Sequence record: NC_000866.4
Direction: 5' to 3' (one strand)
DNA length: 64,000 bases
DNA from: Escherichia phage T4
In this document: one piece after another, positions 1 through 64,000 of the stretch
Layout of the letters: the number at the start of each line of letters is the position of its first letter
Numbering within the stretch: the stretch's first letter is position 1
The notes under the pieces: generated by a model
Seen by the model: only the letters and a program-made list of their open reading frames with translations
Told to the model about the DNA's origin: nothing
The model's database searches: none
Made by a program: the position numbers and the translations under genes

Positions 1-41
1 CGAAAGTCGCATCTCGTTTCTAATTTTAAAGGTTAACACAA

Positions 42-1607
42 ATGACTATCAAAACTAAAGCTGAACTTTTGAACAAATGGAAGCCATTACTGGAAGGTGA
101 AGGTTTACCGGAAATTGCTAATAGCAAACAAGCGATTATCGCTAAAATCTTTGAAAACCAGGAAAAAGATTTCCAGACAGCTCCGGAATATAAAGACGAA
201 AAAATTGCTCAGGCATTCGGTTCTTTCTTAACAGAAGCTGAAATCGGTGGTGACCACGGTTACAATGCTACCAACATCGCTGCAGGTCAGACTTCTGGCG
301 CAGTAACTCAGATTGGCCCAGCTGTTATGGGTATGGTACGTCGTGCTATTCCTAACCTGATTGCTTTCGATATTTGTGGTGTTCAGCCGATGAACAGCCC
401 GACTGGCCAGGTATTCGCACTGCGCGCAGTATATGGTAAAGACCCAGTGGCTGCCGGTGCTAAAGAAGCATTCCACCCAATGTATGGTCCAGATGCAATG
501 TTCTCTGGTCAGGGTGCTGCTAAGAAATTCCCAGCTCTGGCTGCTAGCACACAAACCACAGTAGGTGATATCTATACTCACTTCTTCCAGGAAACTGGTA
601 CTGTATATCTGCAAGCTTCTGTTCAAGTAACAATCGATGCTGGTGCGACTGATGCTGCTAAATTAGATGCTGAAATTAAGAAACAAATGGAAGCTGGTGC
701 ACTGGTAGAAATCGCTGAAGGTATGGCTACTTCTATCGCTGAACTCCAGGAAGGTTTCAATGGTTCTACCGATAACCCATGGAATGAAATGGGCTTCCGT
801 ATCGATAAGCAAGTTATCGAAGCTAAATCTCGTCAGCTGAAAGCTGCTTACTCTATTGAATTAGCACAAGACCTCCGCGCTGTTCACGGTATGGATGCTG
901 ATGCTGAACTGTCTGGTATTCTGGCTACAGAAATTATGCTGGAAATCAACCGTGAAGTTGTTGATTGGATTAACTACTCAGCTCAGGTTGGTAAATCTGG
1001 TATGACCCTGACTCCGGGTTCTAAAGCTGGTGTATTTGACTTCCAGGACCCAATTGATATTCGTGGTGCTCGCTGGGCGGGTGAATCCTTTAAAGCTCTG
1101 TTGTTCCAGATTGACAAAGAAGCAGTTGAAATTGCTCGTCAGACCGGTCGTGGTGAAGGTAACTTCATTATCGCTTCCCGTAACGTAGTTAACGTTTTGG
1201 CTTCAGTTGATACCGGCATTTCTTATGCTGCACAGGGTCTGGCTACCGGCTTTAGCACTGATACTACCAAGTCAGTATTTGCTGGTGTTCTGGGTGGTAA
1301 ATACCGCGTATATATCGACCAGTATGCTAAACAGGATTATTTCACTGTAGGTTATAAAGGTCCGAACGAAATGGATGCTGGTATTTACTATGCTCCATAT
1401 GTAGCTCTGACTCCGCTGCGTGGTTCCGATCCGAAGAACTTCCAACCGGTAATGGGATTCAAAACTCGTTACGGTATCGGTATCAACCCATTTGCAGAAT
1501 CCGCTGCTCAGGCTCCGGCTTCTCGCATCCAGAGCGGTATGCCTTCTATTCTGAATAGCCTTGGTAAAAACGCTTACTTTAGACGTGTATATGTTAAAGG
1601 TATCTAA
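42..1607 (+). CDS. 23: Major capsid protein gp23 (precursor)
   Basis: 521-aa ORF, ATG at 42 verified; N-terminus MTIKTKAELLNKWKPLLEGEG and length match T4 gp23 as recalled. Confidence 0.96.
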   Translation: MTIKTKAELLNKWKPLLEGEGLPEIANSKQAIIAKIFENQEKDFQTAPEYKDEKIAQAFGSFLTEAEIGGDHGYNATNIAAGQTSGAVTQIGPAVMGMVRRAIPNLIAFDICGVQPMNSPTGQVFALRAVYGKDPVAAGAKEAFHPMYGPDAMFSGQGAAKKFPALAASTQTTVGDIYTHFFQETGTVYLQASVQVTIDAGATDAAKLDAEIKKQMEAGALVEIAEGMATSIAELQEGFNGSTDNPWNEMGFRIDKQVIEAKSRQLKAAYSIELAQDLRAVHGMDADAELSGILATEIMLEINREVVDWINYSAQVGKSGMTLTPGSKAGVFDFQDPIDIRGARWAGESFKALLFQIDKEAVEIARQTGRGEGNFIIASRNVVNVLASVDTGISYAAQGLATGFSTDTTKSVFAGVLGGKYRVYIDQYAKQDYFTVGYKGPNEMDAGIYYAPYVALTPLRGSDPKNFQPVMGFKTRYGIGINPFAESAAQAPASRIQSGMPSILNSLGKNAYFRRVYVKGI

Positions 1608-1633
1608 TCTCTAACGATAGAAACACAATTTTA

Positions 1634-1657
1634 GGGAACCTTCGGGTTCCCTTTTTT
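1634..1657 (+). terminator. Rho-independent terminator hairpin after gene 23
   Basis: GGGAACC-ttcg-GGTTCCC stem-loop followed by TTTTTT on plus strand. Confidence 0.7.
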
Positions 1658-2320
1658 CTATTTTATACGATAGCAATCAGGCATATCATCCGCATTTATC
1701 CAATTGCGAATAGTTTTAGGACTAACTTTAAAATGCTCCGCTGCGTAATCAGGATTATCAAATTTAACGCCCTTTATACATATTGGAATAAATTTTTTAA
1801 TACCACCAAGTTTTTCAGAAATAGCTTTACGATGTGAAATCGATATAGGTTTGTTTTTTCGTGGATGAACATGTGTTTTATAATATTCATTGCGCCCTTT
1901 AACTCGCTTCGCAATAGTTTCATCAGATTGCTTAACGCCTGTTTTTGCCTTTGATATTTTTCGTTTAGCTTCCACAGTCATTCCTTCTTTTGTTCGTATT
2001 GATAACATATTACGATATGAAGGATCTTGCAAATGAACTATAACTGGATTTCCTCTGCCACCAATAGCAGCATTATAGGTATCAGTTCTCATAACGAATT
2101 CCTCATTAACTAGTAAAGCTTCCATTTTATACATCTCCTCAGATGAGGAGAAAGAATAAAGAATTTCTTTTTTAAAGTTATGAATACCATATTTTTTGAT
2201 GGATTTTTTGATGTTTACGCCAGAACCCATATAACCATCGTTTTCGTCAAGAGTAGCATGAGCTCCGATGTAAATTTTTCCATTGATGATATTAGTAATT
2301 TGATATATTAAATATTTCAT
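1658..2320 (-). CDS. segD: GIY-YIG homing endonuclease (SegD-like)
   Basis: N-terminal GIY-YIG motif KYLIYQITNIINGKIYIGAH; sits between genes 23 and 24; track ORF begins at a GTG (2332), ATG at 2320 has GGAG upstream. Confidence 0.8.
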   Translation of the reverse strand: MKYLIYQITNIINGKIYIGAHATLDENDGYMGSGVNIKKSIKKYGIHNFKKEILYSFSSSEEMYKMEALLVNEEFVMRTDTYNAAIGGRGNPVIVHLQDPSYRNMLSIRTKEGMTVEAKRKISKAKTGVKQSDETIAKRVKGRNEYYKTHVHPRKNKPISISHRKAISEKLGGIKKFIPICIKGVKFDNPDYAAEHFKVSPKTIRNWINADDMPDCYRIK

Positions 2321-2384
2321 TTTAAACATCACTCCGTTTGTATATGATTATAATATCATATTACTTTGGTCTTGTAAATAACTT

Positions 2385-2392
2385 TATAAATA
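2385..2392 (+). promoter_or_regulatory. T4-type late promoter TATAAATA upstream of gene 24
   Basis: exact TATAAATA about 28 nt upstream of the gene 24 ATG. Confidence 0.6.
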
Positions 2393-2419
2393 GTATTATA
2401 TTTCAACAAGGAAAATACA

Positions 2420-3703
2420 ATGGCTAAAATCAACGAACTTCTGCGCGAATCAACCACAACGAATAGCAACTCAATCGGTCGCCCAAATCTCGTTGCTTTG
2501 ACTCGCGCTACCACTAAATTAATATATTCTGACATTGTAGCAACGCAAAGAACTAATCAACCTGTTGCTGCTTTTTATGGTATCAAATACCTTAACCCAG
2601 ACAACGAATTTACATTTAAAACTGGTGCTACTTACGCTGGCGAAGCTGGATATGTAGACCGAGAACAAATCACAGAATTAACAGAAGAGTCTAAATTAAC
2701 TCTCAATAAAGGCGATTTATTCAAATATAATAATATCGTTTATAAAGTATTAGAAGATACTCCATTTGCTACTATCGAAGAAAGTGATTTAGAATTAGCT
2801 CTTCAGATTGCAATCGTTCTTTTAAAGGTTCGTCTATTTTCTGACGCAGCGTCAACAAGCAAATTTGAAAGCTCTGATAGTGAAATTGCGGATGCTAGAT
2901 TCCAGATTAATAAATGGCAAACTGCAGTTAAATCTCGTAAACTTAAAACTGGCATCACAGTTGAATTAGCGCAAGATTTAGAAGCAAATGGATTCGATGC
3001 TCCTAATTTCTTGGAAGATTTGCTTGCAACTGAAATGGCAGATGAAATCAATAAAGACATTCTGCAGTCTTTGATTACAGTGTCAAAACGCTATAAAGTT
3101 ACAGGAATTACTGATAGTGGATTCATCGATTTGAGTTATGCATCTGCTCCTGAAGCTGGTCGTTCATTATACCGAATGGTATGTGAAATGGTTTCGCATA
3201 TCCAAAAAGAATCAACTTATACAGCAACGTTCTGTGTTGCTTCAGCTCGTGCCGCTGCGATTCTTGCTGCATCAGGCTGGTTAAAACATAAACCAGAAGA
3301 TGACAAATATCTTTCACAAAATGCCTACGGGTTCTTAGCTAATGGTTTACCGCTTTATTGCGATACTAACAGCCCATTAGATTATGTAATCGTTGGCGTA
3401 GTAGAAAATATCGGTGAAAAAGAAATTGTTGGATCAATTTTCTATGCTCCGTATACAGAAGGTCTCGACTTAGATGACCCTGAACATGTAGGTGCATTTA
3501 AAGTTGTTGTTGATCCAGAAAGCTTACAACCATCTATCGGTTTATTAGTTAGATATGCTTTATCAGCAAATCCTTATACTGTAGCAAAAGATGAAAAAGA
3601 AGCAAGAATAATTGACGGTGGAGACATGGATAAAATGGCAGGTCGTTCAGATTTGTCTGTTTTATTAGGTGTTAAGCTACCAAAAATTATCATTGATGAA
3701 TAA
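2420..3703 (+). CDS. 24: Capsid vertex protein gp24
   Basis: 427-aa ORF, ATG verified; paralogous to gp23 (shared ...VELAQDL... block); position after gene 23. Confidence 0.95.
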   Translation: MAKINELLRESTTTNSNSIGRPNLVALTRATTKLIYSDIVATQRTNQPVAAFYGIKYLNPDNEFTFKTGATYAGEAGYVDREQITELTEESKLTLNKGDLFKYNNIVYKVLEDTPFATIEESDLELALQIAIVLLKVRLFSDAASTSKFESSDSEIADARFQINKWQTAVKSRKLKTGITVELAQDLEANGFDAPNFLEDLLATEMADEINKDILQSLITVSKRYKVTGITDSGFIDLSYASAPEAGRSLYRMVCEMVSHIQKESTYTATFCVASARAAAILAASGWLKHKPEDDKYLSQNAYGFLANGLPLYCDTNSPLDYVIVGVVENIGEKEIVGSIFYAPYTEGLDLDDPEHVGAFKVVVDPESLQPSIGLLVRYALSANPYTVAKDEKEARIIDGGDMDKMAGRSDLSVLLGVKLPKIIIDE

Positions 3704-3708
3704 AACAA

Positions 3709-3730
3709 AGGGACCTTTCGGTCCCTTTTT
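3709..3730. terminator. Hairpin between convergent genes 24 and rnlB (likely bidirectional terminator)
   Basis: AGGGACC-tttc-GGTCCCT followed by T-run on plus and U-rich run on minus. Confidence 0.6.
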
Positions 3731-3732
3731 AT

Positions 3733-4737
3733 TTAACTTACCAACTCAATCCAAGCTGGACGAAGTACATCTTGTACCATTTTAACTAATTCCTTTTTAA
3801 TCAAAGAAGGATTATCTGCTTGAGTTAGAGTAATACCTTCACGAGAAGTTTCTTCCAAAATATCTTGAACAGTTAGCCCCATCACCTTTCCAAAATCCTT
3901 TGGACCAATTTCGCCAATTTTAGAAATAACGTTATTTACGCGGTTCAGTGTAACGTAACAAGCTAAAATTCCCACCAATTTGTTATCAGCTTCTGATAGC
4001 TCAACTTTAGCTTTAATAGGCTTATCAGACTTTTTCTTTTCACTAAATTTAGAGTTCTTGCATTTAATCGCTACACGATTTCCATTACGAAGCCAAGAAG
4101 GATAACAAGGTTTCAATACATATCCTTCAGCAGTAAATACTTCGCCTTTTGCTTCGGCATTCCAAACGCATTTATTTGCATCAACTAATCCAGCATGGTC
4201 TACTGTAAAATTATAATCTTGGACGACAGAATCTAAATCATTTGGCAATTTAATAAGCTCTTCAAATTTACCGCGACCTAAAAGTGGAGCCATTTTAAAT
4301 TTAAATGTATTACAGAATGATTCCATCATATAATCATCTACATAAGTCACATCACCGCTTTCTGTAGTAACAATAATGTCAAATACATAAAAATCTTTAT
4401 CACAATAATCAACATTCTTCTGAATGCCAGGTCCAGCGAATTCGCCAAAGACTTGATAAGATACAACCGCTGAGGTTTCCATAATATCTTGTACAGCTTT
4501 AATGGAATCAGCATAATTCTTCAAAATAATTTCATACCCAAAGAAATCTTCAGCAGGAAGAATCGGTCCAGTGCGTTTAGCGCAAGTCACTTTATCACGC
4601 TCAATAATCAATGAGAAATTTGTGCCGTGAATCTTTTCACGAGCTACCCACTCCCCACCAGTCAATCCCAAGCTATAAAGTTTTTCAATAAATTTAGAGT
4701 TGTAATGATTTTCAAGACTGCTATACTTTTTAAACAT
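3733..4737 (-). CDS. rnlB: RNA ligase 2 (Rnl2)
   Basis: 334-aa ORF; nucleotidyltransferase lysine motif EKIHGTN; matches T4 Rnl2 in size and position. Confidence 0.92.
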
Positions 4738-4746
4738 AATTAATCC

Positions 4747-5025
4747 TCAAAATGTAATTTCTAACCAATCACCATCACGCTGATCACTATTGACTTTAAA
4801 GCTGAATCCTTCTTTTCTCAGCCAATCACCAATTTCTTCTGTAATCAATTTATCACGAGCAATACAATAATAATTAAAATGTGTTTTACCTTGTTCAGCT
4901 GCTTTATTAGCAAGTTCTGAAAAATCTTTAATAAAACACTCTAGCTTAAACTGTTTACTTTTTAATGCTTTTTCGCGTAATTGATTAGCAAAAGATTCAT
5001 TTTCATAAAGATCATACTGTTCCAT
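4747..5025 (-). CDS. hypothetical protein (T4 24.2 position)
   Basis: 92-aa ORF tightly packed downstream of rnlB. Confidence 0.6.
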   Translation of the reverse strand: MEQYDLYENESFANQLREKALKSKQFKLECFIKDFSELANKAAEQGKTHFNYYCIARDKLITEEIGDWLRKEGFSFKVNSDQRDGDWLEITF

Positions 5026-5194
5026 TTTTCACCTTTTTATTGATATGTCTTTTTCTATAGACAACTTTTTCTCGAGCCCATAATACAGCCACTTCTTTTG
5101 CCTGTAAGTTTAATTCACGAGCAATTTCAATGAATGACTTTCCAGACTCATGAAGAGTAAACACCACAACCTCAGTTCTCATAATCAATCTCAT
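5012..5194 (-). CDS. hypothetical protein (T4 24.3 position)
   Basis: 60-aa ORF overlapping the next gene by 14 nt. Confidence 0.5.
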   Translation of the reverse strand: MRLIMRTEVVVFTLHESGKSFIEIARELNLQAKEVAVLWAREKVVYRKRHINKKVKNGTV

Positions 5195-5261
5195 GTTATC
5201 GAGTTGGTGCCATTATATACATCATTTTCTGATTGTGTTTTGTGTGCTTTCAAAATGAAGA

Positions 5262-5277
5262 AAGGGGCCGAAGCCCC
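5262..5277 (-). terminator. Hairpin after hoc
   Basis: GGGGC-cgaa-GCCCC; on minus strand followed by U-rich tract. Confidence 0.5.
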
Positions 5278-5283
5278 TTATGA

Positions 5284-6414
5284 TTATGGATAGGTATAGA
5301 TGATACCAGTTTCTAAAGCAGTTTTATGAATGATGTATCCATTACGCGATTCTTGGACATCAACTTCTGGATAGTCTTTCATCATCTTCTGGAGAGTGTA
5401 ACGATGCAGGTAATATTTACTATCTGGGTCGTCAGTTTTCCAATCTTTACCTTCTTCGGTCATTTTTTGGATTTCATCCATAACCCACCAACCGCACCAG
5501 ATGTAAGCTGAGCTACGGTGTGGAAGAGGATGAACATAAGGTAATTCACCTTCTGGTTCTGGAGCAACTTTAGCCGTGACTGTTACATTACCAGTTTTGG
5601 TAACGGTTACAGGGTTATAATCTGCAGCAGTAACAGTTGCAGTAACTTCAATAGTTTGACTTCCAACAGATGAGGTATCGACAGTATATACGTTAGTTGA
5701 CCCTTCTACAGGAGAAGAATCTTTCTTCCATGAGTAAGTAATTTGTGCTTCTTCTGGAGCACCCGTAACATTAGCCGTAAATGTAGCCGAAGCATCTTGC
5801 TGAACATTAATAGAAGGAGGAGTCAATGTAACCTGTGGATTCATTGTCTTCTTATTAACCGTTAATGATACTTCATTAGAAGTAACGCTTAGTGCATCAT
5901 AATCTGTCGCGGTTACTTGGGCTACGCATTTAATTCTTTTTACTCCACTTGTAGTTGGAGTATAGCTAAATGTAGAGTTAGTTTCTCCACCAACTTGTGA
6001 ATCATCTACATACCACTGATACGTAGCAGATGCTCCATCAGGTTGAGAAGCTAAGGCAGCAGTAAATTGAACTGGGGTTCCAATCACTCCAGCCGCAGGA
6101 CTAGCAGGAGTTACGGCTAAGGTAGTCGTCTGTGTCTTATTTTTAACTGTGATAGTTGTTGTCGCTTCAGCCGTTTCCGGGCCTCCTTCAGAAAGTGTAT
6201 TTGTTGCAACTACTTTAATAGTCTTTTGACCGGCAGGTCCTTTTAGTACATAACTAAAAGTTGCTTCAGCTCCATCTTGTGGAACATTATCTACGCTCCA
6301 AGCATATGTAATAGTTCCGCCTCCAGTTTGACCACTGGGTGTAGCAGTAAACTGCTTAGTTTCATCAATAACCCCTGTAGGTGTTTTAGGAGTTATATCA
6401 ACTGTAAAAGTCAT
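5284..6414 (-). CDS. hoc: Highly immunogenic outer capsid protein Hoc
   Basis: 376-aa ORF, ATG verified; repeated Ig-like Thr/Val-rich modules; size and position match T4 Hoc. Confidence 0.92.
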   Translation of the reverse strand: MTFTVDITPKTPTGVIDETKQFTATPSGQTGGGTITYAWSVDNVPQDGAEATFSYVLKGPAGQKTIKVVATNTLSEGGPETAEATTTITVKNKTQTTTLAVTPASPAAGVIGTPVQFTAALASQPDGASATYQWYVDDSQVGGETNSTFSYTPTTSGVKRIKCVAQVTATDYDALSVTSNEVSLTVNKKTMNPQVTLTPPSINVQQDASATFTANVTGAPEEAQITYSWKKDSSPVEGSTNVYTVDTSSVGSQTIEVTATVTAADYNPVTVTKTGNVTVTAKVAPEPEGELPYVHPLPHRSSAYIWCGWWVMDEIQKMTEEGKDWKTDDPDSKYYLHRYTLQKMMKDYPEVDVQESRNGYIIHKTALETGIIYTYP

Positions 6415-6423
6415 AAGTTATCC

Positions 6424-7104
6424 TTATTTTAATGTTACGAAAGAAGAGTTGCGTGTTTCACGAATTAAAACTGATCCATCGCGATTAATGTAATAAATTA
6501 AGCTAAATAAAGTTTGGTGTGCTGACGCATGTTCAAAACTAGTTGGGTGAGATTTCCAATCAGGAGTTTCAGCAATCCATTGATAAATCCACCAAGGAAC
6601 AGTACAGAATCCTAGATTTTTTCCAATCAGTTGAAGATTCGGACTAAAGTTTTCCGGAAGAGTAAATACAGACGGCTTTTCAGATTCAATAATCTCAGCT
6701 ACAGCCTGTTCGAATTTTTCTTCAACAAAAGGAGTATCTTCAATCAAAACATCGGTATTTTCAGGAATTTTATCCGTTTCTACTACTTCAATTTTAATGT
6801 CAGATTTAATCGGAGAATCAATCAGAAGTGCTGCTTCTGGATTGACTTCTTCATCGTCATATTTTAATCCCTCTGCGGCATCAGCAGCATCAATTAAGTC
6901 TTTAATAGATAACCCATCAGTCTCTGGCATAGGTTCACTAGCGAGCTTCTGGAGGGCTTCTTCAATATCAACAACGATATTATCAAAAGATTTATTCTTT
7001 TTGACCTTTATACCAAACTGTTCAGCATATTCAGCTAATTTAGCTTTAGCTTCTTTGTTATCATCAAGAGCCTTCAGCTCTGCAATATAATCTTTATCTA
7101 TCAT
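6424..7104 (-). CDS. inh: Inh, inhibitor of prohead protease
   Basis: 226-aa acidic ORF at the T4 inh position; ATG verified. Confidence 0.8.
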   Translation of the reverse strand: MIDKDYIAELKALDDNKEAKAKLAEYAEQFGIKVKKNKSFDNIVVDIEEALQKLASEPMPETDGLSIKDLIDAADAAEGLKYDDEEVNPEAALLIDSPIKSDIKIEVVETDKIPENTDVLIEDTPFVEEKFEQAVAEIIESEKPSVFTLPENFSPNLQLIGKNLGFCTVPWWIYQWIAETPDWKSHPTSFEHASAHQTLFSLIYYINRDGSVLIRETRNSSFVTLK

Positions 7105-7153
7105 AATATTTCCTCAGTATAAATATAGATATATTTATTACTCGGAAAATAGT

Positions 7154-7771
7154 ATGTACCACTTTGTATATGAAACAACAAATCTAATAAATGGTAAAAA
7201 GTATATAGGAAAGCACTCTACTGATGACTTGAATGATGGTTACCTTGGTTCCGGTAAGGCAATTCAGCAGGCTATAAAGAAATATGGTGAAAACAATTTC
7301 TCTAGAACAATACTAAAAGAGTTTAAAACTTCCGAAGAAGCGTACATGTATGAAGAAGAAATTATAACTCCTGAACTAATAAAAAGCAAAAATTATTATA
7401 ATATGAAACCTGGTGGAATTGGTGGAATTGTTATGACTACAGATGTTATAGCAAAGATGAAAGAATCTTCCGCTAAAAGATTTGAAAACTCACCGGGCAC
7501 GGTATTAGGTAAAACTTGTTATACTAATGGAACTAAAAATATTTTTATTAAACCTGGAGAACTTGTTCCAGAAGGATTTGTAAAAGGGATGGTTCATCCT
7601 AATAGAAAGTCCAGAAAAGGATGTAAAGTCAAACCGACTACCACAGGAACTTTTTGGGTCAATAATGGCGCAATAAATAAATTAATACAACCAGACGGTA
7701 TTATTCCCGACGGATTTATTAAAGGTCGTCTCATGAAAAGAGATTCTAAAGGCAAATTTAGTAAGGCATAA
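7154..7771 (+). CDS. segE: GIY-YIG homing endonuclease SegE
   Basis: N-terminal GIY-YIG motif HFVYETTNLINGKKYIGKH; 205 aa; immediately upstream of uvsW. Confidence 0.85.
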   Translation: MYHFVYETTNLINGKKYIGKHSTDDLNDGYLGSGKAIQQAIKKYGENNFSRTILKEFKTSEEAYMYEEEIITPELIKSKNYYNMKPGGIGGIVMTTDVIAKMKESSAKRFENSPGTVLGKTCYTNGTKNIFIKPGELVPEGFVKGMVHPNRKSRKGCKVKPTTTGTFWVNNGAINKLIQPDGIIPDGFIKGRLMKRDSKGKFSKA

Positions 7772-7773
7772 TT

Positions 7774-9537
7774 ATGGATATTAAAGTACATTTTCACGAC
7801 TTCAGTCATGTACGCATCGATTGTGAAGAGAGCACGTTCCACGAATTAAGAGATTTCTTTTCGTTTGAGGCCGATGGATATAGATTTAATCCTCGCTTCA
7901 GATATGGCAACTGGGATGGACGAATCCGTCTTTTAGATTATAATCGTCTTCTTCCATTCGGCTTAGTCGGGCAAATTAAAAAATTCTGTGATAATTTTGG
8001 CTATAAAGCCTGGATTGACCCACAAATTAACGAAAAAGAAGAATTATCAAGAAAAGATTTTGATGAATGGCTTTCTAAATTAGAAATCTATTCAGGAAAT
8101 AAAAGAATTGAACCGCACTGGTATCAAAAAGATGCAGTGTTCGAAGGATTAGTTAATCGTCGTAGAATTCTTAATCTTCCAACATCTGCAGGTAAATCTT
8201 TAATTCAAGCTTTGCTTGCGCGATATTATTTGGAAAATTATGAAGGTAAAATTCTTATCATTGTTCCAACAACTGCTCTGACAACTCAGATGGCTGATGA
8301 CTTCGTCGACTATCGTTTATTCAGCCATGCAATGATAAAGAAAATTGGTGGCGGAGCATCAAAAGATGATAAATATAAAAATGATGCACCAGTCGTTGTT
8401 GGTACATGGCAAACTGTAGTAAAACAACCGAAAGAATGGTTCTCACAGTTTGGAATGATGATGAATGATGAATGCCATCTTGCTACAGGAAAAAGTATTT
8501 CATCTATCATATCAGGTTTAAATAACTGCATGTTCAAATTCGGTTTGTCTGGTTCATTACGTGATGGCAAAGCCAATATCATGCAGTATGTTGGAATGTT
8601 TGGTGAAATATTTAAACCAGTAACGACTTCTAAATTAATGGAAGATGGACAAGTAACTGAGCTAAAAATTAATAGTATTTTTCTTCGCTATCCCGATGAG
8701 TTCACTACTAAATTAAAGGGAAAAACTTACCAAGAAGAAATAAAAATTATTACTGGGCTTAGTAAAAGAAATAAATGGATCGCTAAATTAGCTATTAAGC
8801 TTGCGCAAAAAGATGAAAACGCTTTTGTCATGTTTAAACATGTATCGCATGGTAAAGCTATTTTCGATTTAATTAAAAATGAATACGATAAAGTTTATTA
8901 CGTATCAGGGGAAGTTGATACCGAAACCCGCAATATAATGAAAACCTTAGCTGAAAATGGTAAAGGAATAATTATAGTAGCTAGTTATGGTGTATTTTCT
9001 ACTGGTATTTCAGTTAAAAATCTGCATCACGTTGTTTTAGCGCACGGTGTTAAATCAAAAATCATTGTATTACAAACAATCGGTCGTGTATTACGTAAGC
9101 ATGGTTCTAAGACAATAGCAACAGTCTGGGACCTCATAGATAGCGCAGGCGTCAAGCCAAAATCTGCTAATACGAAAAAGAAATATGTTCATTTGAACTA
9201 TCTTTTAAAACACGGCATTGATCGTATTCAGCGCTACGCAGATGAAAAATTTAATTACGTAATGAAAACAGTTAATTTAATAAGCTTCGGCCCTTTGGAG
9301 AAAAAGATGTTACTAGAATTTAAACAATTTCTTTATGAAGCTTCTATTGATGAATTTATGGGTAAAATTGCCTCTTGTCAAACATTAGAAGGTTTAGAAG
9401 AACTTGAAGCTTATTATAAGAAAAGAGTCAAAGAAACTGAATTAAAAGATACTGATGACATCTCTGTGAGAGATGCTTTGGCAGGAAAAAGAGCTGAATT
9501 AGAAGATTCAGACGATGAAGTAGAAGAAAGCTTTTAA
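7774..9537 (+). CDS. uvsW: UvsW DNA/RNA helicase (SF2)
   Basis: 587-aa ORF, ATG verified; Walker A LPTSAGKS and DECH box (MMMNDECH). Confidence 0.93.
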   Translation: MDIKVHFHDFSHVRIDCEESTFHELRDFFSFEADGYRFNPRFRYGNWDGRIRLLDYNRLLPFGLVGQIKKFCDNFGYKAWIDPQINEKEELSRKDFDEWLSKLEIYSGNKRIEPHWYQKDAVFEGLVNRRRILNLPTSAGKSLIQALLARYYLENYEGKILIIVPTTALTTQMADDFVDYRLFSHAMIKKIGGGASKDDKYKNDAPVVVGTWQTVVKQPKEWFSQFGMMMNDECHLATGKSISSIISGLNNCMFKFGLSGSLRDGKANIMQYVGMFGEIFKPVTTSKLMEDGQVTELKINSIFLRYPDEFTTKLKGKTYQEEIKIITGLSKRNKWIAKLAIKLAQKDENAFVMFKHVSHGKAIFDLIKNEYDKVYYVSGEVDTETRNIMKTLAENGKGIIIVASYGVFSTGISVKNLHHVVLAHGVKSKIIVLQTIGRVLRKHGSKTIATVWDLIDSAGVKPKSANTKKKYVHLNYLLKHGIDRIQRYADEKFNYVMKTVNLISFGPLEKKMLLEFKQFLYEASIDEFMGKIASCQTLEGLEELEAYYKKRVKETELKDTDDISVRDALAGKRAELEDSDDEVEESF

Positions 9538-9592
9538 ATTAAAAAAGGCCCAACCAAAAAGGAAGGGCCAAAACTATAGACTAAAGGTCACA

Positions 9593-9760
9593 CTATAGCA
9601 AAAGTTGTGTTTCATTTAATTGTTCTTCCGAACTTTCTGAAACTGGTAGTTCTTTAATGTAATTATAGCAAGGCCCAGGATGTACAGGACCTTTGTCTGT
9701 TTCAACAACCAATGCAGAATCGATTGGAGTTTTACAGACAACACAAATCTTATCTGACAT
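9593..9760 (-). CDS. small hypothetical protein (T4 uvsY.-2 position)
   Basis: about 55-codon ORF read by hand, MSDKICVVCKTP..., not in the supplied track. Confidence 0.45.
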   Translation of the reverse strand: MSDKICVVCKTPIDSALVVETDKGPVHPGPCYNYIKELPVSESSEEQLNETQLLL

Positions 9761-9786
9761 GATTGTCTCCTCTGAATTATATCTAT

Positions 9787-10011
9787 TTATACAACTCTCA
9801 TATGCATATCAATGCCCATATCTTTAGAATAAAAATATTCATCAAGATATCCGGCAAATTTTCCTTTAATATAAAGGACATCTTCACCACACGGGTGGTC
9901 GGCCAGGATACGAATATCCTGACGCTTAAGATTATGCTTTTTCATTAAGAATTGAATTTCCGTTTCAAATTCTTCTTCATAATTAAAAGCATCATCAATG
10001 CTATATCTCAT
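9787..10011 (-). CDS. hypothetical protein (T4 uvsY.-1 position)
   Basis: 74-aa ORF directly downstream of uvsY. Confidence 0.6.
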   Translation of the reverse strand: MRYSIDDAFNYEEEFETEIQFLMKKHNLKRQDIRILADHPCGEDVLYIKGKFAGYLDEYFYSKDMGIDMHMRVV

Positions 10012-10424
10012 TATTTTCCAGCCTCAAATGCTCGCATGTCTTGAATATGCTTAATAGCAAATCCACGTGATTTAATAGCATCAAGAGCTCCGCTACAGAA
10101 ATCTAATAAAATCCCCCAATACTGCAACGAGGTATCAACCTTTAAAACATCCTTATCCGCTGATAGAACTGTCTTCATTTCTGATTTCTCGTAACGATCC
10201 ATACTAAATTCATCACCATCTCCTCGTCCCGAGTAGTAGTCTAATCTAGCTTTAAGAGCAACTTTTTTCTGTGCTTCAATTCTAAGCATTTCCTTTTTAA
10301 TACTTGAATGCTTATTAAGCCATTTACTATATAACATCACATTATTAGCTGCTTCATACTGTAATTTAGTCGAATCTATAAACACATCTTTCTTCAATTC
10401 TTCTTGAAGATCTTCTAATCTCAT
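10011..10424 (-). CDS. uvsY: UvsY recombination mediator
   Basis: 137-aa ORF recognised as T4 UvsY. Confidence 0.93.
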   Translation of the reverse strand: MRLEDLQEELKKDVFIDSTKLQYEAANNVMLYSKWLNKHSSIKKEMLRIEAQKKVALKARLDYYSGRGDGDEFSMDRYEKSEMKTVLSADKDVLKVDTSLQYWGILLDFCSGALDAIKSRGFAIKHIQDMRAFEAGK

Positions 10425-10473
10425 ATTGTTCTCTATTCAATTGTTATTGGTTGTTATTGGATGGACTTAGATT

Positions 10474-10500
10474 CATTATACCACGTTTTAACGTGAAGCA
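10474..10500 (-). promoter_or_regulatory. MotA-dependent middle promoter upstream of uvsY
   Basis: minus strand reads TGCTTCA (MotA box), 12 nt, TATAAT. Confidence 0.6.
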
Positions 10501-10899
10501 TTATACTCTATTACTGGAAGCCAGCTGCAGTTTTATCTGCTCAATATCATCAGGATTATCGATGACCGAAAAGCGTATTTCTACTATCAGAGTATAATCG
10601 TCATAAACGGGTATCACATTAACTGCTAATTTATCAATACGTGGCTCATAGTTTCTTACTGCGCTTTCGATATTGCGTTCAACCGTGTCAGCAGTAAGAG
10701 GAGTCATATTTTCAAAAAGCTGGTCTGATAAATCACATCCAAATTCAGGGTCAAACGGTCTTGAACCTTTTCTTGTTGTAATAATTCCCAAAAGACTGTT
10801 TTTAATTGACCTTAATCCAAGCGATCTGGAAACGTCTTTGTTCCAATCCATTTTCATTTCCGGGTCAATATCAGAATAAAGCTTATTAATATTTGCCAT
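10501..10899 (-). CDS. 25: Baseplate wedge protein gp25
   Basis: 132-aa ORF recognised as T4 gp25. Confidence 0.93.
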   Translation of the reverse strand: MANINKLYSDIDPEMKMDWNKDVSRSLGLRSIKNSLLGIITTRKGSRPFDPEFGCDLSDQLFENMTPLTADTVERNIESAVRNYEPRIDKLAVNVIPVYDDYTLIVEIRFSVIDNPDDIEQIKLQLASSNRV

Positions 10900-11525
10900 T
10901 ATAGTAACTCAAAGAACTCTTTGAGGCCTCTTATTACGTGAGCATGGGTTTTTCCACACTCTGGACACTTAATTGGAACAGCCAAATAAACGGTAGGCTT
11001 TAAAAGCATATCTTTTATAGCTACAATATCTGACTCTGTGATGATAGAATATAAATCTTCTAGTTCCTTTTCATTTAAGTCTTCAACTGGAATGCTTTCC
11101 CCGTTAGCATGAATCGTTTCTATACATGATACTATCATGTGGGCTATATTTTTATCATCAAAAATTTTAGGGTATCGGAATTTAATTTTAATGTCACCTA
11201 GTGTATACCAGAGGTCTTCTGGTGCATCTATTTGTGTATGTAATAGATTTATATGGGTTGGTATTTCAGTTCCACAGGTGCACTTCCAGGAGTTTTCGTG
11301 ATTAACTTCACCGAGAGAATGTGCCCATAAATGAATCAACAATAGTTCTGATTCTTGGCGGTTTAAATCTTTTGCATTTGTGCAGTCTTTGATTAGCTTT
11401 TTAACAATTACTTCTACGGAACCATTATTTTTGGCAGTAATAAGTTCTAGATATTCTTTAAGCGTGAATGCGCGACAATTGATTATTTTAGAACCAACTC
11501 TCACATCAAATTTGTATTCATACAT
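10899..11525 (-). CDS. 26: Baseplate hub protein gp26
   Basis: 208-aa ORF, ATG verified; position between 25 and 51. Confidence 0.85.
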
Positions 11526-11548
11526 ATTTAGCTCCTTTATTTATCATA

Positions 11549-11558
11549 TTTATAAATA
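11549..11558. promoter_or_regulatory. Divergent late promoter motifs between genes 26 and 51
   Basis: TATTTATAAATA gives TATAAATA on both strands in the 50-nt divergent intergenic region. Confidence 0.5.
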
Positions 11559-11575
11559 GAATAAAAGGAGCATCT

Positions 11576-12325
11576 ATGGCAAACATTATTCGTTGTAAAT
11601 TACCAGATGGTGTTCATCGTTTTAAACCATTTACGGTAGAAGATTATCGAGATTTTTTGTTAGTTCGAAACGATATAGAACATCGGTCACCACAAGAACA
11701 AAAGCAAATAATTACTGATTTAATTGATGATTATTTTGGAGACTATCCGAAGACTTGGCAACCATTTATATTTTTGCAGGTATTTGTAGGGTCAATAGGT
11801 AAAACTAAAAGTACGGTCACATTTATATGTCCAAAATGTAAAAAAGAAAAGACAGTTCCATTTGAAATATATCAAAAAGAATTAAAGGACCTTGTTTTTG
11901 ATGTAGCTAATGTTAAAATTAAATTAAAGTTTCCTTCTGAGTTTTATGAAAATAAAGCAAAGATGATTACTGAAAATATTCATTCTGTTCAAGTAGATGA
12001 AATATGGTATGATTGGAAGGAAATTAGCGAGTCCAGTCAAATAGAACTAGTTGACGCCATCGAGATAGAAACATTAGAAAAAATTCTCGATGCAATGAAT
12101 CCTATTAATTTAACTCTACACATGTCATGCTGTAATAAGTACATTAAAAAATACACTGATATAGTAGACGTGTTTAAGCTATTAGTTAACCCAGATGAGA
12201 TATTTACTTTTTATCAAATTAATCACACACTCGTAAAAAGTAATTATAGCTTAAATTCAATAAGTAAAATGATTCCTGCCGAGCGCGGATTCGTATTAAA
12301 ACTGATTGAGAAGGATAAACAATAA
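11576..12325 (+). CDS. 51: Baseplate hub assembly protein gp51
   Basis: 249-aa ORF at T4 gene 51 position. Confidence 0.85.
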
Positions 12326-13500
12326 TGAGTATGTTGCAACGCCCCGGATATCCAAATCTCAGCGTTAAATTATTTGATAGCTACGACGCTTGGAGTAATA
12401 ATAGATTTGTTGAATTAGCTGCTACTATTACCACATTAACTATGCGGGATTCTCTTTATGGCCGAAATGAAGGAATGCTGCAGTTTTATGATTCTAAAAA
12501 CATCCATACAAAAATGGATGGAAATGAAATAATTCAGATTTCTGTAGCTAATGCAAATGATATTAATAATGTTAAAACACGAATTTATGGATGTAAGCAT
12601 TTTTCCGTGTCAGTAGATTCAAAAGGTGATAACATCATTGCTATTGAATTGGGAACTATTCATTCTATAGAAAATCTTAAATTTGGTAGACCATTTTTCC
12701 CTGATGCAGGTGAATCTATAAAAGAAATGCTTGGTGTCATTTATCAGGATCGCACATTATTAACTCCAGCAATAAATGCTATAAATGCTTATGTTCCTGA
12801 TATTCCATGGACTAGCACATTTGAAAACTATTTGTCATATGTAAGAGAAGTTGCTCTAGCTGTAGGAAGCGACAAATTTGTATTTGTATGGCAAGACATC
12901 ATGGGCGTTAACATGATGGACTATGATATGATGATAAATCAAGAACCATATCCAATGATTGTCGGTGAGCCATCTTTAATAGGTCAATTCATCCAAGAAT
13001 TAAAATATCCATTAGCATATGATTTCGTTTGGTTGACTAAATCGAATCCTCACAAACGTGACCCAATGAAAAACGCTACTATCTATGCGCATTCATTTTT
13101 AGATTCTTCAATACCAATGATTACTACAGGAAAGGGTGAAAACTCTATTGTGGTGTCAAGGTCAGGTGCTTATTCTGAAATGACTTATAGGAATGGATAT
13201 GAAGAAGCTATTCGTCTTCAAACTATGGCACAATATGACGGCTATGCTAAATGTTCTACTATCGGTAATTTTAACTTGACTCCTGGTGTTAAAATTATTT
13301 TTAATGATAGTAAAAACCAATTTAAAACAGAATTTTACGTTGATGAAGTTATCCATGAATTATCCAATAATAATTCAGTAACTCATCTATATATGTTCAC
13401 TAATGCAACGAAACTGGAAACAATAGACCCAGTTAAGGTTAAAAATGAATTTAAATCTGATACTACCACTGAAGAAAGTAGTTCTTCCAATAAGCAATAA
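12325..13500 (+). CDS. 27: Baseplate hub protein gp27
   Basis: 391-aa ORF; size and position match T4 gp27. Confidence 0.9.
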
Positions 13501-13978
13501 AGAAGTTTCTATTCCTAAAATGGGTCTTAAACATTATAACATTTTAAAAGATGTTAAAGGTCCTGATGAAAATTTAAAACTTCTCATTGATTCTATTTGT
13601 CCGAATTTATCACCGGCAGAAGTTGATTTCGTTTCTATTCATTTATTGGAATTTAATGGAAAGATTAAATCTCGTAAAGAAATAGATGGTTATACTTATG
13701 ACATTAATGATGTTTATGTATGCCAAAGATTGGAATTTCAATACCAAGGAAATACATTTTATTTTAGACCTCCTGGAAAATTTGAACAATTTTTAACGGT
13801 GAGCGATATGTTATCTAAATGCTTACTTAGGGTCAACGATGAAGTTAAAGAAATTAATTTTCTTGAGATGCCAGCATTCGTTTTAAAATGGGCAAATGAT
13901 ATTTTTACAACTTTAGCAATTCCTGGCCCTAATGGTCCAATAACTGGAATTGGCAATATTATTGGATTATTTGAATGA
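13445..13978 (+). CDS. 28: Baseplate hub distal protein gp28
   Basis: 177-aa ORF overlapping the end of gene 27 in another frame. Confidence 0.85.
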
Positions 13979-15747
13979 AAAAGCCACAAGAAATGCAAAC
14001 GATGCGTAGAAAAGTTATTTCAGATAATAAACCAACACAGGAAGCGGCTAAATCCGCTTCTAATACTTTATCTGGGCTTAATGACATATCTACGAAATTG
14101 GATGATGCTCAAGCTGCTTCTGAATTAATAGCTCAAACTGTCGAAGAAAAATCGAATGAAATAATTGGAGCAATTGACAATGTAGAAAGCGCAGTGAGTG
14201 ATACATCTGCCGGTTCTGAGTTAATTGCTGAAACTGTCGAAATTGGCAACAATATTAATAAAGAAATCGGTGAATCGCTCGGAAGCAAATTAGATAAATT
14301 AACAAGTTTACTAGAGCAAAAAATCCAGACAGCTGGAATTCAACAGACTGGAACTAGTTTAGCTACGGTTGAAAGCGCTATTCCTGTTAAAGTCGTTGAG
14401 GATGATACTGCTGAATCTGTGGGTCCTTTATTACCAGCTCCTGAAGCAGTTAATAATGATCCTGACGCTGATTTTTTCCCTACCCCTCAGCCAGTTGAGC
14501 CAAAGCAAGAATCACCAGAAGAAAAACAGAAAAAAGAAGCATTTAACTTAAAATTATCTCAAGCTTTAGATAAATTAACGAAGACTGTTGATTTTGGATT
14601 TAAAAAATCCATTTCAATTACTGATAAAATATCAAGCATGCTATTTAAGTACACCGTCAGTGCTGCTATTGAAGCTGCTAAAATGACTGCAATGATATTG
14701 GCTGTTGTTGTTGGAATAGACCTTTTGATGATTCACTTTAAATACTGGTCAGATAAATTTTCAAAAGCCTGGGATTTGTTTAGTACAGACTTTACCAAAT
14801 TCTCTAGCGAAACCGGAACTTGGGGTCCTTTATTACAGAGCATCTTTGATTCTATTGATAAAATTAAACAACTTTGGGAAGCGGGAGATTGGGGTGGATT
14901 GACAGTAGCTATTGTTGAAGGGCTTGGAAAGGTTCTTTTTAATTTAGGTGAACTTATTCAATTAGGTATGGCTAAATTATCTGCAGCAATTCTTCGAGTC
15001 ATTCCTGGTATGAAGGATACTGCTGATGAAGTAGAAGGAAGAGCATTAGAAAATTTCCAAAATTCTACTGGAGCATCTCTCAATAAAGAAGACCAAGAAA
15101 AAGTAGCAAATTATCAAGATAAACGAATGAATGGAGACCTTGGCCCAATAGCAGAAGGACTAGACAAAATCTCTAACTGGAAAACTCGTGCATCTAACTG
15201 GATTCGTGGTGTAGATAATAAAGAAGCGCTGACTACCGACGAAGAGCGTGCGGCAGAAGAAGAAAAATTAAAGCAACTTTCACCGGAAGAAAGAAAAAAT
15301 GCTTTAATGAAGGCTAATGAAGCTCGTGCTGCGATGATTCGTTTTGAAAAATATGCCGATTCAGCTGATATGAGTAAAGACTCAACGGTTAAATCAGTTG
15401 AAGCTGCCTATGAAGACCTTAAAAAACGGATGGATGACCCGGATTTAAATAATTCACCGGCAGTTAAAAAAGAACTTGCTGCTAGATTTTCTAAAATTGA
15501 TGCTACTTATCAAGAGCTCAAGAAAAATCAGCCTAATGCCAAACCTGAAACTTCTGCTAAATCACCAGAAGCGAAACAAGTCCAGGTGATTGAAAAGAAC
15601 AAAGCACAGCAAGCTCCTGTTCAACAAGCATCTCCTTCGATCAATAATACTAATAATGTTATTAAGAAAAATACTGTCGTTCATAATATGACACCTGTAA
15701 CGAGCACGACTGCTCCTGGTGTATTTGATGCGACTGGAGTTAATTAA
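13975..15747 (+). CDS. 29: Tail tube tape-measure / baseplate hub protein gp29
   Basis: 590-aa ORF, helical and Ala/Glu/Lys-rich; position match. Confidence 0.9.
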   Translation: MKKPQEMQTMRRKVISDNKPTQEAAKSASNTLSGLNDISTKLDDAQAASELIAQTVEEKSNEIIGAIDNVESAVSDTSAGSELIAETVEIGNNINKEIGESLGSKLDKLTSLLEQKIQTAGIQQTGTSLATVESAIPVKVVEDDTAESVGPLLPAPEAVNNDPDADFFPTPQPVEPKQESPEEKQKKEAFNLKLSQALDKLTKTVDFGFKKSISITDKISSMLFKYTVSAAIEAAKMTAMILAVVVGIDLLMIHFKYWSDKFSKAWDLFSTDFTKFSSETGTWGPLLQSIFDSIDKIKQLWEAGDWGGLTVAIVEGLGKVLFNLGELIQLGMAKLSAAILRVIPGMKDTADEVEGRALENFQNSTGASLNKEDQEKVANYQDKRMNGDLGPIAEGLDKISNWKTRASNWIRGVDNKEALTTDEERAAEEEKLKQLSPEERKNALMKANEARAAMIRFEKYADSADMSKDSTVKSVEAAYEDLKKRMDDPDLNNSPAVKKELAARFSKIDATYQELKKNQPNAKPETSAKSPEAKQVQVIEKNKAQQAPVQQASPSINNTNNVIKKNTVVHNMTPVTSTTAPGVFDATGVN

Positions 15748-15755
15748 GGAATAAT

Positions 15756-16850
15756 ATGGCAATTGTTAAAGAAATAACTGCTGATTTAATTAAAAAGTCC
15801 GGTGAGAAAATTTCAGCCGGACAGAGTACTAAATCAGAAGTAGGAACTAAAACATACACAGCCCAGTTTCCAACTGGGCGTGCTAGTGGTAATGACACTA
15901 CAGAGGACTTCCAGGTAACAGATCTATATAAGAATGGATTATTATTTACTGCATACAATATGTCATCTAGGGATTCTGGAAGTCTTAGATCGATGAGATC
16001 TAACTACTCTTCTTCATCTTCGAGTATTTTACGTACAGCTAGAAACACTATTAGTAGTACAGTATCAAAACTATCAAATGGATTAATATCAAATAATAAT
16101 TCAGGAACAATAAGTAAATCTCCTATCGCAAACATTCTTTTACCGAGATCTAAATCTGATGTTGATACATCATCACATAGATTTAATGATGTTCAAGAAA
16201 GCCTTATCAGTAGAGGCGGAGGTACTGCTACTGGTGTGCTAAGTAATATTGCTTCAACCGCAGTATTTGGGGCACTGGAAAGTATAACACAAGGTATAAT
16301 GGCTGATAATAATGAACAGATTTATACGACAGCCAGAAGTATGTATGGTGGTGCTGAAAATAGAACTAAAGTGTTTACATGGGATTTGACTCCACGTTCA
16401 ACAGAAGATTTAATGGCTATTATTAATATCTATCAATATTTTAACTATTTTTCTTATGGTGAAACGGGTAAATCTCAATATGCTGCTGAAATAAAGGGGT
16501 ATTTAGATGATTGGTATCGTTCTACGTTAATTGAACCTTTATCTCCGGAAGACGCAGCTAAAAATAAAACACTATTTGAGAAAATGACATCGAGTTTAAC
16601 TAACGTTCTAGTAGTTTCAAACCCGACAGTTTGGATGGTGAAAAACTTTGGCGCAACATCTAAGTTTGATGGAAAAACGGAAATATTTGGTCCATGTCAA
16701 ATACAGAGCATTAGATTTGATAAAACACCTAATGGTAACTTTAACGGATTAGCTATTGCTCCAAACCTCCCTAGTACATTTACTCTCGAGATTACTATGA
16801 GAGAAATTATCACGTTAAACCGTGCTTCTTTATATGCGGGGACTTTTTAA
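15756..16850 (+). CDS. 48: Baseplate-tail tube junction protein gp48
   Basis: 364-aa ORF; position match. Confidence 0.9.
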   Translation: MAIVKEITADLIKKSGEKISAGQSTKSEVGTKTYTAQFPTGRASGNDTTEDFQVTDLYKNGLLFTAYNMSSRDSGSLRSMRSNYSSSSSSILRTARNTISSTVSKLSNGLISNNNSGTISKSPIANILLPRSKSDVDTSSHRFNDVQESLISRGGGTATGVLSNIASTAVFGALESITQGIMADNNEQIYTTARSMYGGAENRTKVFTWDLTPRSTEDLMAIINIYQYFNYFSYGETGKSQYAAEIKGYLDDWYRSTLIEPLSPEDAAKNKTLFEKMTSSLTNVLVVSNPTVWMVKNFGATSKFDGKTEIFGPCQIQSIRFDKTPNGNFNGLAIAPNLPSTFTLEITMREIITLNRASLYAGTF

Positions 16851-17812
16851 TGTATTCTTTAGAGGAATTTAATAATCAAGCAATAAACGCAGATTTCCAA
16901 CGTAATAATATGTTTAGCTGCGTTTTTGCGACAACTCCATCAACTAAAAGCTCTTCGTTGATAAGTTCAATTAGCAACTTTTCTTATAATAACTTGGGCC
17001 TAAATTCAGATTGGTTAGGATTAACTCAAGGTGATATTAATCAGGGAATTACCACGCTAATTACAGCTGGCACACAAAAACTGATAAGAAAATCAGGAGT
17101 CAGTAAATATCTTATTGGTGCCATGAGTCAACGTACAGTTCAAAGTTTATTAGGCTCATTTACAGTTGGTACATATTTAATTGACTTCTTTAACATGGCA
17201 TATAACTCATCTGGATTGATGATATACTCTGTAAAAATGCCAGAGAATAGATTATCCTATGAAACTGACTGGAACTATAATTCTCCTAATATTCGTATAA
17301 CCGGAAGAGAATTAGACCCTTTGGTTATTTCATTTAGAATGGATTCAGAAGCTTGTAACTATCGTGCAATGCAAGACTGGGTTAACTCCGTTCAAGACCC
17401 AGTAACTGGACTGCGTGCTTTGCCACAAGATGTCGAGGCAGATATTCAGGTTAATCTTCATTCTCGCAATGGATTACCTCATACTGCGGTGATGTTCACG
17501 ATGCATTCAATATCAGTGAGCGCTCCTGAGTTATCATATGATGGAGATAACCAAATAACTACATTTGATGTTACTTTTGCGTACAGAGTGATGCAGGCTG
17601 GAGCAGTTGATAGGCAACGTGCGCTTGAATGGCTTGAATCTGCTGCTATAAATGGTATTCAAAGCGTTCTCGGAAATAGTGGAGGTGTTACTGGACTATC
17701 TAATTCGCTTTCACGACTTAGTAGATTAGGGGGAACTGCAGGAAGCATTTCAAACATTAATACTATGACAGGAATTGTCAATTCGCAGAGTAAAATATTA
17801 GGAGCAATATAA
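16850..17812 (+). CDS. 54: Baseplate-tail tube initiator gp54
   Basis: 320-aa ORF; position match. Confidence 0.9.
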   Translation: MYSLEEFNNQAINADFQRNNMFSCVFATTPSTKSSSLISSISNFSYNNLGLNSDWLGLTQGDINQGITTLITAGTQKLIRKSGVSKYLIGAMSQRTVQSLLGSFTVGTYLIDFFNMAYNSSGLMIYSVKMPENRLSYETDWNYNSPNIRITGRELDPLVISFRMDSEACNYRAMQDWVNSVQDPVTGLRALPQDVEADIQVNLHSRNGLPHTAVMFTMHSISVSAPELSYDGDNQITTFDVTFAYRVMQAGAVDRQRALEWLESAAINGIQSVLGNSGGVTGLSNSLSRLSRLGGTAGSISNINTMTGIVNSQSKILGAI

Positions 17813-17816
17813 CAAT

Positions 17817-17838
17817 GGGGACCGAAAGGTCCATATTT
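17817..17838. terminator. Hairpin terminator after gene 54 / alt.-3
   Basis: GGACC-gaaa-GGTCC followed by ATATTTTTATTT. Confidence 0.6.
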
Positions 17839-18129
17839 TTATTTACGGAATGAAATGAAAGCAGCAACTGAAGCAACTAAACTGTCTTCAATATAAACTT
17901 CAATTTTTACAGGAGCTTCTGACTCAAATTTACCTGTTACTACACCCTGAAAAATACTTTCAGTCTGTTCTGGCTTTGAAAAATTTTCAGAAGGAAAAAT
18001 TCCGAACTTTTTATCTGTTCCAAAAATTTTGATAAATTCATCGTAAACCGCTTCGTTAAAAGCATTATCAGCAGGAATAACGCCTTCAACTACAAGTTCT
18101 TGACCTAAAAAGCGTAAAGAAGATTTCAT
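17839..18129 (-). CDS. hypothetical protein (T4 alt.-3 position)
   Basis: 96-aa ORF with AGGA ribosome-binding site just upstream of the ATG. Confidence 0.65.
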   Translation of the reverse strand: MKSSLRFLGQELVVEGVIPADNAFNEAVYDEFIKIFGTDKKFGIFPSENFSKPEQTESIFQGVVTGKFESEAPVKIEVYIEDSLVASVAAFISFRK

Positions 18130-18154
18130 TTTGTGTTCCTCATGTTATGTTAGT

Positions 18155-18195
18155 AAGACTACTATAACACAACACGAGGGACTTGTAAACTACAT
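18155..18195 (-). promoter_or_regulatory. T4-type early promoter
   Basis: minus strand GTTTACA (-35), 17-nt spacer, TATAGT (-10). Confidence 0.6.
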
Positions 18196-18365
18196 TTTGA
18201 ACTTTTTAGTACGCGTAATAGGCATGCGTCGATTTTATACTGTTTCATTGTTTGAAGAGCAGTATCAAAAACAGCATTAATGACACCAATTGGATTTCCA
18301 CCCAAGTTTTTAAGCTTAACTAATGATAGTTTCTCATTAACACCTATCATTACGATATGCATCAT
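18162..18365 (-). CDS. Alt N-terminal paralogue fragment (T4 alt.-2 position)
   Basis: 67-aa ORF aligning to Alt residues about 64-120 (QTMKQYKIDACLLRVLKS vs QTMRQYKIDACMLRILKS). Confidence 0.6.
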   Translation of the reverse strand: MMHIVMIGVNEKLSLVKLKNLGGNPIGVINAVFDTALQTMKQYKIDACLLRVLKSSKCSLQVPRVVL

Positions 18366-18547
18366 TTTATCGCCTGGTTTAACGTTTTATTTGTATCACC
18401 GCCAGAGGTGTATGTACAAAATCTAAATCCAGGAAGTACACTTTCTTCACCGGCTTGAATAGCAAAAATTTGTGGTATTTTATGCTTAGGATTTAATGTA
18501 ACAACCGGCGCCGAAGCGCCGTCAAATAATTCTGTAATAAGTTCCAT
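18362..18547 (-). CDS. Alt N-terminal paralogue fragment (T4 alt.-1 position)
   Basis: 61-aa ORF aligning to Alt residues 1-60 (MELITELFD...PGFRFCTYTSGGDTN). Confidence 0.6.
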   Translation of the reverse strand: MELITELFDGASAPVVTLNPKHKIPQIFAIQAGEESVLPGFRFCTYTSGGDTNKTLNQAIK

Positions 18548-18550
18548 GAT

Positions 18551-20602
18551 TTATCCTTGAACGAACTTGTAAGGCATGTTTGCAATATCTATGCAAGACG
18601 CAATAATTCCAAGAGATGATTCTACTTTCTGTTTAACATTTGATGAAACAAATGATGCAAAGTCAACTCTATCTTCTATATCACCTGTCATTGTAACCAA
18701 TTCACCAGTTTCCATTAAATGGTCTCCGTCATAGATTACCGATTCGGTGAGTTCTTCTGTGGTCATAACTTCAGCTTGAATAAGCTTGTTGTTAGTTTTA
18801 ACTGTTCCATCATTGTAAGATGCATCGGTTATTTTATTAACTTTGACCATTAATCCACGTGGCAAAATGACTTCCATTTCATTTGAAGGCGCTAAACTTC
18901 CACCGGGTAAAACAACATTGACCTTATCAGCCCCAGTAATAACCCATCCAATTCCAACTAAATTATCGCTAGAATTTACAAGTCCTTCATCAGTTTTATC
19001 AATAGAAACGCTTAAACGCTTTTCGTCTGGTAAAACACCTATAGATGAATCAGTCATCCAAGTACCAAAAATATTTGGATATAATGATGTTGACACAAAG
19101 TTTCTAAAATAAAAAACTCGATTTTTTACCATTGCTTCGTATATTGAAGGTAACATTCGTTGTGAACGATACAAAGTAATACCTTTTGGTAATCGTTCAC
19201 CATTTTTAAAGGCTGAATCTAAATTATCAATAGCTTTTTCTATGTCAGATGCTGTCAAAATACTTGTACGCTCATCTGGATTATATAATCCCAAAAGAGC
19301 ATTATTTATGTCTACATATCCTGAACCTACGTATTCACGAATTCCGCGTTTTTGCGCTGGTGTGTATTTAGATGAATCTTTATTTTCGACTATAGGATGT
19401 AATGACCATCCAGCGGTAAGAGCATATCCACGTAATTCTCTTCGAATAATCTTTGTTTTTATTGCATTCCAAGAATTTTGTACTAACTCATTTGCAGCAT
19501 CTTGGTTTAAATGCGAATGTTTGTTAATATTTCTTTCAAACCAAGCACCCTTATATTTTTCTAAAGTATCATCGACGATAGAAGCAATAGTTTCTAAGGT
19601 TTTTATTGAAGTAATAGATTCTTTTCGTAATCTTTCTAAAGCTTTATTTTTTATTTCTGCGTTAATAATGGATTCTTTATCTTCAGGAATTATAGAAGCT
19701 TCTCTGAATGCCATCCCAGCTGTAACACTGCTAAGAGCATTCTCTAGTGCAAATCCTGAAGTAGAAATTACCGTTAATTCATTAGAATCAGAAATTAAAG
19801 GCGCGTCCGCTGGTTTATTTAATTCGGCCGCTGAAGCCTCAAATTTTTGAAACATTGGTGTTTCAAATCTAGAAGATTCCAATGACTGACTTTGCGCAAT
19901 TGCTCTACGGGAAATTTTAACTTTAACGATTACAGCTTGGTCAGAACGTTTATCATTTTCTTGCGCAATAGATGCTGCAATTGCCTCATTTTTAGTTACT
20001 TGAGCCCCAGTATCTTTATTGATATAAACATCACCGACCTTCGATTCAACTTTAGTAAAGAGCTCGGTACTAATTTCCGGAACTCCTGGAATGTCTTCTA
20101 GTGATACATTTTTGCGATGTATAAGAATATATGCATACTTTTTATCGTAATCCCAGAGTTCCTTAAGAAGGACGTATCTACCACCTGAACGACTACGGAT
20201 AAGTCTATCAGCAATAACTTGAATTTGTCGAGCTTGGCCAGCAGTTTTAGACTTAAGAATACGGAGCATACAGGCATCAATTTTATACTGGCGCATTGTT
20301 TGCATTGCAACAGTAAAAACTGAATTGATATAATTAATTGGGCTTGGACCAAGACCTTTTAATTTAGCAATTGAACCTTTAGCAGTTAATGTAAAAGGAA
20401 CAATATGCATCATTTTATCGCCCATCTTTAAATCACGATTAGTATCACCTCCAGATGTATAGGTACATAAACGAAAGCCTGGTTGTTCAATTGCATCATC
20501 AACATGAACTGAAAAAATTTGCGGTATTTTCTTCTTTGGATATAAGTTTGTAATTGGAAGAGTAGTATCTTCGTCAAATAATTCTGTAATAAGTTCCATC
20601 AT
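18551..20602 (-). CDS. alt: Alt ADP-ribosyltransferase (packaged with DNA, modifies host RNA polymerase)
   Basis: 683-aa ORF recognised as T4 Alt. Confidence 0.9.
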   Translation of the reverse strand: MMELITELFDEDTTLPITNLYPKKKIPQIFSVHVDDAIEQPGFRLCTYTSGGDTNRDLKMGDKMMHIVPFTLTAKGSIAKLKGLGPSPINYINSVFTVAMQTMRQYKIDACMLRILKSKTAGQARQIQVIADRLIRSRSGGRYVLLKELWDYDKKYAYILIHRKNVSLEDIPGVPEISTELFTKVESKVGDVYINKDTGAQVTKNEAIAASIAQENDKRSDQAVIVKVKISRRAIAQSQSLESSRFETPMFQKFEASAAELNKPADAPLISDSNELTVISTSGFALENALSSVTAGMAFREASIIPEDKESIINAEIKNKALERLRKESITSIKTLETIASIVDDTLEKYKGAWFERNINKHSHLNQDAANELVQNSWNAIKTKIIRRELRGYALTAGWSLHPIVENKDSSKYTPAQKRGIREYVGSGYVDINNALLGLYNPDERTSILTASDIEKAIDNLDSAFKNGERLPKGITLYRSQRMLPSIYEAMVKNRVFYFRNFVSTSLYPNIFGTWMTDSSIGVLPDEKRLSVSIDKTDEGLVNSSDNLVGIGWVITGADKVNVVLPGGSLAPSNEMEVILPRGLMVKVNKITDASYNDGTVKTNNKLIQAEVMTTEELTESVIYDGDHLMETGELVTMTGDIEDRVDFASFVSSNVKQKVESSLGIIASCIDIANMPYKFVQG

Positions 20603-20640
20603 ATCCTCTCTAGTGTTTATTCTATTCTATTTATAAAATT

Positions 20641-20658
20641 AAAGGCCCGAAGGCCTTT
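20641..20658 (-). terminator. Hairpin between alt.1 and alt
   Basis: AAAGGCC-cgaa-GGCCTTT. Confidence 0.45.
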
Positions 20659-20845
20659 AATAATCTATTGGTAAGAGAGTACGATATATTTCAAACTTTG
20701 GACCTTTTTCATAAGCATCAAATGTTTCTGTGAATTTATTATAAGCATATGCATCTATAAATTCAATCATGATTTGTGATACAGAAGTAGAAACATCTCC
20801 ACCTTCTTTTTGAGCCACGACAATTGTTTCTAAGTAAGCTTTCAT
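20657..20845 (-). CDS. hypothetical protein (T4 alt.1 position)
   Basis: 62-aa ORF overlapping gene 30 stop. Confidence 0.55.
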   Translation of the reverse strand: MKAYLETIVVAQKEGGDVSTSVSQIMIEFIDAYAYNKFTETFDAYEKGPKFEIYRTLLPIDY

Positions 20846-22305
20846 AGACCAGTTACCTCATGAAAATCACCAAATACATCTTCGAATGTATTAGCTTTAG
20901 TTTTATCTTCACGTAAACGAATCGCAATCGGAAGAAATAATTTAACGTAATCAGTGCGGCCATCAGATTTTAACCAACCGTTGCATTCGCACTCTAGAAT
21001 TTTTCCAATATAATAATTTTGGTTTTCCATAATGCGAGTACGGTCAAGTTCATGCGATTTTACACCGGCTTTATCTTTTAAGCCTGAACCAGCATTTACC
21101 TTAATTTTTCCACACTCTGACTCAAGAATAAATCCACCCGCTTTAGTAGGGTCTTTACGGTGAGGATAAATTCCTACAATTTTTAAATCAACATCAATTA
21201 CTTCTTTAAATTTATAAAGATTTTTTGAACGAGCATTTTCCCATAATCCATCGATATTTTTGAGAATAATACCTTCAAGACCTTGGTCAATATACTTTTT
21301 ATAAATTACCTTAGCTTCATCTAGGTTATTTACTACCTGGTTTTCAATTAAAATTACTTTATCATATCCAGATGTCATTTGTTCTAGTTTAGAAAAACGT
21401 ACATCATATTTCAAACGAAATGCAGGAAGACTGTATATTTCTACCAACGGGACATAATCCCAGACCTGAAACTTCATGCATTGTGCTTCTTTTTCAGAAA
21501 TGGTTCCCTTTAAAGATTTATTGGCGATTCCATTAGAAGCAGTACGTGATTCAGCTACTTCGGCGAATTCTTTAGCTTTACTGTTTTCAGGATAAGCATC
21601 AAAAAGAAAATCTAGGCCTTCTGGCTCCTTTTTAACTTGCTCATGGTATACCAATTCGCCATCAATCAACACACCTTCTGGATGAATCTGGCGGGCTTCA
21701 GCGGTCATTTTAATTAACTCTTCCTTAAGAAGATCTAATCCTAGATATTCATTACCAGCTCGTGATAAAAGACGAACATCATCTAATTCATCACCTCTAA
21801 CTTCAGCAAAACACCGAGCTCCATCAGCTTTTAACTGAGCAAAGGCTGGAAATTTGATATTCTTATTAATGCCTTTTTCATCATAAGAACTTGCGAGCAT
21901 TTGAGGTTGTTCAGGAATTAAACCTGGCCAAACTTTGTTTGCAATAGATACTGAAGCACCACATTCAAGGTCTCGCATCATCACTCGACGCAAAACTTCA
22001 ACATCATCTTTTTTACCATCGGTGATATATCCAGTTAATTCCTCAATTGCTGCATTTCCAGTCAATTTCCGAGTAGCTAATGTGAATTCAATGAAGTCAA
22101 GCATATCGGTAAGAGTCAACATTCCAAAACTCTGGGTAGCAATACCAGGTTTAGGCCATTTCTTGATATAATACTGTAACCCACGAGAATAAGTCAGACG
22201 ATATACTCGTTTAAGCAATTCATTATCTTTATTCTTTTCAAGAATTGCTTGCTTCTGTTTAGTTGAACCAATAGATGCTATTTCGTTCAGAATTTTAAGA
22301 ATCAT
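20842..22305 (-). CDS. 30: ATP-dependent DNA ligase gp30
   Basis: 487-aa ORF recognised as T4 DNA ligase (MILKILNEIASIGSTKQKQAILEKNKDN...). Confidence 0.95.
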   Translation of the reverse strand: MILKILNEIASIGSTKQKQAILEKNKDNELLKRVYRLTYSRGLQYYIKKWPKPGIATQSFGMLTLTDMLDFIEFTLATRKLTGNAAIEELTGYITDGKKDDVEVLRRVMMRDLECGASVSIANKVWPGLIPEQPQMLASSYDEKGINKNIKFPAFAQLKADGARCFAEVRGDELDDVRLLSRAGNEYLGLDLLKEELIKMTAEARQIHPEGVLIDGELVYHEQVKKEPEGLDFLFDAYPENSKAKEFAEVAESRTASNGIANKSLKGTISEKEAQCMKFQVWDYVPLVEIYSLPAFRLKYDVRFSKLEQMTSGYDKVILIENQVVNNLDEAKVIYKKYIDQGLEGIILKNIDGLWENARSKNLYKFKEVIDVDLKIVGIYPHRKDPTKAGGFILESECGKIKVNAGSGLKDKAGVKSHELDRTRIMENQNYYIGKILECECNGWLKSDGRTDYVKLFLPIAIRLREDKTKANTFEDVFGDFHEVTGL

Positions 22306-22571
22306 TGTTCATCCTTTAGAGTTTGGTTTACAGCTCTATTATAAATCAATTCATCATTAAGCTCAGTCAAAGACCTGTGGTACGTGGTTCTAACTTTATT
22401 TCCTTGCATCCAGTGCTTGATATAAATGAAACCTTGCTCTACACATTTTTTAAAAATTCGTTCGTCTTTTTGAGCTCGGAATTCTGGATTGCATCTAAAA
22501 AATTGATTTACGTGACCGTAATCACGTGTAGTATTACCTTCATTTTCATAAATAGTGTGAACAACAAACAT
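22302..22571 (-). CDS. hypothetical protein (T4 30.1 position)
   Basis: 89-aa ORF, overlapping stop/start with neighbours. Confidence 0.6.
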   Translation of the reverse strand: MFVVHTIYENEGNTTRDYGHVNQFFRCNPEFRAQKDERIFKKCVEQGFIYIKHWMQGNKVRTTYHRSLTELNDELIYNRAVNQTLKDEQ

Positions 22572-23407
22572 TAGAATGCTCCTTGGAAAATATTATCACC
22601 ACAAGTAGGTCTATTATACAAATACTCTATACCGCCGGGCTTAATATAGTTCCATGTCTGAAACGGATGCGTCTGATATGGATGATATGGATTATAAGGA
22701 TTAAATCCAGGAGTTCTCCAGGTAGTGTTCCAAGGAAAAGAATCGTTTTTAATCATCTTTTCAATTACATCTTTTATAGCTTTTTCACTATCAAAACTTT
22801 CTTTATTTTCCTTTGGTGAAAAAAGCTTATTCTCTACATCGTTCCATGTATAAACTCGCTGAGCAGTTTTTGGAATATTGTCACGCTCTCCTCGAGCCAT
22901 CCAATACACAGGAACACGTAATATTTCACTCGCGTGATCGCAGTGGTGAGCGAGATCGTCAATATAACAAATTACGTTATATTTCTCTTTTGCTTTTTTG
23001 AACAACTCTTCTTTTGAAGAATCATGACTACACATCAGTACTTCTGAGAAAGCACCAGGAAAAAGAGCATTCAAATTAAATTGACGATTTAATAGAGCGT
23101 CAATAGAATCACCCAATGCTGTAACAGCAACAAAATTATAATCTTCTTTTAATTTGTTAATTACACACAGAGCATCTTTATATGGAGACAAGTAACGAAT
23201 AAAATCCGAACGATTGTATTTTTCAATTAACTTGACGCCAAGTTCTTCATCACAGTTAAAGAGTTTACCAGGAGAAATAAATTTCTCATCTTGGATCATT
23301 TTTAAAATATGTTCTAACGGAAGATTATATTTCTGAGCAAAATAAGGAAGGCCTGATTGCCAGCTTAAACATACTCCATCAATATCAGTTAAAATAGTAG
23401 GCTTCAT
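22571..23407 (-). CDS. HAD-superfamily hydrolase-like protein (T4 30.2 position)
   Basis: 278-aa ORF; N-terminal ILTDIDGV resembles HAD motif I (DxDGT/V). Confidence 0.6.
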   Translation of the reverse strand: MKPTILTDIDGVCLSWQSGLPYFAQKYNLPLEHILKMIQDEKFISPGKLFNCDEELGVKLIEKYNRSDFIRYLSPYKDALCVINKLKEDYNFVAVTALGDSIDALLNRQFNLNALFPGAFSEVLMCSHDSSKEELFKKAKEKYNVICYIDDLAHHCDHASEILRVPVYWMARGERDNIPKTAQRVYTWNDVENKLFSPKENKESFDSEKAIKDVIEKMIKNDSFPWNTTWRTPGFNPYNPYHPYQTHPFQTWNYIKPGGIEYLYNRPTCGDNIFQGAF

Positions 23408-23868
23408 AGAGAGTCTCTTAATAGGTTTAACACATCAATAAATTCAGCTTCGGTTAGTATTGTATCATCTTTTGTTAGACCACTAGCAATGCTGTGCTTC
23501 AAAACTTTTCCTTTCGAGGCTTGTAATGCATCACGAAAGCCCTTGTTTTGAATCGCTGCTTCAAAATATGCATTTGTGTATAATTCTTTCCACGCCGGGG
23601 AGTATCTTGAAAACGGAACTCCAAGCCAAAAGAGGGTCCCACGGTCCTGAGCTCTAGCATAAGACCTTCCAGCTTGTTGGGCGGCAAGCCCGGATAACCC
23701 AAATATACGACGTTGTTGTTCAACATTTTTCACCTTACACCCTTGGAGGAATCCTTCAAGACCTCCAAATTGAATACCATCCATAACGAAAGGCCATTGG
23801 GCGAAATTACTTAATGCACATGATGGCCACCTAAAATTGCTTCTAATCTCTAACTCAGACATTTTCAA
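23404..23868 (-). CDS. hypothetical protein (T4 30.3 position)
   Basis: 154-aa ORF. Confidence 0.6.
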   Translation of the reverse strand: MKMSELEIRSNFRWPSCALSNFAQWPFVMDGIQFGGLEGFLQGCKVKNVEQQRRIFGLSGLAAQQAGRSYARAQDRGTLFWLGVPFSRYSPAWKELYTNAYFEAAIQNKGFRDALQASKGKVLKHSIASGLTKDDTILTEAEFIDVLNLLRDSL

Positions 23869-24061
23869 TGCTTATAATTTCAACATCAGCCCAATGACCA
23901 TAGCAAGGAAGACGAAATTCAACTGGCCAGTTAGGGTCCCTTTCTAATATAATAGACTCAACTTGTGGTTCTTCGTGTTCATCAGTATACGGATTTTTAT
24001 CTGTTACTTTATATGTGACCTTAATGTACTGAATTCCAAAAATCTTATTAATTATATTCAT
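23855..24061 (-). CDS. hypothetical protein (T4 30.3' position)
   Basis: 68-aa ORF. Confidence 0.5.
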   Translation of the reverse strand: MNIINKIFGIQYIKVTYKVTDKNPYTDEHEEPQVESIILERDPNWPVEFRLPCYGHWADVEIISIENV

Positions 24062-24255
24062 ACTAATTCCTTTAATCCGTAGATAGGAGATAATTCATCA
24101 CCCATACGAAGGTCTTCATTTCCATCTACCCAGGAAACAATATAAGCCTCTTTTATTTGAATACCACTCCATTTAAATGGAGGTAGAACCTTAGAAATTA
24201 ATCCAGGTATACCAACTCCCTTTAATTCAACAGTTTGACCTAAAAAGAATTTCAT
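24058..24255 (-). CDS. hypothetical protein (T4 30.4 position)
   Basis: 65-aa ORF. Confidence 0.5.
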   Translation of the reverse strand: MKFFLGQTVELKGVGIPGLISKVLPPFKWSGIQIKEAYIVSWVDGNEDLRMGDELSPIYGLKELV

Positions 24256-24542
24256 TAGAACCTCATCTGAAAACCGTGCGATTTAACATTACCGCCGCCA
24301 ATATCAGAAATGTTAATTTCACGCGCAATTGAAGGGTCAATGTCAATTTCACGATTGAGTTTAGTGATAGCTAAAGTATCACGCCCATTTACAGTACGGA
24401 ACTCTAAAGGACAAACCACATCAACGTAGTTTTTAATCGATTCGCTAGTAAGTTGCAAATGTGCAGGAAGGTCTTTAGGTGCCTTTGAGAAAACCACTTC
24501 ACAGAAATTTTTGCGGGTATCAAAATAAGTAGTCATAAACAT
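24255..24542 (-). CDS. hypothetical protein (T4 30.5 position)
   Basis: 95-aa ORF. Confidence 0.55.
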   Translation of the reverse strand: MFMTTYFDTRKNFCEVVFSKAPKDLPAHLQLTSESIKNYVDVVCPLEFRTVNGRDTLAITKLNREIDIDPSIAREINISDIGGGNVKSHGFQMRF

Positions 24543-24583
24543 AATATTTTCCTCAGTAAGGGGCTGAAGCCCCTCATTTTATT

Positions 24584-24949
24584 TTAAATATCAAATTCAT
24601 TAAGAACTACATCAAAGATTGCTTCAAGATGCTCAGGTTTAGCTCTGTTACTCAGAATATGACGAATCCAAGTTTTAACTAAGAGTTTACGATTAGCACC
24701 ATTCCAGCAAGGATGAGTCCCTAAATCGCGTTGGCGGAAATCATCATCCAGAGCGATTTTGAAGTTGGAACCTTTCATCGTGATTGAAACCGTGATACCG
24801 TTTTCAAATCGCATATAAACGTAGTTAGGAGTCATATACTGTTCAATTTCGCATACTGATCCATTTTGATGTTTCCAGAGGCAAATAGTATCAATAGAAC
24901 CTGCAATACCATTAGAAACATATTTACGTTCAAAGTTAATGTAGTTCAT
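24584..24949 (-). CDS. hypothetical protein (T4 30.6 position)
   Basis: 121-aa ORF. Confidence 0.55.
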   Translation of the reverse strand: MNYINFERKYVSNGIAGSIDTICLWKHQNGSVCEIEQYMTPNYVYMRFENGITVSITMKGSNFKIALDDDFRQRDLGTHPCWNGANRKLLVKTWIRHILSNRAKPEHLEAIFDVVLNEFDI

Positions 24950-25017
24950 TTTTATTCTCCGAGATGTTTAATTGCGGTACAGGTATATAATATCATATCC
25001 TGTACCAAAGTAAACAA

Positions 25018-25350
25018 TTATTTTACTACTTTCCAATGCTGCATGTCAAGTTTACCAACTTTTTTCATCTTCTCAATTAAGCGTTCTGCACGTTGGCGAG
25101 CTGTAACATAATGCCATTCGCCTAATTCATTTTGTTCAATTTTTCCAACGATTACTGTATTCAATTCATAAATCCAACCAGTAAAGAAATTATGAACTTG
25201 AATTGTAAAGGTGAAATCTGTTCCCATACCTTCTGTTGTTTCTACTTCAATAATATCACCTTCAACTGCCATTAAGAACCACATAGTTTCATCATATTTA
25301 CCATTGAAGCATTTAGTTTTAACTGCAGCGTTCAGATTAATCGTTTTCAT
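25018..25350 (-). CDS. hypothetical protein (T4 30.7 position)
   Basis: 110-aa ORF preceded by an early-promoter-like element. Confidence 0.6.
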   Translation of the reverse strand: MKTINLNAAVKTKCFNGKYDETMWFLMAVEGDIIEVETTEGMGTDFTFTIQVHNFFTGWIYELNTVIVGKIEQNELGEWHYVTARQRAERLIEKMKKVGKLDMQHWKVVK

Positions 25351-25369
25351 TTTATTCTCCTTTGTTTGT

Positions 25370-25410
25370 GTAAGATAATACTATCACAAAGGAACTATAC
25401 TGTAAACAAC
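25370..25410 (-). promoter_or_regulatory. T4-type early promoter upstream of the 30.7-position ORF
   Basis: minus strand GTTTACA, spacer, TAGTATTAT, then AAGGAG ribosome-binding site. Confidence 0.55.
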
Positions 25411-25436
25411 TTTGTGCAATCTTTGGAAAATAAAAA

Positions 25437-25456
25437 AGGACTCCCGAAGGAGTCCT
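25437..25456 (-). terminator. Rho-independent terminator after the 30.9-position ORF
   Basis: GGACTCC-cgaa-GGAGTCC followed on minus strand by UUUUUUAUUUU. Confidence 0.65.
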
Positions 25457-25460
25457 CAAC

Positions 25461-25637
25461 TTATGCTTTCTGCTTACCAAAACGAGAAGCATCATCTCGA
25501 AGAACCGCACGTGCTCGGCGCATGATCTTCTCAACAGTTTGATTGATACGAGAGTTCGACCCACGCTTGTAGCCAGCGCGTTTAGAATCACCAACTTTCT
25601 TTTCAACTGCTTTCTTTGCTTTAGCTTGTTTTGCCAT
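25461..25637 (-). CDS. small highly basic protein (T4 30.8/30.9 position)
   Basis: 58 aa from the internal ATG (MAKQAKAKKAVEKK...); track ORF extends 14 codons further upstream with no ribosome-binding site. Confidence 0.5.
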   Translation of the reverse strand: MAKQAKAKKAVEKKVGDSKRAGYKRGSNSRINQTVEKIMRRARAVLRDDASRFGKQKA

Positions 25638-25881
25638 TATAAATTCTCTTTTAAATGAAAATGCAGGACTTATTGGCATTGCCTGCGCAAGCCCTCAAGG
25701 GGAACATAGGTTTTTGGATATTTAACGACCAGGATAACCATAAACCCGTCATCATTCACATTCAAGAGGTACACCGTAAAACTGTCGGGGTCTTAAAACT
25801 ATAATGATTCGCAAATCATTAATCAGACAGTTCGACGGCTCCTCGATTTAGCTCACACTAAGGCAGTGAATCTCCAATAAA

Positions 25882-26130
25882 TTACTTCAGTGTTACCACA
25901 AAGTGACGAACTGCTTTTCGTGCAGCAGAAGCCAGAGGCTTAGCATATTTAAGTTCATCTTTTTCCTGAAGCTCAGCAGCTAATGCAGTTTGAGCAGGAT
26001 TCAGATGTTTGAAATAACGCAGGATTTCAAGAGCTTCGGCTTCAACATCAATAGATGCGCCATAGTTTTCGTGACCATTATTCCATGCGTTTCGTTGCAG
26101 TTCAAGAGCGTGTTGTAATTGTTTAATCAT
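25882..26130 (-). CDS. rIII: rIII lysis-inhibition accessory protein
   Basis: 82-aa ORF recognised as T4 RIII. Confidence 0.85.
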   Translation of the reverse strand: MIKQLQHALELQRNAWNNGHENYGASIDVEAEALEILRYFKHLNPAQTALAAELQEKDELKYAKPLASAARKAVRHFVVTLK

Positions 26131-26277
26131 TTAAAAATTCTCGTTAGAGATTAAAACTCGGTAGTCACGTTCTTCTGAATTTCATCTTCTTTCGACAGAT
26201 CTCTCAGTTGTAGACTACCACATAGAATTGTTCGGTTAACTTATTATTCCGACACCCAATTCATATTATTATTTATA

Positions 26278-26613
26278 TCACTTATAAAGACACGGAATAG
26301 CTTTATAGTGACAGGTAACGAATTTTTGTTTAATTTCTTTTGGCTGCTTAAGACCCAGAGCTACAAAAGGATGCGGAACATTTCGAATTTGACCAACTGG
26401 AAGAGAAGTCAAATCACCAACTTCGCAGAAACCTTCAGGAACATCAGGACCGACAGAGTGAACTACACACAGTTCAGGAACTTCACCTTGAACACGTTTA
26501 CCGATAATAAGTCCTGATTCTGTAACTTCTTCATCACCGGCTTGTGCAGGTTCAGAAACTAAAATAACATATTCACCGACAGCACGAATTGGTAGCTGTT
26601 GTACTTCAGACAT
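26278..26613 (-). CDS. 31: gp31 co-chaperonin (GroES-like)
   Basis: 111-aa ORF recognised as T4 gp31. Confidence 0.92.
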
Positions 26614-26669
26614 CGTTTTTCCTTTTTGTTAACAGATGAATTAATAATAACAAATAGTTCTTAAAGCAT

Positions 26670-26978
26670 TTATTTACCAATAAATTGAAGCAAATGCTCA
26701 ACTTTCATACCATTAACGGAAATCAATTTGTCAATAGAAAAACCTCGCCACGCACCAAGCTCAACATCAAATACTGGAATCATGTCAGTAGATTCTTTCC
26801 GAGTAGATTCAGTCAATTTGCCAGTTTGCATGGTTGGCATAAAGTCTGCATCACGAGTACCTTTCATAGTACGAATAGTACCATCAGACTTTTCAAAAAC
26901 TACGTTTGAAACACCCATGGACAATTTAGTTTTCAAAATTTCACGAATTGCTACTTTCTGCTCAGTTGTCAGTTTCAT
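26670..26978 (-). CDS. hypothetical protein (T4 31.1 position)
   Basis: 102-aa ORF. Confidence 0.6.
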   Translation of the reverse strand: MKLTTEQKVAIREILKTKLSMGVSNVVFEKSDGTIRTMKGTRDADFMPTMQTGKLTESTRKESTDMIPVFDVELGAWRGFSIDKLISVNGMKVEHLLQFIGK

Positions 26979-27215
26979 TTATTTACCTATTACAGTTTTA
27001 ATATGAGTTGTTCCACGTTCTTTAAGGGTGGAAAGTAATTTTTGGCATTTTTCTAAATCAGATTTCCAACTATATGGTCTATCAATACAAACCCAATTTG
27101 TCTTATAATACTGTTTCCATTTAGAGAAAAAATATTTCTTATACTCTACAGCAAATGAGATGTTCTCGTTAGAATAAGAACTAATTGCTGTGAGTTTTAC
27201 CAAACGAAATTTCAT
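26979..27215 (-). CDS. hypothetical protein (T4 31.2 position)
   Basis: 78-aa ORF. Confidence 0.55.
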   Translation of the reverse strand: MKFRLVKLTAISSYSNENISFAVEYKKYFFSKWKQYYKTNWVCIDRPYSWKSDLEKCQKLLSTLKERGTTHIKTVIGK

Positions 27216-27796
27216 TATTCACCACAGAATTCGTTGATATTTTCCCAGTTTAACTTATTCAAGTTTTTCTTAGGAACATTAAACACTTCAATACCTGCAT
27301 TTCGCAGAATATCATCCCAACCGGGTTTATTTTTGTCGTATGTTTCACAATAAACCAGCTTTTTAATACCAGATTGAGCTATCGCTTTTGCGCAATCTGG
27401 ACAAGGAGAAAGTGTTACATACATAGTAGCACCTTCAATAGAAGAACCATTTCGTGCAGCAAACAAAATTGCATTTAGTTCAGCATGAATTTCATTTTTA
27501 GATGACCATTCCGAGTGAGCACTACGATGTTCTTTCGCCAAAACAAAACGATCAGTTGAACCAAATGATACGCATTCAGGCTTATGACCTTGAATGATAG
27601 CATGTTTAGGCTTATTCAACAACCATCCTTGCTCAGCAGCATAATCACAACAGTTCACACCCCCTGCGGGTGAACCATTATACCCAGTAGAAATAATACG
27701 TCCATTCTTTTCAATTACTGCTCCTACCTTCCAGGAGCAACATTTTGATTCCTGCGATACTAAATATGCAATTTGAAGTACTGTACTCGCTTTCAT
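27215..27796 (-). CDS. cd: dCMP deaminase
   Basis: 193-aa ORF with cytidine/dCMP deaminase zinc motifs (HAE...PCxxC). Confidence 0.92.
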   Translation of the reverse strand: MKASTVLQIAYLVSQESKCCSWKVGAVIEKNGRIISTGYNGSPAGGVNCCDYAAEQGWLLNKPKHAIIQGHKPECVSFGSTDRFVLAKEHRSAHSEWSSKNEIHAELNAILFAARNGSSIEGATMYVTLSPCPDCAKAIAQSGIKKLVYCETYDKNKPGWDDILRNAGIEVFNVPKKNLNKLNWENINEFCGE

Positions 27797-28131
27797 TTCA
27801 TAATCACCAGATAAGCAGATTTAGCAGTTTCAACACGATAAATTTCGTGACGAAGTTTAGTTATACTTTTAATAACAGAACTAATTATATTCTGCCCATC
27901 TTTAAAGCGGTTTTTCTTATCAATAAAAACTGCGCCAGTCATCTTTTTGTGAAGCTCAACTGGATACTTCGTCACAATAATAGCATCATACACAGAAGGA
28001 TGAATACTATTCACCAGAGTATCATTCATTAAAGTTATTCTAATGAACTGTGCTGTTTCAGAATCAAGCGCTCTATGATCGCCAGTATCATTTTCAAGAC
28101 AATTATCAATTATATCAGTTAAATTCATCAT
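27793..28131 (-). CDS. hypothetical protein (cd.1 position)
   Basis: 112-aa ORF. Confidence 0.55.
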   Translation of the reverse strand: MMNLTDIIDNCLENDTGDHRALDSETAQFIRITLMNDTLVNSIHPSVYDAIIVTKYPVELHKKMTGAVFIDKKNRFKDGQNIISSVIKSITKLRHEIYRVETAKSAYLVIMK

Positions 28132-28358
28132 AGTACGCCATACACCCTTTGTGCTTCAACTAATCCATCAAAATCCAGTTTAAGATGCGATATTTGATCG
28201 CCATCACCTGGATTCACAATTACTAATACTGAACGAGGAGTTTCGGTAATAACACGAACCGATGTTTCAGGAAATCGTTCAGAAACCTTATTTACTAATT
28301 CCTGCGCAAATAGTTTAACTTTTTCTTGGAATTCCTTTAACAGTAATCGGTTTTTCAC
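28128..28358 (-). CDS. hypothetical protein (cd.2 position)
   Basis: 76-aa ORF. Confidence 0.5.
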   Translation of the reverse strand: MKNRLLLKEFQEKVKLFAQELVNKVSERFPETSVRVITETPRSVLVIVNPGDGDQISHLKLDFDGLVEAQRVYGVL

Positions 28359-28430
28359 TTAGCAACATTTTGTTTTCCTCATTTGTTTTGGTAGAGCTAT
28401 AATATCACAACTCTACCGTAAAGTAAACCA

Positions 28431-28706
28431 TTAAATCGCTTTGAATTCCGCAGTTTGAGATTCAAAGCGAATATCGCCTTTGATAACAAGCTCAGCATCA
28501 AGACCAAATACGACAATGATATGCGCGGAACCTGGATACAGTGTAATGGCAATAGAATCCACCTGGTCTGGAAGCAAAGTGTTCAATACATGAGTCACTT
28601 GAGCATGGATTCGAAGCTCAGCTGCGTTATCAAGTTTTTCAAACATATTATTAGCGATAATTTGGCTAAACACTACTTCTACGATTTTAGAGTAAGTCGG
28701 AAACAT
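28431..28706 (-). CDS. hypothetical protein (cd.3 position)
   Basis: 91-aa ORF. Confidence 0.5.
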   Translation of the reverse strand: MFPTYSKIVEVVFSQIIANNMFEKLDNAAELRIHAQVTHVLNTLLPDQVDSIAITLYPGSAHIIVVFGLDAELVIKGDIRFESQTAEFKAI

Positions 28707-28708
28707 AT

Positions 28709-28901
28709 TTACCTCACATAATTTTCTTCAAGCCAATCAATAACATCCAACGCATTATCAAAAGTTGAACCATCTACTCTGTCTTCTGTTTCATAATCAA
28801 GAACATCTAGGCCTACTCTTCCGTCAACAATAGGCCATAGACAAAATAGATATTTCTTTTCTTTTTCAATTTTATCACAAAGACGATAAATCTTTTCTAG
28901 G

Positions 28902-28909
<8 letters not shown>
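28709..28909 (-). CDS. hypothetical protein (cd.4 position)
   Basis: 66-aa ORF. Confidence 0.5.
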
Positions 28910-30228
<1,319 letters not shown>

Positions 30229-30232
<4 letters not shown>

Positions 30233-30528
30233 TTACATTTATCCTCTTTTAGCTCTTGACGATAATAACATATCATAGTTTTCTGGTCATGTACATATCG
30301 TTTTACATCATTAAGCCAAATACGAAATTCCTGAGAATCTTCAAATGGCATACCGACCCAGGCTTTACCATCAATAACTTTAACTTGCCAAGATAGTTTA
30401 GCTTCATCATATGACTTTATTTGCACAGGCCAATTAGGATGAACTGTTTCTTTCTTTACTTCTAGAGGCTTTGTCGAACAACCAACTAGAAGACCAATAG
30501 ATAATATTACTGCTGATAGTTTAATCAT
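30229..30528 (-). CDS. Outer-membrane lipoprotein, candidate o-spanin (pseT.2 position)
   Basis: 99 aa; signal peptide ending in lipobox LLVGC-S. Confidence 0.7.
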
Positions 30529-30878
30529 TTAGAAAGGTCCTGGATGTCTTCTGCGAACTTGTTGAAGGAGTTGTTGATTTGTTTTTCAACCAATCCTGGC
30601 TTATGAGCCACCACATCCGCCTTCTTTGCATCTTTGCGCAGTTTTTCATTTTCACGCTCAATAGCAGCAATTGCCTCACGATTTTTATTATTCATCGCAT
30701 CAATATAATTATACTGAATTCGCAAATTATTTAATGCTAAGGCGTTTTCATTGGCCGTTTTTGTAATTTCAGTAACTGATGTTTCTAATCTTTCTACCTT
30801 ATGTTTTAAAATAATAGATGTTCCGCCAAATGCTATTACAAGTAATAGCAATCCAGCTGTAAAATTACTTACATGCAT
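30525..30878 (-). CDS. Candidate i-spanin, N-terminal TM plus coiled coil (pseT.3 position)
   Basis: 117 aa; N-terminal hydrophobic helix FTAGLLLLVIAFGGTSIIL then helical heptad-rich region; overlaps the lipoprotein gene start. Confidence 0.7.
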   Translation of the reverse strand: MHVSNFTAGLLLLVIAFGGTSIILKHKVERLETSVTEITKTANENALALNNLRIQYNYIDAMNNKNREAIAAIERENEKLRKDAKKADVVAHKPGLVEKQINNSFNKFAEDIQDLSK

Positions 30879-31375
30879 AAAGTTTTAATAACCTCTACAA
30901 TATCGTCTTGAGAAAGACCGTTAATTAAAATATGATGTTCAGCTGGAGATTTAGAAATTTTAAAGCATGCCTCAACATCTTCTGCCATATCCGATGCACT
31001 ACGATTTGGATTACTAATACCAAGGCGATGTTTTCCCGTCAAAGGATTAACGATGATATAGCATTTGCAGCTATTGATATGAACATTGGGTTGAGTCTGA
31101 TTAATGAACACTTCACAATCATACTTAGCAAGTTGATTTTCTAAAAAGACTTTCATCTCTTCAACCGCATCAGGAAGCATATCACGGGCTTGCTCAAGAC
31201 GACGATTTCGATATTCTTTAATGGTCGTTTTCCGCTTGACTTGCTTAGCTAAATCTTTCTTAAGACCAGTGATATATCCAACTCGACGATTTCCTTTGAA
31301 TACAGAAATCCCATCTGTAGTATCACCGTATGCTTCAACGACCATTTCAGTAGTAATAAGTTGTAAATCCATCAT
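30869..31375 (-). CDS. alc: Alc, inhibitor of host transcription
   Basis: 168-aa ORF at T4 alc position with recognised N-terminus. Confidence 0.8.
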   Translation of the reverse strand: MMDLQLITTEMVVEAYGDTTDGISVFKGNRRVGYITGLKKDLAKQVKRKTTIKEYRNRRLEQARDMLPDAVEEMKVFLENQLAKYDCEVFINQTQPNVHINSCKCYIIVNPLTGKHRLGISNPNRSASDMAEDVEACFKISKSPAEHHILINGLSQDDIVEVIKTLCM

Positions 31376-31399
31376 AAAGTCCTCATGTTATGTCAGTAA

Positions 31400-31436
31400 G
31401 ACTACTATAACACAACACGAGGGACTTGTAAACAAC

Positions 31437-31438
<2 letters not shown>
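31400..31438 (-). promoter_or_regulatory. T4-type early promoter (duplicate of the module at 18138-18190)
   Basis: GTTTACA, spacer, TATAGT on minus strand; about 53-nt near-identical repeat. Confidence 0.55.
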
Positions 31439-33024
<1,586 letters not shown>

Positions 33025-33051
33025 AATAAAATGGGCCTTGCGGCCCACTCC

Positions 33052-33554
33052 TTAAAAGTATTTTTTAAAACTCATCATAACTTTATCATCAACATCATTA
33101 TCAATCTGTGCAACAAGGTAAGATGACAGTTCTACTTCTTGCGGCGCGGATTGAACATTATCAGAATTAAGATATTCACGAATCCAAGGATATGGATGTT
33201 TAACCGGAGCATCGGTAATTGGGCATGGAAGACCGCACTGTTTCATACGAGATACAGTTAAGTAATCAATAAAGCTCCACATGCTATTTGTATTTAATCC
33301 AGGAACATCACCATCTTTAAATAAATGAACTGCCCAGTCTTTTTCCTGGCGGTTAACTTCCATGAAAATATCAACTGCTTCTTGTTCACACTCTTGGGCA
33401 ATTTTAACCCATTCATCACCATCAGTACCGGATTGAAGTTGACGAATAATATATTGGGTGCCTTTAAGGTGAAGCTGTTCATCACGTGCAATGAACTTCA
33501 TAATCTTGGCATTACCTTCCATGATTTCCATGTTCTTATGGAAGTTAAAGGTAC
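33052..33554 (-). CDS. nrdB: Ribonucleotide reductase small subunit NrdB, exon 2
   Basis: C-terminal NrdB sequence (MEGNAKIMKFIARDEQLHL...); 3-prime splice site placed after intron-terminal G so the junction reads VSFA-C-TFNF. Confidence 0.85.
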
Positions 33555-34152
33555 CGTATGTTCGATTGAGCTCGCTAATTCTCAACCCGTTCTCTTATGA
33601 ACTGCTGCATGTTACCATGCAGTCCAGACTATATCACAATCCCGGAGGGATTCTCCCCATTTCGAGTCGCTTGACCCTACGTCCGAAGACTAGTCGTTGA
33701 ACCTTGTTTTGCAATTGTCGCCGTGCCATCGTTTATATGTTGATGGTGATAAATCTTTCTTATCACAATATGGACAATTCAATTGAATTCTATTTGGATT
33801 TAATTTACATCTGTCATTATGTTTTAGATAAAATCCAGGACCTTTACCAATGTGACCACAGAAATCACATGTGATTTCTTTTTGTGCAGGATGGGTCCCG
33901 TTCTTAACCATTTCTAATGTTTTTGCTGATGTTCTTTTCTTATGTTCTTCCATCAGAATCTTTAGGTATAGGTCCGTTAGCATCTATCCAAATTTTTCTA
34001 TAGTTCAATTGTGCATCCTCTTAAAAGTATAATCATATTTATATTATACTAATTAAAGGTGCAAGCAAAACCTTGGCTGCTAGTTTTCCATAAAGGACTT
34101 TCCAGCAATTAAAGGAGTTTTCGATAAACGTTACCGTTTAAAGGCGCATTTT
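33555..34152 (-). mobile_element. Group I self-splicing intron in nrdB (598 nt)
   Basis: in-frame stop immediately after exon 1; exon 1 ends in U and intron ends in G; core blocks shared with the td intron; contains an endonuclease-remnant ORF. Confidence 0.85.
33690..33983 (-). pseudogene. I-TevIII: Truncated intron endonuclease remnant (I-TevIII-like)
   Basis: 97-aa intron ORF with CxxC...CxxC zinc-finger-like motifs and no recognisable nuclease domain. Confidence 0.7.
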
Positions 34153-34816
34153 ACGCAAAAGATACATAAAAACGAATAGCTTCTAAGGCATTAATAACGT
34201 GCAAACAGAGGTAAAGAGATTTCATCAGATCTCGTTTAGCTCTTTGCTCAACGTCTTTATCAGCTAGAATTAGACCTTGGTCTTTATAATATTCAACCAT
34301 GTCTTTAGCATTTTCCCATTCACGGGTTTTAACCAAGACATCATCGTAATATCGCCCAATGGACTCAGCACGTTTCATAATAGCTTCATCTAATACAATC
34401 TCATCAAACACCTTCGATGGATCAGTATAAAGATTTCGCATGATATGAGTATATGAACGACTGTGAATAGTTTCACTAAAAGTCCATGTAGCAACCCATG
34501 TATCAAGGCTTGGGTCTGAAATTAATGACATAAGTACAGCAGATGGCGCACGACCCTGAATGCTATCCAAAAGTGATTGATACTTCAGGTTGTTAGTAAA
34601 AATATTTTGCTGATACTGAGGAAGCTTATTAAATTGCGCAGCATCCATCATTAAGTTTACTTCTTCAGGACGCCAAAAAAAACTGATCTGCCGCTCAATG
34701 AGTTCTTCAAATACTCGATGTCGTTGAATATCATATCGAGCTAAACCTAATCCAGAACCAAAGAACATCGGTTCATTCAAAACATCAACTGGATTTGTAT
34801 TAAAAACTGTACTCAT
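34153..34816 (-). CDS. nrdB: Ribonucleotide reductase small subunit NrdB, exon 1
   Basis: N-terminal 221 aa of NrdB, ATG verified; ends ...ALEAIRFYVSFA. Confidence 0.88.
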
Positions 34817-35064
34817 TTAGAATCCTTAAATTTACATTTATCATAATGCCATCTTAAAGCATTGCCTTTATTAACTTTCTTACCACAGTGCGGGCAAGGT
34901 GGATACTCTGCTCCTTGTTTAGTTCTCAAAGAAATCAAATCACGGGTTTCTTTAGTATGAGGAACATCTCTTGTCGGAGAAATTGTACCATACATCGGAT
35001 TAAGCACGCCGACTTTAGCAGCAGCTATATTCTTTTTAGCTTCTTCAGTTTTAGGCTTTCTCAT
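34813..35064 (-). CDS. small Zn-ribbon / NUMOD-like protein (nrdA.1-type position)
   Basis: 83-aa ORF with CPHCGKK and TKETRDLISLRTKQG motifs resembling homing-endonuclease DNA-binding modules. Confidence 0.5.
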   Translation of the reverse strand: MRKPKTEEAKKNIAAAKVGVLNPMYGTISPTRDVPHTKETRDLISLRTKQGAEYPPCPHCGKKVNKGNALRWHYDKCKFKDSK

Positions 35065-35087
35065 CTTTTTCTTAGGTTTCTTCGCTT

Positions 35088-35513
35088 TTAGCCCTTCCTT
35101 TGGTTGCCGCCGATATTTTGTGTTTGGTTTCTTCTGTTAAACGCAGACCTGTTTTCGCTTTTTGACATTTTCAGTCTCGTTTCTTCAGAAATGACCGTAC
35201 CTTTGCGAAATTGCGAATTTAACTTCTTTGCATGGGCATATATTTTAGAATGAACTTTATAATGACGTTTCTTAGTTCCTTTCATATTGCACATCATGAA
35301 AAATGCGAATATAACAGATTTTACCGGATAAATCTTTGATAAAATAGCATGCGCTATAAAATGCTCTCTAGCTGTTAATTCAACTAAATTTTCTTTATCA
35401 TCAGAACCTCCCATGCATCTAGGGATTATATGATGTGTCTCTTTATATTCGGATAAAGGTTCCCGAGCCTGAGCTCGGGAAATTAGGTCGTTATAGATTT
35501 TTTGATAATTCAT
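35088..35513 (-). CDS. mobE: HNH homing endonuclease (MobE-like)
   Basis: 141-aa ORF with HNH motif HHIIPRCMGGSDDKENLVELTAREH; lies between nrdA and nrdB. Confidence 0.8.
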   Translation of the reverse strand: MNYQKIYNDLISRAQAREPLSEYKETHHIIPRCMGGSDDKENLVELTAREHFIAHAILSKIYPVKSVIFAFFMMCNMKGTKKRHYKVHSKIYAHAKKLNSQFRKGTVISEETRLKMSKSENRSAFNRRNQTQNIGGNQRKG

Positions 35514-37777
35514 TACAATTTACACGCTGCACAATCATCGGCTTTAGGAGTTTCTATTTCATAATCATCAGTACCAGAACCATCACGGGTATTATGATAA
35601 TAGAAATTTTTAATGCCATAATACCATCCGTATAGCATGTCATCAATCATTATTGACATTGGAACCTTTCCTTTTGGAAAAATCTGCGGGTCATAATATG
35701 TATTCGCTGAAGCTGATTGACATACCCATTTCAGCATAATAGCTACCTGCGTAAGATAAGGTTTATTACCTTTCTTAGCTAATTTCCATGTATAATCATA
35801 GAGGTCTATGTTATGCTCAATATTGGGCACGACTTGATTAAAGGAACCCTCTTTTGATTCTTTAACACTTACCGGTCCACGTGGAGGCTCGTAGCCGTTT
35901 GTACTGTTAGAAACTTGGGAAGATGACTCACATGGCATAAGTGCTGATAATGTGCTATTACGGATGCCAAATAGCTTAAGGTCTTCCCGCAGCGCCGACC
36001 AGTCACAAACGTATTTTGGAGCTGCGATTTGGTCAATCTTTTTATTGTACCAGTCGATAGGTAATTCGCCTCGAGACCAACGAGTGTCTGAATAATATTC
36101 CGAAGGTCCTTTTTCTTTGGCGAGCTTAATGGATGCTTTAATGAGTCCATACTGTAATCTCTCAAATAGTTCATGTGTTAAATCGTTAGCATCTTCATAA
36201 GAAGCAAAGTTACTTGCCAGCCAAGCTGCATAGTTGGTAACACCTACACCGAGGTTACGACGCTTTTTAGCTTTTTCTGCTTCAGGAACCGGATATCCTT
36301 GGTAATCCAACAGATTATCAAGAGCACGAACTTGAACTTCTGCCAATTCATTAATTTTATCTTGGTCTTGCCAGTCAAAATTATCTAATACGAATGCAGA
36401 GAGAGTACACAATCCAATTTCAGCATCAGGGCTATTCACATCATTTGTTGGAATAGCAATTTCACAGCACAAGTTACTCTGACGAATAGGTGCCTTTTCA
36501 CGAATAAACGGAGTATAGTTATTCGTATTATCAATGAACTGCACATAAATCCTTGCTGTTCCTGAACGTTCAGTCATGAGCAATTCAAATAGTTCACGGG
36601 CTTTAATACGCTTTTTACGAATATTAGGGTCTTTTTCTGCTGCTTCGTATAATTCACGGAAACGGTCTTGGTCTTTAAAATAAGAATAATAAAGCTCGCC
36701 ACCCATTTCATGCGGACTGAACAAAGTAATGTAATCGTTTTTTCCAAAACGTTCCATCATCAAATCATTCAGTTGAACACCATAATCCATATGACGAATG
36801 CGGTTTTCTTCTACGCCTTTGTTATTTTTCAAAACGAGAAGATTTTCAACTTCCAAATGCCAAATAGGATAATAAGCAGTAGCAGCGCCGCCACGAATTC
36901 CACCCTGTGAACATGATTTAACTGCAGTCTGAAAATGTTTCCAAAAAGGAATAACACCAGTATGGCGTACTTCACCCATGCCAATCTTAGAACCTTCGGC
37001 ACGAATCATACCAACGTTAATACCAATTCCAGCGCGTTTAGAGATATATTCAACAATTGAAGCAGAAGCCTTATTGATAGACTTCAATGAATCTCCTGCC
37101 TCAATAACAACACATGAACTAAACTGTCGAGTCGGAGTACGACAACCAGCCATAATAGGAGTTGGCAATGAAATCTGTCGAGTTGATACTGCTTCATAAA
37201 AACGGATAACATGTTTTAATCTATCAACAGGTTCATCTTGATGCAGTGCCATTCCAATAGTCATAAATGCAAACTGTGGAGTTTCATAAATTTGACCAGT
37301 GGTTTTATCTTTAACTAGATATTTTTCTTTTAATTGCATTGCCCCGGAATAAGTAAATTCCATATCCCGTTCGTGCTTAATTTTTGATTCTAAAAATGTA
37401 ATTTCTTCTGCTGAATATTTTGACAATAATTCAGGGTCGTATTTACCTGCATTTACACAATAAGAAATATGGTCAATAAATGAACGTGGTTCATACTGCC
37501 CATAAACATGCTTACGAAGAGCAAACATTAAACAGCGTGCAGCTACATATTGATAATCAGGTTCTTCAACCGAAATAGAATTCGCAGCAGCCTTAATGAC
37601 AATAGTCTGAATATCATCAGTTGTCATTCCATCACGGAGATAAGATTTAATATTTTCATATAATTCATAAGGATCTACTGATGTTCCTTCAGCTGCCCAA
37701 GATAAAACTTTAATAATTTTTTGTGGGTCAAAGCTCTGAGAAACACCACTACTTTTGATAACATTAATTAATTGCAT
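35513..37777 (-). CDS. nrdA: Ribonucleotide reductase large subunit NrdA
   Basis: 754-aa ORF with ATP-cone N-terminus and class I RNR catalytic motifs; C-terminal CAACKL tail. Confidence 0.95.
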   Translation of the reverse strand: MQLINVIKSSGVSQSFDPQKIIKVLSWAAEGTSVDPYELYENIKSYLRDGMTTDDIQTIVIKAAANSISVEEPDYQYVAARCLMFALRKHVYGQYEPRSFIDHISYCVNAGKYDPELLSKYSAEEITFLESKIKHERDMEFTYSGAMQLKEKYLVKDKTTGQIYETPQFAFMTIGMALHQDEPVDRLKHVIRFYEAVSTRQISLPTPIMAGCRTPTRQFSSCVVIEAGDSLKSINKASASIVEYISKRAGIGINVGMIRAEGSKIGMGEVRHTGVIPFWKHFQTAVKSCSQGGIRGGAATAYYPIWHLEVENLLVLKNNKGVEENRIRHMDYGVQLNDLMMERFGKNDYITLFSPHEMGGELYYSYFKDQDRFRELYEAAEKDPNIRKKRIKARELFELLMTERSGTARIYVQFIDNTNNYTPFIREKAPIRQSNLCCEIAIPTNDVNSPDAEIGLCTLSAFVLDNFDWQDQDKINELAEVQVRALDNLLDYQGYPVPEAEKAKKRRNLGVGVTNYAAWLASNFASYEDANDLTHELFERLQYGLIKASIKLAKEKGPSEYYSDTRWSRGELPIDWYNKKIDQIAAPKYVCDWSALREDLKLFGIRNSTLSALMPCESSSQVSNSTNGYEPPRGPVSVKESKEGSFNQVVPNIEHNIDLYDYTWKLAKKGNKPYLTQVAIMLKWVCQSASANTYYDPQIFPKGKVPMSIMIDDMLYGWYYGIKNFYYHNTRDGSGTDDYEIETPKADDCAACKL

Positions 37778-38094
37778 AAGTCCTCAACTTGAAAATCGTC
37801 TTTAAACAATCGGTTAACTATATGAGCTATTATATCACCATGACACGGCTTTGGTTTACATGTGCATCCTAGCCTCATTCCACGTAAAGGCTCTAAATGT
37901 GCTTTAGTTATTTCTCCGGATTTAATTCGACGTATAAAATCTTTTTTGAATAATTCAATGGCAGCCTCCCGGCTGCCAGCATCTTTACCGACGTAATTTC
38001 CCCAAAATGTACCGCGGTGAATATTAACATCAAAGTCGGATTTATATTTATTCACTACCCGGCATAGACGGCCCACGCTGGAATAATTCGTCAT
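37768..38094 (-). CDS. hypothetical Cys/His-containing protein
   Basis: 108-aa ORF, ATG verified; motif [11 protein letters not shown]. Confidence 0.55.
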
Positions 38095-38311
38095 ATTGTT
38101 TTTCCGTTAAAACAGTAATATCGTAGTAACAGTCAGAAGAAGTTTTAACTGTGGAAATTTTATTATCAAAATACTCACGAGTCATTTTATGAGTATAGTA
38201 TTTTTTACCATAAATGGTAATAGGCTGTTCTGGTCCTGGAACTTCTAACTCGCTTGGGTTAGGAAGTGTAAAAAGAACTACACCAGAAGTATCTTTAAAT
38301 CGTAAAATCAT
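38048..38311 (-). CDS. hypothetical protein
   Basis: 87 aa from ATG at 38311 with GAGGA ribosome-binding site; track ORF begins at upstream TTG. Confidence 0.55.
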
Positions 38312-38331
38312 ATATCCTCGCAATAATAAAA

Positions 38332-38643
38332 TTACACCGCCATCTTTCCTTTAATAGGAGGGTGTGATACATAGTTGTTAAGAACGAAATCTTTAGGCCT
38401 AAGTTTAAGAACATATTTTAATTGTTCTTTAGTAGAAAGATATCGGAATTTATAAGGTAGACCACTTATTACCAGCTCACAAAGCTCTTTAGGTTCACGC
38501 CTCAAAATTTCTTTACATTGTTCTACGTGATTCATATAGATATGAGTATTACCACCAGAAAATATCAAATCCCCTGGAATAAGATTACACATCTTAGCTA
38601 CAATATGAACTAACGTAGCATATGACGCAATATTAAACGGTAG
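38332..38643 (-). CDS. td: Thymidylate synthase, exon 2
   Basis: C-terminal thymidylate synthase sequence [11 protein letters not shown]...; the ATG at 38644-38646 is the last 3 nt of the intron. Confidence 0.9.
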
Positions 38644-39660
38644 CATTATGTTCAGATAAGGTCGTTAATCTTACCCCGGAATTATATCCAGCTGCATGTC
38701 ACCATGCAGAGCAGACTATATCTCCAACTTGTTAAAGCAAGTTGTCTATCGTTTCGAGTCACTTGACCCTACTCCCCAAAGGGATAGTCGTTAGGCATTT
38801 ATGTAGAACCAATTCCATTTATCAGATTTTACACGATAAGTAACTAATCCAGACGAAATTTTAAAATGTCTAGCTGCATCTGCTGCACAATCAAAAATAA
38901 CCCCATCACATGAAATCTTTTTAATATTACTAGGCTTTTTACCTTTCATCTTTTCTGATATTTTAGATTTAGTTATGTCTGAATGCTTATGATTAAAGAA
39001 TGAATTATTTTCACCTGAACGATTTCTGCATTTACTACAAGTATAAGCAGAAGTTTGTATGCGAACACCGCACTTACAAAACTTATGGGTTTCTGGATTC
39101 CAACGCCCGTTTTTACTTCCGGGTTTACTGTAAAGAGCTTTCCGACCATCAGGTCCAAGTTTAAGCATCTTAGCTTTAACAGTTTCAGAACGTTTCTTAA
39201 TAATTTCTTCTTTTAATGGATGCGTAGAACATGTATCACCAAACGTTGCATCAGCAATATTGTATCCATTAATTTTAGAATTAAGCTCTTTAATCCAAAA
39301 ATTTTCTCGTTCAATAATCAAATCTTTCTCATATGGAATTTCTTCCAAAATAGAACATTCAAACACATTACCATGTTTGTTAAAAGACCTCTGAAGTTTT
39401 ATAGAAGAATGGCATCCTTTTTCTAAATCTTTAAAATGCCTCTTCCATCTCTTTTCAAAATCTTTAGCACTTCCTACATATACTTTATTGTTTAAAGTAT
39501 TTTTAATCTGATAAATTCCGCTTTTCATAAATACCTCTTTAAATATAGAAGTATTTATTAAAGGGCAAGTCCTACAATTTAGCACGGGATTGTCTACTAG
39601 AGAGGTTCCCCGTTTAGATAGATTACAAGTATAAGTCACCTTATACTCAGGCCTCAATTA
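38644..39660 (-). mobile_element. Group I self-splicing intron in td (about 1.0 kb) carrying I-TevI
   Basis: intron begins UAAUUGAGGCCUGAGUAUAAGGUGACUUAUACUUG right after exon 1 and ends ...AACAUAAUG before exon 2. Confidence 0.92.
38791..39528 (-). CDS. I-TevI: Intron-encoded GIY-YIG homing endonuclease I-TevI
   Basis: 245 aa from ATG at 39528, N-terminus MKSGIYQIKNTLNNKVYVGSAKDFEKRWKRH; track ORF extended 43 codons upstream into intron sequence. Confidence 0.93.
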   Translation of the reverse strand: MKSGIYQIKNTLNNKVYVGSAKDFEKRWKRHFKDLEKGCHSSIKLQRSFNKHGNVFECSILEEIPYEKDLIIERENFWIKELNSKINGYNIADATFGDTCSTHPLKEEIIKKRSETVKAKMLKLGPDGRKALYSKPGSKNGRWNPETHKFCKCGVRIQTSAYTCSKCRNRSGENNSFFNHKHSDITKSKISEKMKGKKPSNIKKISCDGVIFDCAADAARHFKISSGLVTYRVKSDKWNWFYINA

Positions 39661-40802
<1,142 letters not shown>

Positions 40803-40858
40803 TTAATTGAAAACGAATGCTTACTTGGATAATTTCAATGACATACATAATATTTTCC

Positions 40859-41101
40859 TCAAACAGACTTTTTCACAATTTTCCAATCAGCTTTAAACTG
40901 CTCGACGTCAGAATGGTAAATCCAAAATCCTGCGCTTTCTCCGTCTTCATAAAGAGGACATCCATCGCATTCATCTTCCCATCCCATATCACGTAAAAGA
41001 TGTTCAGCTTTTTCAACAAGTTCAGAATCTTTACCGATGATATTAAAATACCATTTACCTCTAACTTCTGAATCTTTGATGCTCTGGCGTTGTAATCTCA
41101 T
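40859..41101 (-). CDS. hypothetical protein (frd.1 position)
   Basis: 80-aa ORF. Confidence 0.55.
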   Translation of the reverse strand: MRLQRQSIKDSEVRGKWYFNIIGKDSELVEKAEHLLRDMGWEDECDGCPLYEDGESAGFWIYHSDVEQFKADWKIVKKSV

Positions 41102-41111
41102 TTTATTCTCC

Positions 41112-41180
41112 TTAGCAAGCTTTAATCAAAAGATATAAACAGACCAACATAACTGCTGCCATAATATAAGGTGCGAACAT
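41112..41180 (-). CDS. tiny hydrophobic peptide (hand-read ORF)
   Basis: MFAPYIMAAVMLVCLYLLIKAC; sits directly downstream of an early-promoter-like element. Confidence 0.3.
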   Translation of the reverse strand: MFAPYIMAAVMLVCLYLLIKAC

Positions 41181-41204
41181 TTTCTTTTCTCCATTAGTTT
41201 TGAT

Positions 41205-41245
41205 AGGGTAATAGTATCACACTACTACCCTGATGTAAACTACTT
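41205..41245 (-). promoter_or_regulatory. T4-type early promoter
   Basis: minus strand GTTTACA, spacer, GATACTAT. Confidence 0.5.
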
Positions 41246-41641
41246 TTTGAAAGTTTTTCGCAAAAGTTCAATGATTTCATCTACATTGTTTTCGTCAACA
41301 ATGCAGTGAATTTTTGTTACGCCAGAAACCTTGTCTTTGACTTCATCTTCTTCAGAAGTCGGTTCTTTATATTCGCGGAAACAATAAAACTCTTCTTCAC
41401 TAAGTTCAAAATAATCATCACCCATACCATCATCATTATAGATTTCACCATTAGCACAAATGATTTCGGTTACATAATCAAAGCCATCTAAACTTGATAT
41501 TGATTTAACTTCAAACCAACCGCCATTTTCTTGAATGATGCCGACCATACTAGCATTTGATGAACTAATATCAATGAAAGATTTAATACGATGTGGATTT
41601 AACTCGTATTTTTTGCCGATTTCCATTTTGATTTTCCTCAT
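41240..41641 (-). CDS. hypothetical protein (frd.2 position)
   Basis: 133-aa acidic ORF. Confidence 0.6.
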   Translation of the reverse strand: MRKIKMEIGKKYELNPHRIKSFIDISSSNASMVGIIQENGGWFEVKSISSLDGFDYVTEIICANGEIYNDDGMGDDYFELSEEEFYCFREYKEPTSEEDEVKDKVSGVTKIHCIVDENNVDEIIELLRKTFKK

Positions 41642-41671
41642 TTTAATAGGGGCTTGATAGCCCCTTGATAA

Positions 41672-41899
41672 TTATTGTTCAATCAGTCCCATGTAAAATT
41701 CTGCGTCTTCAGAATCCATGCCATCACAATATTCATTAGCCATAAAGCGGGTGAGGTCTTCAAGAGGACCTTCAATAACGATTTGAATACTCCAAAACTT
41801 AGAATCTTGCACGCTTGTGATACTAAGTTCAGGATAACGATTACGAATAATCTCTTCAATATATTCAAAATCAACGATGTCAATATCAACTTTAGCCAT
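41672..41899 (-). CDS. hypothetical protein (frd.3 position)
   Basis: 75-aa ORF. Confidence 0.55.
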
Positions 41900-41934
41900 A
41901 TTATTTTCCTCTTTAATTATTAGCAGTATTGCCG

Positions 41935-41995
41935 ATAGTTGTATAGTACCATAAAGCTTTATGCTTGTAAACCGTTTTGTGAAAAAATTTTTAAA
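41935..41995 (-). promoter_or_regulatory. T4-type early promoter with A/T-rich upstream element
   Basis: minus strand AAAATTTTTTCACAAAACGGTTTACA, 17 nt, TACTATAC. Confidence 0.6.
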
Positions 41996-42002
41996 ATAAA
42001 AA

Positions 42003-42021
42003 AGGGGACCTCTAGGGTCCC
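42003..42021 (-). terminator. Rho-independent terminator after gene 32
   Basis: GGGGACC-ctaga-GGTCCCC followed by UUUUUUAUUUU on minus strand. Confidence 0.7.
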
Positions 42022-42044
42022 CAATTAATTAGTAATATAATCTA

Positions 42045-42950
42045 TTAAAGGTCATTCAAAAGGTCATCCAGGTCCGTGTCATCAGCACTAGATGAACTAC
42101 CAGAGCTTGAGCTCATAAAATCATCTTCAGTTTTTGTATTGAAGTCATCAACATTGAATGCATCCAAATCATCAGCCACTTTATCAGCTTTCTTAGCAGC
42201 AGTTGCAGCAGCACCGCCCATCACAGCAGTTCCCATAACTTGACCGAATTTAGTATTAAGTTCTTCAAACGATTTGAATTTATCTTTAGAAGTCATTTCA
42301 GAAAGGTCAACCATTTGTTCGAACAGTTCTTTCTGGAAAGATTCATCGTCAATGTTTGGAATCGCAGATTGATTCAGGAATTTAGATTCATCGTAGTTAC
42401 TAAATCCAGAAACTTGTTTAACTTTCAGTACAAAGTTAGCACCTTCCCACGGACAAGTTACATCAACTGGAGTTTCACCCATTTCAACATCAACCGCAAT
42501 CATTGCATTGATTTTATCCCAGATTTTCTTACCAAAGCGGTATTTAAATACTTTACCTTCGTTTTCTGGAGCAGCTGGGTCTTTTACTACAAGAATGTTA
42601 GCCCAGTAAGAAGTTTTACGTTTAACAAGACTGTACTCTTTATTGTCAGTGTTGTATAGATCATTTTTACTGATGTATTGACATACTGGGCAAGAATCGT
42701 AATCACCATGGGTAGATGAACATGTTTCAATATACCATTTACCATTTTTCTTGAAACCGTGATTTACAAGAATTGCGAATGGTGCTTGTTCATCATTTTT
42801 AGACGGAAGAAAACGAATTACTGCTTGACCGTTACCCGCATTATCGAGTTTCAGTTTCCACTCGCCTTTATCTTCAGAAGAAAAACCTTTATTGCCATTC
42901 AGTTTAGCCATTTGTGCAGCGAGTTCAGCAGTAGATTTACGTTTAAACAT
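42045..42950 (-). CDS. 32: Single-stranded DNA-binding protein gp32
   Basis: 301-aa ORF recognised as T4 gp32 ([23 protein letters not shown]...; acidic C-terminal tail). Confidence 0.96.
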
Positions 42951-43010
42951 TTTTATTTCCTTTTTAATTTAATTTAATTAACAGTTGGTGCTATGACACT
43001 TTACCTCATA
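42951..43010 (-). promoter_or_regulatory. gene 32 translational operator (pseudoknot plus unstructured A/U-rich leader)
   Basis: minus strand GCUAUGAGGUAAAGUGUCAUAGCACCAACUGUUAAUUAAAUUAAAUUAAAAAGGAAAUAAAA-AUG. Confidence 0.75.
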
Positions 43011-43638
43011 GCTGGCATAATTCGCAATACTCTGGGTCTTCGAGAGGTATCCAACCTGAGTTGAAATACTTTACCATCGATTTAGCAGTTGTATCAGTTA
43101 TATTTATATTACCTTTAACTCTTCGCCATCCAGGAGTTTTACCGTACAGATTAGAGGATAATAATAACACATAATTCTCGTAAGCAATATGAGATAATTT
43201 CCAAGACTCTATATTAGCTCGTGATGTTTTCCAAGGTCTAAAATCGTCACGGTTCATATAATTAGCCAATCTCATATGCTCTCTAACTTCCGGGTCTTTG
43301 GCTGGATGAGTTTCACCACTCACACCAAATCCACCACCAGCATATACCAGATTAAAATAGTCTGGATTATCTCTGGCATTTACTTCAAGTTGGTATTTTC
43401 GTTCTGCTTCAATAACATCCAAGTCATCATCAATTTGAATTATTTTAACGCTCGGTTTTTGAAGCATTAGCGCATTCAAAAATCTTTTTTGTTTACATGA
43501 GCTCCAGTATTCCTTTCCGGAAGAGTCATATATTATTCCGTTCTCAAATGAGCAATTTAATTTACTACCGATATAGTAGTATGGCGGAGTCTTATTTTTG
43601 ACACGGTCTTCAAATGTAAACCAATATACTATATTCAT
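43006..43638 (-). CDS. segG: GIY-YIG-family homing endonuclease SegG
   Basis: 210-aa ORF, ATG verified, between genes 32 and 59; motif YYYIGSK. Confidence 0.7.
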   Translation of the reverse strand: MNIVYWFTFEDRVKNKTPPYYYIGSKLNCSFENGIIYDSSGKEYWSSCKQKRFLNALMLQKPSVKIIQIDDDLDVIEAERKYQLEVNARDNPDYFNLVYAGGGFGVSGETHPAKDPEVREHMRLANYMNRDDFRPWKTSRANIESWKLSHIAYENYVLLLSSNLYGKTPGWRRVKGNINITDTTAKSMVKYFNSGWIPLEDPEYCELCQL

Positions 43639-43639
43639 A

Positions 43640-44293
43640 TCAATACTTGCAAGATTTCACAGTTTCAATGAAAACATTTTTAGCTTTCTGTGAATCAATA
43701 TTTAAAATTTTTCTATAAGCCTTTAACTTTATAGAATAATTATTCCAGACTAAATTATCAGTCTGTTCATCATGTTTATCAATTATATTTAAAAACGAAT
43801 CAAGCAAGATAAACGTCTCAAACGAAATTATGTTCGATTGCAGAAGTTTAAAAATATAACTTGATTGAACTTTTGGATTATACTCAAAAATTTCTTTAAA
43901 AGCAGAAACTTCAACTTTTTTACTAAAATAATAAATGTTGCGAATATCTTCTTCAAACTTAAATTTAATTTGCTTTAAGCGTCCGATATATTCACGATAA
44001 AACACAAGTGCATCAGCGTCAGAGATGTCACCAATCCAAGCATCTTGGTTAGCAACCAAATTGCTTATAAAGATTAAAGCAAGTTCCTTTAATTTATATT
44101 TTTCTGATAACTTCTGGAAAAAATACTTATCCCTTCGCTTTTGATAAGCGGCATCAGACACCCGCATGCACCAATTATACTTAATTACATCATACTTTCC
44201 ATTCATATGTTGTTTTATCATTAAGTATAATTTATAAACTGATTTACCATCAATGTATCTTTCACCACCAGCAGGCATGCGGAGTTTAATCAT
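43640..44293 (-). CDS. 59: gp59 helicase loader
   Basis: 217-aa ORF recognised as T4 gp59. Confidence 0.92.
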   Translation of the reverse strand: MIKLRMPAGGERYIDGKSVYKLYLMIKQHMNGKYDVIKYNWCMRVSDAAYQKRRDKYFFQKLSEKYKLKELALIFISNLVANQDAWIGDISDADALVFYREYIGRLKQIKFKFEEDIRNIYYFSKKVEVSAFKEIFEYNPKVQSSYIFKLLQSNIISFETFILLDSFLNIIDKHDEQTDNLVWNNYSIKLKAYRKILNIDSQKAKNVFIETVKSCKY

Positions 44294-44628
44294 AGTAGAA
44301 AATCTAATGTATTAGTTTTTTCACAACGAACAACAGAAGGACGTAAAAGATTTTCGTCAATAGCTTCTGACTGAATTTTTTCAATTATACCCGAAGGAAT
44401 AAATTTAGCAAATTGAGTTTCAGGAATAGAATTTTCTTCTAAGAATGCTGTTGTAGCTTCAAGATAACTCATTCCAAACTCTTCTACCATTTTTTCAATA
44501 ATAAATCCATTTTCTTGGCGGTCAAGAAGCTTTGCTATTTCATCCTTTTCTTTCTTAATTGAAAGTTCTTTTTCTGAAAGACCGGTCTCATCGACCGGAC
44601 GAATATCATTTAGAGAAAACTGTGTCAT
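44290..44628 (-). CDS. 33: gp33 late transcription co-activator
   Basis: 112 aa from MTQFSLNDIRPVD...; track ORF extends 3 codons upstream. Confidence 0.85.
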   Translation of the reverse strand: MTQFSLNDIRPVDETGLSEKELSIKKEKDEIAKLLDRQENGFIIEKMVEEFGMSYLEATTAFLEENSIPETQFAKFIPSGIIEKIQSEAIDENLLRPSVVRCEKTNTLDFLL

Positions 44629-44875
44629 AAAGTTCAACTACCTCTTCAGTTTCAGCTTCAAACACATCACGGTTATCTTTATGATACAAAGCTAATAGAC
44701 GATTAAACATCTTACCATCAACGCCAAGTTCATCTTTAGCACGAATTCGAATATCTTTAATCAGTTCATTATAACCGGAAATTTTCAGTTTATGATCAGA
44801 TGCTTCTTTAATAAATTTAGCCAAGTCTTCGCCATGGATAGCTTCATCAAATTCAACCATTTCTTTTTTAGCCAT
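44606..44875 (-). CDS. dsbA: DsbA double-stranded DNA-binding protein
   Basis: 89-aa ORF at the T4 dsbA position, overlapping gene 33 start. Confidence 0.8.
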   Translation of the reverse strand: MAKKEMVEFDEAIHGEDLAKFIKEASDHKLKISGYNELIKDIRIRAKDELGVDGKMFNRLLALYHKDNRDVFEAETEEVVELYDTVFSK

Positions 44876-44883
44876 TATTCACC

Positions 44884-45801
44884 TCAAAATTCATTAATGC
44901 TATTAGTTAATTTAGAAAGACCCGCTTTTACAAAATATGAATAAATTTTGCCACGCGGTGGTAATTTATATGAATTATAGTAATTCACAATGTTTGAAGC
45001 AATATTATCAGGAATATAATCAAAATCAATTAGAACTAAATTTTCTTTATAACGATTATATTCAGATTCAGTGAGAAGCACCTTAGCTTGCTCACGGTCA
45101 TTAGCAATAGCTTCAACGATTGAAGTTTTCATTGAAGGAGTTCGTTCACCTTCAACTCTGGTAAACCAAAAGTCAGATCGTACTTTAACTGAAGCAACGT
45201 TATCCTTTTTGTCGCCTTTAAGGATTTTAGTCATACAGTCAATTTCAGCAGAACCGCTTTTAATTTTAACCCATTTCTTATGCATCGGAGACCATTGCTT
45301 AACATTTGGATATTTGTGAAGCTGAGTAAAGTCACCATCTGACGAAATGATTAAAATCTTATGTCCTTCTAAAGAGAACTTTTTAACAAGAACAGCAATG
45401 TGGTCATCTGCTTCATACTTATCAATATCCATAACAATGTATGGCATATAAGCTTTCAATTCATCTATAACTTTATGGCTGGATTCAAAATAACCTTCCC
45501 AGTCCCAAGTAGATTCTTCTCGTGCTTTTCCACGGTTTTTCTTATAATAATAAGCGAAATCACGACGCCAATATCCAGATTTCGCGTTATCAATACACAG
45601 TACAATTTTAGTGTATCCAAGCGTTTTTGCTTTTTTGACATTAAACTTAATTGAGTTCAATATCAAATGACGAACCATTGATAAATTAATTTTTTCTTTA
45701 TCTGGGAAGTTTACCAAAGCAGTTGAAAGCGCAATTTGACTAAAGTCAATTAAGCAGATTCCTTCTTTGTAATCTTCATCCAACATCATTTCTAAATCCA
45801 T
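44884..45801 (-). CDS. rnh: RNase H (5-prime to 3-prime exonuclease / flap endonuclease)
   Basis: 305 aa from MDLEMMLDEDYKEGICLIDFSQ; track ORF extends 5 codons upstream. Confidence 0.9.
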   Translation of the reverse strand: MDLEMMLDEDYKEGICLIDFSQIALSTALVNFPDKEKINLSMVRHLILNSIKFNVKKAKTLGYTKIVLCIDNAKSGYWRRDFAYYYKKNRGKAREESTWDWEGYFESSHKVIDELKAYMPYIVMDIDKYEADDHIAVLVKKFSLEGHKILIISSDGDFTQLHKYPNVKQWSPMHKKWVKIKSGSAEIDCMTKILKGDKKDNVASVKVRSDFWFTRVEGERTPSMKTSIVEAIANDREQAKVLLTESEYNRYKENLVLIDFDYIPDNIASNIVNYYNSYKLPPRGKIYSYFVKAGLSKLTNSINEF

Positions 45802-45863
45802 ATGAACCTCGTTCAATTAGTGAGATTTCTATTATATACCATCCAAATCTTAAAGTAAACAAG

Positions 45864-45871
45864 TATAAATA
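45864..45871 (+). promoter_or_regulatory. Late promoter TATAAATA upstream of gene 34
   Basis: exact TATAAATA about 35 nt upstream of the ATG. Confidence 0.6.
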
Positions 45872-45905
45872 CTTATTATTGAAAACACAATAGGAGCCCG
45901 GGAGA

Positions 45906-48900
45906 ATGGCCGAGATTAAAAGAGAATTCAGAGCAGAAGATGGTCTGGACGCAGGTGGTGATAAAATAATCAACGTAGCTTTAGCTGATCGTACCGTAGG
46001 AACTGACGGTGTTAACGTTGATTACTTAATTCAAGAAAACACAGTTCAACAGTATGATCCAACTCGTGGATATTTAAAAGATTTTGTAATCATTTATGAT
46101 AACCGCTTTTGGGCTGCTATAAATGATATTCCAAAACCAGCAGGAGCTTTTAATAGCGGACGCTGGAGAGCATTACGTACCGATGCTAACTGGATTACGG
46201 TTTCATCTGGTTCATATCAATTAAAATCTGGTGAAGCAATTTCGGTTAACACCGCAGCTGGAAATGACATCACGTTTACTTTACCATCTTCTCCAATTGA
46301 TGGTGATACTATCGTTCTCCAAGATATTGGAGGAAAACCTGGAGTTAACCAAGTTTTAATTGTAGCTCCAGTACAAAGTATTGTAAACTTTAGAGGTGAA
46401 CAGGTACGTTCAGTACTAATGACTCATCCAAAGTCACAGCTAGTTTTAATTTTTAGTAATCGTCTGTGGCAAATGTATGTTGCTGATTATAGTAGAGAAG
46501 CTATAGTTGTAACACCAGCGAATACTTATCAAGCGCAATCCAACGATTTTATCGTACGTAGATTTACTTCTGCTGCACCAATTAATGTCAAACTTCCAAG
46601 ATTTGCTAATCATGGCGATATTATTAATTTCGTCGATTTAGATAAACTAAATCCGCTTTATCATACAATTGTTACTACATACGATGAAACGACTTCAGTA
46701 CAAGAAGTTGGAACTCATTCCATTGAAGGCCGTACATCGATTGACGGTTTCTTGATGTTTGATGATAATGAGAAATTATGGAGACTGTTTGACGGGGATA
46801 GTAAAGCGCGTTTACGTATCATAACGACTAATTCAAACATTCGTCCAAATGAAGAAGTTATGGTATTTGGTGCGAATAACGGAACAACTCAAACAATTGA
46901 GCTTAAGCTTCCAACTAATATTTCTGTTGGTGATACTGTTAAAATTTCCATGAATTACATGAGAAAAGGACAAACAGTTAAAATCAAAGCTGCTGATGAA
47001 GATAAAATTGCTTCTTCAGTTCAATTGCTGCAATTCCCAAAACGCTCAGAATATCCACCTGAAGCTGAATGGGTTACAGTTCAAGAATTAGTTTTTAACG
47101 ATGAAACTAATTATGTTCCAGTTTTGGAGCTTGCTTACATAGAAGATTCTGATGGAAAATATTGGGTTGTACAGCAAAACGTTCCAACTGTAGAAAGAGT
47201 AGATTCTTTAAATGATTCTACTAGAGCAAGATTAGGCGTAATTGCTTTAGCTACACAAGCTCAAGCTAATGTCGATTTAGAAAATTCTCCACAAAAAGAA
47301 TTAGCAATTACTCCAGAAACGTTAGCTAATCGTACTGCTACAGAAACTCGCAGAGGTATTGCAAGAATAGCAACTACTGCTCAAGTGAATCAGAACACCA
47401 CATTCTCTTTTGCTGATGATATTATCATCACTCCTAAAAAGCTGAATGAAAGAACTGCTACAGAAACTCGTAGAGGTGTCGCAGAAATTGCTACGCAGCA
47501 AGAAACTAATGCAGGAACCGATGATACTACAATCATCACTCCTAAAAAGCTTCAAGCTCGTCAAGGTTCTGAATCATTATCTGGTATTGTAACCTTTGTA
47601 TCTACTGCAGGTGCTACTCCAGCTTCTAGCCGTGAATTAAATGGTACGAATGTTTATAATAAAAACACTGATAATTTAGTTGTTTCACCTAAAGCTTTGG
47701 ATCAGTATAAAGCTACTCCAACACAGCAAGGTGCAGTAATTTTAGCAGTTGAAAGTGAAGTAATTGCTGGACAAAGTCAGCAAGGATGGGCAAATGCTGT
47801 TGTAACGCCAGAAACGTTACATAAAAAGACATCAACTGATGGAAGAATTGGTTTAATTGAAATTGCTACGCAAAGTGAAGTTAATACAGGAACTGATTAT
47901 ACTCGTGCAGTCACTCCTAAAACTTTAAATGACCGTAGAGCAACTGAAAGTTTAAGTGGTATAGCTGAAATTGCTACACAAGTTGAATTCGACGCAGGCG
48001 TCGACGATACTCGTATCTCTACACCATTAAAAATTAAAACCAGATTTAATAGTACTGATCGTACTTCTGTTGTTGCTCTATCTGGATTAGTTGAATCAGG
48101 AACTCTCTGGGACCATTATACACTTAATATTCTTGAAGCAAATGAGACACAACGTGGTACACTTCGTGTAGCTACGCAGGTCGAAGCTGCTGCGGGAACA
48201 TTAGATAATGTTTTAATAACTCCTAAAAAGCTTTTAGGTACTAAATCTACTGAAGCGCAAGAGGGTGTTATTAAAGTTGCAACTCAGTCTGAAACTGTGA
48301 CTGGAACGTCAGCAAATACTGCTGTATCTCCAAAAAATTTAAAATGGATTGCGCAGAGTGAACCTACTTGGGCAGCTACTACTGCAATAAGAGGTTTTGT
48401 TAAAACTTCATCTGGTTCAATTACATTCGTTGGTAATGATACAGTCGGTTCTACCCAAGATTTAGAACTGTATGAGAAAAATAGCTATGCGGTATCACCA
48501 TATGAATTAAACCGTGTATTAGCAAATTATTTGCCACTAAAAGCAAAAGCTGCTGATACAAATTTATTGGATGGTCTAGATTCATCTCAGTTCATTCGTA
48601 GGGATATTGCACAGACGGTTAATGGTTCACTAACCTTAACCCAACAAACGAATCTGAGTGCCCCTCTTGTATCATCTAGTACTGGTGAATTTGGTGGTTC
48701 ATTGGCCGCTAATAGAACATTTACCATCCGTAATACAGGAGCCCCGACTAGTATCGTTTTCGAAAAAGGTCCTGCATCCGGGGCAAATCCTGCACAGTCA
48801 ATGAGTATTCGTGTATGGGGTAACCAATTTGGCGGCGGTAGTGATACGACCCGTTCGACAGTGTTTGAAGTTGGCGATGACACATCTCATCACTTTTATT

Positions 48901-49775
48901 CTCAACGTAATAAAGACGGTAATATAGCGTTTAACATTAATGGTACTGTAATGCCAATAAACATTAATGCTTCCGGTTTGATGAATGTGAATGGCACTGC
49001 AACATTCGGTCGTTCAGTTACAGCCAATGGTGAATTCATCAGCAAGTCTGCAAATGCTTTTAGAGCAATAAACGGTGATTACGGATTCTTTATTCGTAAT
49101 GATGCCTCTAATACCTATTTTTTGCTCACTGCAGCCGGTGATCAGACTGGTGGTTTTAATGGATTACGCCCATTATTAATTAATAATCAATCCGGTCAGA
49201 TTACAATTGGTGAAGGCTTAATCATTGCCAAAGGTGTTACTATAAATTCAGGCGGTTTAACTGTTAACTCGAGAATTCGTTCTCAGGGTACTAAAACATC
49301 TGATTTATATACCCGTGCGCCAACATCTGATACTGTAGGATTCTGGTCAATCGATATTAATGATTCAGCCACTTATAACCAGTTCCCGGGTTATTTTAAA
49401 ATGGTTGAAAAAACTAATGAAGTGACTGGGCTTCCATACTTAGAACGTGGCGAAGAAGTTAAATCTCCTGGTACACTGACTCAGTTTGGTAACACACTTG
49501 ATTCGCTTTACCAAGATTGGATTACTTATCCAACGACGCCAGAAGCGCGTACCACTCGCTGGACACGTACATGGCAGAAAACCAAAAACTCTTGGTCAAG
49601 TTTTGTTCAGGTATTTGACGGAGGTAACCCTCCTCAACCATCTGATATCGGTGCTTTACCATCTGATAATGCTACAATGGGGAATCTTACTATTCGTGAT
49701 TTCTTGCGAATTGGTAATGTTCGCATTGTTCCTGACCCAGTGAATAAAACGGTTAAATTTGAATGGGTTGAATAA
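45906..49775 (+). CDS. 34: Long tail fibre proximal subunit gp34
   Basis: 1289-aa ORF; size and position match T4 gp34; internal repeats such as TPKKL...TATETRRG. Confidence 0.95.
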   Translation: MAEIKREFRAEDGLDAGGDKIINVALADRTVGTDGVNVDYLIQENTVQQYDPTRGYLKDFVIIYDNRFWAAINDIPKPAGAFNSGRWRALRTDANWITVSSGSYQLKSGEAISVNTAAGNDITFTLPSSPIDGDTIVLQDIGGKPGVNQVLIVAPVQSIVNFRGEQVRSVLMTHPKSQLVLIFSNRLWQMYVADYSREAIVVTPANTYQAQSNDFIVRRFTSAAPINVKLPRFANHGDIINFVDLDKLNPLYHTIVTTYDETTSVQEVGTHSIEGRTSIDGFLMFDDNEKLWRLFDGDSKARLRIITTNSNIRPNEEVMVFGANNGTTQTIELKLPTNISVGDTVKISMNYMRKGQTVKIKAADEDKIASSVQLLQFPKRSEYPPEAEWVTVQELVFNDETNYVPVLELAYIEDSDGKYWVVQQNVPTVERVDSLNDSTRARLGVIALATQAQANVDLENSPQKELAITPETLANRTATETRRGIARIATTAQVNQNTTFSFADDIIITPKKLNERTATETRRGVAEIATQQETNAGTDDTTIITPKKLQARQGSESLSGIVTFVSTAGATPASSRELNGTNVYNKNTDNLVVSPKALDQYKATPTQQGAVILAVESEVIAGQSQQGWANAVVTPETLHKKTSTDGRIGLIEIATQSEVNTGTDYTRAVTPKTLNDRRATESLSGIAEIATQVEFDAGVDDTRISTPLKIKTRFNSTDRTSVVALSGLVESGTLWDHYTLNILEANETQRGTLRVATQVEAAAGTLDNVLITPKKLLGTKSTEAQEGVIKVATQSETVTGTSANTAVSPKNLKWIAQSEPTWAATTAIRGFVKTSSGSITFVGNDTVGSTQDLELYEKNSYAVSPYELNRVLANYLPLKAKAADTNLLDGLDSSQFIRRDIAQTVNGSLTLTQQTNLSAPLVSSSTGEFGGSLAANRTFTIRNTGAPTSIVFEKGPASGANPAQSMSIRVWGNQFGGGSDTTRSTVFEVGDDTSHHFYSQRNKDGNIAFNINGTVMPININASGLMNVNGTATFGRSVTANGEFISKSANAFRAINGDYGFFIRNDASNTYFLLTAAGDQTGGFNGLRPLLINNQSGQITIGEGLIIAKGVTINSGGLTVNSRIRSQGTKTSDLYTRAPTSDTVGFWSIDINDSATYNQFPGYFKMVEKTNEVTGLPYLERGEEVKSPGTLTQFGNTLDSLYQDWITYPTTPEARTTRWTRTWQKTKNSWSSFVQVFDGGNPPQPSDIGALPSDNATMGNLTIRDFLRIGNVRIVPDPVNKTVKFEWVE

Positions 49776-49783
49776 GAGGTATT

Positions 49784-50902
49784 ATGGAAAAATTTATGGC
49801 CGAGTTTGGACAAGGATATGTCCAAACGCCATTTTTATCGGAAAGTAATTCAGTAAGATATAAAATAAGTATAGCGGGTTCTTGCCCGCTTTCTACAGCA
49901 GGACCATCATATGTTAAATTTCAGGATAATCCTGTAGGAAGTCAAACATTTAGCGCAGGCCTCCATTTAAGAGTTTTTGACCCTTCCACCGGAGCATTAG
50001 TTGATAGTAAGTCATATGCCTTTTCGACTTCAAATGATACTACATCAGCTGCTTTTGTTAGTTTCATGAATTCTTTGACGAATAATCGAATTGTTGCTAT
50101 ATTAACTAGTGGAAAGGTTAATTTTCCTCCTGAAGTAGTATCTTGGTTAAGAACCGCCGGAACGTCTGCCTTTCCATCTGATTCTATATTGTCAAGATTT
50201 GACGTATCATATGCTGCTTTTTATACTTCTTCTAAAAGAGCTATCGCATTAGAGCATGTTAAACTGAGTAATAGAAAAAGCACAGATGATTATCAAACTA
50301 TTTTAGATGTTGTATTTGACAGTTTAGAAGATGTAGGGGCTACCGGGTTTCCAAGAGGAACGTATGAAAGTGTTGAGCAATTCATGTCGGCAGTTGGTGG
50401 AACTAATGACGAAATTGCGAGATTGCCAACTTCAGCTGCTATAAGTAAATTATCTGATTATAATTTAATTCCTGGAGATGTTCTTTATCTTAAAGCTCAG
50501 TTATATGCTGATGCTGATTTACTTGCTCTTGGAACTACAAATATATCTATCCGTTTTTATAATGCATCTAACGGATATATTTCTTCAACACAAGCTGAAT
50601 TTACTGGGCAAGCTGGGTCATGGGAATTAAAGGAAGATTATGTAGTTGTTCCAGAAAACGCAGTAGGATTTACGATATACGCACAGAGAACTGCACAAGC
50701 TGGCCAAGGTGGCATGAGAAATTTAAGCTTTTCTGAAGTATCAAGAAATGGCGGCATTTCGAAACCTGCTGAATTTGGCGTCAATGGTATTCGTGTTAAT
50801 TATATCTGCGAATCCGCTTCACCCCCGGATATAATGGTACTTCCTACGCAAGCATCGTCTAAAACTGGTAAAGTGTTTGGGCAAGAATTTAGAGAAGTTT
50901 AA
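49784..50902 (+). CDS. 35: Long tail fibre hinge protein gp35
   Basis: 372-aa ORF. Confidence 0.9.
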   Translation: MEKFMAEFGQGYVQTPFLSESNSVRYKISIAGSCPLSTAGPSYVKFQDNPVGSQTFSAGLHLRVFDPSTGALVDSKSYAFSTSNDTTSAAFVSFMNSLTNNRIVAILTSGKVNFPPEVVSWLRTAGTSAFPSDSILSRFDVSYAAFYTSSKRAIALEHVKLSNRKSTDDYQTILDVVFDSLEDVGATGFPRGTYESVEQFMSAVGGTNDEIARLPTSAAISKLSDYNLIPGDVLYLKAQLYADADLLALGTTNISIRFYNASNGYISSTQAEFTGQAGSWELKEDYVVVPENAVGFTIYAQRTAQAGQGGMRNLSFSEVSRNGGISKPAEFGVNGIRVNYICESASPPDIMVLPTQASSKTGKVFGQEFREV

Positions 50903-50907
50903 ATTGA

Positions 50908-50930
50908 GGGACCCTTCGGGTTCCCTTTTT
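50908..50930 (+). terminator. Hairpin terminator after gene 35
   Basis: GGGACCC-ttcg-GGTTCCC followed by TTTTT. Confidence 0.6.
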
Positions 50931-50933
50931 CTT

Positions 50934-50941
50934 TATAAATA
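50934..50941 (+). promoter_or_regulatory. Late promoter TATAAATA upstream of gene 36
   Basis: exact TATAAATA 24 nt upstream of the ATG. Confidence 0.6.
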
Positions 50942-50964
50942 CTATTCAAATAAAGGGGCATACA

Positions 50965-51630
50965 ATGGCTGATTTAAAAGTAGGTTCAACAACTGGAGGC
51001 TCTGTCATTTGGCATCAAGGAAATTTTCCATTGAATCCAGCCGGTGACGATGTACTCTATAAATCATTTAAAATATATTCAGAATATAACAAACCACAAG
51101 CTGCTGATAACGATTTCGTTTCTAAAGCTAATGGTGGTACTTATGCATCAAAGGTAACATTTAACGCTGGCATTCAAGTCCCATATGCTCCAAACATCAT
51201 GAGCCCATGCGGGATTTATGGGGGTAACGGTGATGGTGCTACTTTTGATAAAGCAAATATCGATATTGTTTCATGGTATGGCGTAGGATTTAAATCGTCA
51301 TTTGGTTCAACAGGCCGAACTGTTGTAATTAATACACGCAATGGTGATATTAACACAAAAGGTGTTGTGTCGGCAGCTGGTCAAGTAAGAAGTGGTGCGG
51401 CTGCTCCTATAGCAGCGAATGACCTTACTAGAAAGGACTATGTTGATGGAGCAATAAATACTGTTACTGCAAATGCAAACTCTAGGGTGCTACGGTCTGG
51501 TGACACCATGACAGGTAATTTAACAGCGCCAAACTTTTTCTCGCAGAATCCTGCATCTCAACCCTCACACGTTCCACGATTTGACCAAATCGTAATTAAG
51601 GATTCTGTTCAAGATTTCGGCTATTATTAA
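50965..51630 (+). CDS. 36: Long tail fibre distal connector gp36
   Basis: 221-aa ORF. Confidence 0.9.
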
Positions 51631-51638
51631 GAGGACTT

Positions 51639-54600
51639 ATGGCTACTTTAAAACAAATACAATTTAAAAGAAGCAAAATCGCAGGAACACGTCCTGCTGC
51701 TTCAGTATTAGCCGAAGGTGAATTGGCTATAAACTTAAAAGATAGAACAATTTTTACTAAAGATGATTCAGGAAATATCATCGATCTAGGTTTTGCTAAA
51801 GGCGGGCAAGTTGATGGCAACGTTACTATTAACGGACTTTTGAGATTAAATGGCGATTATGTACAAACAGGTGGAATGACTGTAAACGGACCCATTGGTT
51901 CTACTGATGGCGTCACTGGAAAAATTTTCAGATCTACACAGGGTTCATTTTATGCAAGAGCAACAAACGATACTTCAAATGCCCATTTATGGTTTGAAAA
52001 TGCCGATGGCACTGAACGTGGCGTTATATATGCTCGCCCTCAAACTACAACTGACGGTGAAATACGCCTTAGGGTTAGACAAGGAACAGGAAGCACTGCC
52101 AACAGTGAATTCTATTTCCGCTCTATAAATGGAGGCGAATTTCAGGCTAACCGTATTTTAGCATCAGATTCGTTAGTAACAAAACGCATTGCGGTTGATA
52201 CCGTTATTCATGATGCCAAAGCATTTGGACAATATGATTCTCACTCTTTGGTTAATTATGTTTATCCTGGAACCGGTGAAACAAATGGTGTAAACTATCT
52301 TCGTAAAGTTCGCGCTAAGTCCGGTGGTACAATTTATCATGAAATTGTTACTGCACAAACAGGCCTGGCTGATGAAGTTTCTTGGTGGTCTGGTGATACA
52401 CCAGTATTTAAACTATACGGTATTCGTGACGATGGCAGAATGATTATCCGTAATAGCCTTGCATTAGGTACATTCACTACAAATTTCCCGTCTAGTGATT
52501 ATGGCAACGTCGGTGTAATGGGCGATAAGTATCTTGTTCTCGGCGACACTGTAACTGGCTTGTCATACAAAAAAACTGGTGTATTTGATCTAGTTGGCGG
52601 TGGATATTCTGTTGCTTCTATTACTCCTGACAGTTTCCGTAGTACTCGTAAAGGTATATTTGGTCGTTCTGAGGACCAAGGCGCAACTTGGATAATGCCT
52701 GGTACAAATGCTGCTCTCTTGTCTGTTCAAACACAAGCTGATAATAACAATGCTGGAGACGGACAAACCCATATCGGGTACAATGCTGGCGGTAAAATGA
52801 ACCACTATTTCCGTGGTACAGGTCAGATGAATATCAATACCCAACAAGGTATGGAAATTAACCCGGGTATTTTGAAATTGGTAACTGGCTCTAATAATGT
52901 ACAATTTTACGCTGACGGAACTATTTCTTCCATTCAACCTATTAAATTAGATAACGAGATATTTTTAACTAAATCTAATAATACTGCGGGTCTTAAATTT
53001 GGAGCTCCTAGCCAAGTTGATGGCACAAGGACTATCCAATGGAACGGTGGTACTCGCGAAGGACAGAATAAAAACTATGTGATTATTAAAGCATGGGGTA
53101 ACTCATTTAATGCCACTGGTGATAGATCTCGCGAAACGGTTTTCCAAGTATCAGATAGTCAAGGATATTATTTTTATGCTCATCGTAAAGCTCCAACCGG
53201 CGACGAAACTATTGGACGTATTGAAGCTCAATTTGCTGGGGATGTTTATGCTAAAGGTATTATTGCCAACGGAAATTTTAGAGTTGTTGGGTCAAGCGCT
53301 TTAGCCGGCAATGTTACTATGTCTAACGGTTTGTTTGTCCAAGGTGGTTCTTCTATTACTGGACAAGTTAAAATTGGCGGAACAGCAAACGCACTGAGAA
53401 TTTGGAACGCTGAATATGGTGCTATTTTCCGTCGTTCGGAAAGTAACTTTTATATTATTCCAACCAATCAAAATGAAGGAGAAAGTGGAGACATTCACAG
53501 CTCTTTGAGACCTGTGAGAATAGGATTAAACGATGGCATGGTTGGGTTAGGAAGAGATTCTTTTATAGTAGATCAAAATAATGCTTTAACTACGATAAAC
53601 AGTAACTCTCGCATTAATGCCAACTTTAGAATGCAATTGGGGCAGTCGGCATACATTGATGCAGAATGTACTGATGCTGTTCGCCCGGCGGGTGCAGGTT
53701 CATTTGCTTCCCAGAATAATGAAGACGTCCGTGCGCCGTTCTATATGAATATTGATAGAACTGATGCTAGTGCATATGTTCCTATTTTGAAACAACGTTA
53801 TGTTCAAGGCAATGGCTGCTATTCATTAGGGACTTTAATTAATAATGGTAATTTCCGAGTTCATTACCATGGCGGCGGAGATAACGGTTCTACAGGTCCA
53901 CAGACTGCTGATTTTGGATGGGAATTTATTAAAAACGGTGATTTTATTTCACCTCGCGATTTAATAGCAGGCAAAGTCAGATTTGATAGAACTGGTAATA
54001 TCACTGGTGGTTCTGGTAATTTTGCTAACTTAAACAGTACAATTGAATCACTTAAAACTGATATCATGTCGAGTTACCCAATTGGTGCTCCGATTCCTTG
54101 GCCGAGTGATTCAGTTCCTGCTGGATTTGCTTTGATGGAAGGTCAGACCTTTGATAAGTCCGCATATCCAAAGTTAGCTGTTGCATATCCTAGCGGTGTT
54201 ATTCCAGATATGCGCGGGCAAACTATCAAGGGTAAACCAAGTGGTCGTGCTGTTTTGAGCGCTGAGGCAGATGGTGTTAAGGCTCATAGCCATAGTGCAT
54301 CGGCTTCAAGTACTGACTTAGGTACTAAAACCACATCAAGCTTTGACTATGGTACGAAGGGAACTAACAGTACGGGTGGACACACTCACTCTGGTAGTGG
54401 TTCTACTAGCACAAATGGTGAGCACAGCCACTACATCGAGGCATGGAATGGTACTGGTGTAGGTGGTAATAAGATGTCATCATATGCCATATCATACAGG
54501 GCGGGTGGGAGTAACACTAATGCAGCAGGGAACCACAGTCACACTTTCTCTTTTGGGACTAGCAGTGCTGGCGACCATTCCCACTCTGTAGGTATTGGTG

Positions 54601-54719
54601 CTCATACCCACACGGTAGCAATTGGATCACATGGTCATACTATCACTGTAAATAGTACAGGTAATACAGAAAACACGGTTAAAAACATTGCTTTTAACTA
54701 TATCGTTCGTTTAGCATAA
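51639..54719 (+). CDS. 37: Long tail fibre distal subunit / receptor-binding protein gp37
   Basis: 1026-aa ORF; C-terminal His-x-His repeat region (HSHS, HTHS, HSHY, HSHT, HSHS, HTHT, HGHT). Confidence 0.95.
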
Positions 54720-54723
54720 GGAG

Positions 54724-54741
54724 AGGGGCTTCGGCCCTTCT
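54724..54741 (+). other. RNA hairpin between genes 37 and 38
   Basis: GAGGGGC-ttcg-GCCCTTC. Confidence 0.4.
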
Positions 54742-54745
54742 AAAT

Positions 54746-55297
54746 ATGAAAATATATCATTATTATTTTGACACTAAAGAATTTTACAAAGAAGAAAATT
54801 ACAAACCGGTTAAAGGCCTCGGTCTTCCTGCTCATTCAACAATTAAAAAACCTTTAGAACCTAAAGAAGGATACGCGGTTGTATTTGATGAACGTACTCA
54901 GGATTGGATTTATGAAGAAGACCATCGCGGAAAACGCGCATGGACTTTTAATAAAGAAGAAATTTTTATAAGTGACATTGGAAGCCCGGTTGGTATAACT
55001 TTCGATGAGCCCGGCGAATTTGATATATGGACTGATGACGGTTGGAAAGAAGACGAAACATATAAGCGAGTTTTAATTCGTAATAGAAAAATTGAAGAAT
55101 TATATAAAGAGTTCCAAGTTTTAAATAATATGATTGAAGCTTCTGTCGCCAATAAAAAGGAAAAATTCTATTATAAAAACCTTAAGCGGTTCTTTGCTCT
55201 TTTAGAAAAGCATGAGCATTTAGGTGGTGAATTCCCTTCATGGCCTGAAAAAGAACAGAAGCCTTGGTATAAGCGTTTATTCAAGCATTACGTATAA
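54746..55297 (+). CDS. 38: gp38 tail-fibre assembly / receptor-recognition protein
   Basis: 183-aa ORF directly after gene 37. Confidence 0.88.
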   Translation: MKIYHYYFDTKEFYKEENYKPVKGLGLPAHSTIKKPLEPKEGYAVVFDERTQDWIYEEDHRGKRAWTFNKEEIFISDIGSPVGITFDEPGEFDIWTDDGWKEDETYKRVLIRNRKIEELYKEFQVLNNMIEASVANKKEKFYYKNLKRFFALLEKHEHLGGEFPSWPEKEQKPWYKRLFKHYV

Positions 55298-55300
55298 ATA
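55293..55300 (+). promoter_or_regulatory. Late promoter TATAAATA upstream of holin gene t
   Basis: exact TATAAATA then AAGGAGG ribosome-binding site. Confidence 0.6.
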
Positions 55301-55317
55301 TCTTAAAAGGAGGGTCT

Positions 55318-55974
55318 ATGGCAGCACCTAGAATATCATTTTCGCCCTCTGATATTCTATTTGGTGTTCTAGATCGCTTGTTCAAAGATAACGCTACCGG
55401 GAAGGTTCTTGCTTCCCGGGTAGCTGTCGTAATTCTTTTGTTTATAATGGCGATTGTTTGGTATAGGGGAGATAGTTTCTTTGAGTACTATAAGCAATCA
55501 AAGTATGAAACATACAGTGAAATTATTGAAAAGGAAAGAACTGCACGCTTTGAATCTGTCGCCCTGGAACAACTCCAGATAGTTCATATATCATCTGAGG
55601 CAGACTTTAGTGCGGTGTATTCTTTCCGCCCTAAAAACTTAAACTATTTTGTTGATATTATAGCATACGAAGGAAAATTACCTTCAACAATAAGTGAAAA
55701 ATCACTTGGAGGATATCCTGTTGATAAAACTATGGATGAATATACAGTTCATTTAAATGGACGTCATTATTATTCCAACTCAAAATTTGCTTTTTTACCA
55801 ACTAAAAAGCCTACTCCCGAAATAAACTACATGTACAGTTGTCCATATTTTAATTTGGATAATATCTATGCTGGAACGATAACCATGTACTGGTATAGAA
55901 ATGATCATATAAGTAATGACCGCCTTGAATCAATATGTGCTCAGGCGGCCAGAATATTAGGAAGGGCTAAATAA
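55318..55974 (+). CDS. t: Holin T
   Basis: 218-aa ORF with a single N-terminal TM segment (VAVVILLFIMAIVWY) and large periplasmic domain. Confidence 0.9.
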   Translation: MAAPRISFSPSDILFGVLDRLFKDNATGKVLASRVAVVILLFIMAIVWYRGDSFFEYYKQSKYETYSEIIEKERTARFESVALEQLQIVHISSEADFSAVYSFRPKNLNYFVDIIAYEGKLPSTISEKSLGGYPVDKTMDEYTVHLNGRHYYSNSKFAFLPTKKPTPEINYMYSCPYFNLDNIYAGTITMYWYRNDHISNDRLESICAQAARILGRAK

Positions 55975-56247
55975 TTATTTGTTCGTATACATCTCTAGAT
56001 ATCGATATACACCCTCAAAACCCTCGTTGAATTCGTCGATGAGGGTTTTCTTATCTTCTTGAGTTAATTCAGAAACAATTTTACGGAATGAATTTTGATT
56101 TAACTTTCTACCTTCATGCGTTACTCCAATCTCATTTAGAAATGCAATAAAATTAGCACGATTCTCAACAATATCTTCTCTGGAAAATTTAATCAAAATA
56201 GATGCAACAGTAATAATTTCACGAACTGTATCAATGTTTTTATTCAT
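55975..56247 (-). CDS. asiA: AsiA anti-sigma70 factor
   Basis: 90-aa ORF recognised as T4 AsiA (MNKNIDTVREIITVASILIKFSREDIVENRANFIAFLNEIG...). Confidence 0.93.
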   Translation of the reverse strand: MNKNIDTVREIITVASILIKFSREDIVENRANFIAFLNEIGVTHEGRKLNQNSFRKIVSELTQEDKKTLIDEFNEGFEGVYRYLEMYTNK

Positions 56248-56259
56248 TAACTATACCAC

Positions 56260-56412
56260 TCAATTAGTTGACTTTGTTATAATATCATCAGACGCTTGAT
56301 TTGTAAACTGGTCTGTGTAATTTTCTTCAAAAATTTTTTCTACGAATTCCTTGAACGATTCACGTTCCTGAGCTACATTATGCTCGATTACCTTTTCAAG
56401 ATTATGACTCAT
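56260..56412 (-). CDS. small acidic hypothetical protein (hand-read ORF)
   Basis: about 50-aa ORF MSHNLEKVIEHNVAQERESFKEF... between asiA and arn. Confidence 0.35.
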   Translation of the reverse strand: MSHNLEKVIEHNVAQERESFKEFVEKIFEENYTDQFTNQASDDIITKSTN

Positions 56413-56687
56413 TCGAAATAATCTTCAATTTCATAATCATGGACATAAATCATTATAGTTTTTAATACATCATCAATATTTTTTCCTGGAGCTGGAATTA
56501 CGTAAAAATACCCTGCTTTTGAGAGGTCTTTATAAGTTCCAATCAAGAAATCATTATTCTCAAGATGTAACTCTTCAACTAATTCATTGACAATTGAATG
56601 GTATAGGTTTGGCAGAAACTTATATAGCTTTTCTAGAATATCAATTTTGAATGTATATTGAACCACGGACTGAGAATCAATAATCAT
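56409..56687 (-). CDS. arn: Arn anti-restriction protein (McrBC inhibitor)
   Basis: 92-aa acidic ORF at the T4 arn position. Confidence 0.8.
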   Translation of the reverse strand: MIIDSQSVVQYTFKIDILEKLYKFLPNLYHSIVNELVEELHLENNDFLIGTYKDLSKAGYFYVIPAPGKNIDDVLKTIMIYVHDYEIEDYFE

Positions 56688-56770
56688 AGACCTTCCCCTT
56701 ATGTTTCTGTTTGCGATTAGATTCTTTAAACGCTTTCTTCTTATCCTTATGAACAGAAGCTTTATTAAAA

Positions 56771-56989
56771 TTATGCTTTGCGACTAAATTGTTCATAGTG
56801 CTGAATTACCTCTCTTAAACATTTGCATGTGAATGAAAACTTTTTAGCTACACCACATTCAAATATATGTTCTCTTAAATCGCGTGTATCGGTATATCCC
56901 ATCTCAACAATAAAATGCCGTATTAGATTTTTATCTTTATCGTTTAGAGAATTAAAATAATCAGATTTTGAATTAATTTCCCTGGCCAA
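56771..56989 (-). CDS. hypothetical protein (arn.1 position)
   Basis: 72-aa ORF with a CxxC-like cluster. Confidence 0.55.
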   Translation of the reverse strand: MAREINSKSDYFNSLNDKDKNLIRHFIVEMGYTDTRDLREHIFECGVAKKFSFTCKCLREVIQHYEQFSRKA

Positions 56990-57269
56990 ATTGAATCACC
57001 TTCAGTTGACGTTTTAACTCTTTTATCATCTCTTCGTTCATCGCAATATAAAGATCGCGTAGAGCAGGTTTTAGCATTCCATTTACTGGAGAACTAAATG
57101 GACATACATAATCTTTTCCTACGAGCTTTTTAGTGAATTCCATATCACAGAACTGAAATCCCGGCTCATTGGTATAAATTCCCCAATTAGTTGACATCAT
57201 TTTATTGGCATATTCCAGTGCCTGGATTTGATTCATAATTCCATCAATTTGAAACTTTTTAATATTCAT
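56973..57269 (-). CDS. hypothetical protein (arn.2 position)
   Basis: 98-aa ORF. Confidence 0.55.
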   Translation of the reverse strand: MNIKKFQIDGIMNQIQALEYANKMMSTNWGIYTNEPGFQFCDMEFTKKLVGKDYVCPFSSPVNGMLKPALRDLYIAMNEEMIKELKRQLKVIQFGQGN

Positions 57270-57727
57270 TAGTAAAGGTCCTCAGAGTAAAGTTCTTTTT
57301 CACTACCACGTTCAATACTTACTTGTCCAGCGTAAGTTGCAATAATCATTGCTTCTTCACGTGTCCAATAATTACTATATTGGTCAATAAACCCTTGGTC
57401 ATCATCACAAACTTGCTGAGTAACTAATTGAGGTTTAACTACATCTAAAACTTCTGCCATATCTTTAGAATAATGACGAGCACCTGGAATAATAAGAGTT
57501 CGTCCATCTTTTAATTTAAAACGGTTGGCTGCGCAAACAATTCGTCGTTGATACTTTTGGTTTTCATCCCAGTACGCAGTCTGCCAACAGATTTCAGGAA
57601 CTTCTTTCAGAATATCTTCTTCTGTGCATTTATAACCATGCGCTTTAAATTTTTCAACAAGACTTTCTGGAGTTTCACGAGATAAAGGAACATTCAGCAT
57701 TTTTAAACGATTGATAAATGGGTTCAT
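57269..57727 (-). CDS. hypothetical protein (arn.3 position)
   Basis: 152-aa ORF. Confidence 0.6.
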
Positions 57728-57930
57728 TTAAACCATCCTTTAATACGCTGCCACAAAGTTTTCTGTTGAGCTTTGTTGACGCCAATTGAGCGAATAACCG
57801 GTTGAGATTCCTGGAATTCTTTATAATCAGCAAGGTAAATTTCGTAAGCTGCATCCGTAAATGAACTTATCGCTGCCATAAAATTATTGCGAATACCTAC
57901 TGGAGCATCTTTACTTTCACGAATGATCAT
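57724..57930 (-). CDS. hypothetical protein (arn.4 position)
   Basis: 68-aa ORF. Confidence 0.5.
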
Positions 57931-58063
57931 GTATTTACCAGTCTTAATCTTTACGATAGTTCCAAGATAAGCTCCATGGTACCAAATATCCCAACCCTCT
58001 TGAGTAGGTTCTGCGCAACGACGAAGTTCATTGACAATTTCTAACTTGTTTATTATTTATTCC

Positions 58064-58699
58064 TCACAGTTCAGATGCTACAGTGATTACAGCTTCAATG
58101 TTTTCTGCCGAGCGTTTAATGTCAAGATACACATTACCGTTTTTAGCGATTTTACATGACATTCCGATGTCAGTAAATTTCTGAATATGATGTTCCATCA
58201 TTTTGTATCCAAAAATTCGCATATTTCCATTGTTATTAATTTCAAAATTACGAATTCCGTTAGTGCGTTTTTCTAAAATAGCAAGATAATTACTACGATA
58301 AATTTCAACCTTTTTAAGAACAAATCCATTTTTATCTAAAAGTTTTAACATGAGGTCTTTATCTTCTTCCATATCGGAAGTAATCTCGCGAGCTTTACGA
58401 GTTGCTCGTTTTTTCAGCAGTTCCGGAGCATTTTCCTGTGCATATAAAGTTGCTGCATTTGAAATAATATCCTGAGCTTCACCAGTAATGATTAATCCAT
58501 CACCAGATTTCTCCACCAGGCCTTTTTTAATCAATACCCCAATATTACTATTAACTACTGCGTTACCTAAATCTGGATGCACCTCACGAACTTCTGCAGC
58601 TGTAATGAAATCTTTCTTAGCAATGGTAATTAAAATCGTAGCAGTTTTTTCATTCAGAACATCGTTAGAAGCTTTGATGATGTAAGTTACTTTAGACAT
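58064..58699 (-). CDS. motA: MotA middle-promoter transcription activator
   Basis: 211-aa ORF recognised as T4 MotA. Confidence 0.92.
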   Translation of the reverse strand: MSKVTYIIKASNDVLNEKTATILITIAKKDFITAAEVREVHPDLGNAVVNSNIGVLIKKGLVEKSGDGLIITGEAQDIISNAATLYAQENAPELLKKRATRKAREITSDMEEDKDLMLKLLDKNGFVLKKVEIYRSNYLAILEKRTNGIRNFEINNNGNMRIFGYKMMEHHIQKFTDIGMSCKIAKNGNVYLDIKRSAENIEAVITVASEL

Positions 58700-58732
58700 T
58701 TTCTAATCTCCGTAATTCTGTATCAGTAGTTG

Positions 58733-58795
58733 ATAGTTGTATAGTACCACAGTATGCTTTGGTTGTAAACCGTTTTGTGAAAAAATTTTTAAAAT
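58733..58795 (-). promoter_or_regulatory. T4-type early promoter upstream of motA
   Basis: minus strand AAAATTTTTTCACAAAACGGTTTACA, 17 nt, TACTATAC; near-identical to the element at 41935-41995. Confidence 0.6.
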
Positions 58796-58800
58796 AAAAA

Positions 58801-58820
58801 AGGGAGAGCCTCGGCTCTCC
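58801..58820 (-). terminator. Rho-independent terminator downstream of gene 52 region
   Basis: GGGAGAGCC...GGCTCTCCC hairpin followed on minus strand by UUUUUUAUUUU. Confidence 0.65.
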
Positions 58821-58826
58821 CTAAAA

Positions 58827-58976
58827 TTACTGCATGACTGTGATAACTGTCATGATAACACGTTGAATTCCGAACGCAAGAAGACCTCCTGCTACGGCTG
58901 GAACAACGCCTAAACCCGCCAGTAAAATGCTACCAGATACTAATGCAGCGCTTGTAATACCAATGAATGGACTCAT
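58827..58976 (-). CDS. small hydrophobic membrane peptide (hand-read ORF)
   Basis: 49-aa ORF MSPFIGITSAALVSGSILLAGLGVVPAVAGGLLAFGIQRVIMTVITVMQ; start overlaps gene 52 stop. Confidence 0.4.
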   Translation of the reverse strand: MSPFIGITSAALVSGSILLAGLGVVPAVAGGLLAFGIQRVIMTVITVMQ

Positions 58977-60301
58977 TTGATTTCCTCTAAATCTTTGGTG
59001 TATTCAGTAACTACATCAGTAGTTTTCCAATATTCGTTTTCTTCTTTTTTAGCTTTAGCTTCTTCAGCAAGTTTCTTTGCTTCATCGGAAGTCATATGAA
59101 AAATATTCATTCCAACTAGTTTATCAACATAAGAAGAATACATATCGATTTTCGAAAGTTCTTCGGTCAGTTCTTTACGAGTTTTACCCTGTACAACAAT
59201 TTCACCTGAAATTACTTTCTTAATGAAATGTGCTTTGGCAAAGGCTAAACGAAAAGCTGACTCAGTTTCTTTAATTTTGTTATCAATTCGTTTTTGGACA
59301 TAAGTTTTACGAACTTCAACAAAGTCTTTAATTAAATCAACTACGTTATCGTAAACTTGCAGCTTTCCTTTCTCATTAATAACCGTAATATTCTGGGAAC
59401 GACGCTCAATCAGTCCGAAGTCTTTCATAATTTTTGCATGGCGTTCTTCTTCGTTATCGCTCAAAGAATATTCTTTGCGGAATTTAACTTTGAAGCCAAA
59501 ACCATGCTCACCACAAGCATCATCCCATGTAATGAAGCCTTTATTTTCAAGTGGGTCTAAGATTTTACTCACATAAGTTTCACGATCATACTTATACGGA
59601 ATCTCAGTGATATGCATTTGAGTTCGTGAAGTAAACTTATATGTTCCACGAATTTCATATTGCCCATCAATTTCAACGACTTCACCACGAAATTCTGGGA
59701 ATTCTACTTTCGGTTTAGTTACTTTCTTTCCTTGAAGAGCTTGCAGTACAGCTTTCTTGACAGAAGAAACACTATGAGGAAGAATGTAAGTTGCATAACC
59801 AGTTGCAATACCGGAAACGCCATTAAGAAGAACAGTAGGAATAATAGGCAAATAGAAAGCAGGCGGAATGTGTTCTTTATCTTGATGTACCGGAGCATAT
59901 TCAGTATCTTTATATACGTTATAGAAATTTTTACTTACACGAGCAAAAATATAACGACTTGCCGCTGCCTTTTGGACAGTACGAGAACCAAAGTTTCCTT
60001 GACCATCTAACAGAGGAAAGTTATTATTCCAAGTATTAGCCATCAAAGCACCTGCGTCTTGTGCAGAGTTTTCACCATGATGATATCCAAGGTCCGCTAC
60101 ACCACCTGCAATAGAAGCGAGTTTGTGAAACTTATCTTTATTTCCTCGTGCCAAATCAAGAGCTCGAGCAATAACAAATCGTTGAACTGGCTTAAATCCA
60201 TCAATCATATTTGGGATAGCACGATTTTCAACCGTGTACATAGCATAAGCCAATGCTTCATTATCAATGATACTTTTTAAATCGCGATTATTCAGTTGCA
60301 T
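58973..60301 (-). CDS. 52: DNA topoisomerase II medium subunit gp52
   Basis: 442-aa ORF with GyrA-like active-site region; recognised as T4 gp52. Confidence 0.93.
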   Translation of the reverse strand: MQLNNRDLKSIIDNEALAYAMYTVENRAIPNMIDGFKPVQRFVIARALDLARGNKDKFHKLASIAGGVADLGYHHGENSAQDAGALMANTWNNNFPLLDGQGNFGSRTVQKAAASRYIFARVSKNFYNVYKDTEYAPVHQDKEHIPPAFYLPIIPTVLLNGVSGIATGYATYILPHSVSSVKKAVLQALQGKKVTKPKVEFPEFRGEVVEIDGQYEIRGTYKFTSRTQMHITEIPYKYDRETYVSKILDPLENKGFITWDDACGEHGFGFKVKFRKEYSLSDNEEERHAKIMKDFGLIERRSQNITVINEKGKLQVYDNVVDLIKDFVEVRKTYVQKRIDNKIKETESAFRLAFAKAHFIKKVISGEIVVQGKTRKELTEELSKIDMYSSYVDKLVGMNIFHMTSDEAKKLAEEAKAKKEENEYWKTTDVVTEYTKDLEEIK

Positions 60302-60305
60302 AAAT

Positions 60306-60446
60306 TTACCATACTAGTGAATGTAGTGCCATAATAACATCAGAAATGAAAAGCACGACTTGAATTAATCCGAACATTACTCCGTAATATAGTGCTACCA
60401 ATAAAGCAGCAAGGGCTAATGAATAGCCCAAGATTTTCTTAATCAT
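60306..60446 (-). CDS. small hydrophobic peptide (52.1 position)
   Basis: 46-aa ORF MIKKILGYSLALAALLVALYYGVMFGLIQVVLFISDVIMALHSLVW. Confidence 0.4.
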   Translation of the reverse strand: MIKKILGYSLALAALLVALYYGVMFGLIQVVLFISDVIMALHSLVW

Positions 60447-60594
60447 TAGATAACAACACAAATGTTAAATATGCACACATACCCTGGGCTAAAGCTTGTG
60501 AAAACACACTGCTAGCATCGATACAGATAGTTAAAACACATGCTACTATCCAACAAATAAATGAAATAACTCCTAATAATTTTGCAATATTCAT
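60439..60594 (-). CDS. ac: small membrane protein, probably Ac (acridine sensitivity)
   Basis: 51-aa hydrophobic ORF MNIAKLLGVISFICWIVACVL...; size and position fit T4 ac. Confidence 0.5.
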   Translation of the reverse strand: MNIAKLLGVISFICWIVACVLTICIDASSVFSQALAQGMCAYLTFVLLSND

Positions 60595-60601
60595 ATTTTC
60601 C

Positions 60602-60682
60602 TCACTGGCGTCCGAAGACGCCTTTAGTTTTAAGATTGTTACGATAGAACTGCATCACGTGTTCGTTATGGAAATTACTCAT
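60602..60682 (-). CDS. stp: Stp peptide (suppressor of three-prime phosphatase; modulator of host EcoprrI/PrrC)
   Basis: 26-aa [29 protein letters not shown] matches the Stp peptide as recalled; ATG overlaps ndd stop by 1 nt. Confidence 0.85.
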
Positions 60683-61137
60683 TAATATGCCTGTAAAACA
60701 AATTTAAAGTTATCAGCCAACATACGGTTCATTTCTTCGAGTGTTTGATACTCAGAATGATGATTACGAGTAAACGCCAAAGCTAGCTGACCTTTTCCAA
60801 ATCCCGTCGTTAGAGGTTTCATCTTAGAAGCAGGCAGATAAAACACTGTGTATGGAACATTGTTATTTGCAATAGTACGCGCAAGTTGAGACCGGCGTTG
60901 ACGAATATGACTTAAAACCGCACTGAATCCTTGCTTAGAACGCTGATTACCTACATAAAATCGTGCAGATACGCATGGATTACTAAATGGACCACCGAGT
61001 TTACTCACTAAAAAGTAAAATCCAGGTTTAGATAAAATATCTTTATGCGGAGTTCCTAAAAACCATTCACCACCCTTGATTGTACCAATAACAGTAGCGC
61101 CTGCATCATTCAGATCAGTAACAGTCATATATTTCAT
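60682..61137 (-). CDS. ndd: Ndd nucleoid disruption protein
   Basis: 151 aa from [18 protein letters not shown]...; track ORF extends 16 codons upstream. Confidence 0.85.
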
Positions 61138-61197
61138 ATTAATTTCCTCTAAATTATTTTCTACTCCAAGGCCGCATGAATACACACGGCCATTAAA

Positions 61198-61413
61198 TTA
61201 CTCGTCGCAGTCGACGCTCAATTCCCAAAACTCTTCTACAGTATAAGTTTCAGTATCATTTTCAATACAGAAACGTTCATTACTATTATTTGCTAAAGTA
61301 GCATTAACTGTCATTTTTTCGCTAGTGCTCTTAAGAGGTGAAATACGAATTAACTGATCACCGTTATCTAAACAAAAAATTTCACCAACTTTTACATCTT
61401 TAAAACTTTTCAT
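61198..61413 (-). CDS. hypothetical protein (ndd.1 position)
   Basis: 71-aa ORF. Confidence 0.5.
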   Translation of the reverse strand: MKSFKDVKVGEIFCLDNGDQLIRISPLKSTSEKMTVNATLANNSNERFCIENDTETYTVEEFWELSVDCDE

Positions 61414-61421
61414 AATTCACC

Positions 61422-61529
61422 TCAAGGAGTATAAAATCCAAATGCAGTTGTTGACCATCCCATCCAATATGGAAAATTTACACCAATGTAAAACATAAGA
61501 ATATAAAACCAACCGCTCAGCAAATTCAT
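61422..61529 (-). CDS. small hydrophobic peptide (hand-read ORF)
   Basis: 35-aa ORF MNLLSGWFYILMFYIGVNFPYWMGW... Confidence 0.3.
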   Translation of the reverse strand: MNLLSGWFYILMFYIGVNFPYWMGWSTTAFGFYTP

Positions 61530-61732
61530 CATTTTACACCATTCCAAATTGTTTCAACCACGGATTTTAAACCATTTTGATGAATATCCATTCCTACTAC
61601 CGCCATCAAATAAATTCCAACTACAACTGAACCTAAGGCAAAAATCAGCATGAAAATGAATAAAGCCGGAAAAATATTATCGAAAAACCATTCAATAAAT
61701 GTAAAAGCACTGCGTTTACGTTCATATTTTCC

Positions 61733-61846
61733 TCACATAAATCCAAAGTAAACGTTTAATACATCAATCATTAAAACGATTGGGAATATACTCAAAACTA
61801 TTAGTATTATAACTACATTCCATATAGCTTTAATAATCTTTTTCAT
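61733..61846 (-). CDS. small membrane peptide
   Basis: 37 aa from ATG at 61846 (MKKIIKAIWNVVIILIVLSIFPIVLMIDVL...) with GGAGGA ribosome-binding site; longer track ORF would span the promoter. Confidence 0.45.
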   Translation of the reverse strand: MKKIIKAIWNVVIILIVLSIFPIVLMIDVLNVYFGFM

Positions 61847-61867
61847 TTTCTGTTCCTCCATAGTTGA

Positions 61868-61908
61868 TAGGGTAATAGTACCACGGAAGAACAGTCTTGT
61901 AAACAACT
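61868..61908 (-). promoter_or_regulatory. T4-type early promoter
   Basis: minus strand GTTTACA, spacer, TACTATTAC. Confidence 0.55.
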
Positions 61909-62147
61909 TTTTTAAAAATATTCGTAATAAATGTGAATACCAACTACTACCGCTGAAACCTGTGCAACCCACCACGCACAAGCAATAAGTACAGAATTCA
62001 AAATTTTCATAATAACCTCATTACAAAAGTAAATGTTAAACAAATTACTGGAATACTAATTAACCAAACAAAACACCACCATAATGAACTCATAGTTCAA
62101 TCTCAGCGATTTTCATTTTATTCTCCAAATCCGTATCAGTAGTTGAT

Positions 62148-62195
62148 AGTTGTATAGTACCACGGTCCTTGTGGTATGTAAACTGTTTTGTGAAA
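62148..62195 (-). promoter_or_regulatory. T4-type early promoter immediately downstream of denB
   Basis: minus strand CACAAAACAGTTTACA, spacer, TACTATAC; shares a 31-nt identical block with 58718-58748. Confidence 0.55.
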
Positions 62196-62199
62196 TTTT

Positions 62200-62757
62200 T
62201 TAAATGGAAAGATACCATCCGTTGTAGTTGCTTTTTCTTACAACTTTACGAAGGTCTTCTCTGTCACCGATGAACTTCGGAGTGTACTGGATGACACCTG
62301 GATGAATTTCTTTAGTGTTGAATATAATTATACAGTCAGCGACTTGATGATTTAGAATGGGCCCTAGATTTATTCCAGAACCATATGGATACTCTCCGCT
62401 GCATCCCGTTGTTACCGAAATCCAACGTGAGTCAGTTTGATGTGTCTTAACTTCTACACGAAGCCCGCAGTATTTTGGATGAGCCAATACATCCCATGCA
62501 TATGTGTACGGATCATCGACATCCTCTTGGCCTTTATTGACATATCCACTCAACCAATCTGCCACAAAAAACTCTGCGTACACAGCGATACGGCATCTTT
62601 CGATAACTTCTGCCTTATCTTGATTTGGGTTTTGTTTTAAAGAGTATCTTGCAGTATCAGCAATTTTGACCTTCATTTCACAGGTCAAGTCACTGTTCGA
62701 TAGGGTAAATGTCGGAATCTGAAATAGTCTCTGTAACCCAGGATTCGTTTTCTGCAT
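62200..62757 (-). CDS. denB: Endonuclease IV
   Basis: 185-aa ORF at the T4 denB position. Confidence 0.8.
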   Translation of the reverse strand: MQKTNPGLQRLFQIPTFTLSNSDLTCEMKVKIADTARYSLKQNPNQDKAEVIERCRIAVYAEFFVADWLSGYVNKGQEDVDDPYTYAWDVLAHPKYCGLRVEVKTHQTDSRWISVTTGCSGEYPYGSGINLGPILNHQVADCIIIFNTKEIHPGVIQYTPKFIGDREDLRKVVRKSNYNGWYLSI

Positions 62758-62817
62758 TTAAACTTTCCTTTATGTCGGAATCACCGATATTCATATAAAT
62801 CATAATTTCTCTTAAAA

Positions 62818-62838
62818 CAAAAGGCCGAAGCCCTTTAT
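62818..62838 (-). terminator. Hairpin with UUCG loop
   Basis: minus strand AAAGGGC-uucg-GCCUUUU. Confidence 0.45.
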
Positions 62839-62839
62839 T

Positions 62840-63034
62840 TTACTTGAATTGTGCAATTCTTTTCTCTAGACATTCAGCATAAGATTTCATTGAGATGAAC
62901 TGCGAAAGTAGCAGTTCTTGCTCAACTGCGCTAACTGTTAGAAACTTTGCGCTTTCTAAAAATTTGCTCAGTGCATTAATTTTGAGCATTAATTGATCGT
63001 ATTCTTCTTTTACTCGTGCTTGATAAGCTAACAT
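62840..63034 (-). CDS. hypothetical protein (denB.1 position)
   Basis: 64-aa helical ORF. Confidence 0.5.
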   Translation of the reverse strand: MLAYQARVKEEYDQLMLKINALSKFLESAKFLTVSAVEQELLLSQFISMKSYAECLEKRIAQFK

Positions 63035-63061
63035 AATTTTCCTTAGTTAAGGGCCGAAGCC

Positions 63062-64000
63062 TTATTTAAATTGTTCAGTAACGTCTTCAACTACTTCATA
63101 TTGGCAGGTACGCATTTTAGCATCGTTGTAATCAATCGGAATTGATACTACATCGCGAGGATGAACTTTAACTTTTACAACTCGGCTGGTTGAACTACCA
63201 AAGTGACGAATATAAGATTTAGAACACACATGCAAACCACGAGAACAAGTTTGTGTATCATCGTCATTCACACGAGTACGTGGCATTTTAACTACTTTAC
63301 CCGGACTGTTATCAAAGGTGTTTGAGTGACAGTCAAAGTAATTGCTGCGAACTACTTTCCAAGCATAGAAGTAACCATCTTCTGTAATTTCAATATCGTT
63401 TGCTACCAAGAAATCAAAGAGTCGAGATACCGCTTTTTGGCTTGGGTTTTCCAACAGATTTTCCAAGAACGGAAAATAAAATTCAAAGTTTTCGCCTTTT
63501 TCCATCGAGTCAAGAATACGATCAACCAAACCAGACCGCAATTCAATATTTTGATAGAACAAGCTTCCACCTTCAATTCGAACATCGCCGGAAATATATT
63601 TTTCAACAGCACGACGAACATTAATTTTTTGTGCCGCTTCTTCCAACTTATCCGCTACAAGCAGATTAAGAATTTCCTGGAAGTTTGAATGAGTATTAGG
63701 AGTTGCGTTATAAGTTACGCCATCAACAGTAATTGAAATGAATTTTTTAGATGCATTCCAAATAATGTCAGATTTAGCAACTGGAGCAATAACTGCATCG
63801 CTATTAACTTTAACTGTAATATCACCGCTAATAGTAACTTTAGGGCGTTTAGCTTCTTCAGCATTTTTCAAAACACGACGGATTGTGTCAACCGATACAC
63901 CTTGCCAATCAGCCAATTCCTGTTGGGTGTAATTACCACTTGAATACAGTTTAACAATTTCAGCTTGTTCGTTTTTGGTCAGGCATTTAATATTGTACAT
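63062..64000 (-). CDS. rIIB: rIIB rapid-lysis / Rex-exclusion protection protein
   Basis: 312-aa ORF recognised as T4 rIIB; its ATG is the last 3 nt of the window. Confidence 0.92.
   Translation of the reverse strand: MYNIKCLTKNEQAEIVKLYSSGNYTQQELADWQGVSVDTIRRVLKNAEEAKRPKVTISGDITVKVNSDAVIAPVAKSDIIWNASKKFISITVDGVTYNATPNTHSNFQEILNLLVADKLEEAAQKINVRRAVEKYISGDVRIEGGSLFYQNIELRSGLVDRILDSMEKGENFEFYFPFLENLLENPSQKAVSRLFDFLVANDIEITEDGYFYAWKVVRSNYFDCHSNTFDNSPGKVVKMPRTRVNDDDTQTCSRGLHVCSKSYIRHFGSSTSRVVKVKVHPRDVVSIPIDYNDAKMRTCQYEVVEDVTEQFK

What the first reader, a model, noticed from the sequence alone, without database searches (positions are those of the whole stretch)
10441..10500. Perfect 10-nt tandem direct repeat next to the uvsY middle promoter
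TTGTTATTGG occurs twice in tandem at 10441-10460, about 15 nt downstream of a MotA-box/-10 promoter on the minus strand, inside the uvsY 5-prime leader region.
Basis: seen in the sequence. Interest (0 to 1): 0.25.

Follow-up and report, generated by a model that had tools for sequence, protein, structure and literature searches.

The report
T4-only 10-bp duplication in uvsY leader/oriF
The repeat is a real 10-bp tandem duplication found only in phage T4, sitting in the untranslated leader of the uvsY gene, which is also the easily melted part of replication origin oriF; it looks like a tolerated slippage product, not a functional signal.

Summary
TTGTTATTGG occurs twice at 10441-10460. On the coding (minus) strand this reads CCAATAACAA x2. 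The window is phage T4. The repeat lies 14 nt downstream of the -10 box of the MotA-dependent middle promoter PuvsY and occupies +9 to +28 of the 44-nt uvsY leader.

There the uvsY transcript forms an R-loop that primes DNA synthesis.

The two-copy state is not conserved:
- All 12 wild-type-like T4 records have two copies.
- Every other Tequatrovirus record inspected (T2, T6, RB14, RB32 and others) has exactly one. The identity bands of the roughly 484 non-T4 records fit one copy.
- Other genera have no repeat.
- Two clones from a Cas9 genome-reduction passage experiment have four and five copies.

The leader RNA is unstructured, and predicted ribosome-site accessibility does not change with copy number. 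Published work says the unwinding element has no specific sequence requirement.

Best reading: a lineage-specific slippage-type duplication that is neutral or nearly so, at a site prone to unit gain. A tuning role for origin firing or UvsY level is not excluded, but nothing here supports it. Interest is low.

The parts
10501..10899 (-). Gene 25 (baseplate wedge) coding sequence. Its stop codon TAA (10503-10501) overlaps the MotA box.
   Evidence: ORF list; T4T annotation.
10494..10503 (-). MotA box of middle promoter PuvsY, TAATGCTTCA, a full match to the consensus (a/t)(a/t)(a/t)TGCTT(t/c)A.
   Evidence: Sequence; 'mot box' feature of M77695 maps to 10496-10502; consensus from PMC2988021.
10475..10480 (-). 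-10 element TATAAT of PuvsY, 13 bp downstream of the MotA box.
   Evidence: Sequence; 'TATA_box' feature of M77695. Invariant across Tevenvirinae genera.
10468..10468 (-). Transcription start of PuvsY, an A located 7 nt after the -10. This transcript is also the primer RNA of oriF.
   Evidence: Start site 115371 in Table 1 of PMC2988021. It was mapped to the window using a +12 offset checked at Phoc and P30 and the T4T-to-window mapping.
10451..10460 (-). Repeat copy 1 (promoter-proximal), CCAATAACAA in mRNA sense, at +9 to +18. With the preceding T this is the unit (TCCAATAACA) amplified in the laboratory clones.
10441..10450 (-). Repeat copy 2, CCAATAACAA, at +19 to +28. Together with copy 1 it corresponds to the single copy in all other Tequatrovirus phages.
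10425..10468 (-). uvsY 5' untranslated leader: 44 nt in T4 and 34 nt in one-copy relatives. It is A/C-rich and unstructured, with a GAG Shine-Dalgarno-like element at 10433-10431.
   Evidence: Folding gives MFE -3.6 kcal/mol with z = +0.34.
10400..10467 (.). Approximate DNA unwinding element (DUE) of oriF/ori(uvsY). The boundaries are inferred. The low-stability tract continues to about 10280.
   Evidence: [quoted passage not shown] 100-bp windows between 10280 and 10460 fall in the least stable 3-5% of the 64-kb window; GC is 0.25-0.30. The rep_origin feature in T4T maps here.
10011..10424 (-). uvsY coding sequence (137 aa; recombination mediator protein).

Best explanation
The 20-bp tract is a tandem duplication of one 10-bp unit that is specific to the T4 lineage. 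It probably arose by replication slippage or unequal exchange in the 76-bp non-coding spacer between gene 25 and uvsY. The spacer has two jobs. It is the 5' leader of the uvsY mRNA made from the MotA-dependent middle promoter PuvsY. It is also the promoter-proximal part of the DNA unwinding element of replication origin oriF, where that same transcript stays hybridised as an R-loop and primes leading-strand synthesis. The extra unit has no sequence-specific role. It adds one helical turn (10 bp, 30% G+C) of unstructured A/C-rich leader and easily melted DNA. [quoted passage not shown] Once two copies exist the site is prone to further unit gain. Shown here: the position, the duplication, its restriction to T4, the copy-number changes in laboratory clones, and the lack of RNA structure. 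Inferred: the slippage mechanism and near-neutrality.
For: The window is T4, 100% identical to T4T.
- Distribution: 12 T4-type records, including the 1991 Sanger record M77695 and the isolates RB55 and RB59, carry two copies. Every non-T4 Tequatrovirus row listed spans 150 bp against the 160-bp query, including T2, T6, RB14, RB32, RB33, AR1 and ime09.
- Alignment shows a clean one-unit indel with identical flanks.
- Other genera (Mosigvirus, Gelderlandvirus, Karamvirus, Jiaodavirus, Dhakavirus) keep the promoter but have no repeat, so one copy is ancestral.
- Exact scans found 5 IMG/VR and 5 metagenome contigs with the one-copy context and none with 2-5 copies.
- Copy number changes in the laboratory: clones T4_583L and T4_7t1 have four and five copies, while clone T4_3t3 from the same study has two. 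T4_583L has a near-normal burst size, 109 versus 120 (PMC9825161).
- The leader RNA is unstructured and there is no Rfam match.
- Predicted ribosome-binding-site opening energy is 4.25, 4.31, 3.74 and 3.94 kcal/mol for 1, 2, 4 and 5 copies.
- R-loop formation in the unwinding element does not depend on specific sequences, and heterologous unwinding elements can replace it (PMC3016281).
- The unit's duplex stability is close to the genome average, -1.22 versus -1.26 kcal/mol per bp.
Against: - Neutrality has not been tested. The duplication is fixed in all T4-type records, and the expansion to 4-5 copies arose in a lineage under long selection, which could reflect benefit and not drift.
- The amplified laboratory unit is TCCAATAACA. 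Simple slippage between the two existing copies predicts ACCAATAACA, so the first laboratory event needs only a 2-nt (CA) microhomology, and the mechanism is not fully explained.
- The primary origin-mapping papers (Menkens and Kreuzer 1988; Carles-Kinch and Kreuzer 1997) were not available. I could not check the exact unwinding-element boundaries or whether the repeat was ever tested by deletion.
Confidence: 0.75

Rival explanations
1. Copy number is a tuning device. Each added unit lengthens the A/C-rich unstructured leader and the unwinding element. This would raise or lower UvsY translation or mRNA stability, or change R-loop formation and firing of oriF. Under this reading the T4 duplication and the 4-5-copy laboratory expansion were selected.
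For: - The two-copy state is fixed in all T4-type records.
- The expansion arose in a lineage passaged for hundreds of transfers under Cas9 cutting (PMC9825161), where repair depends on the UvsX/UvsY recombination pathway (established T4 biology, reviewed in PMC3016281).
- The RNA:DNA hybrid is marginally favoured over duplex across +9 to +40, by -0.4 to -1.4 kcal/mol per 30 nt.
- From memory, not tested here: CAA-rich unstructured leaders can enhance translation in E. coli through ribosomal protein S1.
- Two unrelated viral contigs carry the same CCAATAACAA unit in tandem (at least two exact copies, with further near-copies) just upstream of ORF starts.
Against: - About 484 relatives function with one copy.
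- Predicted ribosome-binding-site accessibility is essentially unchanged by copy number.
- The unwinding element has no specific sequence requirement.
- The two expanded clones are one lineage, not independent events, so there is no evidence of parallel selection.
- The source paper does not mention the change.
Confidence: 0.15
2. The two 10-mers are iteron-like protein-binding sites, one helical turn apart, for an origin-binding or regulatory protein.
For: The repeats are perfect with a 10-bp period and lie inside a replication origin. T4 oriE has 12-nt direct repeats that have been discussed as iterons (PMC3016281).
Against: - There are only two copies, directly abutting.
- The array is absent from every relative, whereas the oriE iterons are conserved in syntenic regions.
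- oriF works through an R-loop without sequence-specific unwinding-element requirements.
- Expansion to 4-5 copies is tolerated.
Confidence: 0.03
3. It is a chance similarity or a sequencing or assembly artefact.
For: Composition alone gives about a 9% chance of one such repeat per 64 kb.
Against: The same sequence appears in 12 T4-type database records (not all independently derived), including 1991 Sanger data. Relatives differ by exactly one unit with identical flanks, which is the signature of a duplication event.
Confidence: 0.02

Closest known systems
T4 replication origin oriF / ori(uvsY): middle promoter plus downstream DNA unwinding element, R-loop primed
   Same: The repeat lies within it. 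The MotA box, -10 and start site match the published PuvsY. The T4T record places the rep_origin here. The downstream 100-200 bp are among the least stable duplex in the window.
   Different: In the sources I could read (two reviews and the GenBank annotations) the repeat is not described as a component of the origin. The unwinding element is reported to have no specific sequence requirement, and relatives with the same promoter have a single unit.
Slippage-type short tandem duplications and copy-number-variable repeats (VNTR-like loci)
   Same: The copies are exact and head to tail. Relatives differ by an indel of exactly one unit. Copy numbers of 1, 2, 4 and 5 are seen among close relatives and descendants. 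The location is non-coding, where a 10-nt insertion causes no frameshift.
   Different: There are only two copies in the wild type. The laboratory-amplified unit register (T-type junction) is not the one simple slippage between the two copies predicts.
Iterons of T4 oriE and of plasmid origins
   Same: Short direct repeats within a replication origin.
   Different: Iterons are multiple, spaced, conserved in syntenic regions of relatives and bound by an initiator. Here there are two abutting copies that are not conserved, and no initiator is known for oriF.

Membership tests
T4 middle (MotA/AsiA-dependent) promoter | MotA box (a/t)(a/t)(a/t)TGCTT(t/c)A centred near -30 | tested here: met
   TAATGCTTCA at 10503-10494. 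Annotated as 'mot box' in M77695. Consensus from PMC2988021.
T4 middle (MotA/AsiA-dependent) promoter | Sigma-70 type -10 element, 12 +/- 1 bp downstream of the MotA box | tested here: met
   TATAAT at 10480-10475 with a 13-bp spacer. The -10 is invariant across seven Tevenvirinae phages.
T4 middle (MotA/AsiA-dependent) promoter | Mapped transcription start and MotA dependence | not testable with these tools
   Literature only. PuvsY start 115371 (PMC2988021) maps to window 10468 after the offset check.
R-loop origin oriF/ori(uvsY) | Middle promoter followed by an A+T-rich, easily unwound downstream element | tested here: met
   GC is 0.25-0.30 downstream. 100-bp duplex stability falls in the 95th-97th percentile of least stable windows. 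rep_origin annotation in T4T. Definition from PMC3016281.
R-loop origin oriF/ori(uvsY) | Persistent RNA-DNA hybrid and autonomous plasmid replication in infected cells | not testable with these tools
   Reported in the literature for T4. Not known for one-copy relatives.
Slippage-type tandem duplication / copy-number-variable repeat | Exact head-to-tail copies that differ from relatives by whole-unit indels | tested here: met
   150-bp versus 160-bp spans.
Slippage-type tandem duplication / copy-number-variable repeat | Copy number changes among descendants | tested here: met
   2 copies in T4_3t3, 4 in T4_583L and 5 in T4_7t1. The two expanded clones share a lineage yet differ by one unit.
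Iterons (initiator-binding origin repeats) | Repeat array conserved in the syntenic region of related phages | tested here: not met
   One copy in all non-T4 Tequatrovirus records inspected, and none in other genera.
Iterons (initiator-binding origin repeats) | Cognate binding protein | not testable with these tools
   None is known for oriF.
Structured RNA leader (attenuator, riboswitch, protein operator) | Stable or conserved secondary structure, or a match to a described RNA family | tested here: not met
   MFE -3.6 kcal/mol with z = +0.34. No Rfam match at E <= 1.

The most novel reading that the evidence does not exclude
The 10-bp unit is a copy-number dial sitting on an element with two functions: the uvsY leader and the oriF unwinding element. 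Gains of units would adjust UvsY dosage and/or R-loop origin firing. The expansion from 2 to 4-5 copies would then have been selected in T4 lineages kept under chronic Cas9 double-strand breakage, where recombination-dependent repair is limiting.
Probability: 0.12. Interest if true: 0.5.

Novelty: new member of a known kind. Interest (0 to 1): 0.2.

Why it matters
This matters little in itself. It shows that the canonical T4 oriF/uvsY leader sequence used in decades of origin and R-loop work carries a T4-private 10-bp duplication that T2, T6 and hundreds of relatives lack. It also shows that the site gains further units during experimental evolution.

That gives a natural allelic series of 1, 2, 4 and 5 copies. 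The series could be used to ask whether the length of the unwinding element or leader affects R-loop origin firing or UvsY dosage. If there is no effect, it independently confirms that the unwinding element is length- and sequence-tolerant in vivo.

Tried and rejected
- RNA structure in the leader: none beyond shuffled controls.
- Rfam families on both strands of 10000-10900: none.
- Effect of copy number on ribosome-binding-site accessibility: negligible.
- Generic sigma-70 and terminator scan: it does not report PuvsY, because middle promoters have no -35, and shows nothing else at the repeat.
- Other repeats in 10300-10600: only weak two-copy matches.
- Exact 20-mer in IMG/VR: two hits, both in unrelated contigs.
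- Multi-copy T4-like context: none in IMG/VR or in metagenome contigs (the first metagenome attempt failed on queueing).
- T4 reference records NC_000866 and AF158101: not in the collection.
- Primary origin papers and related PMC ids: not held.
- Supplementary tables of the genome-reduction paper: not held. I could not see whether its authors recorded the insertion or whether a spacer targeted this spacer region.
- By eye I considered IHF and DnaA boxes, T4 primase GTT sites on the displaced strand, and a plus-strand promoter formed by the repeat. None gave a convincing match and none was pursued.

Full report
**Observation.** The plus strand reads TTGTTATTGG TTGTTATTGG at 10441-10460, two perfect head-to-tail copies. 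The minus strand carries these features in order:
- the end of gene 25, with stop TAA at 10503-10501;
- TAATGCTTCA (10503-10494);
- a 13-bp spacer;
- TATAAT (10480-10475);
- 14 nt;
- CCAATAACAA CCAATAACAA (10460-10441);
- 16 nt that include GAG (10433-10431);
- the uvsY ATG (10424-10422).

By composition alone the repeat is unremarkable. First-order Markov simulations of the window give 0.10 perfect period-10 two-copy repeats per 64 kb, and 9% of simulations have at least one.

**Identity of the locus.** The window is phage T4, 100% identical to T4T over 890 bp.
- GenBank M77695 annotates a 'mot box' and a 'TATA_box' for uvsY at positions that map to 10496-10502 and 10475-10480.
- The Hinton 2010 review gives the MotA box consensus, its 12 +/- 1 bp spacing from the -10, and lists PuvsY with a start at T4 coordinate 115371.
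- I calibrated that coordinate system against the window using two other listed promoters on either side, Phoc and P30. Both show a +12 offset to T4T numbering.
- With that offset the PuvsY start falls at window 10468, an A exactly 7 nt after the -10.
- The repeat therefore occupies +9 to +28 of a 44-nt leader.

The T4T record places the rep_origin feature 'oriF (oriuvsY); primer RNA is same as transcript for gene uvsY' here. The Kreuzer and Brister review states the following:
- The promoter's transcript forms a persistent R-loop within that element and primes leading-strand synthesis.
- R-loop formation does not depend on specific sequences, and heterologous unwinding elements can replace the native one.

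My calculations agree with that picture. G+C is 0.25-0.30 from about 10260 to 10460, and 100-bp windows between 10280 and 10460 are in the least stable 3-5% of the 64-kb window. The repeat sits at the promoter-proximal edge of that tract. The unit itself has about average stability, -1.22 versus a mean of -1.26 kcal/mol per bp.

**Comparison with relatives.** A 160-bp query around the repeat matches 498 phage records.
- Twelve T4-type records match 160/160. They include T4, T4T, GT7-type strains, RB55, RB59, the 1991 Sanger record, and the laboratory clone T4_3t3.
- Every other Tequatrovirus row shown spans exactly 150 bp, both among the best hits and at even steps down the whole ranking. These include T2, T6, RB14, RB32, RB33, AR1 and ime09.
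- No non-T4 record reaches 95% identity except one partial match, which is also 10 bp short.
- Alignment shows a clean one-unit indel with identical flanks in T6, RB32 and vB_Eco_F26.
- Representatives of Mosigvirus, Gelderlandvirus, Karamvirus, Jiaodavirus and Dhakavirus keep a MotA-like box, TATAATG and a conserved start-proximal block, but have no tandem repeat.
- Exact scans found the one-copy context in 5 IMG/VR and 5 metagenome contigs. They found no context with 2-5 copies.

One copy is therefore ancestral, and the duplication is private to the T4 lineage.

**Copy number changes in the laboratory.**
- 'Mutant T4 clone T4_7t1' (OL964745) reads CCAATAACAT x3 followed by CCAATAACAA x2, five copies in all.
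- 'Mutant T4 clone T4_583L' (MZ375356) has four copies.
- T4_583L is named in the CRISPR/Cas9 iterative genome-reduction study of Yuan et al. (PMC9825161), where it has a near-normal burst size of 109 versus 120.
- I could not find T4_7t1 in the text of that paper. I infer the same origin from its GenBank title, from annotation that cites T4583L locus tags, and from edits it shares with T4_583L.
- A third such clone, T4_3t3, keeps two copies.

Variant comparison over about 30 kb shows that the two expanded clones share many private small deletions that T4_3t3 lacks, and each also has edits of its own. They are therefore one lineage that later diverged, not independent events. The site changed at least twice: an initial expansion, then a gain or loss of one unit.

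The amplified unit is TCCAATAACA, which is copy 1 with its preceding T. Simple slippage between the two existing copies predicts the A-type junction instead. The first laboratory step therefore needs only a CA microhomology, and once two T-type units exist further gains are easy. This part is inference.

The nearest Cas9-type edit is a 2-bp deletion at 10002 in uvsY.-1, about 440 bp away.

One caveat applies. All three clones carry dinucleotide swaps relative to the window that look like differences from the old reference sequence, and the paper used breseq mapping. The exact copy numbers therefore deserve PCR confirmation.

**Tests for a specific function.**
- The leader RNA is unstructured: MFE -3.6 kcal/mol, z = +0.34 against shuffles.
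- No Rfam family matches on either strand.
- The predicted energy to open the ribosome-binding region is 4.25, 4.31, 3.74 and 3.94 kcal/mol for 1, 2, 4 and 5 copies. This is no meaningful change.
- The RNA:DNA hybrid is only marginally favoured over DNA duplex across +9 to +40.
- An iteron reading fails its conservation test. It is also at odds with the reported lack of a specific sequence requirement for the unwinding element.

**Conclusion.** The finding is real and correctly located. It is best explained as a T4-private slippage-type duplication in a spacer that tolerates it. That spacer is both the uvsY leader and the unwinding element of oriF. The site is mutationally unstable for unit number. 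A tuning role for UvsY dosage or origin firing cannot be excluded, and the 1/2/4/5-copy series makes it directly testable, but nothing computed here supports it. I did not find the copy-number variation described in the literature available to me, and the primary origin papers could not be read.

Noticed in passing
L002 470-520 (OL964745.1, T4_7t1); L008 545-585 (MZ375356.1, T4_583L): Two genome-reduced T4 clones carry 5 and 4 copies of the unit. T4_583L is from the CiPGr Cas9 passage study, and T4_7t1 is inferred to be. The extra units are the T-junction type (CCAATAACAT). The clones share a lineage but differ by one unit. The source paper's text does not mention this change.
   Followed up: yes
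window 10461-10480 and alignment A2 (L004, L007, L009-L012): The sequence just after the PuvsY -10 (TATAATG..(C/T)TA.GTCC(A/T)T(C/T)C.A) is largely conserved across most of the Tevenvirinae genera compared, whose UvsY proteins are only 60-83% identical. This suggests constraint on the initial transcribed region of the uvsY/oriF transcript.
   Followed up: partly
L014 944-974 and L013 7455-7500: Two unrelated IMG/VR contigs carry the same CCAATAACAA unit in tandem: three exact copies in L013, and two exact copies plus a near-copy in L014. In L014 the array directly abuts the ATG of an ORF with no Shine-Dalgarno sequence. In L013 it lies about 25-50 nt upstream of an ORF start. This is possibly a recurrent CAA-rich leader motif, or coincidence.
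   Followed up: partly
window 7774-9537: uvsW is a single 587-aa ORF in the window. The three CiPGr clone records split it into uvsW plus uvsW.1 because of small differences near 9280-9284. They also share dinucleotide swaps at 9142/3, 12264/5, 14205/6, 17618/9 and 18497/8. This looks like the old T4 reference backbone, so those records are probably reference-guided.
   Followed up: partly
window 10499-10506 and 10474-10481: GTATAATG occurs twice on the minus strand, 25 bp apart. One copy is the PuvsY -10. The other overlaps the gene 25 stop codon and the MotA box, so there is a second TATAAT at 10505-10500.
   Followed up: no
window 10500-10519 / 10579-10598: [quoted passage not shown]
   Followed up: no
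window, whole: There are five perfect two-copy tandem repeats with periods of 8-20 nt, against 1.96 expected in Markov simulations (4% of simulations reach five). This is a mild excess of short tandem duplications in this part of T4.
   Followed up: partly

What the first reader, a model, noticed from the sequence alone, without database searches (positions are those of the whole stretch)
18138..18190. About 53-nt promoter-leader module duplicated 13 kb apart
The sequence cctcatgttatgt(t/c)agtaagactactataacacaacacgagggacttgtaaac occurs at 18138-18190 and again at 31381-31433 with a single mismatch. On the minus strand it contains an early-promoter -35/-10 pair and the ribosome-binding site and start of the downstream gene (the alt.-3-position ORF and alc respectively). 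Such long exact repeats in direct orientation can drive deletions or promoter swapping by homologous recombination.
Basis: seen in the sequence. Interest (0 to 1): 0.4.

Follow-up and report, generated by a model that had tools for sequence, protein, structure and literature searches.

The report
Duplicated T4 early promoter-leader cassette
Phage T4 carries two near-identical 54-bp early-promoter and leader cassettes in front of the genes alc and alt.-3; each can fold so that its ribosome-binding site is hidden in RNA that reads in from upstream but exposed in RNA started at its own promoter, an ordinary kind of phage control element seen here in a form I could not find described.

Summary
The repeat is real: 54 nt, 53/54 identical, at 18137-18190 and 31380-31433, with none expected by chance. 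The window is the last 64 kb of the phage T4 reference genome. On the minus strand each copy runs exactly from the -35 (GTTTAC) to the Shine-Dalgarno sequence (GAGGA) of alt.-3 and alc; the start codons lie outside the repeat.

Both copies occur in about 498 Tequatrovirus genomes. Read-through RNA occludes the SD (opening cost 13-14 kcal/mol). RNA started at the cassette's own promoter does not (1.5-3.5 kcal/mol).

At the rnlA-alc spacer this architecture recurs in 9 of 13 genera with different stem sequences (cognate duplex -18.1 vs non-cognate -9.6 kcal/mol, p<1e-5). In four other genera alt.-3 has a different, non-occluding cassette, so the alc-type copy at alt.-3 is a Tequatrovirus-specific replacement.

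A deletion between the repeats would remove essential genes 30 and 31. No ongoing gene conversion was detected.

Verdict: a PeSL-type cassette working like the gene e / I-TevI occluded starts, but with an early promoter. Function is inferred, not shown. Moderate interest.

The parts
18137..18190 (-). Cassette copy 1 (module positions 1-54 = 18190 down to 18137), between the alt.-2 pseudogene fragment and alt.-3
31380..31433 (-). Cassette copy 2, filling the rnlA (gene 63)-alc spacer; the rnlA TAA stop is at 31439-31437
18184..18189 (-). -35 hexamer TTTACA of copy 1 (GTTTAC = 18190-18185)
18161..18166 (-). -10 hexamer TATAGT of copy 1, preceded by the extended -10 TG (18169-18168); the annotated alt.-2 stop TAG (18164-18162) lies inside it
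18165..18179 (-). 5' arm of the hairpin, copy 1 (CCUCGUGUUGUGUUA; promoter spacer plus the first two bases of the -10); upstream of the predicted TSS (~18154), so absent from own-promoter RNA
18138..18152 (-). 3' arm of the hairpin, copy 1 (UAACAUAACAUGAGG), containing the SD (GAGGA = 18141-18137)
31427..31432 (-). -35 hexamer TTTACA of copy 2
31404..31409 (-). -10 hexamer TATAGT of copy 2, with the extended -10 TG
31408..31422 (-). 5' arm of the hairpin, copy 2; predicted TSS ~31397
31381..31395 (-). 3' arm of the hairpin, copy 2 (UGACAUAACAUGAGG), containing the SD (GAGGA = 31384-31380)
17839..18129 (-). alt.-3 coding sequence (96 aa), served by copy 1
30869..31372 (-). alc coding sequence (167 aa; an alternative in-frame ATG lies at 31375), served by copy 2
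20628..20635 (-). Late-promoter consensus TATAAATA just upstream of alt, right after a terminator hairpin; the source of late transcripts that must run through alt, alt.-1 and alt.-2 into copy 1
17819..17832 (-). First terminator-like hairpin downstream on the minus strand (after alt.-3); the scan finds none between the alt late promoter and copy 1

Best explanation
Each copy is a self-contained early-expression cassette of phage T4. It holds a strong sigma-70-type promoter (-35 GTTTACA, 17-nt spacer, TG-extended -10 TATAGT), a leader of about 17 nt, and the SD of the gene behind it (alt.-3 or alc).

The promoter spacer and the start of the -10 are complementary to the leader and SD over 15 bp. 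RNA polymerase starting at the cassette's own promoter (predicted +1 about 7 nt after the -10) makes an mRNA that lacks the 5' arm, so its ribosome-binding site is open. RNA that enters from upstream contains both arms and folds, which buries the SD. At copy 1 that upstream RNA comes from the alt late promoter. At copy 2 it is whatever transcribes rnlA.

The predicted result is that Alc and Alt.-3 are translated only from immediate-early transcripts, and are shielded from middle and late read-through of upstream genes whose products (Alt, gp63) are needed late. This is the gene e / I-TevI design with the timing reversed.

The two copies are alike because, in the ancestor of Tequatrovirus, the cassette in front of alt.-3 was replaced by a copy of the alc-type cassette. 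Recombination was anchored on the motifs all such cassettes share (-35 GTTTACA and ...CATGAGGA). Both copies have since been conserved.

Shown here (computationally): the repeat, the promoter motifs, the hairpin, the accessibility difference, the cross-genus conservation of complementarity, and the cassette replacement. Inferred: the TSS positions, the actual read-through, the translational block, and its benefit to the phage.
For: Repeat and sharp edges from -35 to SD, with unrelated flanks.

Promoter consensus 10/12 with TG. alc and alt.-3 are early RNA / early protein, rnlA is early RNA / late protein, and Alt protein rises late: (PMC9697503 supplement). Alc belongs to the immediate-early burst: (PMC2988021).

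Hairpin of -23 and -26.9 kcal/mol, z = -4.9 and -4.4, with 0 of 200 shuffles as stable. Opening SD..AUG costs 13.4 / 14.1 kcal/mol in read-through RNA and 1.5 / 3.5 in own-promoter RNA, insensitive to a TSS shift of +/-2. Sense RNA is 4.6-9 kcal/mol more stable than antisense (three G.U pairs).

Among 92 candidate gene starts in the window, alt.-3 ranks 2nd and alc 7th for occlusion. The published occluded start I-TevI ranks 3rd, which serves as a positive control.

The rnlA-alc spacer in Gelderland-, Karam-, Moon-, Jiaoda-, Dhaka-, Roskilde-, Kanagawa- (CIP9) and Bragavirus has the same layout with different stem sequences. Cognate spacer-leader duplexes average -18.1 vs -9.6 kcal/mol for non-cognate; the cognate is the best partner in its row for 9 of 11 genera; permutation p < 1e-5.

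Within Tequatrovirus, 98.6% of stem cells pair. All stem transitions keep pairing, and there is a C-G -> U.G -> U-A series.

Late promoter upstream of alt with no intervening minus-strand terminator. No U-tract after the hairpins and no terminator call at either copy.

alt.-3 cassettes in Melville, WG01, EnC15 and RB69 are different and non-occluding.
Against: No experimental TSS, structure probing or translation data for these sites could be retrieved. The T4 dRNA-seq TSS table is not held, and the older subscription literature is not searchable.

Within-genus covariation is not statistically significant, because variation is too low (98 of 500 shuffles reach the observed value).

In TG1 and PEi20 the hairpin stops 5-6 nt before the SD. 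Mosigvirus has only a small spacer hairpin, and Henu6 has a true terminator. SD occlusion is therefore not universal, and the stem-loop may have another or an additional role.

The promoters that feed read-through into alc were not established. The MotA-box-like site before rnlA is not in the published list of middle promoters, and a terminator-like hairpin lies between nrdB and denA.

No obvious harm from late Alc or Alt.-3 synthesis is known; alt.-3 is dispensable.

The direction of the cassette transfer (alc -> alt.-3) rests on parsimony of architecture. Sequence identity does not discriminate.
Confidence: 0.55

Rival explanations
1. PeSL-type terminator/attenuator or 3'-end stabiliser. The stem-loop acts on the upstream transcript: it stops or attenuates transcription coming from rnlA or alt, or protects the 3' end of that mRNA. 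Its overlap with the SD is secondary.
For: Arbiol et al. describe promoter/stem-loop/SD cassettes whose stem-loops lie in or over the promoter. They showed that one such stem-loop cut downstream lacZ expression as strongly as a strong terminator. In TG1 and PEi20 the hairpin ends before the SD, and in Henu6 the same position holds a hairpin followed by a U-run. The third T4 instance, 30.8, sits just after a canonical terminator.
Against: Neither T4 copy is followed by a U-tract, and neither is called terminator-like. The same holds in 9 genera. In 9 of 13 genera the 3' arm ends exactly on the SD, which a terminator does not need. A reduction of lacZ by a stem-loop is also what SD occlusion or polarity would produce.
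Confidence: 0.2
2. The repeat matters only as recombination substrate. Two 54-bp direct repeats promote deletions, duplications or continuing promoter exchange, and the hairpin is incidental.
For: The cassette at alt.-3 was evidently replaced once. Some polymorphisms (15T, 16A, 32A) occur at both loci. PeSL cassettes are documented recombination points. Copy 1 borders the indel-prone alt_2 region.
Against: The 13.2-kb interval holds genes 30 and 31 and about 30 others, so a deletion should be lethal, and a 13-kb duplication exceeds the T4 terminal redundancy (T4 knowledge). About 498 genomes keep both copies. Paralogues are no more alike within genomes than between genomes (2.73 vs 2.82 differences, p = 0.41). 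Spacer-leader complementarity is maintained across genera while the sequence changes, which recombination alone does not explain.
Confidence: 0.12
3. Translational coupling device. The hairpin keeps the SD closed until a ribosome finishing the upstream ORF (rnlA or alt_2) melts it, so alc and alt.-3 on long transcripts are translated only when the upstream gene is.
For: The upstream stop codons sit immediately before or overlapping the -35 in all genera. In T4 the annotated alt.-2 stop lies inside the hairpin loop.
Against: The stop-to-stem distance is 7-14 nt in the intact arrangements. That is probably beyond the reach of a terminating ribosome (inference). alt.-2 is a pseudogene fragment. 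Coupling would defeat the early-only protein pattern seen for alc and alt.-3.
Confidence: 0.08
4. Neutral leftover. The copies are alike only because the duplication is recent, and the inverted repeat has no function.
For: Tequatrovirus is a shallow genus. The module evolves at roughly the rate of its flanks (mean orthologue differences of 1.4 and 3.2 per 54 nt). Within-genus covariation is not significant.
Against: Cognate-specific complementarity holds across 9 genera with diverged sequences. Hairpin z-scores run from about -2 to -7. Occlusion ranks with I-TevI among all gene starts in the window.
Confidence: 0.05

Closest known systems
PeSL (promoter-early stem-loop) cassettes of T4-type phages (Arbiol et al. 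2010, PMC2839356; Comeau et al. 2014, PMC4122927)
   Same: Both sit in a compact intergenic spacer, with the upstream stop codon directly ahead and the SD and start codon of the next gene at the 3' end. Both have a strong sigma-70-like early promoter (the TTTACW..N17..TAYWAT type in the T4/PST pair) and a stem-loop placed in or over the promoter. Both are repeated within a genome and implicated in exchanging sequence between loci. The replacement of the alt.-3 cassette by the alc-type cassette fits that model.
   Different: In the described PeSLs the stem-loop is short, often G/C-rich, and read as a terminator/attenuator; the SD lies outside it. Here the helix is 15 bp, spans the spacer and start of the -10 on one side and the leader on the other, and ends on the SD, with no U-tract after it. 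The copies are 13 kb apart, across essential genes, so they do not flank a dispensable ORF and mini-circle excision is not an option.
Occluded translation-initiation regions with an internal promoter: T4 genes e, soc, 49, I-TevI (Uzan and Miller 2010, PMC3014915)
   Same: The SD is sequestered in a helix in long transcripts. A promoter lies in the DNA that encodes the 5' strand, so transcripts from that promoter lack the 5' strand and are translated. The predicted occlusion energies of alt.-3 and alc equal that of I-TevI computed the same way.
   Different: The known cases use late promoters (TATAAATA) and silence late or harmful genes on early and middle read-through RNA. Here the internal promoter is an early sigma-70 promoter, and the read-through comes from later transcription, so the timing is reversed. 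No experimental demonstration exists for alc or alt.-3. The review does not mention alc at all and names only e, soc, 49 and I-TevI as inhibitory structures.
Ordinary T4 early promoters (the 'uber' UP/-35/TGn/-10 class; Hinton 2010, PMC2988021)
   Same: -35 GTTTACA, 17-nt spacer, TGn, -10 TAnnnT, an A-rich upstream flank, and early expression of the downstream genes.
   Different: Other early-promoter cassettes share only about 56-78% identity with one another. This pair shares 98%, and its spacer is complementary to its own SD. In the window that complementarity is seen at 3 of 7 promoter-plus-SD cassettes.

Membership tests
T4 early (sigma-70-type) promoter | -35 (G)TTTAC(A/T), 17 +/- 1 nt spacer, -10 TAnnnT, usually with an extended -10 TGn | tested here: met
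   TTTACA, 17 nt, TATAGT, 10/12 matches, TG present, at both copies
T4 early (sigma-70-type) promoter | Transcription starts there immediately after infection without phage proteins | not testable with these tools
   Indirect evidence only: alc and alt.-3 are classed as early RNA / early protein and Alc belongs to the immediate-early burst. The dRNA-seq TSS table is not held.
PeSL cassette | Early promoter, a stem-loop in or over the promoter, and an SD/start at the 3' end, in a short spacer that begins at the upstream stop codon | tested here: met
   for T4 and relatives; definition
PeSL cassette | The stem-loop works as a transcription terminator/attenuator | tested here: inconclusive
   No U-tract, and not called terminator-like. 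Termination itself cannot be measured here.
PeSL cassette | Copies serve as points of exchange between otherwise unrelated sequences | tested here: met
   The alt.-3 cassette in four other genera is unrelated beyond promoter consensus, whereas in Tequatrovirus it is a 98% copy of the alc cassette with edges at the -35 and the SD. No continuing exchange was detected.
Occluded TIR with internal promoter (gene e type) | SD and/or AUG base-paired in long transcripts | tested here: met
   Prediction only: opening cost of 13-14 kcal/mol, P(SD unpaired) between 1e-6 and 1e-9; ranks 2 and 7 of 92 starts
Occluded TIR with internal promoter (gene e type) | The promoter lies within the DNA for the 5' strand, so its own transcripts lack that strand | tested here: met
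   5' arm = module positions 12-26; -10 = positions 25-30; predicted +1 near position 37. Own-promoter RNA opens at 1.5-3.5 kcal/mol. The TSS is predicted, not mapped.
Occluded TIR with internal promoter (gene e type) | Long transcripts really cross the site | tested here: inconclusive
   Copy 1: a late promoter lies before alt and no terminator is found before the cassette. Copy 2: the feeding promoter is not established. No RNA data.
Occluded TIR with internal promoter (gene e type) | Translation from long transcripts is strongly reduced | not testable with these tools
   Needs reporter fusions, toeprinting or ribosome profiling
Occluded TIR with internal promoter (gene e type) | The internal promoter is a late promoter (TATAAATA) and the silenced RNA is early/middle | tested here: not met
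   The internal promoter is sigma-70 early type. It works like the family but with reversed timing.
Intrinsic (rho-independent) terminator | G+C-rich hairpin immediately followed by a U-run | tested here: not met
   Followed by ACACAAAAUG / CUUUAUGAUG; not reported by the scan at either copy
Curated RNA family (Rfam 15) | Match at or above a family's gathering score | tested here: not met
   No hit in the window. Only a chance-level hit (E = 0.89) turned up near copy 1.

The most novel reading that the evidence does not exclude
Early-promoter-embedded, SD-occluding hairpins form a conserved and portable device in T4-like phages that confines translation of immediate-early genes to transcripts from their own promoter. 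That would give an automatic 'translation window' which closes when early promoters shut off, even though the gene is still transcribed by middle or late read-through. It is old at alc (9 genera), was transplanted as a unit to alt.-3 in Tequatrovirus, and a third example serves gene 30.8. It would be the mirror image of the gene e / I-TevI late switch, and would show that regulatory logic, not only promoters, moves between loci as a cassette.
Probability: 0.45. Interest if true: 0.55.

Novelty: new member of a known kind. Interest (0 to 1): 0.35.

Why it matters
T4 is a reference system for phage gene regulation, yet the published list of occluded initiation regions contains only late-promoter cases. 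If the alc and alt.-3 hairpins work as predicted, they add the reverse case: early genes protected from later read-through. They would help explain how T4 stops making immediate-early proteins when their genes lie downstream of genes needed late. They would also show that a complete promoter-plus-translational-switch unit can be copied between loci by recombination at the -35 and SD anchors. Practically, it matters for people engineering T4-like phages: swapping or deleting the gene upstream of such a cassette, or driving it from a foreign upstream promoter, would be expected to give little protein.

Tried and rejected
(1) Deletion variants. The module search gave 995 places in 498 records, essentially two per genome, including laboratory deletion strains of T4. 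No variant lacking the interval was seen.

(2) Ongoing gene conversion. In 15 genomes with both copies, within-genome paralogue distance was 2.73 and between-genome distance 2.82 (permutation p = 0.41). No signal, though power is low because these phages recombine with each other.

(3) Wider sampling. IMG/VR gave only 5 contigs per locus. The single metagenome scan gave 14 loci, of which about 10 were usable.

(4) Column-wise covariation across genera. MAFFT gave an almost ungapped alignment with the 3' arms out of register. I did not hand-fit an alignment, to avoid bias, and used the cognate/non-cognate duplex test instead.

(5) Within-genus covariation. 98.6% of cells pair, but the shuffle control is not significant (98 of 500 shuffles).

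(6) My first ungapped alc vs alt.-3 identities were redone with gaps. The conclusion did not change.

(7) Experimental TSSs. The dRNA-seq table of the NAD-cap preprint is not held. Searches for promoter names found nothing relevant. Miller et al. 2003 and the reference record NC_000866 are not available.

(8) A middle promoter before rnlA. A MotA-box-like site exists but is not in the published table, so it is treated as a candidate only.

(9) Rfam: no family.

(10) GEP001's 'DNA ligase' label over the module looked like a possible rearrangement but is a mis-annotation of the two alt paralogues.

Full report
OBSERVATION. The window holds a direct repeat at 18137-18190 and 31380-31433. It is 54 nt long with one mismatch (18151 T / 31394 C), or 57 nt with two mismatches, and the copies start 13,243 bp apart. 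The 54-mer, allowing 3 mismatches, matches only these two sites, and no match occurs in 100 dinucleotide-preserving shuffles. It is the most similar long repeat in the window; the other promoter-type repeat families are 62-83% identical.

SOURCE AND CONTEXT. The window is phage T4 (99.6-100% identity to T4 records). Gene coordinates quoted for NC_000866 in a published supplement place it at the last 64,000 bp of the reference genome, with an offset of 104,903.

Both copies read on the minus strand. Copy 2 fills the spacer between rnlA (gene 63; TAA at 31439-31437) and alc. Copy 1 lies between alt.-2 and alt.-3. alt.-2 and alt.-1 are the remains of a second alt paralogue. That paralogue is intact in T2 and most relatives, where the module fills the roughly 60-nt spacer between it and alt.-3.

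The repeat has sharp edges. It starts at the G of the -35 GTTTAC and ends at the A of the SD GAGGA, and the flanks are unrelated. The start codons are outside the repeat, which corrects one detail of the finding.

Promoter scans give TTTACA, 17 nt, TATAGT with an extended -10 TG at both copies. Published omics class alc and alt.-3 as early RNA / early protein. A review places Alc in the immediate-early burst. alt.-3 is dispensable and of unknown function.

As RNA, the minus strand forms a 15-bp hairpin. Module positions 12-26 (CCUCGUGUUGUGUUA: promoter spacer plus the start of the -10) pair with positions 39-53 (U[A/G]ACAUAACAUGAGG: leader plus SD). The rest of the -10 sits in the loop. Stability is -23.0 and -26.9 kcal/mol, z = -4.9 and -4.4, and none of 200 shuffles folds as well. 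The single difference between the two copies changes U-A to U.G, so pairing is kept.

A sigma-70 promoter starts about 7 nt after the -10, near module position 37. Own-promoter RNA therefore lacks the whole 5' arm. Opening the SD-to-AUG stretch costs 13.4 (alt.-3) and 14.1 (alc) kcal/mol in read-through RNA. It costs 1.5 and 3.5 kcal/mol in own-promoter RNA, and moving the TSS by +/-2 nt changes nothing. The sense strand is 4.6-9 kcal/mol more stable than the antisense strand because of three G.U pairs, which points to a structure in sense-strand RNA.

As calibration, the same opening energy was computed for 92 candidate gene starts in the window. The median is 4.8 and the 95th percentile 11.2 kcal/mol. 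alt.-3 ranks 2nd (13.4). I-TevI, a published occluded start, ranks 3rd (13.0). alc ranks 7th (10.7 to its first AUG).

IS THE HAIRPIN SELECTED? Within Tequatrovirus the module is present twice in essentially every genome (498 records, 995 places). In 36 instances (19 distinct sequences), 98.6% of stem cells pair. All transitions seen in the stem keep pairing: C->U opposite G, A->G opposite U, and G.U->A-U. One pair shows the full series C-G (T4), U.G (T2), U-A (SHFML-26). Variation is too low for significance, however; 98 of 500 shuffles do as well.

The decisive evidence comes from other genera. The rnlA-alc spacer of Gelderlandvirus, Karamvirus, Moonvirus, Jiaodavirus, Dhakavirus, Roskildevirus, Kanagawavirus (CIP9) and Bragavirus has the same layout, with stems of different sequence: -35, then the 5' arm directly after it, the -10 in the loop, and a 3' arm ending on the SD. 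An alignment-free control compared each spacer with its own leader and with the leaders of the other genera. Cognate duplexes average -18.1 kcal/mol against -9.6 for non-cognate pairs. The cognate is the best partner in its row in 9 of 11 genera, and permutation gives p < 1e-5.

There are exceptions. In TG1 and PEi20 the hairpin ends 5-6 nt before the SD. Mosigvirus has only a small spacer hairpin. Acinetobacter phage Henu6 has a true terminator at this position.

WHY TWO COPIES? alt.-3 homologues exist in several genera. In Melville, WG01, EnC15 and RB69 the gene also has an early promoter right after the alt stop codon. That cassette carries a short stem-loop confined to the spacer and does not occlude the SD. 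It is only 56-73% identical to the same genus's alc cassette, which is the background level among early-promoter cassettes. The alc-type cassette at alt.-3 is therefore specific to Tequatrovirus.

The simplest reading is one replacement event in the genus ancestor, with junctions at the motifs all cassettes share (GTTTACA and ...CATGAGGA). The direction alc -> alt.-3 follows from parsimony of architecture, not from sequence identity.

A permutation test on 15 genomes found paralogues no more alike within genomes than between them (2.73 vs 2.82 differences; p = 0.41). There is thus no evidence for continuing gene conversion. The commonest haplotype occurs at both loci, as expected for a shared ancestor in a shallow genus.

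The interval between the copies contains genes 30 (DNA ligase), 31 (co-chaperonin), cd, pseT and many others. Genes 30 and 31 are essential (established T4 genetics). A 13-kb duplication would exceed the terminal redundancy of a headful-packaged genome (T4 knowledge). Viable crossovers between the repeats are therefore not expected, and none was seen.

MECHANISM PROPOSED. Directly upstream of alt lies a terminator hairpin followed by the late-promoter consensus TATAAATA (20635-20628). The scan finds no minus-strand terminator before the one after alt.-3 at 17832-17819. Late alt transcripts must therefore cross copy 1. Alt is a late-accumulating virion protein, as is the tail-fibre attachment function of gp63 (annotation).

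The model is that immediately after infection the cassette promoters fire and give open, translatable leaders. Later RNA entering from upstream folds the hairpin and is not translated. Alc and Alt.-3 are thus made only early. This is the gene e / soc / 49 / I-TevI principle with an early instead of a late internal promoter.

For copy 2 the source of read-through is less clear. A MotA-box-like site with an extended -10 lies just before rnlA (about 32613-32588), but it is absent from the published table of middle promoters. A terminator-like hairpin also lies between nrdB and denA.

COMPARISON WITH WHAT IS KNOWN. The closest described class is the PeSL: early promoter, stem-loop in or over the promoter, and SD at the 3' end. 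PeSLs are repeated and act as exchange points. The present cassette meets the structural definition and the exchange behaviour. It differs in that its long helix ends on the SD and has no U-tract, so a terminator role is not indicated.

Functionally it resembles the occluded initiation regions with an internal late promoter. The T4 post-transcriptional review names only e, soc, 49 and I-TevI among inhibitory structures and does not mention alc. Full-text searches found no description of this hairpin. The older subscription literature on T4 could not be searched, so prior description cannot be excluded. Rfam has no matching family.

VERDICT. The feature is a PeSL-type early cassette whose conserved hairpin most likely gates translation by transcript origin. 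The structure and its conservation are well supported. The regulatory consequence is inferred, with confidence of about 0.55. It is a new member of known kinds, not a new kind, and of moderate interest.

Noticed in passing
window 25348-25407 (-): A third early-promoter cassette whose spacer (UUCCUUUGU, 25394-25386) pairs with its own SD (ACAAAGGAG, 25365-25357). It sits in front of a 110-aa ORF (gene 30.8, ATG at 25350), directly after a canonical terminator. The opening energy is 10.2 kcal/mol, rank 9 of 92.
   Followed up: partly
window ~33024-33065 (-): The denA start has the highest opening energy in the window (16.0 kcal/mol). The SD AAGGAG is followed by the hairpin GGGCCGCAAGGCCC and UUUUAUU before the AUG. 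It looks like the nrdB terminator doubling as a 'split' initiation region of the gene 25/38 type. The terminator scan did not report it.
   Followed up: no
window 11525-11576 (both strands): Two divergent starts (208 aa on the minus strand, 249 aa on the plus strand; probably genes 26 and 51) share a palindromic spacer with overlapping back-to-back TATAAATA late promoters (11547-11558). Each SD (AAAGGAG) is the complement of the other's (CTCCTTT). Both rank high for occlusion (12.4 and 10.4 kcal/mol).
   Followed up: no
window ~32588-32613 (-): A MotA-box-like sequence (GATGCTTCC), then 13 nt, then an extended -10 (TGG TACTAT). It starts right after the denA stop and lies about 30 nt before rnlA. 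It is not in the published table of about 60 T4 middle promoters (PMC2988021).
   Followed up: partly
window 18520-18550 and 20572-20602: A 31-nt repeat, 97% identical, formed by the 5' ends of alt.-1 and alt (MELITELFD...). It is a trace of the tandem alt duplication. T4 lacks about 1.7 kb of the second paralogue, which is intact in T2, SHFML-26, HY01 and others.
   Followed up: partly
L038 (Mosigvirus NHEP10) 438-501; L050 (RB69) 342-401: The Mosigvirus alc leader (CAACACGAGGAG) is almost perfectly complementary to the T4 5' arm, but its spacer carries a small hairpin like the alt.-3 cassettes of other genera. Its best matches are alt.-3-type cassettes (73-77%). This may be a swap in the opposite direction.
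   Followed up: partly
window 41916-42031, 58714-58829, 62127-62206: Families of 64-98-nt repeats (63-83% identical) made of a terminator hairpin, an A/T-rich stretch and an early promoter. These are classic PeSL-like cassettes near the end of the genome.
   Followed up: no
whole window: Rfam at gathering threshold reports nothing in the 64 kb. By T4 knowledge the td and nrdB group I introns lie in this stretch (nrdB is annotated as joined, with I-TevIII inside it). The inserted homing-endonuclease ORFs presumably split the intron models.
   Followed up: no
window 17000-19500: This stretch is only 99.6% identical, with a net 5-nt length difference, to every resequenced T4 record, whereas 30300-32800 is 100% identical. 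This may reflect errors or strain differences in the alt region of the reference sequence.
   Followed up: no
L005 (PV173775.1 GEP001) 14059-18213: Both alt paralogues of phage GEP001 are annotated as 'DNA ligase'. This is a database mis-annotation.
   Followed up: yes

Follow-up and report, generated by a model that had tools for sequence, protein, structure and literature searches.

The alt.-1 and alt.-2 reading frames of Escherichia phage T4 as the probable remnant of a second, full-length alt paralogue

Two short reading frames directly downstream of alt in Escherichia phage T4, alt.-1 and alt.-2, very probably make up a single pseudogene left over from a second alt paralogue, a full-length gene for ~685 aa that carried an ADP-ribosyltransferase domain of its own. 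Our analysis covers one window, a stretch of 64,000 nucleotides that forms the final 64 kb of the T4 reference genome (NC_000866.4). Adding 104903 to a window coordinate gives the NC_000866 coordinate, in agreement with the positions of alt.-3, alt.-2 and alt.-1 in PMC9697503 Table S2. A T4 ancestor lost codons ~117–680 of the second gene through one deletion between 9-bp direct repeats (CTAAAAAGT), and afterwards a single A dropped out of an A5 run at codon 54, which split the 116 remaining N-terminal codons into two overlapping frames; both steps can be read from alignments with intact copies of the gene. The C-terminal 13 residues of Alt.-2 represent accidental read-through of the old gene's last 20 nt and of the early promoter of alt.-3, a step that is visible in the same alignments. 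Replication slippage (slipped-strand) or illegitimate recombination at the repeats may have produced the deletion. The stump is probably still transcribed with alt and may give rise to a short unstable peptide, presumably with neither selection acting on it nor a function of its own.

Both the GenBank record of T4 and a comparative study from 2006 had already identified alt.-1/alt.-2 as a gene remnant. An annotation excerpt from the T4T GenBank record states that 'alt.-1 and alt.-2 together reflect a deletion and further frame shift in the second copy of gene alt', both appear among the paralogous duplications of alt in Nolan et al. 2006 (PMC1524935), and the record of Yersinia phage fPS-2 labels its own version 'similar to N-terminal of ... 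Alt; putative pseudogene'. Added here are the exact junction with its 9-bp repeat, the site of the A5 to A4 change, the finding that the alt.-2 tail runs over the alt.-3 promoter, counts of how often the deleted allele occurs and evidence for neutral decay.

Two reading frames downstream of alt

The minus strand of the region carries, in order, gene 30 (ligase), alt.1, alt, alt.-1, alt.-2 and alt.-3, followed by a bidirectional terminator and the plus-strand genes 54, 48 and 29 (Table 1). According to the open reading frame list, alt.-1 and alt.-2 lie in different frames with an overlap of four nucleotides, as the sequence-only reading of this DNA had stated; the shared bases are ATGA at 18362–18365. 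The alt.-1 product (T4p199, UniProt P39495, NC_000866 123265–123450) reads MELITELFDGASAPVV...GGDTNKTLNQAIK over 61 aa, and that of alt.-2 (T4p198, UniProt P39494, NC_000866 123065–123268) reads MMHIVMIG...QTMKQYKIDACLLRVLKSSKCSLQVPRVVL over 67 aa. Past the deletion junction, the tail of alt.-2 consists of one codon and SKCSLQVPRVVL, and then the stop.

Table 1. Features of the alt.-1/alt.-2 locus, in window coordinates.
Feature	Position	Strand	Description
alt	18551..20599	(-)	682 aa from the annotated ATG; intact, functional ADP-ribosyltransferase gene; the ORF caller begins one ATG earlier, at 20602
Shine-Dalgarno AAGGA of alt.-1	18554..18558	(-)	6 nt before the ATG, abutting the alt stop TAA (18551-18553); putative, function predicted from sequence
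alt.-1	18362..18547	(-)	61 aa: ancestral second-alt codons 1-53, then 8 out-of-frame codons (KTLNQAIK) and TGA stop
Frameshift site	18385..18388	(-)	A4, against A5 in intact paralogues; AATAAAAACG (Sf24) to AATAAAACG (T4); ancestral codon 54
alt.-2	18162..18365	(-)	67 aa: ancestral codons 62-116 from an internal ATG ATG, then a 13-codon out-of-frame tail
Deletion junction	18201..18209	(-)	Lone surviving copy of the 9-bp direct repeat CTAAAAAGT
Ancestral second-alt stop TAG	18190..18192	(-)	Collinear with Sf24 8056-8058; now out of frame
alt.-3 early-type promoter	18161..18190	(-)	GTTTACA, 17 nt, TG-extended TATAGT; promoter scan 10/12 match with TG
alt.-3	17839..18129	(-)	96 aa, DUF5498 (PF17602, E=1.4e-64); intact; conserved 3′ flank of the deletion
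Bidirectional terminator hairpin	17819..17832		Between alt.-3 and gene 54; ends the alt/alt.-1/alt.-2/alt.-3 transcription unit; annotated terminator in relatives

The claim that the two frames together recapitulate the N-terminus of Alt holds, and the peptide strings quoted for it were exact. In BLASTP searches against the window's own Alt, alt.-1 matched Alt residues 2–63 with 35/62 identities (56%, E=1e-21) and alt.-2 matched residues 64–118 with 34/55 (62%, E=2e-21), so that residues 1–118 are covered at E ~1e-21 for each frame. The nucleotide alignment proposed as a check likewise gave a similarity far above chance, with 68.6% identity to T4 alt over 341 nt and a frameshift separating the two frames; against phage T4 genomes the region matches at 99.6%. 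No Pfam family was matched by either product in an hmmscan search. The Alt product itself contains the Pfam domain PF03496 (ADPrib_exo_Tox) at residues 374–614 (E=5.8e-36). The remnant shows neither of the features that mark a functional Alt-like ADP-ribosyltransferase gene: the PF03496 domain falls inside the deleted 1,699 bp, and in place of an open frame of ~680 codons there are 61 aa and 67 aa in two frames.

Downstream, the remnant runs into the regulatory sequences of alt.-3. The promoter of alt.-3 is a sigma-70-type match with a −35 element in the style of T4 early promoters, and the stop codon of alt.-2 (18162–18164) falls within its −10 hexamer. RNA and protein of alt.-3 are both classed as early and the RNA of alt.-1/alt.-2 as middle (PMC9697503 Table S2), consistent with alt.-3 being served by its own promoter within the alt.-2 tail. 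This also accounts for the strong conservation of the alt.-2 tail across relatives, as the tail holds the promoter and ribosome-binding site of alt.-3 and is not conserved as coding sequence. Conserved next to both the intact and the deleted alleles, alt.-3 differs in temporal class from the late gene alt upstream.

Other candidate features of the region were set aside. Plus-strand open reading frames across the remnant (18131–18280, 18280–18426 and 18357–18458) and a weak terminator-like hairpin on the same strand (18211–18229) were taken to be chance features of AT-rich antisense sequence, as they are unannotated in the records that we fetched. An Rfam scan of 17700–20800 returned a single sub-threshold chance match (IRES_APC, E=0.49) and no structured RNA that would explain the region.

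The intact paralogue, the deletion and the frameshift

Using the 386-nt region as query in a sensitive DNA search of 50,697 phage records, we found relatives of two classes. A minority match all 386 nt, while the majority match only nt 1–347, at 93–97% identity (348 nt on their side), and in this majority class the matching stretch belongs to a CDS that the records describe as an Alt-like ADP-ribosyltransferase. Shigella phage Sf24, for example, has a gene of 2,058 nt (685 aa) between alt and the alt.-3 orthologue, which starts 3 nt past the alt stop (6001–8058 of the Sf24 record; gp47, YP_009619127) and is annotated as 'distinct from ... T4 Alt'. Its ribosome-binding site is identical to the AAGGA of alt.-1. 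The same 685-aa gene is found in RB27, phiD1, KIT03, Isf-Pm2, a48, SHBML-50-1 and two IMG/VR contigs (named RB27_193 in RB27 and KIT03_192 in KIT03), and orthology and conserved position, with collinear flanks, are seen in Sf24 and eight other genomes. The intact paralogue has its own PF03496 domain at residues 416–620 (E=2e-20) and is 41% identical to T4 Alt overall, its first ~230 residues being much more alike than the rest and its catalytic half divergent.

In all, 402 phage records carry at least 80% of the 1,690-nt segment missing from T4, and the intact-type arrangement is also seen in T2. The T4-type junction is present in 88 records (89 by an independent query). Among IMG/VR viral contigs the junction sequence was found at 2 loci and the intact-paralogue protein at 5, so our population sample is drawn from GenBank phage records. 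Two oddities came up among the database records. In Escherichia phage vB_EcoM_G2540-3, which bears the deletion, the first alt is annotated as two CDS (1054–1380 and 1430 onward; span 1054–1503); possibly neither Alt paralogue survives in this phage, unless the split stems from faulty assembly. A 48-nt match of 97.9% to the alt.-2 tail and alt.-3 promoter, located at the end of a 32-kb record of Staphylococcus phage SAJK-IND (MG010123.1, 31849–31896), looks like contamination or a chimeric assembly.

Aligning the window with Sf24 places the deletion to the base. By blastn, window 18697–18201 (minus strand) aligns to Sf24 5845–6348 at 94% and window 18209–17800 to Sf24 8039–8450 at 96%, the latter collinear into alt.-3, and the two segments overlap by exactly the nine bases CTAAAAAGT. 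Intact genes carry this 9-mer twice, at nt 340–348 and at nt 2039–2047, 1,699 bp apart; the two repeats are a perfect 9/9 match in 4/9 intact copies and 8/9 in the others. The segment absent from T4 is exactly 1,699 bp, or 3 × 566 + 1, so the deletion is out of frame, and T4 still has the last 20 nt of the ancestral gene, now read out of their original frame. All 19 deletion-bearing sequences (18 relatives) have one and the same junction, which argues for a single deletion event that later spread by descent and recombination. Upstream of it, the loss of one nucleotide from the A5 run ends alt.-1 eight codons further on, so that alt.-2 begins at the internal ATG ATG (ancestral Met-62 and Met-63).

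These alignments also decide how the truncated state arose. The sequence-only reading had taken the locus to be a tandem partial duplication of alt, and a local duplication of only the 5′ part of alt, followed by divergence and decay, would account for a fragment that follows alt immediately, in the same orientation, and aligns with Alt residues 1–118 alone. However, the fragment is 94–97% identical to the 5′ end of the full-length paralogue in ~400 relatives and only ~69% identical to alt, its homology breaks off at the 9-bp repeat, which recurs 1,699 bp further along in the intact genes, and the last 20 nt and stop of the long gene are still present in T4. We give a partial duplication almost no credence. 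Collinearity with the whole paralogue in relatives identifies the locus as the remnant of an internal deletion: the ancestral duplication was full-length, and the 'partial' state comes from the deletion.

A different objection is that the split is a sequencing artefact and that a single intact frame spans the region. Probable reference errors do lie nearby (a TG/GT swap at 18498–18499, a missing CC at ~17832 and a compensated frameshift in gene 54), but all 386 nt are matched, with no indel, by 13 independent records of the T4 type (T4T, RB55, RB59 and recent resequencing among them). Because the frameshift is common to independent T4 genomes, a single intact frame is rejected, and even without the 1-nt frameshift the deletion would leave just a truncated frame of 128 codons. 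The chance that the split is artefactual is thus negligible.

The nearby differences from other records concern the reference sequence in its own right. At window 18498–18499 (alt.-1 codon 17) the reference has GTTACATTA (Thr-17), against GTTAACTTA (Asn-17) in T4T, 17 other deletion-bearing relatives and 9/9 intact paralogues. This transposition of adjacent bases occurs in the reference alone and suggests an old sequencing error, or else a change private to one strain. In the terminator hairpin, at ~17832, the window has GGGGACCGAAAGGTCC where T4T and Sf24 have GGGGACCGAAAGGTCCCC; two C's are missing and the stem is shorter, which is typical of GC compression in old Sanger reads. The product of gene 54 (gp54; 16850–17812, plus strand) is 320 aa here and 321 aa in T4T, with a compensated frameshift at ~17499–17512 (CAC--GATGCATT-C in place of CACCGGATGCATTCC, giving T-MHS for TGCIP) and an R/A difference ~40 residues later; both differences in this structural gene are probably errors of the reference sequence.

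Finally, the two frames might be joined by recoding. Slippage by −1 of Lys-tRNA on A AAA by the TGA at the ATGA overlap, or slippage at the A4 run, would yield a fusion of ~128 aa resembling the Alt N-terminus. A-rich runs are present at both places (AATAAAACG and ATAAAATGA), and phages fPS-2 and PTE-Eco15 have the un-shifted A5. Against this, neither a canonical X XXY YYZ heptamer nor a stimulatory structure is present, fPS-2 and PTE-Eco15 carry a stop at codon 6 so that the full 128-aa frame exists in no lineage, evolution of the sequence is neutral and no protein has been detected (see below). Productive recoding is accordingly a hypothesis to which we attach hardly any weight.

Decay, selection and expression of the remnant

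The 19 deletion-bearing sequences were aligned with nine intact copies in the ancestral frame. The A-run frameshift is present in 17/19 of the deletion-bearing sequences, fPS-2 and PTE-Eco15 being those without it. Codon 6 has changed from GAA to TAA in 9/19, fPS-2 and PTE-Eco15 included, leaving an 'Alt.-1' of five residues. PD112 and 235Ecol030PP have lost one more nucleotide, from a T run at codon 93, which truncates alt.-2; LH2 has a start codon changed from ATG to GTG, and F25 has lost an A at the junction, which alters the alt.-2 tail. None of these lesions occurs in any of the nine intact copies, and the complete frame is preserved in no lineage among the 19 deletion-bearing sequences.

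Substitutions follow the same division. Over codons 1–113, variable alleles among the intact copies number 30 synonymous against 2 nonsynonymous (pN/pS 0.019). For remnant-private alleles the counts are 3 synonymous and 11 nonsynonymous; these match the neutral site ratio, 73:266 (binomial p = 1.0), and differ from the counts of the intact copies (Fisher p = 1.8e-6), in a comparison of only 14 private alleles with nine intact copies that was made without a phylogeny and in which recombination could have misassigned some private alleles. Neutral substitution together with at least five independent disabling mutations indicates that selection does not act on what the stump encodes. Besides orthology with a gene that is intact in relatives, the locus shows two further marks of a pseudogene, disabling lesions and, in a small sample, a relaxed substitution pattern. 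'Pseudogenised duplicate', one of two suggestions made from the sequence alone, therefore names the right category: homology to the Alt N-terminus, the frameshift, the disabling lesions and the neutral substitutions all agree with it.

The other suggestion, a pair of small packaged proteins, is not borne out. As a functional hypothesis it would have Alt.-1 act through its MELITE propeptide as a mini internal protein or a competitor for Alt packaging, with Alt.-2 made by translational coupling. Several observations speak for it and qualify the pseudogene reading: every resequenced T4 isolate, like T4 itself, has both frames open, the parental ribosome-binding site survives in alt.-1 along with the ITE-6 motif (PMC5694885), the ATGA overlap could support translational coupling, and RNA of the locus is present during infection (PMC9697503). 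The frames themselves are not conserved, however. The Glu codon of the cleavage motif is a stop in nearly half of the deletion-bearing relatives, two others have a shortened alt.-2 and one a changed alt.-2 tail, frameshifts and a start change occur, and the private substitutions are neutral. On this evidence we judge functional small proteins to be very improbable.

Expression data point in the same direction. In time-resolved dual omics of infection, RNA was found for alt.-1 and alt.-2 and protein for neither (Class_P = NA), while Alt.-3 protein was found (PMC9697503 Table S2). Both frames are predicted to yield ordinary tryptic peptides (IPQIFAIQAGEESVLPGFR, FCTYTSGGDTNK and TLNQAIK from Alt.-1; NLGGNPIGVINAVFDTALQTMK, IDACLLR and CSLQVPR from Alt.-2), though non-detection is a weak negative, as gp17 was also missed in the same shotgun proteome (PMC9697503). 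The supplements on T4 head mass spectrometry of PMC5694885 contain no mention of Alt.-1 or Alt.-2. Given the retained AAGGA and the place of the frame within the alt–alt.-3 transcription unit, some translation of alt.-1 in T4 is plausible.

Whether such a product could be carried into the head depends on the role of the Alt N-terminus. The gp21 prohead protease trims six N-terminal residues from Alt at ITE-6 (PMC5694885) and 63 C-terminal residues at LTE-619 (PMC9026906), and Alt.-1 begins with MELITE, identical to the ITE-6 site of Alt, as a match to the (L/I)-x-E motif only. Alt is placed among the proteins with a capsid-targeting propeptide in PMC5694885, whereas PMC9958956 finds a targeting sequence of ~10 aa to be conserved only in IPII and IPIII. 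The two papers thus conflict on the premise that the Alt N-terminus mediates capsid targeting, on which the suggestion of packaged proteins rested. As a packaged protein Alt.-1 fails on conservation of both the motif and the frame, with the Glu-6 codon replaced by TAA in 9/19 sequences, and a stop at this Glu in about half of the deletion-bearing relatives argues against a retained targeting role. For T4 proper, where codon 6 is still Glu, there is a slim chance that alt.-1 is translated and that its 61-aa product enters the prohead core and is cut by gp21, making it an accidental mini internal protein; if so, the first ~50 residues of Alt would be sufficient for packaging.

Implications and comparison with the Alt paralogues

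Annotation transfer, and counts of T4 reading frames of unknown function, should take alt.-1 and alt.-2 together as a single pseudogene in place of two 'hypothetical proteins'. Laboratory T4 belongs to a minority (~88 of ~490 database genomes) without the second ADP-ribosyltransferase that most Tequatroviruses keep, and this second enzyme is presumably packaged as well. Since the second paralogue has been lost in laboratory T4, work on T4 Alt gives an incomplete picture of the proteins injected by T-even phages. We found no functional study of the second 685-aa paralogue, and its function and targets are the real question near the alt.-1/alt.-2 locus.

Set beside the second paralogue of Tequatroviruses, the T4 remnant shares the 5′ 347 nt, the ribosome-binding site and the place between alt and alt.-3. 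The paralogue is a protein of 685 aa with a PF03496 domain and is under strong purifying selection, whereas T4 retains only codons 1–116, frameshifted, and the last 20 nt. T4 Alt, for its part, is a catalytically active protein of 682 aa that is packaged at ~40 copies and processed at both ends (PMC5694885, PMC9026906). Alt and the remnant have a paralogous N-terminus, 56–62% identical over residues 1–118 and with MELITE in both, and the remnant has no counterpart to anything in Alt past residue 118.

Follow-up and report, generated by a model that had tools for sequence, protein, structure and literature searches.

The window analysed here, a 64,000-nt stretch of DNA, matched OZ209023.1 with 100% identity and is phage T4; adding 103,856 to a window coordinate gives the record coordinate. 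On the minus strand the gene order is gene 31 (26278–26613), rIII, an intergenic spacer, gene 30.9, an intrinsic terminator and 30.8. The rIII CDS (25882–26130, minus strand; 82 aa in the ORF list) is annotated in T4 as 'lysis inhibition' at 129738–129986. Gene 30.9 (25461–25637, minus strand; ORF list, and 129317–129493 in the T4 annotation) encodes a very basic protein of 58 aa, which was assigned to PHROG 1427 ('unknown function') and for which a Pfam search returned no match. Behind 30.9, a terminator scan identified a 9-bp stem with 5 GC pairs followed by a U run (25436–25457, minus strand), and R5505 carries an annotated ARNold terminator at the matching place. This predicted terminator is the end of the gene 31–rIII–30.9 transcription unit.

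The upstream limit of the spacer is set by the rIII stop codon (25882–25884, minus strand), and its downstream limit by the choice of start codon for 30.9. An ATG at 25679 falls inside the loop of a hairpin (C3, below) and is not conserved, being ACG in RB69 and GTG in S16, whereas the start at 25637 (ATGGCAAAACAAGC) is conserved in all relatives and is the annotated start in T4 and RB69. The spacer therefore spans 25638–25881 (minus strand) and is 244 nt long. The gap between rIII and the next gene that had been noted in a preliminary description is thus real, while its extent, given there as ~200 nt from 25680, has to be enlarged. The same description had called the gap unusual for this genome, and the T4 annotation bears this out: in the surrounding 40 kb of T4, with its 68 annotated CDS, no spacer except the 619-nt nrdB intron is larger, and the next in size measure 158, 147 and 145 nt. 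The 244-nt stretch carries no annotated feature in the T4 reference. ARAGORN found no tRNA or tmRNA in 25500–26300, and no promoter-like site was found within the spacer in a sequence scan.

An unannotated spacer of 119–422 nt was present between rIII and 30.9 in at least eight genera: Tequatrovirus, Mosigvirus (RB69, moskry), Gaprivervirus (VR7), Gelderlandvirus (S16), Jiaodavirus (KP185), Moonvirus, Tegunavirus and Karamvirus. It was missing only in distant phages (L040, L042, L043 and L089), in which either 30.9 or a terminator comes immediately after rIII. When the 3′ 123 nt of the T4 spacer (the C1–C3 core) were used as a query, 769 phage records each gave one match of at least 80% identity, 733 of them at least 90%; conservation of the flanking genes was looser (DNA identity of ~77–82% for S16 and VR7). 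The whole T4 spacer, at −67.4 kcal/mol, was more stable than shuffled sequence (z = −2.34). Taken together with the structural comparisons below, these data indicate that the spacer is a conserved chain of RNA modules, predicted to fold on the sense strand of gene 31–rIII–30.9 transcripts. In T4 these modules are arranged, 5′ to 3′, as H1, H2, C1, C2, C3 and the SD hairpin.

H2 (25766–25844, minus strand) is a long, irregular hairpin of 79 nt with the ends GAGG...CCUC and an apical 8-bp stem (the AAUGAUU-UGCG-AAUCAUU region), for which RNAalifold predicted 25 pairs, five of them with compensatory changes. In VR7, CCGU/ACGG is replaced by CCAC/GUGG and CUGUC/GACAG by UUAUC/GAUAA; the corresponding change in L016 and L025 is to CCAU/AUGG. 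The apical 44 nt have been cleanly excised in S16 and PP01, with retention of the basal stem. H2 also contains invariant or frequent G–U pairs (alignment columns 9–75, 15–69 and 21–63), which on the opposite strand become C–A mismatches. Together with several G–U pairs in C1, these indicate that it is the sense transcript that folds, rather than DNA or an antisense RNA.

The neighbouring module, C1 (25706–25751, minus strand), is an H-type pseudoknot with two crossing helices, S1 (25745–25750 with 25727–25733) and S2 (25736–25741 with 25706–25712), and an almost invariant linker of 13–14 nt (CGUUAAAUAUCCAAA; 25713–25726). Both helices were proposed by inspection and then tested on an MAFFT alignment of 18 sequences, in which 83% of cells were paired, as compared with 34–49% when the 3′ partners were slid. 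The covariation score was 0.466 versus ~0.1 in controls, and none of 500 shuffles reached the observed values. Nine of the 13 pairs had changed on both sides (four of six in S1, five of seven in S2), so that both helices covary. Variants of S2 include GGUU/AACC in T4, UUGGUU/AACCAA in KP185, CAAGGUU/AAUCUUG in L026, GUAGUU/AACUGC in Karamvirus and UGUGAG/CUCACA in Moon. The C1 linker (CGUUAAAUAUCCAAAAC) is, like the loop of H1, near-invariant across genera.

A covariance model of C1 (R1) matched the 64-kb window once, at 56.8 bits, and gave one C1 per locus in 42 of 45 loci anchored on rIII and in 38 of 40 anchored on 30.9, always between rIII and 30.9, and in loci that lack 30.9, C1 was also absent. 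The linker showed no co-variation with the subtype of the 30.9 protein. R1 returned nothing beside genuine toxI arrays or in unrelated phages carrying ToxI, and a scan of genome contigs for tandem C1-like linkers gave five matches in unrelated organisms and no enterobacterial array.

Known RNA families were also considered. Rfam 15 scans of the 4-kb region, the isolated spacer and eight related loci gave nothing above the gathering threshold. The best match in the spacer, to DUF2815 RNA, scored 14.5 bits against the 41.2 required and was not reproduced in S16; a match to Atu_C8 was discarded, as it is the 30.9 terminator. Two known folds, the preQ1-I riboswitch and the pistol ribozyme (in its 5′ half), likewise have a small hairpin in which the loop base-pairs with sequence beyond an A-rich linker, and CCACGUUAAAUAG in the pistol RNA env25 is similar to the CCACGUUAAAUGU seen in some copies of C1. 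Both families, suggested by the CGUUAAAUA linker, were rejected: neither gave a covariance-model match on the isolated spacer even at E ≤ 10, the C1 linker is 8 nt longer than that of preQ1-I, the P2/P3 helices and cleavage-site context of pistol are absent from C1, and the order of C1 and C2 is inverted in Karamvirus.

Downstream of the pseudoknot, C2 (25689–25705, minus strand) is a small hairpin (GUUCCCCUUGAGGGCUU) with a CCC/GGG stem, which by eye could be recognised in all spacers, with CCUC/GAGG and CCCUAUGGGG as variants across the genera. C3 (25663–25688, minus strand; GCGCAGG-CAAUGCCAAUAAGU-CCUGC) was likewise identified by eye, from few independent events: its stem CAGG/CCUG appears as CUGG/CCAG with an extension in S16, and as GGGAGC/GCUCCC with a large insert in KP185 and Moon. 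The final hairpin, read from the sequences, covers the ribosome-binding site of 30.9 (UUUUC-AUUUAAAA-GAGAA; 25644–25661, minus strand) and takes the form UCUCC-AAAAU-GGAAGA in other genera; the potential for the SD to pair with an upstream pyrimidine run appears to have been kept in all of them.

This 3′ core (C1, C2, C3 and the SD hairpin) lies directly upstream of a weak, pairable ribosome-binding site. It is most simply read as a structured leader, or operator, that would govern translation of 30.9: the access of ribosomes to the weak and partly sequestered site would depend on folding or on a bound factor. The leaders of T4 gene 32 and ribosomal protein S15 make the 30.9 protein, which is small and basic, a candidate for this factor by analogy. 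T4 gene 32 mRNA and E. coli rpsO/S15 mRNA have autoregulatory leaders with pseudoknots. As in those leaders, an H-type pseudoknot is found here in a 5′ leader, ahead of a weak ribosome-binding site and a gene for a small basic protein of the nucleic-acid-binding type. The spacer differs from them in having no sequence similarity, no Rfam match, a variable distance to the AUG and a permuted order of C1 and C2. Two of these features count against a leader: the inverted C1/C2 order of Karamvirus, and the distance from C1 to the start codon, which ranges from ~60 to 330 nt among the phages and would be unusual for a riboswitch-type switch. A structured leader, which was among the possibilities raised in the preliminary description, is well supported by sequence comparison, given the covariation in the crossing helices of C1 and in the 25-pair H2, the SD hairpin, and a conservation tighter than that of the flanking genes.

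Comparison of close relatives revealed a modular organisation that, like the link to toxin–antitoxin defence described below, had not been anticipated in the preliminary description. C1, C2, a hairpin and the SD hairpin were present in every spacer examined, and the shortest spacers consisted of this core only: 119 nt in ECp13 (C1-C2-C3-SD) and 120 nt in Karamvirus (C2-C1-hairpin-SD). Alignments of relatives placed a variable insertion point between H2 and C1 (25757/25758, minus strand), which holds 0 nt in T4, 44–52 nt (hairpin H3) in R5505, RB69 and VR7, and 154 nt (module B) in MLP2 and a51; relatives that are ~99% identical elsewhere carry H3 or module B at the T4 breakpoint. Other arrangements were X-C1-H1-B-C2-C3 in KP185 and B-C1-C2-C3 in Moon. 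H1 and H2, which make up the 5′ half of the spacer in T4, belong to a set of accessory modules that close relatives have acquired, lost or rearranged. Related modules also occur in the spacer between gene 31 and rIII. Mobile regulatory cassettes of T4-type genomes, the PeSLs, have reportedly been described by Arbiol and colleagues in 2010. Like these, the modules seen here are short stem-loop cassettes in intergenic DNA that change place within and between T4-type genomes. PeSLs, however, contain an early promoter and are found beside ORFs of hyperplastic regions, whereas the spacer modules have no promoter, include a pseudoknot and loops that are conserved, and occur only in the spacers on either side of rIII. 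When 72,556 plasmids and 5,426 E. coli genomes were searched with blastn, no match was found for C1–C3, for module B or for a composite of H2, H3, D, X and E; H1 was the only module with a bacterial counterpart.

H1 (25845–25877, minus strand), which follows directly after the rIII stop codon, is a 33-nt unit (UUGGAGAUUCACUGCCUUAGUGUGAGCUAAAUC) resembling ToxI. The corresponding unit of VR7 and moskry (AGGUGAUUCGCUACCUUAAGUGCGGCUAGAAAAUC) was presumed to be a 36-nt ToxI repeat, an assumption then verified by plasmid matches. The KP185 unit, searched with blastn, matched 67 small enterobacterial plasmids, several times each, and on pNMEC-O75B 5.6 tandem copies of AGGTGATTTGCTACCTTTAAGTGCAGCTAGAAATTC immediately precede a CDS whose annotation is type III ToxN/AbiQ family toxin. 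This repeat unit of the E. coli plasmid arrays is 36 nt long and fits the ToxI numbering of Blower et al. 2012 (PMC3475682), with a U9–A25 pair, a U16–U18 loop and the critical residues C27 and U28. C27 and U28 contact ToxN, and single changes at either position abolish antitoxicity (PMC3475682). Two further models were used to score the phage units, R3 being made from plasmid ToxI units only and R2 from canonical ToxI together with phage units not of the T4 type. With R3, the units of VR7, moskry and Yen9 scored 47.9–52.9 bits (E about 1e-7), that of KP185 30.9, those of L086 and a51 21–22, and those of MLP2 and PP01 16.2. As judged from sequence, the homology to genuine ToxI is unmistakable for the units scoring 47.9–52.9 bits. 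The earlier silence of Rfam on H1 is explained by the lack of a ToxI family in Rfam, where even a genuine toxI array gave no such match.

Plasmid ToxI subfamilies were then obtained by fetching the loci of distant toxN homologues, and the phage variants of H1 were found to correspond to different ones. The variants of VR7, moskry and KP185 go with canonical ToxI and that of E. albertii pESA139_2; those of L041, L058 and Yen9 with Enterobacter cloacae P2 (GGUGAUACGCUACC...GUGCGAACUYGAAAAUC); and those of a51, L086 and T4 with E. coli pB207_F and K. pneumoniae pKpnC6 (GGAGAGUC[A/G]CUACC...GUG[U/C]GAAGUU[A/G]AAA). Within the first group, the units of VR7, moskry and KP185 retain GCUAG exactly, and the VR7-type unit has U9C/A25G, a 2T loop and an extra 3′ A, as in the pseudo-ToxI of phage PhiTE, with the critical C27 and U28 retained.

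The T4 copy is far more diverged. Its R3 score of 11.8 bits (E = 2.4) is not significant; R2 gave H1 as the single match in the 64-kb window, at a marginal 18.7 bits (E = 0.085) from a model that includes phage units. Its best pairwise match was 27/39, to the ToxI of E. coli pB207_F, and a blastn search of plasmids with T4-type H1 returned chance matches only, with no shared 11-mer word. The core duplex 9–11/23–25 is nonetheless kept, as C9 A10 C11 / G23 U24 G25, which amounts to two compensatory pair changes relative to U9 G10 C11 / G23 C24 A25; across the H1/ToxI alignment 90.9% of core-duplex cells were paired, a −2 register being equally possible. Near the ToxN-contact region, GCUA is kept, with a 1-nt insertion before it and loss of G30. 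AAAU at the 3′ end (25846–25849, minus strand) is the same as the ToxN cleavage motif AA^AU; no AAAU is present on the 5′ side. ToxI units are released by ToxN cutting at AA^AU, after A32 (PMC3475682).

T4 H1 occupies the same position as the units of VR7, moskry and Yen9, and is best seen as a diverged positional orthologue of these ToxI-like units. The 31-nt core of T4-type H1 is identical in S16, which belongs to another genus; this identity could speak against free decay of H1, with lateral transfer as an alternative. H1 lies on the strand of rIII and 30.9, between a late-promoter consensus (26270–26277) and the terminator at 25436–25457. It is a single unit with neither a tandem array nor an adjacent toxN, its only neighbours being rIII and 30.9. 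This is what would be expected of a mimic, and H1 was therefore classed as ToxI-derived and not as an antitoxin gene. A small RNA or a processing site, the other options raised in the preliminary description, would be plausible for H1 alone among the modules, because of its relation to ToxI and its 3′ AAAU. Complete, unannotated ToxI units (45.8–48.1 bits), one or two per phage, were also present in unrelated phages, namely a Kuravirus, Salmonella phage 7-11 and a T5-like Klebsiella phage, the last of which carries two units between tRNA genes.

These observations lead us to a combined reading, to which we attach about an even chance: that the spacer joins an accessory antitoxin-mimic module to a structured translational leader for 30.9. 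The accessory 5′ modules have the appearance of RNAs acting in trans. H1 would derive from ToxI, the RNA antitoxin of type III toxin–antitoxin (abortive-infection) systems, and may act in trans as an antitoxin mimic by binding ToxN-family endoribonucleases, which would be released when the phage shuts off host transcription. Starting from the conservation, base-pair covariation, strand specificity and modular architecture found in this analysis, we infer an RNA function in T4, both of these activities and any effect of the diverged T4 H1. A precedent exists in the pseudo-ToxI of Pectobacterium phage PhiTE, which has been shown to be an antitoxin mimic (Blower et al. 2012, PMC3475682). Like H1, it is a non-coding phage sequence with homology to the 36-nt ToxI repeat. 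It is transcribed together with the genes beside it, as H1 is predicted to be, and has in common with H1 units of T4-like phages the 2T loop, the additional 3′ A and the compensatory U9C/A25G change. PhiTE has at least 1.5 expandable repeats, whereas H1 is a single unit inside the larger structured rIII–30.9 spacer; unlike pseudo-ToxI, H1 comes in several subfamilies matching different plasmid ToxI types, and its T4 copy is strongly diverged. With ToxI itself, H1 has in common a unit of 33–37 nt, the GCUACC...AGUG core, the 9–11/23–25 duplex and an A-rich 3′ end with AAAU; it differs from the tandem ToxI arrays and their adjacent toxN in having neither, and in residing in a virulent phage.

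For T4 itself, the published record sets a limit on this proposal. T4 is strongly restricted by plasmid-borne canonical toxIN, and its known counter-measure is a protein, TifA (PMC9391042). This restriction speaks against efficient inhibition of that particular ToxN by T4 H1, and sets T4, where H1 is known from sequence, apart from PhiTE, where escape from ToxIN by pseudo-ToxI has been shown. No similarity was found between TifA and 30.9. Also counting against the combined reading are the single unit of H1, its lack of an AAAU on the 5′ side, the non-significant score of the T4 copy, a C1 linker that does not follow the 30.9 subtype, and the failure to find counterparts of H2 and the C modules in the plasmids and E. 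coli genomes searched. A literature search returned no description of the rIII–30.9 spacer or of ToxI-like units in T4-like phages; such an absence is not proof, and it suggests that, beyond the concept of ToxI mimicry known from one Pectobacterium phage, the T4-like examples, the subfamily matching and the pseudoknot core are new.

Of the competing readings, the one that survives best would have the entire spacer, H1 and H2 included, act solely in cis on 30.9 as its leader or operator, the ToxI ancestry of H1 being accidental and without an anti-defence role in T4. We think this unlikely, though it is a serious contender: every module falls within the 5′ untranslated region of 30.9, whose ribosome-binding site can be sequestered, C1 accompanies 30.9 (38 of 40 loci) and is absent where 30.9 is absent, and T4, whose H1 is too diverged to score as ToxI, is still sensitive to canonical toxIN. 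What it accommodates poorly is that H1 and H2 are dispensable, both being absent from ECp13 and H1 also from RB69, that module order and the distance to the AUG vary, and that the H1 variants track plasmid ToxI subfamilies, which is hard to explain without selection on ToxN binding.

An extension in the opposite direction strikes us as distinctly doubtful. The whole spacer and the modules between gene 31 and rIII would then form an RNA-only counter-defence island, in which each module (C1, C2, C3 and H2 in T4; B, D, X, E and H3 in relatives) might decoy a different host RNA-binding defence or RNA-processing protein. ToxI mimicry would be the first such module to be recognised, and the 30.9 protein a possible RNA partner or chaperone.

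There is also a small chance that the hairpins are elements of mRNA stability or processing without a specific ligand, protecting the 3′ end of rIII and stabilising the 5′ end of 30.9 after cleavage, for which RNase E, RegB (at GGAG sites) and RNase III would be candidates. A series of stable hairpins does begin directly after a stop codon, GGAG motifs are present in H1 (25871–25874) and at the base of H2 (25840–25843), and the spacer lies inside a polycistronic unit ending at the terminator at 25436–25457. Generic stabilisers need stems only, however, and would not call for a C1 linker and an H1 loop that are near-invariant across genera, or for a pseudoknot in which both helices covary.

We consider it highly improbable that the conservation reflects a DNA-level element (a recombination hotspot, replication origin or protein-binding site) rather than RNA, since the exchange and reordering of modules between phages, which does imply recombination here, is set against many conserved G–U pairs that fit sense-strand folding only, an H1 orientation that is that of the transcript, and a spacer in which no promoter-like site was found.

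Coding potential can be set aside just as firmly. The preliminary description had stated that no minus-strand ORF exceeds 25 codons, but the ORF list contains two of 34 codons on that strand, starting with ATG (25651–25755) and GTG (25670–25774), and one of 49 codons on the plus strand (25655–25804). It is scarcely credible that the spacer is a decayed gene or a source of one or several small proteins: ORFs of 34–62 codons are present and in some records annotated (62 aa in R5505), and ATGATG stands 5′ of C1 in many phages, but ATGATG is absent from Karamvirus and Moonvirus, the ORFs have no PHROG family match and range in length between 5 and 34 codons, the pattern of substitution is one of compensated pairing and not of synonymous change, and, decisively for uORFs as well, single-base indels break the frames in close relatives, including between the T4 and RB69 types.

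Few non-coding RNA regions in the T4-like phages examined are as conserved as this 244-nt stretch, whose pseudoknot core is a candidate new RNA family for Rfam. Being universal, that core also provides a handle on rIII and 30.9, two genes of poorly understood regulation or function. If H1 is active, RNA antitoxin mimicry would extend to hundreds of T4-like, T5-like and podovirus genomes, and the correspondence between H1 variants of phages and ToxI subfamilies of plasmids would be the record of an arms race, with a bearing on work on toxIN and TifA in T4.

In the spacer between rIII and gene 30.9 of T4 relatives, a module of ~137 nt that T4 itself does not possess, termed B (GCGGCAAGUGCAUGCUACCCCGAGG...CUUAUCCUCGAGAAAUCGAACCCGGAACCUUUAAGCUAACGGUGUGCAACAGAUAAGAGC), is inserted at the equivalent of window position 25757/25758. 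It is present in MLP2 (L001, about 690-830, minus strand) and a51 (L003), as well as in loci L011, L012, L015, L021, L022, L025, L028-L037, L041, L044, L058, L066 and L092, and is kept across T4-like phages of E. coli, Klebsiella, Citrobacter and Yersinia. Clear compensatory changes were seen in one pairing (UCGA/UCGA to CCGA/UCGG to UAGA/UCUA), with second and third sets at UAUAUA/UAUAUA (to UAUACA/UGUAUA) and CUUAUC/GAUAAG (to UCUAUC/GAUAGA). No match to module B was obtained in Rfam, in 72,556 plasmids or in 5,426 E. coli genomes. Module B appears to be a structured RNA that has not been described before. Further small hairpins recur in the spacers of relatives, with conserved loops and covarying stems, and all are absent from T4: X (GCCCAC-NNNN-GUGUACGC-NNNN-GRUAAC; L034, 1755-1785), E (GUUGCC-GNAA-GGCAAG-UUAA; L030 and L037), H3 (CACGCGUCAGAAAAAGGUUAUCUGUCUAAGUCGUG; L018-L020 and L027) and F (GAGAGGUCUUACACCUCUC; L031 and L045).

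Two sub-threshold Rfam matches lie in and beside the T4 spacer. Atu_C8 (window 25422-25505, minus strand, 31.4 bits) simply corresponds to the terminator hairpin of 30.9 with its U tract. The region of the C2, C3 and ribosome-binding-site (SD) hairpins (window 25635-25695, minus strand) weakly resembles the DUF2815 RNA motif, a hairpin of phage 5' leaders, scoring 14.5 bits versus the 41.2 required. This identity was rejected, as the match fell below threshold and was not reproduced in S16, and the resemblance is probably due to chance. A scan for tandem linkers like that of the C1 pseudoknot led to tandem repeats in a Bacillota MAG (L049, 1097-1455; 51 nt, 7 copies) and in Allobacillus salarius (L050, 940-1101; 42 nt, 3.9 copies), the latter repeat including a 17-mer, ACGTTAAATGTTCAAAA, identical to the C1 linker of locus L026. 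Since no toxin gene is visible in the short locus, this is probably a coincidence.

Complete, unannotated units of the RNA antitoxin ToxI occur in unrelated phages and score 45.8-48.1 bits against a profile built from plasmid ToxI units alone (L100, 805-843; L101, 804-842; L102, about 797-870). The E. coli Kuravirus XT32 has its unit between the terminase and portal genes, and that of Salmonella phage 7-11 precedes a terminator. The T5-like Klebsiella phage pzk-kv7 carries two units, which lie between tRNA genes. A two-unit ToxI query matched 200 phage records, with a pseudo-ToxI annotated in phiTE only; Rfam 15 holds no ToxI family at all. Plasmid toxIN loci (L093, L094, L095, L096, L097 and L046) from Enterobacter, Klebsiella, E. 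albertii and E. coli encode ToxN homologues of 36-46% identity, beside which lie ToxI arrays of distinct sequence subfamilies (unit 36-37 nt, 2-5.6 copies).

Just 3' of the gene 31 stop codon, a match to the T4 late-promoter consensus, TATAAATA (window 26270-26277, minus strand), forms a candidate promoter from which a late transcript would span rIII, the spacer and 30.9. In locus L039 the spacer modules C2, C1, H1, a hairpin and SD are intact (1749-1900), while the 30.9 frame, opening with TTG, diverges to unrelated sequence after ~12 codons, indicating that the leader can outlive the gene downstream of it. T4 carries module D (GGUAGUC-UACAACUGAGAGAUCUGUCGAAAGAAGAUGAAAUUCAGAAGAACGU-GACUACC) in the spacer separating gene 31 from rIII, upstream of the latter (window 26160-26219, minus strand). 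In KP185 and Moon this element is found within hairpin C3, upstream of 30.9, with a covarying closing stem (GGGAGC/GCUCCC) and a change from CUGA/UCAG to CCGA/UCGG. These positions indicate that structured modules relocate between the spacers on either side of rIII.
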